Source of the DNA: a virus
Taxonomy: Duplodnaviria > Caudoviricetes
IMG/VR virus record: IMGVR_UViG_3300031802_000010
Span: 1-28,719 of that record
Length of the DNA: 28,719 nucleotides
Strand: one strand, 5' to 3'
In this document: piece by piece, positions 1-28,719 of the stretch
Numbering within the stretch: position 1 is the first letter of the stretch
How the letters are laid out: every line of letters begins with the position of its first letter
The notes under the pieces: model-generated
What the model was told of the DNA's origin: nothing
The model's database searches: none
What the model saw: the letters and a program-made list of their open reading frames with translations, nothing else
Made by a program: the position numbers and the translations under genes

Positions 1-267
1 TGGAGGATAACCTGGCAAGAACCCACTTCAGTAATGAACATGGTTTTTGGGGATTTTTCCTTTCCGGGTAGGATTATATTTCAAAGAAAGAAGACATTCT
101 CGACTACTAACTACGATGAACTTATTAATAAATTAGATGAATTGCAGGATCTTCAAGATTGTAGTAAACCATCAATGAAACCCATTCTACTAGGGGTTGA
201 AAAAACTATAATCGAAAAAGGTACATATACTAATGCTGACCTAAATTCTAACGCTCCATTTGGTTAA
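1..267 (+). CDS. hypothetical phage protein, 5'-partial
   Basis: The frame is open from base 1 (TGG AGG ATA ACC TGG CAA...) into ORF 34..267, so the gene may start outside the window. No motif recognised. Confidence 0.6.
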   Translation, partial: WRITWQEPTSVMNMVFGDFSFPGRIIFQRKKTFSTTNYDELINKLDELQDLQDCSKPSMKPILLGVEKTIIEKGTYTNADLNSNAPFG

Positions 268-374
268 ACCATTCGTGTAACTTCGTGCGGTACAATGCCG
301 AACAGTTTATTCACCACACCAGGGAATATTCTATTATGAAGAGTCATGCCACTAATAATTTGAAAGGATTCGCA

Positions 375-644
375 ATGCTAGATATACATCCAAATGAACC
401 TACTAGGGAGTTTCGTCTACAGGGGACCGTAAAAGATTATTTCCATGAAACCTACAAACCATATAAACTTCATGTTTATGGTCCAATAGACAACGGTTTT
501 GGGAAAGTCAAGGAAATAAAAGTCCAACAGACTATAGATGTTCTAGATTTACTCGATTTAATTTCAGGAACTGATGACTATTGGCTAGTAAAAATAATCG
601 ATTACTACGGGACGTTTAAATGCATTGAAAAAGGAGCTAAGTAA
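375..644 (+). CDS. hypothetical phage protein (~89 aa)
   Basis: In frame with ORF 285..644. ATG at 375 follows an SD-like AAAGGA, so it is a better start than the GTG at 285. Confidence 0.65.
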   Translation: MLDIHPNEPTREFRLQGTVKDYFHETYKPYKLHVYGPIDNGFGKVKEIKVQQTIDVLDLLDLISGTDDYWLVKIIDYYGTFKCIEKGAK

Positions 645-727
645 TTCATGCCACGAAAAAAGCAGTTTTTAAAAGTATGAAAAAGAAAGCGAAATACAAT
701 CCGTCAAAAATCTTTCGATTTTATCTC

Positions 728-755
728 TTGACTTTTTCGATTTCAGGTATATAAT
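728..755 (+). promoter_or_regulatory. sigma70-type promoter
   Basis: TTGACT (728-733), 16-nt spacer, TATAAT (750-755); an alternative -10 TAATAT at 752-757 gives an 18-nt spacer. AT-rich upstream DNA; intergenic, ahead of the replication operon. Confidence 0.75.
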
Positions 756-758
756 ATC

Positions 759-890
759 CCTGAGACTTGAGAAAAACTTTTTATAGATTCATGCCACAAC
801 AAATTCGATCTATCCCGTACAGTCAAGTCAGTCTGTAGTATGCAGTGGCATGAGTACTATATGACTGGCTTGGCTTTTTTAGTCTCTAGG
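759..890 (+). ncRNA. candidate structured leader RNA / sRNA
   Basis: Begins near the predicted +1. Pairings read by hand: 762-767 with 881-886, 821-840 with 855-875, and 789-797 with 845-853. Not a family I recognise. Confidence 0.45.
821..880 (+). terminator. intrinsic terminator-like hairpin in the helicase leader
   Basis: AGTCAAGTCAGTC pairs with GACTGGCTTGGCT (13 bp, 2 G.U) and TGTAGTA with TACTATA (7 bp, 1 G.U). 14-nt loop; T-run 875-880. Confidence 0.65.
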
Positions 891-905
891 CAGATTGGAT
901 ATTTT

Positions 906-2528
906 ATGATAAAGTTTTACAAGAAAGTAAACTGTCCTGAATGCTCTGCTTCTGTTAATACCATAAACGGAGAGCGCTACCCAGTTATAGGTCATATCAA
1001 TGGTTGTTCGTTAGCTGGTCAAAAAGTCGAAACAAAAGGGCGTATTGACAGCCTCTACGATTCGACTATAGATAGTGGAGGGATTTACCCTGACGGCACC
1101 AGAATACCTTATAGGTATCAGACAAAAGGAATTGAATTTGCTAAAGGAAAAGATTCTTTTGCACTATTCTGGCAAATGAGACTTGGCAAAACTCTTACGA
1201 CAATTAAAATCGGTAAAGAAAAAAATTGGGAAAAGGTACTAATAGTTTGCCCTAAATCAGTTATTAACACCTGGATGAGAGAGCTTAAGCTGGAAAAACA
1301 GGCTGTACTTCGACTAACTACCGTAAGTCTTAAACACACAGCAGTTAAAAGGTCTCTTAAGTTCATGCCGGGGTGGTTTGTCACCAATTATGAAACACTT
1401 ATAAAAGAAAACTTAGCTGAATTAGCTGACTGGGATGCACTGATTTTAGATGAATCCGAAAAGATAAAAGACCCAACAACCAAAATTAGTAGGGAATTAG
1501 CTGGAGGTTACTTCAAAAAAATAATTGAACAACCCGATAGAGATGACAAAGAAGTTAAAATTTATCGGGATCGATGGAGAAAAGTAAAAAATAAAGTTTG
1601 TTTAACAGGTACACCAGCACCAGAAAATTTATTAAACTATTTCCAGCAACTCAAATTTCTATTCGGTAGTTTTGCTGGAACAGATAATTACCAAACATTC
1701 AAATCTAAATACTTCACAATGATTGGGCCAAATAAATTTACAGTATCCCCGCATGTATCCCAGTTTTTATCAGCTACATTGGCTGAATATTGTTTTGTTC
1801 TTCAAAGGGATCAAGTAGGAATTGGTTCAACTAAGGTATTTGAAGAACGAGAAACTGAACTATCTTCAGAATACCGTGAAGTTTACGATAGTTTTGAAAG
1901 AGATTGGATAACTGAAAATGGTGAACTAAGTGTTTTATGTGCTATTGCAGCATATACCCATCTACATCAACTATCTGGAGGTTACCACCATAAAATGGTC
2001 AAAAAAGGGATTACTAGTCCCCATAAACTCAATGAACTAAAGCAAATCCTAAAGAATGATCTTCGAGGTGAACGAGTATTAATCTGGTTTCGCTTTAAAG
2101 AGGAAATAAAGCAAGTTACTAAGGTATTACCAGTAGATTCATGGGCAATATGGTCTGGAGATACCAAAACTGATCAGCGTTTAGACCTGGAAGAACAATT
2201 TGCATGGAGAAACCGTTCTAAGCCATTAAATGGTAAAGTAAGAAAACAGTACCTTTTATGCCAGATAAAATCTGCTTGTCATGGACTAGACTTTGCAGGA
2301 GCTGATCAATCTATCTACTTCAGTAATGAACCTGGTTCTAAATGGCGACAACAGTCAGAAGATAGGTTAATTCATCCTGAAAAAGAAGTACCACTACTTT
2401 ATATTGATCTAGTAGCTGAGAATACTATCTGCCCATCTATTCTTGCGGCTTTAAAAGGTAAAATAGAAGATCAACAGACGTTTTTAATGAAAATTCATGA
2501 AGATATGAAAGAAAGGCACGGAGTATGA
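906..2528 (+). CDS. SNF2-family (SF2) helicase/translocase with N-terminal Cys/His Zn-binding motif
   Basis: Motifs PYRYQ, MRLGKT (I), LIVCPKSV (Ia), LILDESE (II), LTGTP (III), HGLDF (V), QSEDR (VI); N-terminal CPEC...HINGC. The track start (840) lies inside the hairpin, so the in-frame ATG at 906 is preferred. Confidence 0.9.
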   Translation: MIKFYKKVNCPECSASVNTINGERYPVIGHINGCSLAGQKVETKGRIDSLYDSTIDSGGIYPDGTRIPYRYQTKGIEFAKGKDSFALFWQMRLGKTLTTIKIGKEKNWEKVLIVCPKSVINTWMRELKLEKQAVLRLTTVSLKHTAVKRSLKFMPGWFVTNYETLIKENLAELADWDALILDESEKIKDPTTKISRELAGGYFKKIIEQPDRDDKEVKIYRDRWRKVKNKVCLTGTPAPENLLNYFQQLKFLFGSFAGTDNYQTFKSKYFTMIGPNKFTVSPHVSQFLSATLAEYCFVLQRDQVGIGSTKVFEERETELSSEYREVYDSFERDWITENGELSVLCAIAAYTHLHQLSGGYHHKMVKKGITSPHKLNELKQILKNDLRGERVLIWFRFKEEIKQVTKVLPVDSWAIWSGDTKTDQRLDLEEQFAWRNRSKPLNGKVRKQYLLCQIKSACHGLDFAGADQSIYFSNEPGSKWRQQSEDRLIHPEKEVPLLYIDLVAENTICPSILAALKGKIEDQQTFLMKIHEDMKERHGV

Positions 2529-2764
2529 AAGGATTCTTAGCTGAACAACAGCCAAGAGCTAAAAGTATTGGCGAATACTCAGATTTGAAAGTAATGCGTT
2601 CCTCTGCTGGGTACTACATAGGCACTCTATTTACTCACAGCAATAAAAGTAGTTCTCCAGGACTGGAAGAACCAGGTACACGAGAATCTCAGTATTTTCC
2701 AACTGAAGTACATGCACTACAAGCATTAATTGACGATAATTGGCAACAAAGGCTAGAACCATAA
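2525..2764 (+). CDS. conserved-looking hypothetical phage protein
   Basis: ATGA overlap with the helicase stop. The pattern LxVxxSxAGYYIG...PxxRESxY...AL...W resembles a recurrent small phage/mobile-element protein of unknown function (from memory). Confidence 0.8.
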   Translation: MKGFLAEQQPRAKSIGEYSDLKVMRSSAGYYIGTLFTHSNKSSSPGLEEPGTRESQYFPTEVHALQALIDDNWQQRLEP

Positions 2765-2765
2765 G

Positions 2766-3266
2766 ATGACTAGAATAAACCTTCCCCCTATTCCAGAAAA
2801 TGCTTTCATTACCTGTGATCCTGGTAGTGGGGGGACTGGTTTAGCTTTATTTTTTCCAGAACATCCATTTCCTATGGATACTAAAGTAATTAAATGCCCA
2901 ATAAATGATTGGGAAATAAAACAAAGAATGATTTTATCAACCACTGATGCATATTTAGTTGATATGTATGAAAGAGGTTGTAGAAAACTATTTATCGAAT
3001 TACCACAGTATATGAACTCTGTAAAAGGAGAGATAGCTGCTAAATCTAATGCGTTAGGTAAGTTACTAATGGTATATGGAGGGATTAAAGCTAATGCAGA
3101 ATTGCGCGGGTATACTACAAAACCAATCATTATAGGTCATTGGAAAGGTCAATTAGACAAACATAAAGTAAATATTAGGATAAAGAAAATCATTGGTGCT
3201 GAATTTGAAGATCATATTGCCGATGCAGTTGGAATGGGTCTGTATCTAAAAGGAAAATTCAAATGA
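2766..3266 (+). CDS. RuvC-like Holliday junction resolvase
   Basis: RNase H-fold catalytic pattern: ITCDPGSGGTGLA, FIELP, WKGQLDK, DHIADAVG. Confidence 0.85.
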   Translation: MTRINLPPIPENAFITCDPGSGGTGLALFFPEHPFPMDTKVIKCPINDWEIKQRMILSTTDAYLVDMYERGCRKLFIELPQYMNSVKGEIAAKSNALGKLLMVYGGIKANAELRGYTTKPIIIGHWKGQLDKHKVNIRIKKIIGAEFEDHIADAVGMGLYLKGKFK

Positions 3267-3526
3267 GGAATATGAAAGAACTACAAATTGGTAAGGAAGA
3301 TATCTGGGATGGTTTCATTTACATCTATCTTTGGGACGATGGAAAACTAGGCATGAGTTATACAGGACCATATGCAGGAGATTTAGCAAGTATAGAAGAA
3401 GGATTCTTAACTGTATTTGAATGTCAAGACTGTTCTATGGTTAGACTACTAGATTGTGAAGGAAATGGAACTAGATTAGCTTTTGCTAAAAAATATGCTG
3501 GAAATGTAAGGTATCATCATATATAA
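3263..3526 (+). CDS. hypothetical protein
   Basis: ATGA-coupled to the upstream gene and fills the operon gap; one CxxC. Confidence 0.7.
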   Translation: MRNMKELQIGKEDIWDGFIYIYLWDDGKLGMSYTGPYAGDLASIEEGFLTVFECQDCSMVRLLDCEGNGTRLAFAKKYAGNVRYHHI

Positions 3527-3537
3527 GAGAGATCACC

Positions 3538-4587
3538 ATGCCACAAGACTTCTACAAAATAGAGACTCTACCTCTTAATAAAAAAGTAGAAAACCAACAC
3601 TCTGTTTGGAACTACTATCGCGATGGAGTATCTCAATCATTCTCTAAAAAATTTAGAGAATGTAAACTCCAAACTAAACTTGAGTATGTAGACGGCTGGA
3701 CCAATAAATATGACAAAATTTGGTTCCGCTATGGAAAGCTAGTTCATTACCTGCTAGAACAGCAGTATCTAGGTTTCAATATCGATAGTGAAGAAACTGC
3801 ATTTAGTATGGCAACAACATTTGCTAATAAATACAGATGGTTTCTTCCGCAATTACCAGAAATAATTAAAGAAGAAAATACTTTTCTTGTAGCTTTAGCT
3901 GCCCATATTCTTCCAGTATACGTTAAATGGAGCATTATGGACGTTAAACTAACGAAAACTCTTGCTGTTGAAAAAGAGTACCGTATGCCATGCCAAGATA
4001 CCTTTGCTAGAGGAATAGTCGATAGAGTTTACCGGGATATGAACGGTTTACTTTGTTTAAAAGACTATAAAACAACAGCTAGAGTAATACGAGAAGCTGA
4101 ATTTTACGAGACATATAAATTAGATACTCAAACTTACTTATACTACCTCTTAGTTTTTAATGAATTCCAGGAAATGCCCCATAAAATGGAATTTGAGTTT
4201 ATTAGAACGCCTAAACATACTCTAGATCGAAAAAAAGATAACGTTTCATTTGAGGATTTCTTGAGCAAAGCTTGTGCTGACTTCGATCAAAGTCCGTCAA
4301 AATACCTAGGAAAAATAGAAATAAAACTAACAGCTAGTGAACTAACAAAATGGTATAATGAGCAATGGCTAGGCATTATAGACGAGATTAAATACTGGTG
4401 GGATGGGGGATGTAAACCATACCCATATAACGAACAGTCATTAAGGACGTCTTATAATAGTCGTTGCGAGATGTTTTATTTTATTACTGAAGGAAGAGAA
4501 GATAATTTATATAAACGAACCACTGCATTCACACAATACAAGGATGCCAACAATGACAAAAACTTGGTTACCGACTTCGATATCTGA
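3538..4587 (+). CDS. PD-(D/E)XK (RecB/Cas4-like) exonuclease
   Basis: SxS...C start, GKLVHYLLE, VEKEY, RGIVDRV, DYKT and QxxxY; adjacent to a Sak4-like ATPase. Confidence 0.88.
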   Translation: MPQDFYKIETLPLNKKVENQHSVWNYYRDGVSQSFSKKFRECKLQTKLEYVDGWTNKYDKIWFRYGKLVHYLLEQQYLGFNIDSEETAFSMATTFANKYRWFLPQLPEIIKEENTFLVALAAHILPVYVKWSIMDVKLTKTLAVEKEYRMPCQDTFARGIVDRVYRDMNGLLCLKDYKTTARVIREAEFYETYKLDTQTYLYYLLVFNEFQEMPHKMEFEFIRTPKHTLDRKKDNVSFEDFLSKACADFDQSPSKYLGKIEIKLTASELTKWYNEQWLGIIDEIKYWWDGGCKPYPYNEQSLRTSYNSRCEMFYFITEGREDNLYKRTTAFTQYKDANNDKNLVTDFDI

Positions 4588-5323
4588 GGCCCATATTGAT
4601 GACAATAGATTTAGCATACTTCTTTATGGACAAGATAAAGTTGGAAAATCTAAATTTTGTTCCAGTATACCAAATCATTTGATTATAGCTTGCCGTATGG
4701 GCAACATAGATCATATTGATTCTAAAAGAGTATACATTGGTGGTGAAGAAGATATGGAAAATCCAAAAGGTTTAGAGAACTTTATAGAAATTTTAAATCA
4801 AGTTCAATCTACTCCAGATTGTTGCGATACTTTAATTATAGATGATGCAGATAGACTTTATGAGCATTGTGTAAGGCATTACGCTGTCAATAGATTCAAA
4901 ATTAAAGAGCATGAACTGCCTTCAAGGATAGTTTGGTATACTGTTCGGAATAAAATGACTCAAATAATGGGTTTACTAAAAAGTTTACCCTGTGGCCTAG
5001 TCTTTACTTTTAATGAGGAATTAGAATCAATTGACGATATATCAACTGAAATTACTAGAAGAAACATAACAGCATCACCACAGTACAAAACGATTCTAAG
5101 AGGACAGTTTTTAATGCGAATGTATATGGACATTGGCAATTCTGGCGATAGACGGTTAACCATAGAAGGGAGTAGAGGACTAGCAGCTGGAAACGGGTAC
5201 GACAAGAATTTCTTATATGAAGGGAAAAAACTAAAACGTTTCTCCATCGGAAACGATGGAAACCATGGCTGGACAATGTTTAAAATGGCTTTTAACAACC
5301 AACTAAAGGGAGAAGTAATATGA
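4544..5323 (+). CDS. Sak4-like / AAA_24 P-loop ATPase (phage recombination)
   Basis: Walker A LLYGQDKVGKS and Walker B LIIDD; sits in an exonuclease-ATPase-SSB gene order. Confidence 0.8.
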   Translation: MPTMTKTWLPTSISEAHIDDNRFSILLYGQDKVGKSKFCSSIPNHLIIACRMGNIDHIDSKRVYIGGEEDMENPKGLENFIEILNQVQSTPDCCDTLIIDDADRLYEHCVRHYAVNRFKIKEHELPSRIVWYTVRNKMTQIMGLLKSLPCGLVFTFNEELESIDDISTEITRRNITASPQYKTILRGQFLMRMYMDIGNSGDRRLTIEGSRGLAAGNGYDKNFLYEGKKLKRFSIGNDGNHGWTMFKMAFNNQLKGEVI

Positions 5324-6345
5324 GTTTAAATTTGAACGCCACCATTAACAAAGAAGCATTTTTGGGCGTTGATCTAAGTTTTGAAGAGGTCCCATATGGT
5401 ATTTATGTTTGTGAATTGATTAAATGGTCTATTGGTCCACCAAATAATGAAAATAGTGATTGCACTAAGCAATCAGTTATGGTTTGGAAAGTAGCTGAAG
5501 AAGGAAGTTCTTATAACGGTTGCAATATTTATATGACCGATGCATTAGAATATAAAGAAAGATCGAGTACTTTTAGATCAAACAATTACTTTGGTTTACG
5601 GATTAAAACTAGTCAATTTAAAATTCCTAAAGAACTTTTTCCGGGAAATGAAGAAGATTGTATGGAAGCTTGTTTAGGTAGTCAAGCAAAAGTTGTGATT
5701 CAACCAGCTATAAAAAACAATGAACCCTTAGTAAAACAAGATGGTTCACCAATTGTTAATCGTAAAATTGATTCTATTATTGTTAATACGTATACTAAAA
5801 CTCCTGGTCCATTACCAAAAAAGGAAGTGTCACCTAATGGACAACCTATTCCTCCTTCTGTTCCAGATATTAAGAAGGGAGATAAATTCCTTTTTAATGG
5901 TAGCCCAGTAATTGTAGATATGTACGCAAAAGATTCTGGAACTATTTTAGTAAAGGATCAATCTGGAAATCAATTAGCAATTCATGATCTTACCCAGCTA
6001 CAGGAATTACCAACACTACCAGCAACTCCAATAAGTTCACCTACTGCCCAATCCGGCCCAACTCCACAAACTGGTGGACCAACTCCACAAACTGATAGTA
6101 CAGTAGAGGAGAGTATTATGGCCTTGCCATTGGAAACTGTAGATAAAGTTTCGAGTCTACCCAATCTGAAAAAAGGGAGTCACGTTGAAGGTGTATTTGA
6201 AAGCGCCGAGGGTTCTCAAATAATTACCGGAACTATTCATTCTGAACATAATACCCCTGGTGGTATAGTCTATAAAATTCGTGTAGGGGACTCATTATAC
6301 CCTTGCAAGAGCGAAAATGTTAAATTAGCAGGGCTTGAGGAGTAG
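5320..6345 (+). CDS. putative ssDNA-binding protein (DUF669-like N-terminus) with two C-terminal small beta-barrel-like domains
   Basis: N-terminal FEEVPYGIYVCEL...WKV...GCNIY fits the DUF669-like pattern, and the position after the Sak4-like gene fits. Pro/Thr-rich linkers separate two xKKG-initiated modules. Confidence 0.65.
   Translation: MSLNLNATINKEAFLGVDLSFEEVPYGIYVCELIKWSIGPPNNENSDCTKQSVMVWKVAEEGSSYNGCNIYMTDALEYKERSSTFRSNNYFGLRIKTSQFKIPKELFPGNEEDCMEACLGSQAKVVIQPAIKNNEPLVKQDGSPIVNRKIDSIIVNTYTKTPGPLPKKEVSPNGQPIPPSVPDIKKGDKFLFNGSPVIVDMYAKDSGTILVKDQSGNQLAIHDLTQLQELPTLPATPISSPTAQSGPTPQTGGPTPQTDSTVEESIMALPLETVDKVSSLPNLKKGSHVEGVFESAEGSQIITGTIHSEHNTPGGIVYKIRVGDSLYPCKSENVKLAGLEE
6055..6096 (+). 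repeat. 21-nt tandem repeat x2 (GPTPQTG/GPTPQTD)
   Basis: ggcccaactccacaaactggt / ggaccaactccacaaactgat, 19/21 identical, in the linker. Confidence 0.9.
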
Positions 6346-6374
6346 CCACGTTAGGAAATTAAAGTTGTCCCAAA

Positions 6375-6428
6375 CTAATAGGGGCTAGTAGTTAAAGTAA
6401 ACTATCTAGTCCCCTATTAGATTTTTTT
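6375..6428 (+). terminator. intrinsic terminator
   Basis: CTAATAGGGG (6375-6384) / CCCCTATTAG (6411-6420), extended by CTAG/CTAG and TAGTT/AACTA, then T7 (6422-6428); intergenic. Confidence 0.8.
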
Positions 6429-6438
6429 AAGAGATATT

Positions 6439-8229
6439 ATGGAAATTGCCGTAGATACAGAAACTACTGGGCTACATTGGACAAAAGGACACCAGCCATT
6501 TGGCATAGGTATATTCGCTGAAAATTGGAAGTCTTACCACGATTGCCCAGTAGATTTTGAAACTCATAAAATTACTGGAAATTTTGATAATTTAAAAACG
6601 TTTCTAGAAAATGAAGATAAAGTTATTTACTTTCATAATGCAAAATTTGATCTTCATATGCTTGCTAGTGTTGGTATTTATCCTAAAGGCCAAATTCATG
6701 ATACAATGTTTATGGCAAGGATATGTGATAATAGAGAGGCTAACTTTCAACTTAAACCACTGGCTAAAAAATACCTTGAAATCCCTGATGATGACGAAAA
6801 AGATTTAAAAGAGGCAGTTCTAAAAACAAGAAAAATTTACGATATAGATAGTGACTATCATGAACTTTATTGGTTACCAAAATACCATGATCCAGAAAAT
6901 AACTTATGTGAAATTTATTGTTTAAGGGATGTCGAGCGAACATACAAATTAGCTATGCATTACAAAAAGAAAATGGATACATTAGGGGTTCGCCATACAT
7001 ACGATATGGAAATGGCTCTTTTACCTATTTTATCTCTAATGGAGCGAACAGGAATACGCTTCGATAGAAAAAAAGCAGAAGAGAAATTCCTAGACTTAAA
7101 ACTTCAATTATCGAAGATAAATTTTAAACTCCAAAAAACTTATGGGGATATAAATTTTAATTCTCAGCAGCAAGTATCTACATTGCTCTTAATGTTAGGA
7201 ATACCATTAACTGAAAGAACTGCTGCATCTGATAGATTTCCAAATGGACAACTTAAAGCTGGAGCTAAAGTTCTAGCTGATTTCCAAGATAAATCTCCCA
7301 TTTGTAGAACCTTAGTCTATAGAGATAAGTTAGCTAGATCAGTAACAGAACTGCTAAATTACTGTGAATTTGAATATGCTGGAGTAATCAGCCCACGAAC
7401 AAATCAATGCCATGCAGTTACTTGGAGGTTCTCCCAATCAGATCCAAACTTAATGAAGACAACTAAAAAACAAAATCAAGGATCAGAATTTACTTTAATG
7501 AGAGATTTATTTGGACCTAGAGAAGGGTATGTTTGGGTAGCAGCAGATTATGAACAGATTGAATTACGTATTTTTGCTGATTCCAGTCAAGAGCCCCATT
7601 TATTAAACGCATTTCGAGCTGGAAAAGATATTCACAGTGAAACAACTAATCGGATCCCCTTCTTAATGGAAATGGCGATGGAAGAAGGATGGGAAAAAGC
7701 TAGAAGTTATGGTAAAAATACTAATTTTACAATTATTAATGGTGGAGGAGCAAGTGCTCTATGGAAACAATATCGAATACCAGAAGAACAAGCTAGCAAA
7801 TGTATCATTGGATTCAAAAATGCATATCCATTAGCTAAAGAGTATATGAATCTTCAAACTAAACAGGCAAAAAAGACTGGCTTTGTAACTACCAAATCAA
7901 AAAGACGTTTATTTACTGATCCTAAAAAGCCGTATACAACAGCAATTAGTTATGATATTCAACCATGTGCAGGGGATATGATGAAACAAGGACTCATAAA
8001 TTGCTATGATTGGATCATGAAAAATTCTTGCTGGAATGATATAAGAATTTTACTATCTATTCACGATGAATTGATCTTTGAAATTAAAAAAGACATCTAT
8101 GATCTTGAAATAGTAAAAATACTAAAAAAATTAATGGAACTACCATGCAAAATTTTCTGTATTCCTATTCCAGTAAATTGTGATTTAATAGTTAATAATT
8201 GGGCTGAAAAAGAAAAAATAATTTTATGA
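6439..8229 (+). CDS. polA: family A DNA polymerase with 3'-5' exonuclease (no 5'-3' exo domain)
   Basis: ExoI DTETTG, ExoII FHNAKFD, ExoIII YCLRDV; motif A ADYEQIELR, motif B RSYGKNTNF, motif C IHDEL. Confidence 0.95.
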   Translation: MEIAVDTETTGLHWTKGHQPFGIGIFAENWKSYHDCPVDFETHKITGNFDNLKTFLENEDKVIYFHNAKFDLHMLASVGIYPKGQIHDTMFMARICDNREANFQLKPLAKKYLEIPDDDEKDLKEAVLKTRKIYDIDSDYHELYWLPKYHDPENNLCEIYCLRDVERTYKLAMHYKKKMDTLGVRHTYDMEMALLPILSLMERTGIRFDRKKAEEKFLDLKLQLSKINFKLQKTYGDINFNSQQQVSTLLLMLGIPLTERTAASDRFPNGQLKAGAKVLADFQDKSPICRTLVYRDKLARSVTELLNYCEFEYAGVISPRTNQCHAVTWRFSQSDPNLMKTTKKQNQGSEFTLMRDLFGPREGYVWVAADYEQIELRIFADSSQEPHLLNAFRAGKDIHSETTNRIPFLMEMAMEEGWEKARSYGKNTNFTIINGGGASALWKQYRIPEEQASKCIIGFKNAYPLAKEYMNLQTKQAKKTGFVTTKSKRRLFTDPKKPYTTAISYDIQPCAGDMMKQGLINCYDWIMKNSCWNDIRILLSIHDELIFEIKKDIYDLEIVKILKKLMELPCKIFCIPIPVNCDLIVNNWAEKEKIIL

Positions 8230-8235
8230 GCAATT

Positions 8236-8658
8236 ATGGACTCAAAAATGAAACCTCTGCCTTTTATGCTCTTAGAGCTAAATAAGCACTTTACATTCCG
8301 AAAAATTACGGTAGTTTATAAAAAGACTGGTTACCATTCATATAGTAAAGCAAAAGATACATCAGAAAATCCTATTGAAACCATTATATCATCAATGGAG
8401 AAAGTAATTTATCCATATGAGTATGTAAATGTAGCTGATTTAATTAAGCCTAGACCTAATGTCATAGAAGAAAATTTAATTGCCTTTCTTTTACTAGAAT
8501 ACGGGGTTAAATTCAAGTTTCCTCATACAAATACACTATACACTAAAAAGAGCTACTTAACGTATACAGGTGAATTACCCATTAGAGGCAATAAAACACG
8601 AATGATCGAGTTTACTTGTGCAGATATTACAGGATTAATGGAAAGAATATACGAGTAA
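8236..8658 (+). CDS. hypothetical protein
   Basis: 140-aa ORF filling the gap between polymerase and primase; no motif recognised. Confidence 0.7.
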   Translation: MDSKMKPLPFMLLELNKHFTFRKITVVYKKTGYHSYSKAKDTSENPIETIISSMEKVIYPYEYVNVADLIKPRPNVIEENLIAFLLLEYGVKFKFPHTNTLYTKKSYLTYTGELPIRGNKTRMIEFTCADITGLMERIYE

Positions 8659-8682
8659 ACCATGTAAAGGACTAGATCGACC

Positions 8683-10737
8683 ATGGCAAGGAAAAAAGAG
8701 TGTTTGCGAGATATGATGGAGTTTTTTGGTGTCGAATTTTCAGAAATTGAGAAAAAAGAAGAATCTGTCGGGACTTGTTTTAAATGCGATAAAGAAGCCC
8801 ACTTATATGTTAGCAAAAAGAAAAACGTTTTTAAGTGCCATCGATGTGGAGTTAATGGCAATACTAGTGATTTTATGGATTTTATTTGGTCTGGTTTAAA
8901 AGAATTAATATCTGATGACAATCTTCATGCTTTAGCAAAATTTCGTAGACTCCCTTTAGAGGCTTTTTTAAATGTAGAAATAGGCTATAGAAGAGGAAGC
9001 TATTATTTTCCAGTAAAAACCCCTTCTGGAAGAATAACAGATTTTAGATGGTATACCCTTGGAAAAAAAGAACAGTCGGTAACAGGGGCCATTTCTGGAT
9101 TATACGGAATAGAAAATATAGCAAAAGATCATACCAAATTCGATAGAATTTATATATGTGAAGGCATTATGGATGCTATTGGAATGAACTATCTAATAAA
9201 ACAAAATGGAGCAAATGAAATAGCTTTATCCCTTCCAGGAGTAAATAACTTCAAGATGGAATGGGCACCATACTTTCTAGAACAAAATGTAGCTCTATTA
9301 TATGATTCAGATAGTGCAGCTGTTTCTGGAAGAAACAAAGTATTTAGTATAATGCCACCACCAATGGTTAAGGAACTAAAGTATGTTCATTGGCCTGCTA
9401 TTATGCCAACAGGTTATGATATAAATGATTATATTTCCAGTACAGCAGTAAAAGAAGGAAAGTATACAGAGTGTTTTAATAGTTTAAGGGCTATGCTAGT
9501 TAATGTAGGCAATGAAGGCAATGAAGAATCTAGTAACCAAGATTCTCCATCTATGGAAAAAGAATGGTTTATAGATAGACCAGTAGGTATTGACGAACTG
9601 ATAGGAAAATATAGACTAAATTTAGAGCTAAATGACAATTATGTAAATGCAATAAGACTCTGTTTAGCTACAATTCTATCTATTGGAATGCGAGATAAAG
9701 ATCCAGTTTGGGTATTCTTAGTAGGCCCACCTGGTTTCGGTAAAACAGCTATATTATCGTCATTTAAAAACTGTAGTACCTGTGTTTTTCAATCAAGTTT
9801 ATCTAAGCAAAATCTCATTTCTGGATGGAAAACTGAGAATGGCAAAGACCCTAGTTTGCTTCCAAAATTACGGGATAAAACCTTAATTTTAAAAGATTAT
9901 ACGGAAGTTTTAGCTAAGCATAAAACTGATAGGGATGAAATATTTAGTATCCTAAGAGGAGCATTTGATGGCGAAGTAGATAGGGTATTCGGTAATCAGC
10001 AAGAACGTCATTACCATGATCTCCATTTTCCAGCATTGGCTGGAGTAACAGATGAAATTCAGCGATTTTCACAAACTAGTCTTGGAGAAAGATTTCTAAA
10101 ATTTGATATCCATTCACTAAATATTGATCAAGAAGCCCAACAACTTAAAGCAGTCAATACAGCTTTATTCGGTTTAGAGGATACGGAAGAATTAAGTGCA
10201 TTTGTAAACCATTTTTTACTCCAGGAATGGGATTTCTCTAAGAATAGAATTAAGCAGATTTACTCTGAAAGTGAGTATATTACTAAATTGAATGCCCTAT
10301 GTCGTTTAACTGCTTGGATTAGAACTTCAGTTCCTAGAGAAGAATTTTCTAGAACAAATAGGGTAGCGTATGCTCCTAGAAAAGAAAGTGCAAATAGACT
10401 TTCTGTTCAACTTCATAAATTGGCAATAAGCCTTACAATTATGGAAGATAAACTTAGAGTAGATGAATCAATTTACAAGCTATTAAAAAAAATAGCTTAC
10501 AATACAGTAGATGGGTATGGATTTAGAATATTAAAACGGCTACATACTAATGGGGCGAGCTCAGTAGTTCAAATTAATGGGGATATCCAACTTGCAAGAG
10601 AACAAATCTATGGAATTTTAGAAGATTTACAGTTAGTTGGATTAGTAGAGCAGGATAAATTTCAGACAAATGGATCGTCAAGCGTTACTCATTACTACTT
10701 AAATAATGAAGTAAAGAAACTATGGGCTTTGGTATAG
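8683..10737 (+). CDS. primase-helicase fusion: Zn finger + TOPRIM + AAA+ (MCM-like) ATPase + probable winged helix
   Basis: CFKC...H...CHRCG; TOPRIM ICEGIMD, YDSD and YDIND; Walker A LVGPPGFGKT, LILKD, LRGAFDG, LGERF; HTH-like C-terminus. Confidence 0.85.
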   Translation: MARKKECLRDMMEFFGVEFSEIEKKEESVGTCFKCDKEAHLYVSKKKNVFKCHRCGVNGNTSDFMDFIWSGLKELISDDNLHALAKFRRLPLEAFLNVEIGYRRGSYYFPVKTPSGRITDFRWYTLGKKEQSVTGAISGLYGIENIAKDHTKFDRIYICEGIMDAIGMNYLIKQNGANEIALSLPGVNNFKMEWAPYFLEQNVALLYDSDSAAVSGRNKVFSIMPPPMVKELKYVHWPAIMPTGYDINDYISSTAVKEGKYTECFNSLRAMLVNVGNEGNEESSNQDSPSMEKEWFIDRPVGIDELIGKYRLNLELNDNYVNAIRLCLATILSIGMRDKDPVWVFLVGPPGFGKTAILSSFKNCSTCVFQSSLSKQNLISGWKTENGKDPSLLPKLRDKTLILKDYTEVLAKHKTDRDEIFSILRGAFDGEVDRVFGNQQERHYHDLHFPALAGVTDEIQRFSQTSLGERFLKFDIHSLNIDQEAQQLKAVNTALFGLEDTEELSAFVNHFLLQEWDFSKNRIKQIYSESEYITKLNALCRLTAWIRTSVPREEFSRTNRVAYAPRKESANRLSVQLHKLAISLTIMEDKLRVDESIYKLLKKIAYNTVDGYGFRILKRLHTNGASSVVQINGDIQLAREQIYGILEDLQLVGLVEQDKFQTNGSSSVTHYYLNNEVKKLWALV

Positions 10738-10743
10738 GTAATC

Positions 10744-11034
10744 ATGAAACCTAGAATAATTGAATGGAAAATTCTATACAGCGATCTAAAAGATATGCAC
10801 AAATGTGTAGAGATTATTGTTTCATTTGCTCAGGAAGGTTTAGGAATGGAGGAAAATTCCACAAAAGGATTCAAATGCTATACAAACGCTGGAACATTGA
10901 TAATCCGTTTGATTAATCCCAGCAATAGAAATGCATTTATCTTTGCGTTCTATATGGAGTATTTACTAACAGAACCAGAAAATGATAAGGAATCTAGGAT
11001 ACTAATTGCATTGCACAAAGGGCTTTTATCATAA
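10744..11034 (+). CDS. hypothetical protein
   Basis: Last + strand ORF, 6 nt after the primase stop, with AGGT upstream. Confidence 0.7.
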   Translation: MKPRIIEWKILYSDLKDMHKCVEIIVSFAQEGLGMEENSTKGFKCYTNAGTLIIRLINPSNRNAFIFAFYMEYLLTEPENDKESRILIALHKGLLS

Positions 11035-11058
11035 CGTCCTTGTTTAACAAAATCCATA

Positions 11059-11173
11059 CCAGATGTTCTGGCCTGATGCCCTCAAAATCGACGGCAGGAG
11101 CCCTCAGATCGCCTTACACGCTGCCCACCCCTGGCGTGGCAATAATTTGGGGTGGGCAGCTAAGTAGGCTGAG
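11059..11173. other. GC-rich structured intergenic element between convergent modules
   Basis: Perfect 12-bp inverted repeat GCTGCCCACCCC (11120-11131) / GGGGTGGGCAGC (11149-11160), further small stems, and the direct repeat GCCCTCA(AA/G)ATCG. Confidence 0.75.
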
Positions 11174-11199
11174 ATGTCAACAGAGGAGCCTAGCCATGC

Positions 11200-12060
11200 T
11201 CACTTGTTTATGATAACTTCCAAATTATCGCTTACTTTAGTAGCAGATTTTGGTGCTTTAAACTCTAGGTGAGAGAATGGAGAATTTGCATTTAATTCGT
11301 TTATTTCTAGCTTATCTAATTGAATTAAATCTTTTAATCTAAGATCAAATTTTTCCCAATCTTCTTGTGGACCATAATCTTGTATGCAGATATCTAAATA
11401 TTGTATGCCTAAATATTTACAAAAACTGATTGCTGGAAAGATACTATGGGCACCGCCTGCATTACCATGGGAATCCATATTATTTTCTAAATTTCCAAAG
11501 TAAACTGTATCCTGAATAAAAAAACTCTTAGCATCAAAATCAAAGTTTGGCTGAAAGTAAAATGTAAATGGTCTCTCTCCAATTTCTTTTTTAAAAACTA
11601 CTGGAGCAAAAACCATACCTAAATCTTCAAGATCAAATAAACATTCTTCAATACTTTTTTTATCAAAAAAGATAAAGATATCTGCTTTAGGATCACTAGA
11701 AGAAATAACTACATCATACTCTCCATATTCTTTTGCAGTATAGGTAGAATCACATAAAATTGCATTTAACCCAGTAAGACTATTTTCTAGTCCATTTTCA
11801 AGTAAACCCATACCTATTTGATTCCATTTTCCTAAGGGACAAGTCTCATCCCAGTTTACAACTTTTTTCAATATAGGACATCCACACTGATAACACCTAG
11901 CGCTCTTTTTATCTAATTTACTACAAGTATCGCAAATTGATACCCTATATTTTATTTCTTCCCAAGTAGACCTTCGAGCACCTTTTCTAGTTTGTCTAAC
12001 TAAACTCCTAGAATAATCTCTTATTTGATTTGTTATTGGAGGATAATGCAAGTTAGCCAA
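11200..12060 (-). CDS. Cys-rich (DUF6171-like) domain fused to a possible MptE/DUF115-like domain
   Basis: RxxICxxC...RCxxCGC...K...CPLGKW, then HSIFPAISFCKYLGIQYLDICIQD...NELNANS. The likely start is TTG at 12060 after AAAGGA, rather than 12102. Confidence 0.6.
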   Translation of the reverse strand: MANLHYPPITNQIRDYSRSLVRQTRKGARRSTWEEIKYRVSICDTCSKLDKKSARCYQCGCPILKKVVNWDETCPLGKWNQIGMGLLENGLENSLTGLNAILCDSTYTAKEYGEYDVVISSSDPKADIFIFFDKKSIEECLFDLEDLGMVFAPVVFKKEIGERPFTFYFQPNFDFDAKSFFIQDTVYFGNLENNMDSHGNAGGAHSIFPAISFCKYLGIQYLDICIQDYGPQEDWEKFDLRLKDLIQLDKLEINELNANSPFSHLEFKAPKSATKVSDNLEVIINK

Positions 12061-15000
12061 ATTCTCGTCCTTTAACTCTAGCTGTATCAATACGTTCACC
12101 ATCGAAGATGTCGGTCAGAGCCGTTCTACGAAAATCATTTTGAACTGCATTACCTACTAGTTGGCCCGCGCCTGGAGGTATACTAGGATCAGTTTCAAAT
12201 AATCTGTTTATTGCAGTACAGTCTATTGGTGGAGTTGGATAAATATAGTCAAAGAGATCGCTATGAAGCCCATATCGCGGTCCGTATACTCGACCAGTAG
12301 GGTATGGCTCTCCAAGAATACCTCTAGTTTTCCAGATTTTAAATGATGGCTCAATTCCCAATTTTGCACTAATAAAATAGACTATCCAACCAGTTGATTC
12401 GTCAACTTCTAAATCAAATGGGTCAATAAGAGTATGAAAATTATCCCACCAAGTAAGGTTACTAACTTTGTAGCCACTGTTTAGTTCATACGCTAATCTA
12501 TGTGTTCCATCTAAAAAGAGGAACTCTTCAACATCAGGATTACTATCTATATCAGTTATTACTAATTCAGCTTCTGCTATTGTATCTAAAGTACAATCAG
12601 GGAATTCAGGATTTCCTTCAGAACAAAATGGTGTCATTGAAATAGAATCAGGGTAATGGCGGCGTACTGTGACACCAAATAATCCTAATTTTGTACCAGA
12701 GCTTAAATTGATAGCTTCTAAACCAACTTTAAAATTTCCACTCAATTCCCAAGGAGGAATAAATTTAGGGAGCTTTATAGGAAGGGTGAGACTATTTCGA
12801 CTAACGTTGAATGTAAAAAATTCGTTCGCGTGGTGCGTAGAGCCAAGTTCTAAATCCTCCTGAGTATGGATCAGTCCCGCAGAAACTGTAAATGCATTTT
12901 CAGATGGAAAAACGGTTAAACGCACGTGGAATGCTTTTCTAATATGCCGTCGAGTTGGGCTTGGAACTTCATGAGGGAAGTATATTGAATCATATTGTCC
13001 ATAAACATTGCCAGCATCATCTTCTAATTTAAAACAAATCCTTCTGTTGTTATCAGATGGTTCATACCCATTGTAGTAATTTGTTATATACAGTCTATTT
13101 GTTCCATTATCATATATAATTATCTTACTAGTTAATTTTGTATTTTCTGGTTCACCAAAATAGGTAAATACAACTTGTAAATCAAAAGGCTCTCCATCCC
13201 AATCACCAAAAATAGACGAATCATTAACATCATCTAAATAAACAGAATTAGTAGATTCACTTATTTCAATTATTAGGTCTTTATGGAATATGCCCTCAGG
13301 CGTATTATAGATTTCAACATTATCACTAGTAATATCTCCACTTAATGCAAAATCATTACCCATTCCTAAAATACAGTCTACATTCTCACAAGAAATATCT
13401 TCATTTTCATTATCATATATTGGTGTTGATGGCAGTGCCATGCTAAATCTATCTAATACGGCGCCACCACTTTCCATGGATAACAAAATTTGTTTAGTCC
13501 CCCCTTGTACACTGAAATGCGGTAGATTTTGAACGTAACCAGAATATAAAACTTTATCTCCAGAAGAATTTTCTATTCGGCAATAGATGTTAGTGATAGA
13601 AGCGGGGATGCGATGGAACTCGATGGTTACAATATCATTAGCAGCAAAAGTATAGTCAGCAGCAGGATAAACAAATCTACCATCATTTGGATTCATTACA
13701 CTATATTCCCCAGTATATACGTGTATTTCCTCAGGAGTCATCTCATCAAAAAATATATCAACTGACCGAATAGTGAAACCAGCTCTTACTCTACCATTAA
13801 CAAAATCTAACTCAATAAATGTTCCATCACCTACATGCGAAAGATGTTGCCAGATACTATCTACAGAGACTACATGATTCCGATAAACACGCAAAAGCCC
13901 AGTTAAAGCTATTAATCTAAATTTAATAGTGGGAAAATTCCAGAAGGGAACTCCTTCTAGATAAACTTTATCTCCAGTAGTTAATACTAAGGAAGTTCCA
14001 TCAACACTAGAGGAATCTTCATGATCAATCCAACTACAATCACCTGTATGTATTCTATCTTCCCAACTAGAATCTAGAAAATCAAACCACTTAGTGCAAG
14101 CAAGACAATTTACACACTCTTTACAGAATTCTTCATCTGGATAAGACCCAGAAGGCTCTTTATGTTGAACATAATTTATATCCTCTATAGAAATTGCTCC
14201 AGTAAGAATTATAGATTCAAAACCAAATTTCGTACCTCCATTATAATTCCGTTTATGAAGAAATTCTAATTTTTTTTCCGCGACTGCGGACGAAAGTGAG
14301 CTACCGTGGGTACTTTCGTAGTTAATGGAAGCATAGATCATTAAATCTGGATCATTTTCAGCATAATCATTAACCCAATCAGGTTTAAACGTGCAAATAT
14401 TAATAGATAGAGTATTAAAAAACTCAACGGTTCTTGTTACGATAGGCTCAGAAGGTACAAAAGGAAGAAAATGATTAATTTCAGTAAGAATTTTTCTTCC
14501 ATCATCAGATGGAACCTGTAATTTTTCTATAAGCGATTCATTTCCTGATTGAACATCATATAAAGAAACAACCAATCGAGGTCTGGAATGTAAAACTCCA
14601 TCAAATGTTGGCTTCATTACCTCAAGTTTAAGAAAATAGCCATTATCTATATCTACTGCATTAAAGAAAACTTTGAGAGTATTTACAGCTTCATTTTTAG
14701 CAGTTTTGATAAAGTTGCCTGACCTAGTTTTTATAAAGTTACCAGAACTATCCTTCATAAATGCAGAACTAGAAGGCATGTCGCCAAGATCAATGCGACA
14801 AGAAAGAGAAGAGTACACACTCCTGGAAAGAGACTTATTAAAAATTATTCCAGAACCAGTACTCTTTAATCGATGATAAGATAGTAAAGCATTCCCGCCA
14901 GATGGTATACCGCTATGAGGATCTTCAAAATTAGTGGTAAACCATCCCGGACCAAATGATGAAAAATCAACGAATGGTTCATCAACAGAAATAAAATTAT

Positions 15001-15112
15001 CTTCGTTTAAGAAAACCCAGCTACCTAAAACTACATTCCAATCCTCAATTGATTTTTGAGGACCAGAAGTATAGATGTGACAACCTTTTTTGCAACAGGC
15101 TGGATACGCCAT
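12053..15112 (-). CDS. large tail-tip / putative receptor-binding protein (1019 aa)
   Basis: Distal position in the tail module; beta-rich acidic segments separated by Cys clusters. Function inferred from position. Confidence 0.6.
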   Translation of the reverse strand: MAYPACCKKGCHIYTSGPQKSIEDWNVVLGSWVFLNEDNFISVDEPFVDFSSFGPGWFTTNFEDPHSGIPSGGNALLSYHRLKSTGSGIIFNKSLSRSVYSSLSCRIDLGDMPSSSAFMKDSSGNFIKTRSGNFIKTAKNEAVNTLKVFFNAVDIDNGYFLKLEVMKPTFDGVLHSRPRLVVSLYDVQSGNESLIEKLQVPSDDGRKILTEINHFLPFVPSEPIVTRTVEFFNTLSINICTFKPDWVNDYAENDPDLMIYASINYESTHGSSLSSAVAEKKLEFLHKRNYNGGTKFGFESIILTGAISIEDINYVQHKEPSGSYPDEEFCKECVNCLACTKWFDFLDSSWEDRIHTGDCSWIDHEDSSSVDGTSLVLTTGDKVYLEGVPFWNFPTIKFRLIALTGLLRVYRNHVVSVDSIWQHLSHVGDGTFIELDFVNGRVRAGFTIRSVDIFFDEMTPEEIHVYTGEYSVMNPNDGRFVYPAADYTFAANDIVTIEFHRIPASITNIYCRIENSSGDKVLYSGYVQNLPHFSVQGGTKQILLSMESGGAVLDRFSMALPSTPIYDNENEDISCENVDCILGMGNDFALSGDITSDNVEIYNTPEGIFHKDLIIEISESTNSVYLDDVNDSSIFGDWDGEPFDLQVVFTYFGEPENTKLTSKIIIYDNGTNRLYITNYYNGYEPSDNNRRICFKLEDDAGNVYGQYDSIYFPHEVPSPTRRHIRKAFHVRLTVFPSENAFTVSAGLIHTQEDLELGSTHHANEFFTFNVSRNSLTLPIKLPKFIPPWELSGNFKVGLEAINLSSGTKLGLFGVTVRRHYPDSISMTPFCSEGNPEFPDCTLDTIAEAELVITDIDSNPDVEEFLFLDGTHRLAYELNSGYKVSNLTWWDNFHTLIDPFDLEVDESTGWIVYFISAKLGIEPSFKIWKTRGILGEPYPTGRVYGPRYGLHSDLFDYIYPTPPIDCTAINRLFETDPSIPPGAGQLVGNAVQNDFRRTALTDIFDGERIDTARVKGREFG
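14702..14749 (-). repeat. 24-nt tandem repeat x2 (xSGNFIKT)
   Basis: agttttgataaagttgcctgacct / agtttttataaagttaccagaact, 20/24 identical. Confidence 0.85.
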
Positions 15113-15582
15113 TATGGTTCTTCACAAACAGTTTCATTATCTCCAGGACACCATGTTTGTACTATGACCCATTCTCTATGTAGTCCAAAATTGAATTGCT
15201 GGAGAATAGCATCTGCTGGTGATTCCCTACAAAAAAACATAAAATTTCTAGCATAAACATTAACAGTACTTACTTCTAGTAATGGGTAAACTGCTATTAG
15301 GTCTCCAGAACTCTCATCATCTACTGGATTGTTAAAATCCAATGCATATGGATGATACTTAAATAACCTATTTGGATTAGAATATAAATCTTCTGCGGAA
15401 CTAGCTAGTATAACTGCCCCAGGATTGGTTAATGATAAAGTTCCATCTACTAGTTTTAACCCTGGACCAACCTCGAATTTTTCAACAAACTCAGTTGCCC
15501 TACTCCATCTATTAGCATCTGAAGCTGAAACAACAGATTTGCCAGCTCTTAATTTCTGTAATGGCCGTTCTGATAAACCCAT
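15112..15582 (-). CDS. hypothetical tail-region protein
   Basis: TAATG-coupled to the 1019-aa gene; lies within the tail module. Confidence 0.7.
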   Translation of the reverse strand: MGLSERPLQKLRAGKSVVSASDANRWSRATEFVEKFEVGPGLKLVDGTLSLTNPGAVILASSAEDLYSNPNRLFKYHPYALDFNNPVDDESSGDLIAVYPLLEVSTVNVYARNFMFFCRESPADAILQQFNFGLHREWVIVQTWCPGDNETVCEEP

Positions 15583-15616
15583 TAAATGGCTATTTCCTGA
15601 AAAAATATATCAACTT

Positions 15617-16681
15617 CTAGTTTTTTATAAAACTCAGTTGCCCTACTGCCGCTTTTTCGGGGACACCGAAACCAACTTCACTAGTTCTCCATAGGATATT
15701 GTTTCTAGAGTTTCCGGCATCTCGTAGAAGTTTTTCATCCCTAACTCTCAATATTCCATTGTATTCTGTACCAGCAAACAAAGCTTTAAAATCCAGCATA
15801 ACATACGGACTTGGAACAACCGATTTAGTTGATATAATTATTTTCTCTCCGGCTTCCATAAAATCCCCTAAGAAACCACGTACTATATCTAATTCCAGTG
15901 TTTCGTCCCACCGAAGTTTCGTTCTACACTCAAATGAATATGTCACCGCAAATGGATCTGGTACTAATTTATGAGCTCTTAAACCTAAATTACTTGTATC
16001 TATTACTCGTTTGTATTTTGCTCCAGAAAATCGTACATGACCTGGTGCAAAACCCATACCATTAGGAAAAATGACCCATTCATTATTTAACTGTCCAGTA
16101 GTCTTAATAATCTCTAGCCACTTTGGATTTTTTTGTTTAGGAATTGCTAATGTATGATTTATAGTCGTGTCAGCCCAAAATACAGATTTAGTAAGGTCTA
16201 CTAATTTCTTCTCATTTCCACCAGGATCTGCCCCAAATCCACCTTGCCAAGTAAAAAATGGATCAACTAATTCCCTATATGCTGTCTTTGTGTCCCCATC
16301 TTCTTCAAACAGTGTTGCAGTCTCATTATCTTCAGGCTCCTGTTCTGTTCCGTCACCTACAAAAAACGTTGCTGGATAAGACTTAAAACTACAAGCTATG
16401 ACAGCATCAGCATACTCAATATAACCTCTAACACCATCATTAGTTGGAAGTCTTTCTCCAGTAATAGAGATTGATTCTGCATAAATAGGATAAGTAGGAT
16501 ATTGATCCCGCATAATCTTATTATTGAGAATAAAATTAGTTATAAAGATCCAACGATTTTTATACGGTCCACGATAAATTTTTTCAGCCCTAGCTTCCCC
16601 TTCCATTGGACTAAGCGACTCAACTGATGAGCCATCTTGTTCATAAAATCCATAACCAATTTCTTTACCTGCAATACCCAT
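15617..16681 (-). CDS. putative tail-tip (distal tail/hub-position) protein
   Basis: Immediately follows the tape measure gene; role inferred from synteny only. Confidence 0.6.
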   Translation of the reverse strand: MGIAGKEIGYGFYEQDGSSVESLSPMEGEARAEKIYRGPYKNRWIFITNFILNNKIMRDQYPTYPIYAESISITGERLPTNDGVRGYIEYADAVIACSFKSYPATFFVGDGTEQEPEDNETATLFEEDGDTKTAYRELVDPFFTWQGGFGADPGGNEKKLVDLTKSVFWADTTINHTLAIPKQKNPKWLEIIKTTGQLNNEWVIFPNGMGFAPGHVRFSGAKYKRVIDTSNLGLRAHKLVPDPFAVTYSFECRTKLRWDETLELDIVRGFLGDFMEAGEKIIISTKSVVPSPYVMLDFKALFAGTEYNGILRVRDEKLLRDAGNSRNNILWRTSEVGFGVPEKAAVGQLSFIKN

Positions 16682-16685
16682 ACTC

Positions 16686-18830
16686 TTACGGTCCTACTAC
16701 AGCTGCTTTCGGATTATCTCTGATTTGTTTTGCAACTCTCAATGCTTTTTCTTCTATATCTCTAATTTTCTCTAGTTTATCAAGCTGTTTATCCATTTTA
16801 TTTTCTTGGCTACGTTTTTGTAGTTCATCAGTTAAACCCTGTCCTGAAAAAGAGCCACCTAATCGACCTGAGCTACGTTTAAAATCACTAAACTGTTTAT
16901 TAAGTGCTTCTCTTTTACCCCTAAATTCTTCACTAATTTCAAACCTTCTATTGGATTCTTTTCTAGAAGCTTCTTTTCTTTCAGCTTTCTTTGCTGCTGC
17001 TTCCTTAATTTTTGCAATCTCATCTGCGTTTTTCCGTGCCTCTGCTAGTGCCTCTATCTTTAGCTCTCCTATCCATGTATGTTCAGCCTGTAATCGATCT
17101 TTTTCCTTTTGCTTTATCTCCTTTTTATCTCCATCTGGAAGTTGCCAATTCTTGTCGTAATCAACTCTAAGGCCTTCAGCTTCCATTCCTTTAAGAACAG
17201 TTTCTTGTCGCCCAATATCGTAACTCTTAAATTCCCTTAAAGATATACCAAAAGCTTCAAACTTTTCTGATGCTTCCTTAATTTTTACCGCCTCATCCGC
17301 CCAAATTGCTACCTCTTTTTGAGCCATTTCATTGTAACCACGATGTGCACTACTCCTACTGTATTGTTTGCTTGGTAGTGGACCTTCATATGTACCAAAC
17401 ATTGATGTGGCGGTATACGCAACATCTCTGCCAAATACGTCTGCTTGACTCTTAAAGTTGATTTTTCCAGTATCCACTCCACCTCTTCCTATATCGGTCT
17501 GATATCCCCCCATTTTGTATTCTCTATAGGCTTTAAGAGCTTTATGTAATGCTTCAATAGCCCCTGTAATTGCCTCAATGGCATTAATGATAAAAGCATT
17601 TTTACCAACAGCAGCTGTAAATAGAGACCACTGCTCCTTCATATCCTCTATTTTTCCGACAATTCCGCCAGCAACACCTCCATATTGATCGAGTAGTTCG
17701 GTACCCTCATCAATAGCTTTATTAGCTACGTCCATAGCTTCAAAAGCAACTTGCCAATTATCTGCCATAACTCTAATAACTGGACCAACTCTAAATCCTG
17801 TAGCTTCCATTGCTTTAAGAACAGCTTCTTGCCGCCCAAAATCGTAACTCTTAAATTCCTTTAAAAACATTATAAAAGCTTCAAATGGATTTTCATCAAA
17901 TGCTCTAGCAAATAGGAGTCCTTCCTTATGAGTTTTGCCTAAAGCTTTTGCTACGTCATTAAGATTACTAAAAATACCTTGAAATGCTCTTGTAAATGCT
18001 GAAGCAGTAACTTCAGTTCTTTGACCTAGGGTTTTTCCAAACGTAGCTAATGCCAATACTTCAACTGCTGCAAAACCAGCATTCTTTGCAAACCCTGCTA
18101 ATCTTTGACTAATATTAGCAATCTCTGGAGCCATAACAACAAAATTACTCTCCAAAGCCAATAGGGCATTCCCAAAATCTTTTGATGATTGAATTACATC
18201 CTCAAAACCAAAAACGTTAATCATCTTCCCAATATCGTTAGCAAGATTCGACGCACTTGATTTAGTGACAAGAGCTAGCTGAGAAATAGTCTTCGAGAAC
18301 TGGAGAATTTGATCAGAACCTCGTAAACCTAATCTAGCACTAATTTCCTCTACTTTCTGAAGTTGAGTAATATCAATTCTTTTAAGACTTTGAGCCATCT
18401 CTAAAGTAGCGTCTCTAAAACCTGATCCTTTTAGACTACTTTGCATTCTTTCTACGAATAAAAATCCATCTTCTAATTTTCCAGCTGATCTAGCAGCTTC
18501 TGCAAGAGGCCCTACTATCGCCCTTATAGCAGCTCTTGCAAGATATATTGCTCCTGCCGCTTTCGCGACTTTACTAAGAGCCGAGTTAAATGCCAAAGCT
18601 TTTTTAGTAGCTGCTTCCTGTTTGCTCATCCATTTTGAAAGTTGTGTCGATAACTGATTTAATGGCTCTAGCGAATTTGAAAAGCCAGTGTTCATAGACT
18701 TACTTAAAAGATTAGCTCTACCCGTAGCACTAATTAAGCTGTCTTGAAGTTTGTTCATCTCCCTCTGAGTACGTGCAAAATTGGTTTGAAAGGTAATCCT
18801 CAACCTTGCTAGTTCAGCTAGTACAGTCAT
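16686..18830 (-). CDS. tail tape measure protein
   Basis: 714-aa helical Ala/Lys-rich protein. N-terminal LAELARLRITF and a PhageMin_Tail-like core (ARLGL...FSKTISQLA...ESNF...EIANISQRLAG); follows the chaperone gene. Confidence 0.9.
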   Translation of the reverse strand: MTVLAELARLRITFQTNFARTQREMNKLQDSLISATGRANLLSKSMNTGFSNSLEPLNQLSTQLSKWMSKQEAATKKALAFNSALSKVAKAAGAIYLARAAIRAIVGPLAEAARSAGKLEDGFLFVERMQSSLKGSGFRDATLEMAQSLKRIDITQLQKVEEISARLGLRGSDQILQFSKTISQLALVTKSSASNLANDIGKMINVFGFEDVIQSSKDFGNALLALESNFVVMAPEIANISQRLAGFAKNAGFAAVEVLALATFGKTLGQRTEVTASAFTRAFQGIFSNLNDVAKALGKTHKEGLLFARAFDENPFEAFIMFLKEFKSYDFGRQEAVLKAMEATGFRVGPVIRVMADNWQVAFEAMDVANKAIDEGTELLDQYGGVAGGIVGKIEDMKEQWSLFTAAVGKNAFIINAIEAITGAIEALHKALKAYREYKMGGYQTDIGRGGVDTGKINFKSQADVFGRDVAYTATSMFGTYEGPLPSKQYSRSSAHRGYNEMAQKEVAIWADEAVKIKEASEKFEAFGISLREFKSYDIGRQETVLKGMEAEGLRVDYDKNWQLPDGDKKEIKQKEKDRLQAEHTWIGELKIEALAEARKNADEIAKIKEAAAKKAERKEASRKESNRRFEISEEFRGKREALNKQFSDFKRSSGRLGGSFSGQGLTDELQKRSQENKMDKQLDKLEKIRDIEEKALRVAKQIRDNPKAAVVGP
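17162..17885 (-). repeat. 100-nt dispersed direct repeat within the TMP gene (17162-17261 and 17786-17885)
   Basis: Ungapped manual alignment 86/100 identical; offset 624 nt, in frame. Confidence 0.9.
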
Positions 18831-19018
18831 AATTTTTTAGCAATTTTATCCATTGCTTGTTTTAGGGACAAACGTTCTTTAGGCTCGTTTACTCCAAATA
18901 AACAAAGAAATTGTGTTAATGTCAATTTTTTGAATTCTGAAGGAGCAATACCAACTTCAATTACAAAATAATTAAATATCTCTCTCCAATCTATTTCTCT
19001 CCATGCTTTCTTTTTTTT
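18827..19018 (-). CDS. -1 frameshift extension of tail assembly chaperone (gpGT-like)
   Basis: CTA AAA AAA AGA slippery run (A8, 19018-19011). The -1 frame reads KKAWREIDWREIFNYFVIEVGIAPSEFKKLTLTQFLCLFGVNEPKERLSLKQAMDKIAKKL*, and its TGA overlaps the TMP ATG. Confidence 0.85.
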   Translation of the reverse strand, partial: KKKKAWREIDWREIFNYFVIEVGIAPSEFKKLTLTQFLCLFGVNEPKERLSLKQAMDKIAKKL

Positions 19019-19560
19019 AGTTCACTAGAGTCTTTCTCTGAAATAGTAGTAAGATTATTCAGCTCATAAAGTTTAACCATGATCTCTTTTCTTTCTTCAG
19101 TAGAAAGATTCCGAATATCCCTAATTTCAATCTCAGGATGTTCATGTTTTGCTGAAAGATAAAGCTGAATAATTTCTCCTTGATGAGTTGCTGTAAATGC
19201 TACTACTTCGGGGCATTCAAAAGAATATTCAATTTCTTGATCTACATAAACTTCAGATTCAATTGCTCCTTTAACAGGAAGACCATCTTTACCTTTTTCA
19301 ATCTCTCCAGGAACCCTAATTTGAACTATAGCTCGTCTTGTTGCACAAGTTTCTAAACAATCAATTAAAAGTTGCTTACGATCTTCTTTAGGAAATTCTT
19401 CAATTATCTCCTTTAGTTCATAGAGTGGATTATACTTAAAATAGCGAGTAAAATCAGCTAAATCTCCAAGCGTTGCTGGAGAAAACTTGATGACAATTTT
19501 TTCACTATTAAGTTCATAAGTATGCTCGTAATGAGAAGAACATAAAGGAATAAAAACCAT
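18991..19560 (-). CDS. tail assembly chaperone (gpG-like)
   Basis: Lies between tail tube and TMP, and ends with a slippery site. Confidence 0.8.
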   Translation of the reverse strand: MVFIPLCSSHYEHTYELNSEKIVIKFSPATLGDLADFTRYFKYNPLYELKEIIEEFPKEDRKQLLIDCLETCATRRAIVQIRVPGEIEKGKDGLPVKGAIESEVYVDQEIEYSFECPEVVAFTATHQGEIIQLYLSAKHEHPEIEIRDIRNLSTEERKEIMVKLYELNNLTTISEKDSSELKKRKHGEK

Positions 19561-19571
19561 GCAGAAAAACC

Positions 19572-20042
19572 TTAAGCAGGGGTTGGCGTAGTAAAAGTGT
19601 AACTACCAGAAGACTTCCAATCAAATTTATATTCAACTACTCCATCTGCTGGAACAGAAACTTCCAGATTATTAAGATTAATATGCCCAGTTGTTCCATC
19701 AACATTAATTGCATCGCCATCCTCTAGGTCAGTTCCAGCCGCTGAATGCAGATACGCCTTAATAGCATAATTTGACTTTCCAGACCTAAGAAAAGGAGCT
19801 TCGTCGAGTGGATTTAGAGTACTAATCCATTGAGCTGTAATAGAACCTTCTAAATGAGAATTACCGTACCCAAACTCATCGTATCCAGCGGACTTTGAAC
19901 CAGTGGTTTCAAATTCTTTAGCTAGTTCTCTAGTTGTATGGCTTGTAATACAAAGTTCTGTATATTCTGTAGCTGAGTCCGTTATATTCTTAATAAATAG
20001 TCGTCCAGATTTTCCATCTTTTCCGTTAATAACAACAGGCAT
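19572..20042 (-). CDS. major tail tube protein
   Basis: 156-aa beta-rich protein with GKDG...ETT...GYDEF..G...EGS...DGVVEY.F...SSG; GGAG SD; synteny. Confidence 0.8.
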   Translation of the reverse strand: MPVVINGKDGKSGRLFIKNITDSATEYTELCITSHTTRELAKEFETTGSKSAGYDEFGYGNSHLEGSITAQWISTLNPLDEAPFLRSGKSNYAIKAYLHSAAGTDLEDGDAINVDGTTGHINLNNLEVSVPADGVVEYKFDWKSSGSYTFTTPTPA

Positions 20043-20055
20043 TTTATTCTCCTAA

Positions 20056-20559
20056 TTAGGTTGAAGCCACATCATCATTGCCGATCATAATAACAACGAT
20101 ATCCGTTGCTTCAGAACCAGCAGTTAAAGTAATATCATTAAGTACCGAACCAATCCCACTTGCAGATGTTTGAGTTAAAACTCTATGCCCACCACCTGCA
20201 ATAATTGCAGATTCTCCTCCCCAAGTAAACGTAATAATTCTACCTGTCAGACTTACTAATTCTATATTGTGAAGAATTAGTGACTTAACAGTAGCAAAAT
20301 TTAATGTCTCTCCCCAAATATCAACTAGAGTATTTCCATTTAAATCAAGTGTTTCAGTTGCCCCAATACCAATTGAGTATTTCTTATGGAATAATAAATT
20401 TGCTTTATTATCTGCTCCTATTCCATTTGTATAGGCTCCAGTAATAAGATAATCAATTCCACCTTTAATTGTCTCATTACTAATTACATTATCTTCCCGA
20501 TTATAATTATAATTAGAAGAATAACTAAATGAACCATTTAAACTTTTACTAGCTGACAT
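20056..20559 (-). CDS. putative virion structural protein
   Basis: Gly/Thr-rich beta protein (TLDLNG..L.D.WGE...FATVK...HN) between the tail terminator and tube genes. Confidence 0.6.
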   Translation of the reverse strand: MSASKSLNGSFSYSSNYNYNREDNVISNETIKGGIDYLITGAYTNGIGADNKANLLFHKKYSIGIGATETLDLNGNTLVDIWGETLNFATVKSLILHNIELVSLTGRIITFTWGGESAIIAGGGHRVLTQTSASGIGSVLNDITLTAGSEATDIVVIMIGNDDVAST

Positions 20560-21361
20560 AATCCACTCTTGTCGTATTAGATGTTACACTAAAAGAAACT
20601 TGAATTTTCCAAAGACTTGGATAAACTTCTTCAAAAATAGTTTGAATAAAATTCATACCTAAATTAGTTGAATTAGTTAAAATAAATTGGCTATGATTAA
20701 AAACATTTAGAAGTAAATTAGTCATTGTTTCAGCACCACTTAAACTTTGAATAAACAAATCGAAACCAAGAATTTGTTTTTCTACTCGATTAGTCGTGGC
20801 ATAGCCTTCTATAAATTGTCTATCTTCTACAATAGACAAATAAGGTATTTCACTCTGTCCTGGAACAAAACCACCTAAATAAATGGTAGGATCAGTTGAA
20901 AGTTTATAGCCTTCCCACCTAGCTTTAATAGCTTCAAATACTCCTGGGAAAGGCGTTAAATCCTTATCAGCTATTTTTACTAAATCAGGTTCTCTATTAA
21001 TCCACAAACTAATTAAAAGAGTTCCACCGAATACCTGTTCATCAATCTCTTTTATACTTATTGAAGTCCATTCTAAATCTACTACTGTTACTTTTGGATC
21101 AACTGGAACAAAAGAAGTAGCTGTATAGTCTTGCTTTACTGTTAATAAAAGGTTAGAGACTTCTTTGTAAGTTCTTCCATAACATACAAATGAATAAGTT
21201 AAAATCTCTTCTTGAAGTAATGTGCTAAATGCCTGAGCTCTACTATGACCTAAGTTCTGAAGAGAAATATAAGGTAGTGACTCCGCTTCTGGAGCAAACC
21301 CACTAAAGCCTTTAGCGGAATCACTACCAGTATATAAACCCCACAATTTTTTGTAAAACAT
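20549..21361 (-). CDS. tail terminator/completion protein, apparently two tandem domains
   Basis: Each half carries the G-F-x-P...PY-hydrophobic pattern of gpU/gp17/DUF3168-like proteins; synteny. Confidence 0.65.
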   Translation of the reverse strand: MFYKKLWGLYTGSDSAKGFSGFAPEAESLPYISLQNLGHSRAQAFSTLLQEEILTYSFVCYGRTYKEVSNLLLTVKQDYTATSFVPVDPKVTVVDLEWTSISIKEIDEQVFGGTLLISLWINREPDLVKIADKDLTPFPGVFEAIKARWEGYKLSTDPTIYLGGFVPGQSEIPYLSIVEDRQFIEGYATTNRVEKQILGFDLFIQSLSGAETMTNLLLNVFNHSQFILTNSTNLGMNFIQTIFEEVYPSLWKIQVSFSVTSNTTRVDYVS

Positions 21362-21367
21362 AGTACA

Positions 21368-21793
21368 TCAGTTATTCCCAGCAAACCATTGAAGTTCCCG
21401 TAGTACAACTGCTTTGTAATCAATCTTAGGATGGTCTACTTGATCCGCGTAACCAACAAATTCCATAATTGATATTTTAGGACACTCCTTAGTATGCCCT
21501 AAAATCATTGGATTATTTAATTTCTTTTTTGGGTTTAAGTTCATCAAGATTCTGTGCCATGATTGAATAATGACACCACTTTTAAAATAAAGTATATAAG
21601 TAGAAGATGAATCCCTAACATCGTAATCAAAAAATACCCTATCGGGACTGGGTCTCTGTCTATGCCCATTTAAATTCCAACAGATAATATCAGAATTAGT
21701 CCATCTATCAATCGATCCATCTGCATTTACTGGAGAATGAAGCGATGACTGAATAGAAAAATAATGCCAACGCAATAGTCTTACTAAACTCAT
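21368..21793 (-). CDS. putative head-closure (stopper) protein
   Basis: 141 aa, ATGA-coupled after the adaptor gene; role from synteny. Confidence 0.55.
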   Translation of the reverse strand: MSLVRLLRWHYFSIQSSLHSPVNADGSIDRWTNSDIICWNLNGHRQRPSPDRVFFDYDVRDSSSTYILYFKSGVIIQSWHRILMNLNPKKKLNNPMILGHTKECPKISIMEFVGYADQVDHPKIDYKAVVLRELQWFAGNN

Positions 21794-22410
21794 GCTTTGC
21801 GTACCCTATAAACCATAATATGTCTAAAGATATTAGTAAACAATTCATCAGATTTAGGGTGCTGCCTTCCTCCAGAACCATCACCTTCTTTTTTATAAGC
21901 GTAATTTCCTAACTTTTCAAAAACTTGGGCACCATTCAAATCATTTTCAAACATAGATTTTATCATTTCAGCAGCAGCCACCTTAATGCTGTAATGATCT
22001 AAACCGCCATCGTAGGTAACTAAAACATTCTTATGTCTTCTCGGAAAGATATATAATGGCGACTCTGTATCAGCTACTGTAATATTGTATTCAGACCATT
22101 CAATTTCTCCGGTTTCTGGAGTAAACTCAAAGTAATTTGGTCCAAATGTAGTAGTCGTATCTCTATCAAATCTTACCTTTATCGAAGTAAGCGATCTAAT
22201 AGGTGGATTTTTTACTAGTACCGAACTGTCTGCTTTTCCATCGTGTTTTTCGTCTGTAAAAGTAAGTAACTCTAATTTTCTGTTTAAATAATCTTCTAGA
22301 AAGATTTGTGTAGAAGTGATTAATCCATCGACACGAGCTTTGTCGTTTGTTGACAAATCGTTGTACTCTAGATCTTCTAATAATGGACCCGTTGCTGTGA
22401 GTAAAGCCAT
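21790..22410 (-). CDS. head-tail adaptor (gp6/gp15-like)
   Basis: LI....FLEDYLNR, HDG, PPIRSLTSI, NVLVTYDGG, IKVA, EKLGNYAY. Confidence 0.85.
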   Translation of the reverse strand: MALLTATGPLLEDLEYNDLSTNDKARVDGLITSTQIFLEDYLNRKLELLTFTDEKHDGKADSSVLVKNPPIRSLTSIKVRFDRDTTTTFGPNYFEFTPETGEIEWSEYNITVADTESPLYIFPRRHKNVLVTYDGGLDHYSIKVAAAEMIKSMFENDLNGAQVFEKLGNYAYKKEGDGSGGRQHPKSDELFTNIFRHIMVYRVRKA

Positions 22411-22423
22411 CAGAATACTTCAT

Positions 22424-22479
22424 AAAAAGGAGGTGAGCTATAAGAAATGTACAAGGTCATCTCAAATAGCCCACCGTCC
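22424..22479 (-). terminator. intrinsic terminator after the capsid/decoration genes
   Basis: On the minus strand: GGA-c-GGTGGGCTAT...ATAGCTCACC-TCC then TTTTT, with an inner GAGATG/CATTTC stem. Confidence 0.75.
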
Positions 22480-22494
22480 GGGGGAAAATACTAA

Positions 22495-23001
22495 TTAACC
22501 TAATGCAGAAGGCATTAGATCATTGTCACCAACTTTGCCTGCTGGACCCATCTTGCACTCACCAACAGCTGCAACAAAACTTTCAGCTCCTGGATCAGCA
22601 AGAGCTAATGATACATGAGTAAAATCATTAGCTCTATCCAATGATGCAGAATCAATCTCAATTATTAGCTGAAACTCATCATCTGTAGAAGCTACTACAA
22701 GATGAGAATCATTCGCAACAGCAACTGCTGCAAATTTATCCCTATTTGTTAATGTAGCATCACTATTATCAGCTTGGTAAATAGTAGTAAAACCAAGAGT
22801 TTTAGTGCTGCCTGCTGCATTATCTTTAGCTTGATCTAAAGTGATAGCAAAATCTCCACCAATAACTCCACAAAGAATATGGATAGTTAAATGTTGGTAC
22901 TGAGACATATCTACCCAACCACTTGTAACTGCACCAGCATTACTATCATGGGGTTTAACAAGCATTACTCGTTTTTCTCTTTGGACAGTCTTCATCTTCA
23001 T
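22495..23001 (-). CDS. putative capsid decoration/accessory head protein
   Basis: Directly after the major capsid gene and before a terminator; beta-rich (VDMSQY...G...TLDQAKD..G..KTL); GAGG SD. Confidence 0.6.
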   Translation of the reverse strand: MKMKTVQREKRVMLVKPHDSNAGAVTSGWVDMSQYQHLTIHILCGVIGGDFAITLDQAKDNAAGSTKTLGFTTIYQADNSDATLTNRDKFAAVAVANDSHLVVASTDDEFQLIIEIDSASLDRANDFTHVSLALADPGAESFVAAVGECKMGPAGKVGDNDLMPSALG

Positions 23002-23046
23002 ATCCTCATTTCAAATTAGTTTCAGAAAAACCTCAAAAACAGGAGT

Positions 23047-24432
23047 CTACGATACCCTTTCTTCTAGCATGACGAAAGGACTCCGTTTAGTTGTTCCATT
23101 CAAATCTTCAATTGGACCCTTCCACAATGGCCGAGCATCACAACGATAATGAAACCTAAAAGCAGTTTCACCAAAAAGAAAACGAACATGAATACTACTA
23201 GCACGCGAAACACCAGCTCCTCTACCCTGTTTTACCAAAGTAGAATAAGCAGCGAAATTAACAAAATTAATATCACCACTTGAACCTAAATCTGGGCAAA
23301 ACTCAGTAGGAACAACTGGACGACCCATAAGACTACCATAAGGAGAATTACTAATTCCTCCTGGCGGAAGATAGACTGGATGAATAGCATTAGAAGTTGC
23401 TTCATCATTAAAATTGACATACTGCAACAACTTAATAACATTATCATGAGCGTACCAAACGGCAGATCCGCGCATTTCAGGCAACATTGCATGATACATA
23501 TTAACAATATTCTCATGCAATATTGTGCCGTTTGCTTGGCCACTCTTTTCTAAAACTAAAATAGTAGCTGGAGCATTATGAAAACCCAAAGGCATCCCAG
23601 CACCAGTTCCAGTAAACATAGCCTGATTTCGCTTCCAGAAAATCGCTTGCCTAGCTAGAGTAGTAAACTGACTACCCATATTGACAAATGAATCTTCCAT
23701 TTGCTCATCAGTAACATATGCAAGAGCTGTCAATTTATGGAGCTCCAGCGTATGTTCATCCCAAGTAATTACACTCTTCTCAAATTGGTCAGCTTCACCC
23801 TTCCAATAAGAAACCATATCACCATGCCGCCCAAAACCATCCTTCCTAGATGTTTCAGTTCGACGTTTAACCCGCATATTATTGCCAGATGTGGTCTGCT
23901 TATCTCCAGCCATACCAAAGAAATCAATTTCTTCAGCATCACGATTCTGGATCAAAATCCGGTTACTAATCGTTTCTGGAATAAGAAAACCGCCCTCAGC
24001 ATCATCTAGAGTATTCTGACCAGATGGGGCTTTTTGAAGTAATCTTTCATCAACTACAGGATTAGTTTCTCGTCCAGCTTTAACAACTGCTTCAGAAAAG
24101 TGCGCTTCACTTTCAAAACCATGCATCTTTTCAAGTTCATGATCAACAGCAACAGCAGGGATTGTCATGGTCCCTTCGCCAATGCCTTTAAAAGCCTTAA
24201 TTACACTCTCTTCAACCGTATCCTGCATTCCTTGAAAATACTCATTTCGAGTTTTCTCAATTATATTATCAATTTTCGGCTCATCAGTCCTTTCAGAAAG
24301 CCCAAGATCAATAAGAGATTTTGCAATTATCTCGTCTATCTCGTAAACGTTACCTTTCTTAAAAGAAGTTTCCTCTCCTTCAATTTTGCCTTTGGAAACA
24401 TAATCTTGACTAAACTTTACCCACATCTTCAT
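23047..24432 (-). CDS. HK97-fold major capsid protein
   Basis: EGGFLIPE, WKGEA, LELHKL, TGTGAGMPLG, LMGRPV, SIHVRF..ETAFR..R.DARP; GGAG SD. Confidence 0.95.
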   Translation of the reverse strand: MKMWVKFSQDYVSKGKIEGEETSFKKGNVYEIDEIIAKSLIDLGLSERTDEPKIDNIIEKTRNEYFQGMQDTVEESVIKAFKGIGEGTMTIPAVAVDHELEKMHGFESEAHFSEAVVKAGRETNPVVDERLLQKAPSGQNTLDDAEGGFLIPETISNRILIQNRDAEEIDFFGMAGDKQTTSGNNMRVKRRTETSRKDGFGRHGDMVSYWKGEADQFEKSVITWDEHTLELHKLTALAYVTDEQMEDSFVNMGSQFTTLARQAIFWKRNQAMFTGTGAGMPLGFHNAPATILVLEKSGQANGTILHENIVNMYHAMLPEMRGSAVWYAHDNVIKLLQYVNFNDEATSNAIHPVYLPPGGISNSPYGSLMGRPVVPTEFCPDLGSSGDINFVNFAAYSTLVKQGRGAGVSRASSIHVRFLFGETAFRFHYRCDARPLWKGPIEDLNGTTKRSPFVMLEERVS

Positions 24433-24485
24433 AATAAAACTCCAAATTAATTGGTAATTAGTTATTGGTATTGGCTAGTTTAAAA

Positions 24486-25352
24486 CTATGCTACTTTACC
24501 TAGTAAACGCTTTAATGCCTTGTCTATTAGCTCGGGTACACTCTTATGGAGACCTTCAAGCTCTCTTTGTAAACTAACAGAAAATTCCTCTTCATATTCA
24601 GCAGATGTAACTACGTCTTTAATAAATGGAATTTCTACCGGTTCAGTGCTCTTACGCAAATCAAAAACTACTTCGGCTAATGTTGGAAAAGCATTTTCAA
24701 GAATACTGTCTTCCATATTAACTAGCCCTTTTGCAACAAGTTCAACTTCTGCATTATTATTTGTTGGAATACCTACAACACTGTATTCATAAACTTTTGA
24801 ATCATACCGAACTACTCTTGCTTCTTTCCAATGGGGATTCTTTTTAAGGTCTTCTTCAGTAACCTCTCTTTTTTTAGCTACTCCCCCAATACTCTTTCCA
24901 GGAAGATTTCCACTTTTAACTAGCTCATAGATATAATCTGGAAACCACTCCACCTCTTTTCGATGGTTTTCTGGGCGATCGTAATATTTTGTTTTTGCCT
25001 TAAATCCATCGAAAGTCTTAAAATACTTTTGCCACAAAGAACGACCAATTGGAGGAATTTTATAATTATGAGCATAAGCAACTTGAGGATTCCCTTTAAA
25101 TACCTCAAAACTAATTGACTCGATATCCATAACTTCCCTGGTTTTATCCACAGAAGAATCAGTAATAATAGAAACGTCAGCGTGTTCTTTCTCAATAAAA
25201 CATTCAAACTGTCTACACTCTTTCCTAAAATGAACTAATTCTACATCACTTTCCTTTGAAATTTGTTCATCTAATTTCCTAGCTTCAATTTCTCTCATAG
25301 GAAAACCAAATGCGCCAGTACATTCACCAAACATTTTATTAAAAGTAGCCAT
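24486..25352 (-). CDS. HK97-type prohead maturation protease
   Basis: TDSSVD...EV, catalytic His (YAHNY..PPIG), Ser (GKSIG), EYSVVGIPTNNNA. Confidence 0.9.
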   Translation of the reverse strand: MATFNKMFGECTGAFGFPMREIEARKLDEQISKESDVELVHFRKECRQFECFIEKEHADVSIITDSSVDKTREVMDIESISFEVFKGNPQVAYAHNYKIPPIGRSLWQKYFKTFDGFKAKTKYYDRPENHRKEVEWFPDYIYELVKSGNLPGKSIGGVAKKREVTEEDLKKNPHWKEARVVRYDSKVYEYSVVGIPTNNNAEVELVAKGLVNMEDSILENAFPTLAEVVFDLRKSTEPVEIPFIKDVVTSAEYEEEFSVSLQRELEGLHKSVPELIDKALKRLLGKVA

Positions 25353-25361
25353 ACTTATTCC

Positions 25362-25838
25362 TTACTTATCGAATATTTCCTGGTATTTGTAACTGAATAT
25401 ATTAGCTCTAAGAACTGGCATCCAAACTGGTCTAGGAGTAATAATGATTGGGCTTCTAAATGGATTAACAAGCCGGATTTTACTATACTTTTTATTATTT
25501 TGGTCCATCTGAAAAGAACCACCAAATTCTAATGTTTGTGAATATGGAACATCTGTAAAAACCGACGCTATAATTTGGTCGCCACGAGTATCCACTTCAG
25601 TCCGTATACTCTTAGCATAATTTCCTGTTTGTTTGTAGGGAACCTCCCCGCTATCTGAATGTCGGCGCCTTATTCTCTTGCCCCTTTTTCCTGCTGGATC
25701 AGAACCCCAACCTTTCCGCTCTAATGCCTCTTCAATCTGTTTCCTTAGGAGTTTAGTTACTTGTCTATTTTTGCGCTCCAAGACTTTAAAAATCCGGTCT
25801 CTAACCCTCTCTCCCCGCCATGTTAAAAATGCTGCCAT
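25362..25838 (-). CDS. HK97 gp10-like neck/morphogenesis protein
   Basis: S..GEVPYKQTGNY..SI, YSQTLEFG, PRPV motifs; basic protein. Confidence 0.8.
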   Translation of the reverse strand: MAAFLTWRGERVRDRIFKVLERKNRQVTKLLRKQIEEALERKGWGSDPAGKRGKRIRRRHSDSGEVPYKQTGNYAKSIRTEVDTRGDQIIASVFTDVPYSQTLEFGGSFQMDQNNKKYSKIRLVNPFRSPIIITPRPVWMPVLRANIFSYKYQEIFDK

Positions 25839-27172
25839 TACTTTTCGGCCTCTCCACTCTCTCTAGAAGCTTGACGTGGACCTGCTCCGCTTAAACCAGG
25901 CGCGTTAATTCTTTTAAGCCTACTAGCTTCTGGATCAGAATGTGGAGGCAAGTTATACTTCTTACGACCTTCATTTGGTTCAATCATACCAACTTCAATT
26001 TGCCGAGTAACTTCAGCTAATTTCGCTTCTTTATCTTCCGGTACAGGATCATCGTATCCAAAAAATAATCTACCTGATTCATCGTAAAACGGAATTAGTC
26101 GTTTATTTAATGTTTCAGCGTAAATCCCTAACCTAGGTTTAATTCCAAAAATAGCATGGAGGGTTAAAGCACCAAAAATTGTCTCTCTACTAATATTCCT
26201 ATTATCAAGGAATGCTACTGGAACAGAATAAGCATTACAGATTTCTATTTTAGCCTGCTCGTTTATATCTAACCTAGCAATATCCCTAGGAGGATAATTC
26301 ATCGGTTTAATATCTGCTGGCTCATCTGCTACATGCCAACCACCGCTTCTACCTTGGCTATACTTTTGATTCAAACGTTTTTCTAAACCAGTAGCTTCAG
26401 CTGCCCCAATTCCTTCTTTAGGAGAATACAAAATATCTGGTCTACCATCATTATCTAATAAATGACTGGTCATAGAAGCTAGCTTATTAGAAAGCAAACT
26501 TGCTTCGTATGACCCTTCCGCAGAACCAATTCCCTCTAAATAAGGATTCTTAACTCCTAATGGAATAAATTGAATAATCTCTTCTGGAGAATAGCGTTTA
26601 ACCTTATCCCCATTTACATACTCATAATAATCTACTATCTTATCAGACCCAGATTCTCTTTTAGGCAATACATGCTGACTAGGAAGAATCCAAATATTCT
26701 TAGGTCTATTTAAGAATTTATCAATATCTACCCACCAATAAGCTGCACTAGCAATATCAAAATACAGAAACGTCAAAGCTTTTAAAGTGTAGCTATTCAA
26801 AAATGGCTGATCATTAACTTCTTTAAGTAAAACTAAAACTGGATGCTCAATAACTTCCTCAATAACCTCACTATCCTTAATCTCAAATTCTTGACGCAGA
26901 AAGTCCTGTTTATTATCTCCTACCTTAGCTGTATTAAGAACTGTCTTTTTGTCAGACGATCTTGTCTTTACAAACAATTTTAACTCATGGCCCGCACACC
27001 CATTCGCATTAATATTTGCACAGGCAAAATTAATCCGTTTATAAGCATTGAGTAAATCAGAAATATTAGGGTATTGCTGAGTTTTATAATGATCCGCGTA
27101 AGTCTGGTCGTATTGCCCGTCCCCTGTAAAAGGATCAGATAATTCACCAATTTTTTTAAATGTAGATTCCAC
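25838..27172 (-). CDS. portal protein (HK97 family)
   Basis: EHP...L...N, IWILPS, EEII, P...GIG, ICNAYSVP, PNEGR...LPP; GTG start. Confidence 0.92.
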   Translation of the reverse strand: MESTFKKIGELSDPFTGDGQYDQTYADHYKTQQYPNISDLLNAYKRINFACANINANGCAGHELKLFVKTRSSDKKTVLNTAKVGDNKQDFLRQEFEIKDSEVIEEVIEHPVLVLLKEVNDQPFLNSYTLKALTFLYFDIASAAYWWVDIDKFLNRPKNIWILPSQHVLPKRESGSDKIVDYYEYVNGDKVKRYSPEEIIQFIPLGVKNPYLEGIGSAEGSYEASLLSNKLASMTSHLLDNDGRPDILYSPKEGIGAAEATGLEKRLNQKYSQGRSGGWHVADEPADIKPMNYPPRDIARLDINEQAKIEICNAYSVPVAFLDNRNISRETIFGALTLHAIFGIKPRLGIYAETLNKRLIPFYDESGRLFFGYDDPVPEDKEAKLAEVTRQIEVGMIEPNEGRKKYNLPPHSDPEASRLKRINAPGLSGAGPRQASRESGEAEK

Positions 27173-27358
27173 TTAAAATACGTCCCATAAATAGGGATTA
27201 TCTAATGAAAGCCATTGATCTTGCCCTACTTGCAAAAGAATATCTTTCATATTAATCCCCTCTTCTTCTCGATCAAACTTAATCCGTTCTACCTTTTTCC
27301 TATTAGCTTTTACTGGAAAATACTCTCCACCAGCATGTTCAAACTCTGCTGTATCCAT
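27173..27358 (-). CDS. small hypothetical protein
   Basis: 61-aa ORF abutting the portal start. Confidence 0.6.
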   Translation of the reverse strand: MDTAEFEHAGGEYFPVKANRKKVERIKFDREEEGINMKDILLQVGQDQWLSLDNPYLWDVF

Positions 27359-27373
27359 AAATAAACTTTTCCA

Positions 27374-27670
27374 TTAAATAAACATCTTTATTAGGCCAGC
27401 AATAAACTTTAAAATTTCAGGAAGAGCTTTAATAATCCGTTCAAAAAAATCTGCCCAAGGAGTATTTTCGTCATCACTCTTTGGGATAAGCATATTAAAA
27501 GTTTCGTCAACAACAACAGCAAACAAAGTATTGTCGTCTAAAACTTCTGAAATTTCATTTGCTTCTTTAATTTTTCCATCGCTTTTAAGCTTTCTTTCTT
27601 GTCTAGAAAGAACAACTCTCAAAGCCTTCCCTCTTCTCTCTTCAATTCTTCTATCTCGTCTTCTTCCCAT
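27374..27670 (-). CDS. hypothetical protein with Arg-rich N-terminus and amphipathic C-terminal helix
   Basis: ATG at 27670 follows AAGGAG; in frame with track ORF 27374..27700. Confidence 0.75.
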   Translation of the reverse strand: MGRRRDRRIEERRGKALRVVLSRQERKLKSDGKIKEANEISEVLDDNTLFAVVVDETFNMLIPKSDDENTPWADFFERIIKALPEILKFIAGLIKMFI

Positions 27671-27680
27671 TTTAAACTCC

Positions 27681-28718
27681 TTAAGCTGCCCGTTTACCAT
27701 CTATACCGAAAATCATATAACGCAAAGCATCCATTGCATGATTAAAATTATCAATAGGCTTATCTCCTCCAGATGCTTCTTCATCTTCTGGAAAAGAATA
27801 AAGTTGAGCTTCTGCTAGTATAGCTGGGCAAGAATTCTCAACGATCTTTAATCTTCCAGTAAGCATTCTAGCATTAACAGCTTCTATTCCTGGAAGAATA
27901 GCTTTTATAGCCGGTAAACAAGTATGCCCACCTTTTCTTAATTTCCTAACTAATTCTGGCTGATGTTCACAATACCAACGAATACCTTTATTAGTAAACT
28001 TTGGTAAAGCTTCTGCATGGTCCTCTATCATTGTTTTTGTTAAATACCGTTCCCACCAAACCCACAAAATATCTGCACTATCAAGATAACCGCATAGAGC
28101 ACAAAAAGGATCGTTCCAGCCAAAGTCAATTCCACCATAAAATTTTCCATCATCTTCTGAAAGTAAATCCTCTATTTCATCTTTTGTTAATTTAACTGTG
28201 CAATCATCTATCGTAGGATAAACTGCTCCAGCCATAACAGAAAATTGGCCATCATACCTCATTGCCCCTAAAGCACGGTTCATTGTCCGTTTTGCTCTAT
28301 CGTACTCCCGCTGAGAATAAATCGGATTTTCAACTGAGCTCCATTGCTGGACATAATAATCAGGATCACCTAAAGTAAACTGTTTATAAAAATCAGTAAA
28401 TAACCAGTTTTTAATGTAAGGAGTAGTAGTAAGTAAACACGGAGATTCTTTAGCTCCTAGACGACCTTGTATAGCTGACCAAACCATTTTCTTAAACTGA
28501 CCAGCTTCATCACCCCAACAAAAATCGAATTGCCCACCTTCTAGCCCTCCAGGATTATCAGCTCCTTGGCACCAAATCTTTCCCCCTTCGCACCCATTAT
28601 GTGGAGGCAGTTCATAAAACGATCTAGATTCTAAATACCTACCTTCTAAATTAGTCCCTTTAAACGTGTCAACGAGCATTGGCACAGTTGCTCTAGCTAA
28701 CACTTTATATGTAGGAGC
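27681..28718 (-). CDS. terL: terminase large subunit, 5'-partial
   Basis: Frame open to the window edge (APTYKVL...); Walker B FCWGDEAG, TTTP, nuclease GGIDFG and NHAMDALRY. Confidence 0.95.
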   Translation of the reverse strand, partial: APTYKVLARATVPMLVDTFKGTNLEGRYLESRSFYELPPHNGCEGGKIWCQGADNPGGLEGGQFDFCWGDEAGQFKKMVWSAIQGRLGAKESPCLLTTTPYIKNWLFTDFYKQFTLGDPDYYVQQWSSVENPIYSQREYDRAKRTMNRALGAMRYDGQFSVMAGAVYPTIDDCTVKLTKDEIEDLLSEDDGKFYGGIDFGWNDPFCALCGYLDSADILWVWWERYLTKTMIEDHAEALPKFTNKGIRWYCEHQPELVRKLRKGGHTCLPAIKAILPGIEAVNARMLTGRLKIVENSCPAILAEAQLYSFPEDEEASGGDKPIDNFNHAMDALRYMIFGIDGKRAA

Positions 28719-28719
28719 A

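Follow-up and report, generated by a model that had tools for sequence, protein, structure and literature searches.

The window analysed here, a stretch of 28,719 nt, comes from an uncultured marine phage, and a second record of the same phage (G001, 92% complete) contributes 19.75 kb beyond it. The window contains a replication operon in which a helicase gene is followed by genes for a resolvase, an exonuclease of the PD-(D/E)XK type, a Sak4-like protein, a family A DNA polymerase and a primase (to 10737). A predicted hairpin lies in the leader of this helicase-to-primase operon, on the same strand as the genes. The features of the leader are as follows:

728..755, + strand: sigma-70-type promoter match, TTGACT-16-TATAAT (11/12)
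762..886, + strand: predicted leader or small RNA, from the fold of 759-890
783..813, + strand: small leader hairpin (783-789 paired with 807-813), with a target copy in its 17-nt loop
789..797, + strand: cis target copy TCATGCCAC, which starts a 15-codon ORF (791-838) with no SD
821..875, + strand: 21-bp hairpin (-30.0 kcal/mol, z -4.87)
845..853, - strand: the only reverse motif copy in 48,660 bp, in the hairpin apex
875..880, + strand: six T right after the stem, an intrinsic-terminator-like end in the sequence
906..2528, + strand: SNF2-type helicase, the first gene past the hairpin

The motif TCATGCCAC occurs three times on the + strand (344-352, 646-654 and 789-797) and once on the - strand (845-853), and the 8-mer CATGCCAC additionally at 3537-3544 (+). 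These positions, as well as the ATTCATGCCAC common to 644-654 and 787-797, the complementarity of 844-853 to 344-353 over 10 nt, and the AAGGAG (631-636) that precedes the ORF for MPRKKQFLKV (648-680), had been described in an initial annotation and were all confirmed on the sequence. In the window, five matches to CATGCCAC were found compared with 0.30 expected, a count that none of 100 shuffles reached. The initial annotation had made enrichment of TCATGCCAC against a Markov background a test of its reading: four copies were observed versus 0.10-0.14 expected with Markov orders 1-4. Counted across the window, however, the motif ranks only third of 22,261 9-mers, and its p of 3.6e-6 before correction rises to about 0.08 after it (our own arithmetic). 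It is, however, the sole 9-mer of the window with four copies inside 520 bp, and a cluster of four copies of any 9-mer within that distance arose in one of 60 Markov-3 simulations.

The out-of-sample copies in G001 are stronger support for the motif than the count in the window. The 19.75 kb beyond the window contain three more copies of CATGCCAC, all in the early region and on the + strand, which is the early coding strand (3/3, p 0.007), and two of the three are located at SD-preceded starts, those of a 105-aa and a 206-aa gene (p 0.013). Altogether, the 48,660 bp contain seven copies in sense and one in antisense, at 845-853. Further sense copies at starts had been predicted by the antisense reading, and the three new exact copies fit this prediction, as does an eighth, bulged site described below. 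Since an ATG is part of each sense copy, the location at an ATG is automatic; what holds of the claim that copies lie at translation starts is that three of the seven start long genes, the other four heading only short ORFs (5, 10, 15 and 47 codons). CCA together with a C at -1 is present in all seven exact copies, and a C precedes the ATG at 8/8 sites versus 15 of the 60 starts genome-wide. The copy at 3537 had been suspected of being a chance Met-Pro-Gln start, a suspicion contradicted by the invariable CCA and C at -1 and by the two further long genes that begin likewise.

The promoter match at 728-755 has the best + strand score within 1-12000, and its predicted transcription start is near 761-763; the promoter scan as a whole returned 42 sites versus 49.8 in shuffles, so that this match alone proves nothing. 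The predicted RNA would be about 119 nt long if it ended at the U-tract (880) and 125 nt long if a helix of 762-767 with 881-886 closed it. The fold of 759-890 has a free energy of -42.4 kcal/mol (z -4.71, 0/200 shuffles), compared with z -2.23 for the opposite strand. Within the hairpin apex at 842-853, GCAGUGGCAUGA, the GUGGCA at 845-850 is single-stranded (unpaired probability 0.86-1.0) and is proposed here, from the predicted fold, to be the seed of an RNA interaction. Bases 793-799 in the loop of the small leader hairpin have unpaired probabilities of 0.8-1.0 in the terminated RNA. The hairpin at 821-875 ranks only 11th among the 60-nt windows of the genome, and the end at 875-880 was not returned by a terminator scan that required an unbroken stem with a loop of 3-8 nt.

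The 789 copy is also located in the 5' arm of a competing helix, 783-797/844-860 (780-860 folds at -22.3 kcal/mol). In computed cotranscriptional folds, this helix is the dominant structure while the 3' end lies within 851-869 and gives way to the terminator fold once it reaches 872. The equilibrium belongs entirely to the terminator fold as soon as the transcript extends to 875, and read-through would thus depend on kinetic trapping or on a ribosome. An accessible target is present within the full-length RNA itself and could occupy the loop in cis; action in trans therefore probably needs 5' processing or translation of the leader to release the loop.

The target copies of the window outside the leader are the following:

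344..353, + strand: target copy with 10-nt complementarity (net pairing -11.4 kcal/mol)
646..654, + strand: target copy at ATG 648, the least conserved copy
3537..3544, + strand: target copy over the exonuclease start codon at 3538 (net pairing -9.1 kcal/mol)

The 344 copy starts a 5-codon ORF (346-363), the stop of which adjoins the SD (364-368, AAGGA) of the gene at 375. No exact motif is found at the start of a 212-aa gene (G001 24367), for whose protein the ESM Atlas gave no usable match; yet the loop can form 11 pairs there with a one-base bulge (-18.8 kcal/mol), making this start its best + strand partner in 48.7 kb. Among 1,666 ranked ATGs, this start comes next after the mirror of the loop itself. 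The bulged match breaks the tag and extends the pairing to 842-844, and as a predicted duplex it speaks for RNA pairing rather than for a protein site. The pairing comprises 8 bases only at G001 23694 and at window position 3537, and G854 faces a U (wobble) at three sites. With correction for accessibility, four of the 27 early starts and all four short ORFs have values from -9.1 to -13.4. The 23 early starts without a site are at -5.5 or weaker in 22 cases and at -8.4 in one, and all 33 late starts are at -4.8 or weaker. Among 223 genome hairpin loops, the 842-853 loop pairs with the most starts (4/60), whereas 218 have no start as a partner, and not one of 1,500 GC-matched 12-mers pairs with as many as four starts, but both rankings are partly circular because the loop was chosen for its motif.

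Strain variation was compared base by base over 244-1003. T841C, which turns a U-G pair into C-G, was present in all five covering strain runs, which probably represent one genotype. A helicase start at ATG 840 was rejected, this ATG being removed by T841C. The 646 copy was altered in every covering run, by the wobble-compatible C652T in X4, X6, X8 and X12, and in X5 by T649C, which introduces a mismatch and abolishes the ATG. The 10-codon ORF assigned to this copy is present in the window; its stop is absent in 4/4 strain runs, where the ORF is longer, so this part of the initial annotation does not extend to other strains. Strain conservation is uninformative, because unchanged sites are expected at a divergence of about 2%.

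Helicase, exonuclease and polymerase queries against viral and genome contigs brought back the phage itself and, beyond it, nothing but loci whose best segment was no more than 41% identical, and among the matches listed for metagenome contigs (about half of the collection) there was no closer relative. Against cultured phages, blastn and tblastn gave nothing useful. A DNA pattern of target plus loop had six non-self matches, none sharing the layout, and a 15-nt loop pattern had 37, none with at least three sense copies. A de novo scan for any 8-mer at a start codon that has its mirror in a hairpin loop recovered the phage locus (L001), as well as loose matches at five of the 130 other loci, none with the phage's seed and one of them an SD word. 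Proteins that are 45-62% identical are represented by P0002/P0122, P0123/P0127 and P0004/P0124/P0128. The sister-lineage exonucleases start with MPN, MPY or MSL and do not keep the last C of the tag.

With moderate confidence, we propose that the loop at 842-853 is the seed of a small RNA that acts as a same-strand antisense, controlling read-through into its own operon and occluding several early start codons. The complementarity, the bias in strand and position, the two mutually exclusive folds and the U-tract come from the sequence or from computation. Transcription would start at about 762, from the promoter at 728-755. In the growing RNA, 783-797 would pair with 844-860 and block the terminator, allowing read-through; alternatively, a ribosome translating the 15-codon ORF of the leader might do so. 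Transcripts folded into the 21-bp hairpin would end near 880 and then accumulate. The loop of the terminated RNA could bind the 789 site of new transcripts, favouring termination and hence more small RNA. It could likewise bind the AUG of the exonuclease gene, of the genes for the 105-aa, 206-aa and 212-aa proteins and of three short upstream ORFs, so that the ribosome would be excluded there. The predicted outcome is a negative feedback made of RNA alone, by which early expression would be wound down, as a timer or an immunity-like state. The antisense-RNA interpretation of the initial annotation is partly supported, and it is from the sequence that we infer the trans action. More tentatively, and with some doubt, we suggest that in this phage without a recognisable repressor or integrase an RNA replaces a repressor protein, that the self-amplifying terminator hairpin is itself the small RNA, and that at least four unlinked early genes converged on C-AUG-CCA-C. 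Neither an integrase nor a repressor family was represented among the scanned proteins, which come from a record of 92% completeness and are mostly matchless in the early region, and no match to an antirepressor family was found in PHROGs or Pfam.

It seems unlikely that the reader of the motif is instead a phage RNA-binding protein, which would recognise CAUGCCAC in single-stranded RNA and repress at start codons like RegA. Such a protein, bound to the 789 copy, would stop the competing helix and thereby favour the terminator, and the reverse copy would be no more than the 3' arm of an antiterminator acting in cis. Neither the competing helix of the 789 copy nor an RNA-binding protein was considered in the initial annotation. 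Such a protein would account for the sense bias, for the location at start codons and for the switch in cis with no need for a free loop, and there is a precedent in RegA, whose sites cover the AUG in about 30 mRNAs in the excerpted account of PMC3014915. The A two bases past the tag in six of the seven copies is not complementary to the loop, which also suits a protein. However, the 11-bp match with its bulge at the start of the 212-aa gene is not predicted by a protein site, nor is a reverse copy exactly in the unpaired apex, and the scanned proteins, though most early ones are matchless, yielded neither a RegA-like nor any other RNA-binding family.

The motif can also be read as a DNA operator, the alternative put forward in the initial annotation. 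TCATG-C-CACGA is an imperfect 11-bp palindrome that could be bound by a dimeric phage regulator, in which case the inverted copy in the hairpin would be fortuitous. The quasi-palindrome is indeed present: the 646 copy reads TTCATG-C-CACGAA, symmetric as TTCRTG-S-CAYGAA, and T649C would suit a symmetric site; six sense copies fit TCRTGNCAYGA with at most one mismatch, and partial GCCACG cores occur in further intergenic gaps. In addition, the 646, 789 and 845 copies flank the strong promoter, and one copy follows a weak promoter match (310-337). Yet a symmetric site is expected both ways, whereas seven of the eight copies have one orientation, and ATG-CAT or GTG-CAC variants are expected in early gaps, whereas all copies are ATG-C-CAC. 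Four sites lie on start codons 6-9 bases after an SD-like word, most sites are far from promoter matches, and the scanned proteins, the early ones mostly matchless, include no helix-turn-helix or other repressor family. These observations weaken the operator reading, and we consider it quite improbable.

Distinctly improbable, finally, is that the hairpin and the 789 copy serve in cis alone, as an attenuator or a kissing-loop gate, and that the distant copies reflect a Met-Pro-(Gln/Arg) habit or chance. The cis switch is the best-computed part of the system; CCA is the commonest Pro codon (294/567), Met-Pro occurs at eight of the 60 starts, three of them late, and Met-Pro is retained by the exonucleases of sister lineages, whereas the third residue is not. 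However, a peptide signal needs neither CCA in 7/7 copies nor C before the ATG at 8/8 sites, nor copies on ORFs of 5 and 10 codons; the three late Met-Pro starts lack both the C at -1 and the C after CCA, and three exact out-of-sample copies are unlikely by chance. An iteron or origin was rejected, since the copies are tied to ATGs and spread over 7.6 kb.

If the same-strand antisense RNA is real, one loop would address eight ATGs over 7.6 kb and gate its own operon, so that a global early-gene switch could be built from about 120 bases, as a start-codon-addressed regulon of one RNA. It would also provide a compact, reprogrammable seed-plus-attenuator part, which can be tested with reporters without phage culture. 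If the protein or the operator were true, the regulon would be an ordinary one. In the excerpted accounts, the phage antisense RNAs sar, OOP, aQ, 24B_1 and PAK_P4as15 each control one locus (PMC12197685), and action on one locus is likewise described for CI and IsrK (PMC4825925) and for C4 (PMC8198154). We found no lytic-phage small RNA that represses its own genes via a loop seed in the literature from 2018 on, which included few subscription papers.

The immunity of P4 by CI RNA involves seqA, seqB and seqC, as outlined in the excerpts of PMC4825925. The phage locus is similar in its same-strand antisense element with a complementary upstream leader site (789-797 vs 845-853, like seqA), in its position in the leader of a replication operon and in premature termination as the proposed outcome. 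The competing helix of the 789 copy brings this analogy, already drawn in logic by the initial annotation, closer. However, here there is no seqC-like site just downstream, the next sense copy being at 3537, 2.7 kb on; the seed is inside a terminator-like hairpin, and seven further sites are at unlinked ATGs. Furthermore, no integrase or satellite genes were detected in the 92%-complete record, and there was no sequence or Rfam match, the five weak Rfam matches in 1-4000 not overlapping the leader at 760-890.

The C4 antisense RNA has two seeds, whereas there is one seed here. As far as the excerpts describe it, C4 of P1/P7 (RF01695; PMC8198154, PMC2864571) is similar as a phage RNA with same-strand targets near short coupled ORFs, a candidate for such coupling here being the 5-codon ORF that precedes the gene at 375. 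In contrast, no icd or antirepressor was detected here, and the targets are spread over 7.6 kb. The RF01695 model matched nothing in 1-4000, where E values up to 10 were allowed, and nothing in L002 and L003 at the gathering score.

In the partial description of IsrK of prophage Gifsy-1 (PMC4825925), one promoter gives rise to a short terminated RNA that acts in trans on the read-through mRNA. A promoter match, a hairpin and a U-tract are present here and could give two such isoforms. However, IsrK activates the translation of a single coupled ORF pair, whereas here repression of several start codons is proposed, and no Rfam match covers 760-890.

In pT181-type attenuators, the antisense RNA is a countertranscript, whereas the complementary seed is here on the same strand. 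No convergent - strand promoter match downstream of the hairpin is closer than 1549, the - strand folds less well, and the opposite-strand promoter match at 746-718 (9/12) points away from the hairpin. The logic is similar, in that an RNA on a leader loop prevents the antiterminator and leads to a terminator before replication genes, and the mutually exclusive antiterminator and terminator folds of this type, as excerpted from PMC3753616, were also computed here. T4 RegA, according to the excerpts of PMC3014915, is one regulator acting over the AUG of many phage messages, and the sites described here likewise overlap the AUG of several genes. However, the RegA regulator is a protein, and its sites are rich in A+U and little conserved, whereas here an exact, G+C-rich 8-mer is matched by a complementary RNA loop.

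The window belongs to a tailed phage (28.7 kb, 35.5% G+C) and is identical in extent to record G000. A second record of the same phage, G001 (48,660 bp, CheckV 92%), is 99.9% identical to the window across the overlap and contributes 19.75 kb beyond it, including the remaining early region (window position 1 = G001 25998). Five runs, all seawater/marine metagenomes, covered at least half of window 1–4600; two of the five were not marked as possible sources. The relevant features are the following:

From 906, + strand: replication genes (SNF2-type helicase from 906, resolvase, PD-(D/E)XK exonuclease from 3538, Sak4-like protein, family A polymerase, primase)
− strand of the window: virion genes
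728–755, + strand: promoter match TTGACT-16-TATAAT, outscoring every other + strand match of the first 12 kb
821–875, + strand: predicted 21-bp hairpin (−30.0 kcal/mol, z −4.87, 0 of 200 shuffles)
Gaps between genes: short ORFs of 5, 10, 15 and 47 codons headed by exact motif copies

All copies of the ATG-spanning motif that the initial annotation had reported (sense at 344, 646, 789 and 3537, reverse at 845–853) were confirmed. By its count across the window, the 9-mer form ranks only third of 22,261 and is borderline after correction, yet no other 9-mer places four copies within 520 bp, and any such cluster arose in 1 of 60 simulations. In G001, CATGCCAC occurs eight times, seven on the + strand and once on the − strand (backwards control, 0). 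As an out-of-sample test, the new copies (G001 21945, 23694 and 25247) all share the coding strand of the early genes (p 0.007), and none of the three is in the late region. Two of them coincide with the initiation codons of genes for 105-aa and 206-aa proteins, AAGGA lying 9 and 7 bases 5′, respectively (p 0.013, calculated with 27 starts among 402 ATGs; this set of 27 early starts and the set of 33 late ones are our own selection from the ORF table), and the remaining one opens a 47-codon ORF within an intergenic gap. In total, three of the seven exact copies begin long genes and the other four begin intergenic short ORFs. Intergenic GCCACG cores lacking an ATG (L001, a locus of the same phage, 514–518 and 1534–1538; window 6345–6349), one of them directly 5′ of the next gene's SD, are candidates for weak loop partners or partial operator sites. 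Neighboring early genes at L001 229–504 and 540–992 (MTTEIEYF..., METEIEVF...) are paralogous and of no known family.

When the 12-nt hairpin apex was scanned against both strands of G001, its best + strand partner was the start of a 212-aa gene (G001 24367; GAGGA 9 bases 5′), which reads CAUGCC-G-ACUGC. One base interrupts the tag there, but the pairing (11 pairs, −18.8 kcal/mol) runs through to the apex's 5′ end; of 1,666 ATGs, none except the mirror of the loop itself outscored this start. With opening energies included (approximate script), pairing was −9.1 to −13.4 for the four starts of long genes and the four short ORFs, −5.5 or weaker for 22 of 23 other early starts (the exception, −8.4, lies upstream of 30541), and −4.8 or weaker for all 33 late starts. 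The apex pairs with more starts than any other of the 223 hairpin loops compared, and none of 1,500 matched 12-mers paired with four starts, a control that is partly circular.

The hairpin comes 11th when the 60-nt windows of G001 are ranked; GUGGCA at 845–850 is predicted to be unpaired and six U directly follow the stem. The terminator scan did not include this hairpin among its predictions, and the promoter scan as a whole showed no enrichment. In the computed ensemble, a competing helix of the 789 copy with the apex (783–797/844–860) prevails for 3′ ends at 851–869, and the long hairpin from 872 onward. This exchange has an antiterminator/terminator pattern, with the terminator as the winner at equilibrium. 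A 15-codon ORF without an SD starts at the 789 copy and extends to 838, covering the 5′ arm. The folding programs exclude pseudoknots; because the computed fold of the finished RNA displays the 789 copy in a 17-nt loop, loop–loop pairing in cis is plausible as a prediction. A helix between the matching bases 762–767 and 881–886 could close a 125-nt RNA. Elsewhere in the early region, strong intergenic hairpins lie at L001 ~3125–3260 and 4258–4318 (among the ten strongest in G001), an 11-bp stem encloses ~40 nt immediately 5′ of the 206-aa gene, and two ~20-base segments occur in swapped order upstream of and within that gene (L001 4166–4206 and 4586–4630). TTCGATT(T/C)-like words, which may represent a distinct DNA-binding site or an element of the promoter, flank the hairpin promoter (window 713–743, 804–812) and the promoter match preceding the 212-aa gene (L001 ~3301–3366); the two promoters align at CTTGnCT...ATAATA.

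Strain comparison drew on DNA contigs from seven distinct runs, probably two or three genotypes. T841C, in X4, X6, X8, X12 and X15, replaces a U-G stem pair with C-G and abolishes the ATG at 840. X4 and X12 show no change in the 344 copy, the 789 copy or the loop, as expected at 2% divergence (differences read: 14/14 across window 244–1003 for X4; 11/11 and 2/2 for X12). The 646 copy is altered in every covering run, by C652T in four (G-U wobble, Pro to Leu) and by T649C in X5 (mismatch, ATG lost), which counts against an RNA seed. It heads the annotated 10-codon ORF in the window; the stop of that ORF is missing in all five covering runs. A basic 25-codon ORF (677–754) overlaps this stop and crosses the promoter. 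Either its ATG or the upstream stop is altered in other strains, so that a longer basic ORF begins at 648. X4 has 207 additional bases just 5′ of the G001 21945 copy (L003 1911–1912) and 15 in the helicase gene (window 1071). Other-strain proteins begin MPRQ (3/3), MPTAQ (2/2) and, for the 206-aa protein, MPQD (3/3); the exonuclease begins MPQD in 3/3 proteins read, one further fragment being unread. In sister lineages (45–48% identity) the exonuclease begins MPN, MPY or MSL and one helicase MPL, which is a weak hint at most, since MP also begins 7 of 119 homologues of the helicase and 4 of 67 of the polymerase.

The motif/hairpin element is real and non-random. We somewhat favor the view that its loop acts as an RNA seed in two roles, a leader gate in cis and a small RNA in trans, the functional steps of which we infer throughout. 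In cis, the loop would determine whether transcription reads through or stops near 880; the freed small RNA would bind new leaders, leading to more termination and more small RNA, and would bind the AUG of early genes, shutting out the ribosome. That an RNA-binding protein reads the tag, the hairpin being purely a cis antiterminator, is unlikely: pairing tolerates the bulge at the 212-aa gene start, from which a protein site would gain nothing, so this site favors RNA. Repressor, integrase, antirepressor and RegA families had no match among the scanned proteins (20, 20, 21 and 57 sequences, overlapping sets), although nearly all early proteins are matchless. A DNA operator is more doubtful still: TCATG-C-CACGA is near-palindromic and TCRTGNCAYGA describes six of the sense copies with one mismatch or none, but seven copies face one way and one the other, and for most sites no promoter match lies close by. 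A cis gate accompanied by unrelated Met-Pro starts is the least probable of these, considering that CCA makes up 294 of 567 Pro codons and 15 of 60 starts are preceded by C, yet both are present in all copies, and that the −1 C and the following C are both missing from the three late Met-Pro starts. The same differences make a peptide signal unlikely as the cause of the tag.

Several other repeats were observed. In G001, where the late and early regions diverge (L002 18096–18249), lie five to six 16-bp direct repeats of the TGTCAnnnCATAAATG type, with inverted copies, TCATGA palindromes and 25- and 27-bp duplications, a candidate packaging site, origin or operator array. L003 30–100 holds about eight tandem 9-bp units of the ATAGGTAAT type, then GCCACG and a long A run. 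An unrelated viral contig (L032 4001–4061; L166 is the same record) carries the same 9-mer in each arm of a long inverted repeat, together with a near-identical apex sequence; no start-codon pattern was seen there. In a distant phage (L024 ~7980–8060), a strong hairpin at the helicase start contains the complement of AAGGGGTG, that phage's SD word (11 occurrences).

Among known regulators, the pT181 antisense RNA is a countertranscript. We found no lytic-phage hairpin-seed small RNA repressing translation of its own genes in the accessible literature since 2018. The phage RNAs in the accessible part of PMC12197685 have single phage targets or host targets, and T4 RegA, as described in the accessible part of PMC3014915, is a protein analogue of the proposed RNA. 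The element belongs to none of P4 CI, IsrK and C4 (accessible parts of PMC4825925; PMC8198154; PMC2864571), because no Rfam family matches it, because P4 CI has seqC whereas this phage is without a seqC-like site downstream, and because the antirepressor of C4 is absent among the scanned proteins, nearly all early ones being without matches. It may represent a new form of phage antisense control from the same strand, with several genes as its candidate regulon, in one lineage. As far as the accessible part of PMC4825925 describes them, IsrK shares the layout of a short form plus a read-through form with the leader predicted here, and P4 CI is closest in its working to the proposed mechanism, with a same-strand antisense RNA, an upstream complementary site and a replication operon.

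Follow-up and report, generated by a model that had tools for sequence, protein, structure and literature searches.

A candidate antisense leader RNA of a tailed phage, with a terminator-like hairpin whose loop is complementary to a tag on early start codons

The leader at positions 762-880, ahead of the replication genes of a tailed phage, is probably an uncatalogued multi-target antisense leader RNA and a variation on phage antisense control, as judged from the layout of its sequence. The element formed by this leader and its hairpin at 821-875 is real and non-random, and the hairpin loop mirrors an oriented tag that spans AUG codons in the early arm of the genome. On balance, we consider it probable that the terminated RNA of about 119 nt masks the tagged AUGs in trans and that the internal copy of the tag adds autoregulation. 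Positions without a locus name refer to the window, the whole stretch of DNA analysed (28,719 nt).

Materials and Methods

Window positions equal positions in the genome record G001 minus 25,997. Natural variants were taken from seven metagenome runs, and the metagenome scan for relatives covered 25 of 64 parts. A looser first detector of loop-antisense enrichment fired at many GC-rich loci, and a stricter detector was used for the ranking, which comprised loci of at least 8 kb with duplicate G001 copies left out. For the Cluster K mycobacteriophages, 14 of 182 records plus the right end of TM4 were examined, giving 15 loci.

Results

The stretch belongs to a tailed phage whose plus strand carries helicase, resolvase, exonuclease, Sak4, polymerase and primase genes and whose minus strand carries those for tail, head and terminase. 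The stretch and G001 are 99.9% identical, and the 189-bp overlap between the ends of that record indicates a genome that is circularly complete at about 48.5 kb. Near-identical DNA is present in marine and seawater metagenomes; no RNA dataset with the phage was listed among 24 runs, which has no bearing on expression. Neither an integrase nor a repressor was recognised among the phage proteins scanned, and no antirepressor family was found among the early proteins scanned with Pfam and PHROGs. The first gene downstream of the leader (Table 1) starts at 906, since its homologues begin just before the CPxC motif. ATG 840 was considered as the helicase start and rejected; this ATG is lost in all three covering runs and the homologues start at the equivalent of 906, so that translation from 840, which the original prediction named as evidence against itself, is unlikely. 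Within the helicase, a 15-nt in-frame insertion at 1071 occurs in runs X4 and X8 and matches P0001.

Several further features of the phage were recorded. Two adjacent early genes (L010:229-504 and 540-992) are partial duplicates with 87-90% identity over 42-87-nt blocks. Near the divergence of the two gene arms, TGTCA/TGACA repeats and TAATATAGG units in tandem precede a long A-run (L011:18100-18240 and L012:30-130) and may mark an origin or packaging region. A GC-rich, highly structured leader of about 250 nt (L011:18345-18620, -88.7 kcal/mol) separates the first early gene from a promoter-like site; it ends in a U-run adjoining the SD and has no Rfam match (best E 0.78). In addition, tandem strong hairpins (-32.1 and -31.8) occupy the gap 5' of the 212-aa gene (L010:3124-3250) and are possible RNase III sites or a second small RNA.

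The anatomy of the leader agreed closely with the original prediction. The 20-bp terminator-like stem at 821-840/855-875 with three G·U pairs (823/873, 828/868 and 835/860) and a U-run is present, with six T at 875-880, and a 21st pair, U841·G854, can be added. The loop at 845-853, GTGGCATGA, is, as had been claimed, an exact complement of 789-797 that is extendable via 783-788/854-860, and the uORF, which contains no amino-acid run, does end in the 5' arm of the hairpin. The predicted transcription start follows a promoter-like site that is the top site both in window 1-3000 and in L010 1-6100; promoter-like sites overall are at chance level (8 against 9.5). The region 755-895 folds at -43.1 kcal/mol (z = -3.37), with 0 of 200 shuffles as good, and the hairpin is one of the four most stable 60-nt folds in the early arm. 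Its energy of -29.4 kcal/mol as RNA compared with -12.2 as DNA agrees with the earlier argument that the G·U pairs point to an RNA rather than a DNA structure. A stem of 21 bp with a loop of about 12 nt and a U6 tract is an atypical intrinsic terminator, and a terminator scanner whose rule admits loops of 3-8 only made no call at 821-875. The family had not been recognised earlier, and Rfam 15 likewise gave no match at gathering score in the window or in G001 (best E = 1.2 in 600-1000); covariance-model searches for c4 (RF01695) and c4-a1b1 gave no match in the window, in 600-1000 or in G001.

Table 1. Features of the leader, the tagged sites and the Cluster K counterpart (window coordinates unless a locus is named)
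Feature	Position	Strand	Remarks
Sigma70-type promoter TTGACT-16-TATAAT	728..755	+	score 11/12; predicted +1 near 762; predicted function
Predicted leader/small RNA, ~119 nt	762..880	+	from +1 to end of U-run; no Rfam match
Internal copy of target tag, TCATGCCAC	789..797	+	spans uORF AUG; pairing extendable to 783
uORF, 15 aa, MPQQIRSIPYSQVSL	791..838	+	predicted ORF; stop codon in hairpin 5' arm; weak SD
Hairpin	821..875	+	21 bp, 821-841/854-875; U862 bulged; four G·U; then U-run
Loop seed GUGGCAUGA	845..853	+	sole minus-strand tag copy in genome
U6 tract and AGUCUC	875..886	+	AGUCUC (881-886) can pair with 762-767 after read-through
SNF2-type helicase	906..2528	+	first gene 3' of leader; start without tag (duplex -3.4 kcal/mol)
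Tag	344..352	+	AUG of 5-codon ORF 346-363; ORF stop abuts SD of gene starting at 375
Tag	646..654	+	AUG of short basic ORF 648-680 (10 aa); strong SD
Tag CCATGCCAC	3536..3544	+	start codon 3538 of PD-(D/E)xK-type exonuclease
Tag	L010 1042	+	AUG 1044 opens 47-aa ORF overlapping start of next gene
Tag	L010 2791	+	AUG 2793 opens 105-aa gene
Bulged eighth site	L010 3463	+	opens 212-aa gene; best plus-strand loop duplex in genome (-19.4)
Tag	L010 4344	+	AUG 4346 opens 206-aa gene
Anti-SAS hairpin	L126:31845-31910 (Anaya JF704106, ~59,844-59,909); also L127, L128, L130, L132		in ~300-nt late-promoter leader

Folding of successively longer transcripts qualified the proposed switch. While the nascent RNA ends at 851-869, its best predicted fold contains the pairing 783-797/845-860 (-14.8 to -24.2); once the transcript reaches 872, the hairpin prevails (-26 to -32). 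In the full RNA, the hairpin is the more stable of the two by about 7 kcal/mol, and the pairing has a probability of 0 when nested folds only are counted. The antiterminator suggested earlier is thus plausible in the nascent RNA and loses to the hairpin thereafter. The suggested closing helix 762-767/881-886 does pair in the fold, but only after read-through, and its extension of GAGAAA over the U-run is hit by the natural variant A770C, which breaks one pair. The loop is predicted to be unpaired at 845-850 and 853 (0.86-1.0), with 851-852 weakly paired, so the leader has the exposed loop seed, complementary to several initiation regions, that characterizes trans base-pairing small RNAs.

The complement of the loop is a strongly over-represented word. 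In the window, the 9-mer of the internal site has four exact matches against 0.10 expected, with 344 and 646 beside 789, and an 8/9 match at 3536. The core 8-mer CATGCCAC has seven plus-strand copies and one minus-strand copy in G001, and the minus-strand copy is the hairpin loop. None of the other strand-specific 8-mers of the genome, 54,164 in total, is as over-represented (7 versus 0.42 expected, P = 3e-7; full Bonferroni correction brings this to about 0.02), and the seven plus-strand copies are confined to a 7.6-kb stretch of the early arm. When 343 terminator-like hairpins from 74 loci were compared, the hairpin at 821-875 came first for loop-antisense enrichment (7.6e-10); the runner-up, in L033 (3e-8), mirrors the ordinary SD of its phage. 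That hairpin (L033:1684-1706) has a loop mirroring the AAGGGGTG SD common to 12 genes, either by chance or as an analogous anti-SD RNA.

Three of the seven tags lie at gene-like starts, while the remaining early-arm ATGs include 16 such starts among 391 (Fisher P = 0.003); the tag itself includes ATG, so its position on AUG is partly built in. The three tagged gene starts are those of the 105-aa, 206-aa and exonuclease genes, and the remaining four, including uORF 791, open short ORFs of 5-47 codons. The SD is in the top 4-14% at four of the seven sites and weak at three, and when the bulged site is included, five of eight sites have SD-like spacing to the AUG that the tag overlaps. The three Met-Pro starts of the late arm all lack the tag. 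Predicted accessibility is poor at four of the seven sites (P unpaired 0.001-0.07), and the flanks of the tags are no better complementary to the hairpin than background (P = 0.18; 0.33 without the internal site). The 212-aa protein has no homologue other than itself. Four exonuclease homologues at 45-48% identity include two with a Met-Pro start, and their third residues (Asn, Tyr) are incompatible with the full tag. In ORF 648-680, the stop at 678-680 is lost in all three covering runs, and the window frame then extends to 27 codons ending in the promoter -35 box. A 6-nt partial tag lies between the SD and the likely AUG of Sak4 (4544-4553, duplex -8.9) and is probably not a target.

Natural variation bears on the pairing at two positions. 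T841C, found in all three covering runs (X4, X8 and X16), replaces U·G by C-G at the top of the stem, and C652T, in two of three runs (X4 and X8; not X5), replaces G-C by G·U against loop G847. Both changes are consistent with RNA pairing, but they are single events in strains of about 98% identity and do not amount to covariation. The 40 variants listed include no change in 845-853, 789-797 or 344-352; none was listed at the L010 2791 tag in two covering contigs at about 6% divergence, which is uninformative at that divergence. Within the parts covered, scans with the helicase, polymerase, exonuclease and capsid for diverged relatives with DNA context gave this phage or loci of at most 35% identity, and homologues at 45-58% are known as proteins only. 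The helicases of GenBank phages are distant, all below 60% and 25-27% among the 20 matches listed. A tag-gap-mirror pattern was found at nine loci among viral contigs, of which one (L001) is this phage and the other eight have one tag each and were treated as chance; a 17-letter loop pattern gave six loci, one being this phage and five having no same-strand tag.

A similar layout was found in the Cluster K mycobacteriophages. There, the SAS are oriented 13-mers that mark where non-structural genes begin, one copy being reversed in K1 phages (PMC3203893), and the late transcription start has been placed between Adephagia genes 92 and 93 (PMC11373665). In Anaya (28,000-60,835), we counted 16 forward SAS copies and one reversed copy, the latter forming the apical loop of a long hairpin in the same late-start intergenic gap, which is conserved in 182 phage records. 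The anti-SAS core is unpaired (0.91-0.99) in a hairpin loop at five of the 15 loci examined, namely in Anaya and four other Anayavirus phages; among these five loci, chosen for having the loop, two of 20 stem pairs show a two-sided change. The loop is absent in the other ten, of which four carry variant loops rich in C/U and five carry loops that are shortened or unrelated. Ekdilam, Bryler and Marshawn keep SAS unchanged despite their differing loops, and no co-variation of loop and SAS was seen in the loci examined. The mirror-loop layout therefore recurs in an unrelated lineage, but SAS is not dependent on the loop across the cluster. Both systems have an asymmetric oriented tag at gene starts and one reversed copy in a hairpin loop of a leader; SAS differs in being 13 bp including the SD, whereas the tag here is 8-9 nt including AUG, and in having its mirror loop at just five of the 15 loci. 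The surrounding region (L126:31740-32070 and homologues, alignment A4) contains several hairpins and an invariant TGGCTGGTCACC block in all 14 aligned phages.

Discussion

The promoter-like site, the hairpin with its U-run, the complementarity of loop and tags, and the strand bias and position of the tags are all seen in the sequence, and we infer from them a mechanism of three steps, comprising termination, accumulation, repression and feedback. First, most transcripts from the promoter at 728-755 would end at 875-880, and the resulting RNA would build up as a stable hairpin, possibly after RNase III trimming of the 21-bp stem. Second, the exposed loop would nucleate on the tags at L010 1042, 2791, 3463 (bulged) and 4344 and at window 344, 646 and 3536, and the pairing would block ribosome loading and repress the tagged starts, so that early genes would be turned down as the replication operon is turned on. 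The flanks pair no better than chance, so trans duplexes would be only 8-12 bp long, and their formation would depend on a chaperone or on abundant RNA. Third, and least certain, the nascent pairing 783-797/845-860, or a ribosome at the uORF stop covering the 5' arm, might allow read-through into the helicase. Mature RNA bound to 789-797 in trans may block both the pairing and the ribosome route and lead to termination; such P4 CI-like feedback, the weakest part of the scheme, would limit replication-gene expression.

Of the alternatives, the most credible, still an unlikely one, is that the element acts in cis only and gates the helicase operon as a pseudoknot/antiterminator or as an attenuator coupled to the uORF, with the other tags serving, for example, a T4 RegA-type RNA-binding repressor. 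The internal site does make the longest pairing of the tag sites with the hairpin (-22.2) and the best nascent fold up to 869, the uORF stop lies inside the stem, and RegA is described as binding about 30 translation initiation regions overlapping AUG (PMC3014915). However, this account requires one 8-mer to serve two functions that are unrelated, the alternative fold is the less stable in the full RNA, and the SD of the uORF is weak. The original prediction had offered two versions, a switchable leader gating the helicase operon and a released RNA of about 120 nt. As to the former, the structured terminator-ended leader and an energetically plausible cis switch through 783-797 stand, but the loop complement also lies at six further AUGs and a bulged one, and a purely cis attenuator therefore leaves most of the signal unexplained. 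The released small RNA fits better, except that its likely targets are early-gene starts and not read-through alone.

It is also improbable, in our estimate, that a phage repressor recognises the tag as DNA, as an asymmetric stoperator- or operator-like site oriented with transcription at gene starts; the hairpin would then be an ordinary terminator whose loop chances on a reversed site, and 789/845 an inverted double operator just 3' of the promoter. Stoperators are bound by the phage repressor, and Cluster A mycobacteriophages have such DNA sites as strand-oriented, non-palindromic repeats at gene boundaries. PMC3203893 names these stoperators. In favour of this view, two copies of the tag are within 100 bp of the promoter, and the flanks are without extra RNA complementarity. 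On the other hand, the lone reversed copy falls exactly in the loop of one of the most stable early-arm folds, and the departures from consensus, a one-base bulge and a C to T change opposite G, suit RNA pairing. Furthermore, no repressor or HTH family was found among 20 (Pfam) or 15 (PHROGs) early proteins, most of which are unannotated.

We hold it rather doubtful that pairing in trans has an outcome other than an initiation block, either RNase III/RNase E-type cleavage of early messages or the use of early mRNAs as sponges that titrate the loop and set read-through. The four tags whose ORFs are tiny and offer no evident target product for repression would suit this view, as would the 21-bp stem, which has the length of an RNase III substrate, but neither a sponge nor a cleavage site needs the SD-like spacing at five of eight sites. 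A plain terminator combined with Met-Pro-starting proteins and chance is disfavoured and very improbable: Met-Pro starts do occur in both genome arms and in two of four exonuclease homologues, but it fails on the tags at non-gene AUGs, the absence of tags at late Met-Pro starts, the first rank of the 8-mer and the single mirror copy in the loop.

The leader RNA acting in trans, as favoured here, would work like several known phage RNAs, yet by our comparison it appears to belong to none of their families. The CI RNA of satellite phage P4 derives from the replication-operon leader and pairs with seqA and seqC in its own transcript, resulting in premature termination (PMC4825925). Here, too, a leader RNA is complementary to its own transcript 5' of replication genes (789-797 with 845-853, ahead of the helicase). 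In contrast, CI as described arises by processing within the transcript and lies between its two targets, whereas the seed here is the loop of a terminator hairpin and its AUG targets comprise an internal one and six or seven at a distance, the nearest downstream tag being 2.7 kb off at 3536, and there is no Rfam or sequence match. The C4 antisense RNA acts through the initiation region of the small ORF icd, is processed by RNase P and has its targets in the icd-ant antirepressor operon. C4 of P1/P7 is a trans-acting RNA that represses phage protein synthesis (PMC8546580) and corresponds to RF01695 (PMC2864571). The proposed RNA would share this trans action against phage protein synthesis; it differs in lacking a c4 Rfam match, in forming a single hairpin instead of the c4 fold and in having targets over 7.6 kb and several transcription units instead of one operon, and the genes downstream encode a helicase, resolvase, exonuclease and Sak4, with no antirepressor or integrase recognised. 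The Gifsy-1 prophage encodes IsrK, a short terminated leader RNA whose target in trans is the long read-through version of itself, at a small ORF (PMC4825925); a comparable arrangement is proposed here. Unlike the present seed, which covers AUG, probably represses and has many outside targets, IsrK is described as activating orf45 translation by refolding. Finally, the T4 RegA and RegB proteins shut down early messages phage-wide at translation initiation regions (PMC3014915), an outcome that the RNA proposed here would share; RegA, as described, is a protein with AU-rich sites, no shared exact motif and no complementary RNA. In the sections consulted, a 2025 review of phage small RNAs (PMC12197685) names no phage RNA that targets numerous start codons of the genome encoding it. 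In the literature covered, which took in few subscription papers and not the original studies of P4 and P1, an anti-start-codon multi-target leader design was not found described.

The phage antisense regulators CI, C4, Sar, OOP, aQ and IsrK, as far as the sources consulted describe them, each address one operon or gene, and early-message shut-down at start codons throughout a phage is known from proteins, T4 RegA and RegB. If the proposal is true, an RNA with an 8-nt tag over start codons would be a different way of timing infection. More tentatively, and with less confidence than in trans masking itself, we suggest an RNA-only phage switch, in which the terminated leader of the next-stage operon, with its anti-start-codon loop, would silence the earlier tagged regulon and feed back on its own read-through. 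The same design, independently arisen, would then explain the SAS of Cluster K1 mycobacteriophages, with their late leader and anti-SAS loop. The SAS partner was left as "either RNA or protein" in 2011 (PMC3203893), and the role of SAS was still called unknown in 2024 (PMC11373665). The parallel would make this question testable in a culturable phage, and the anti-start-codon RNA idea itself is testable without the uncultured phage, by means of cloned parts and compensatory mutations.
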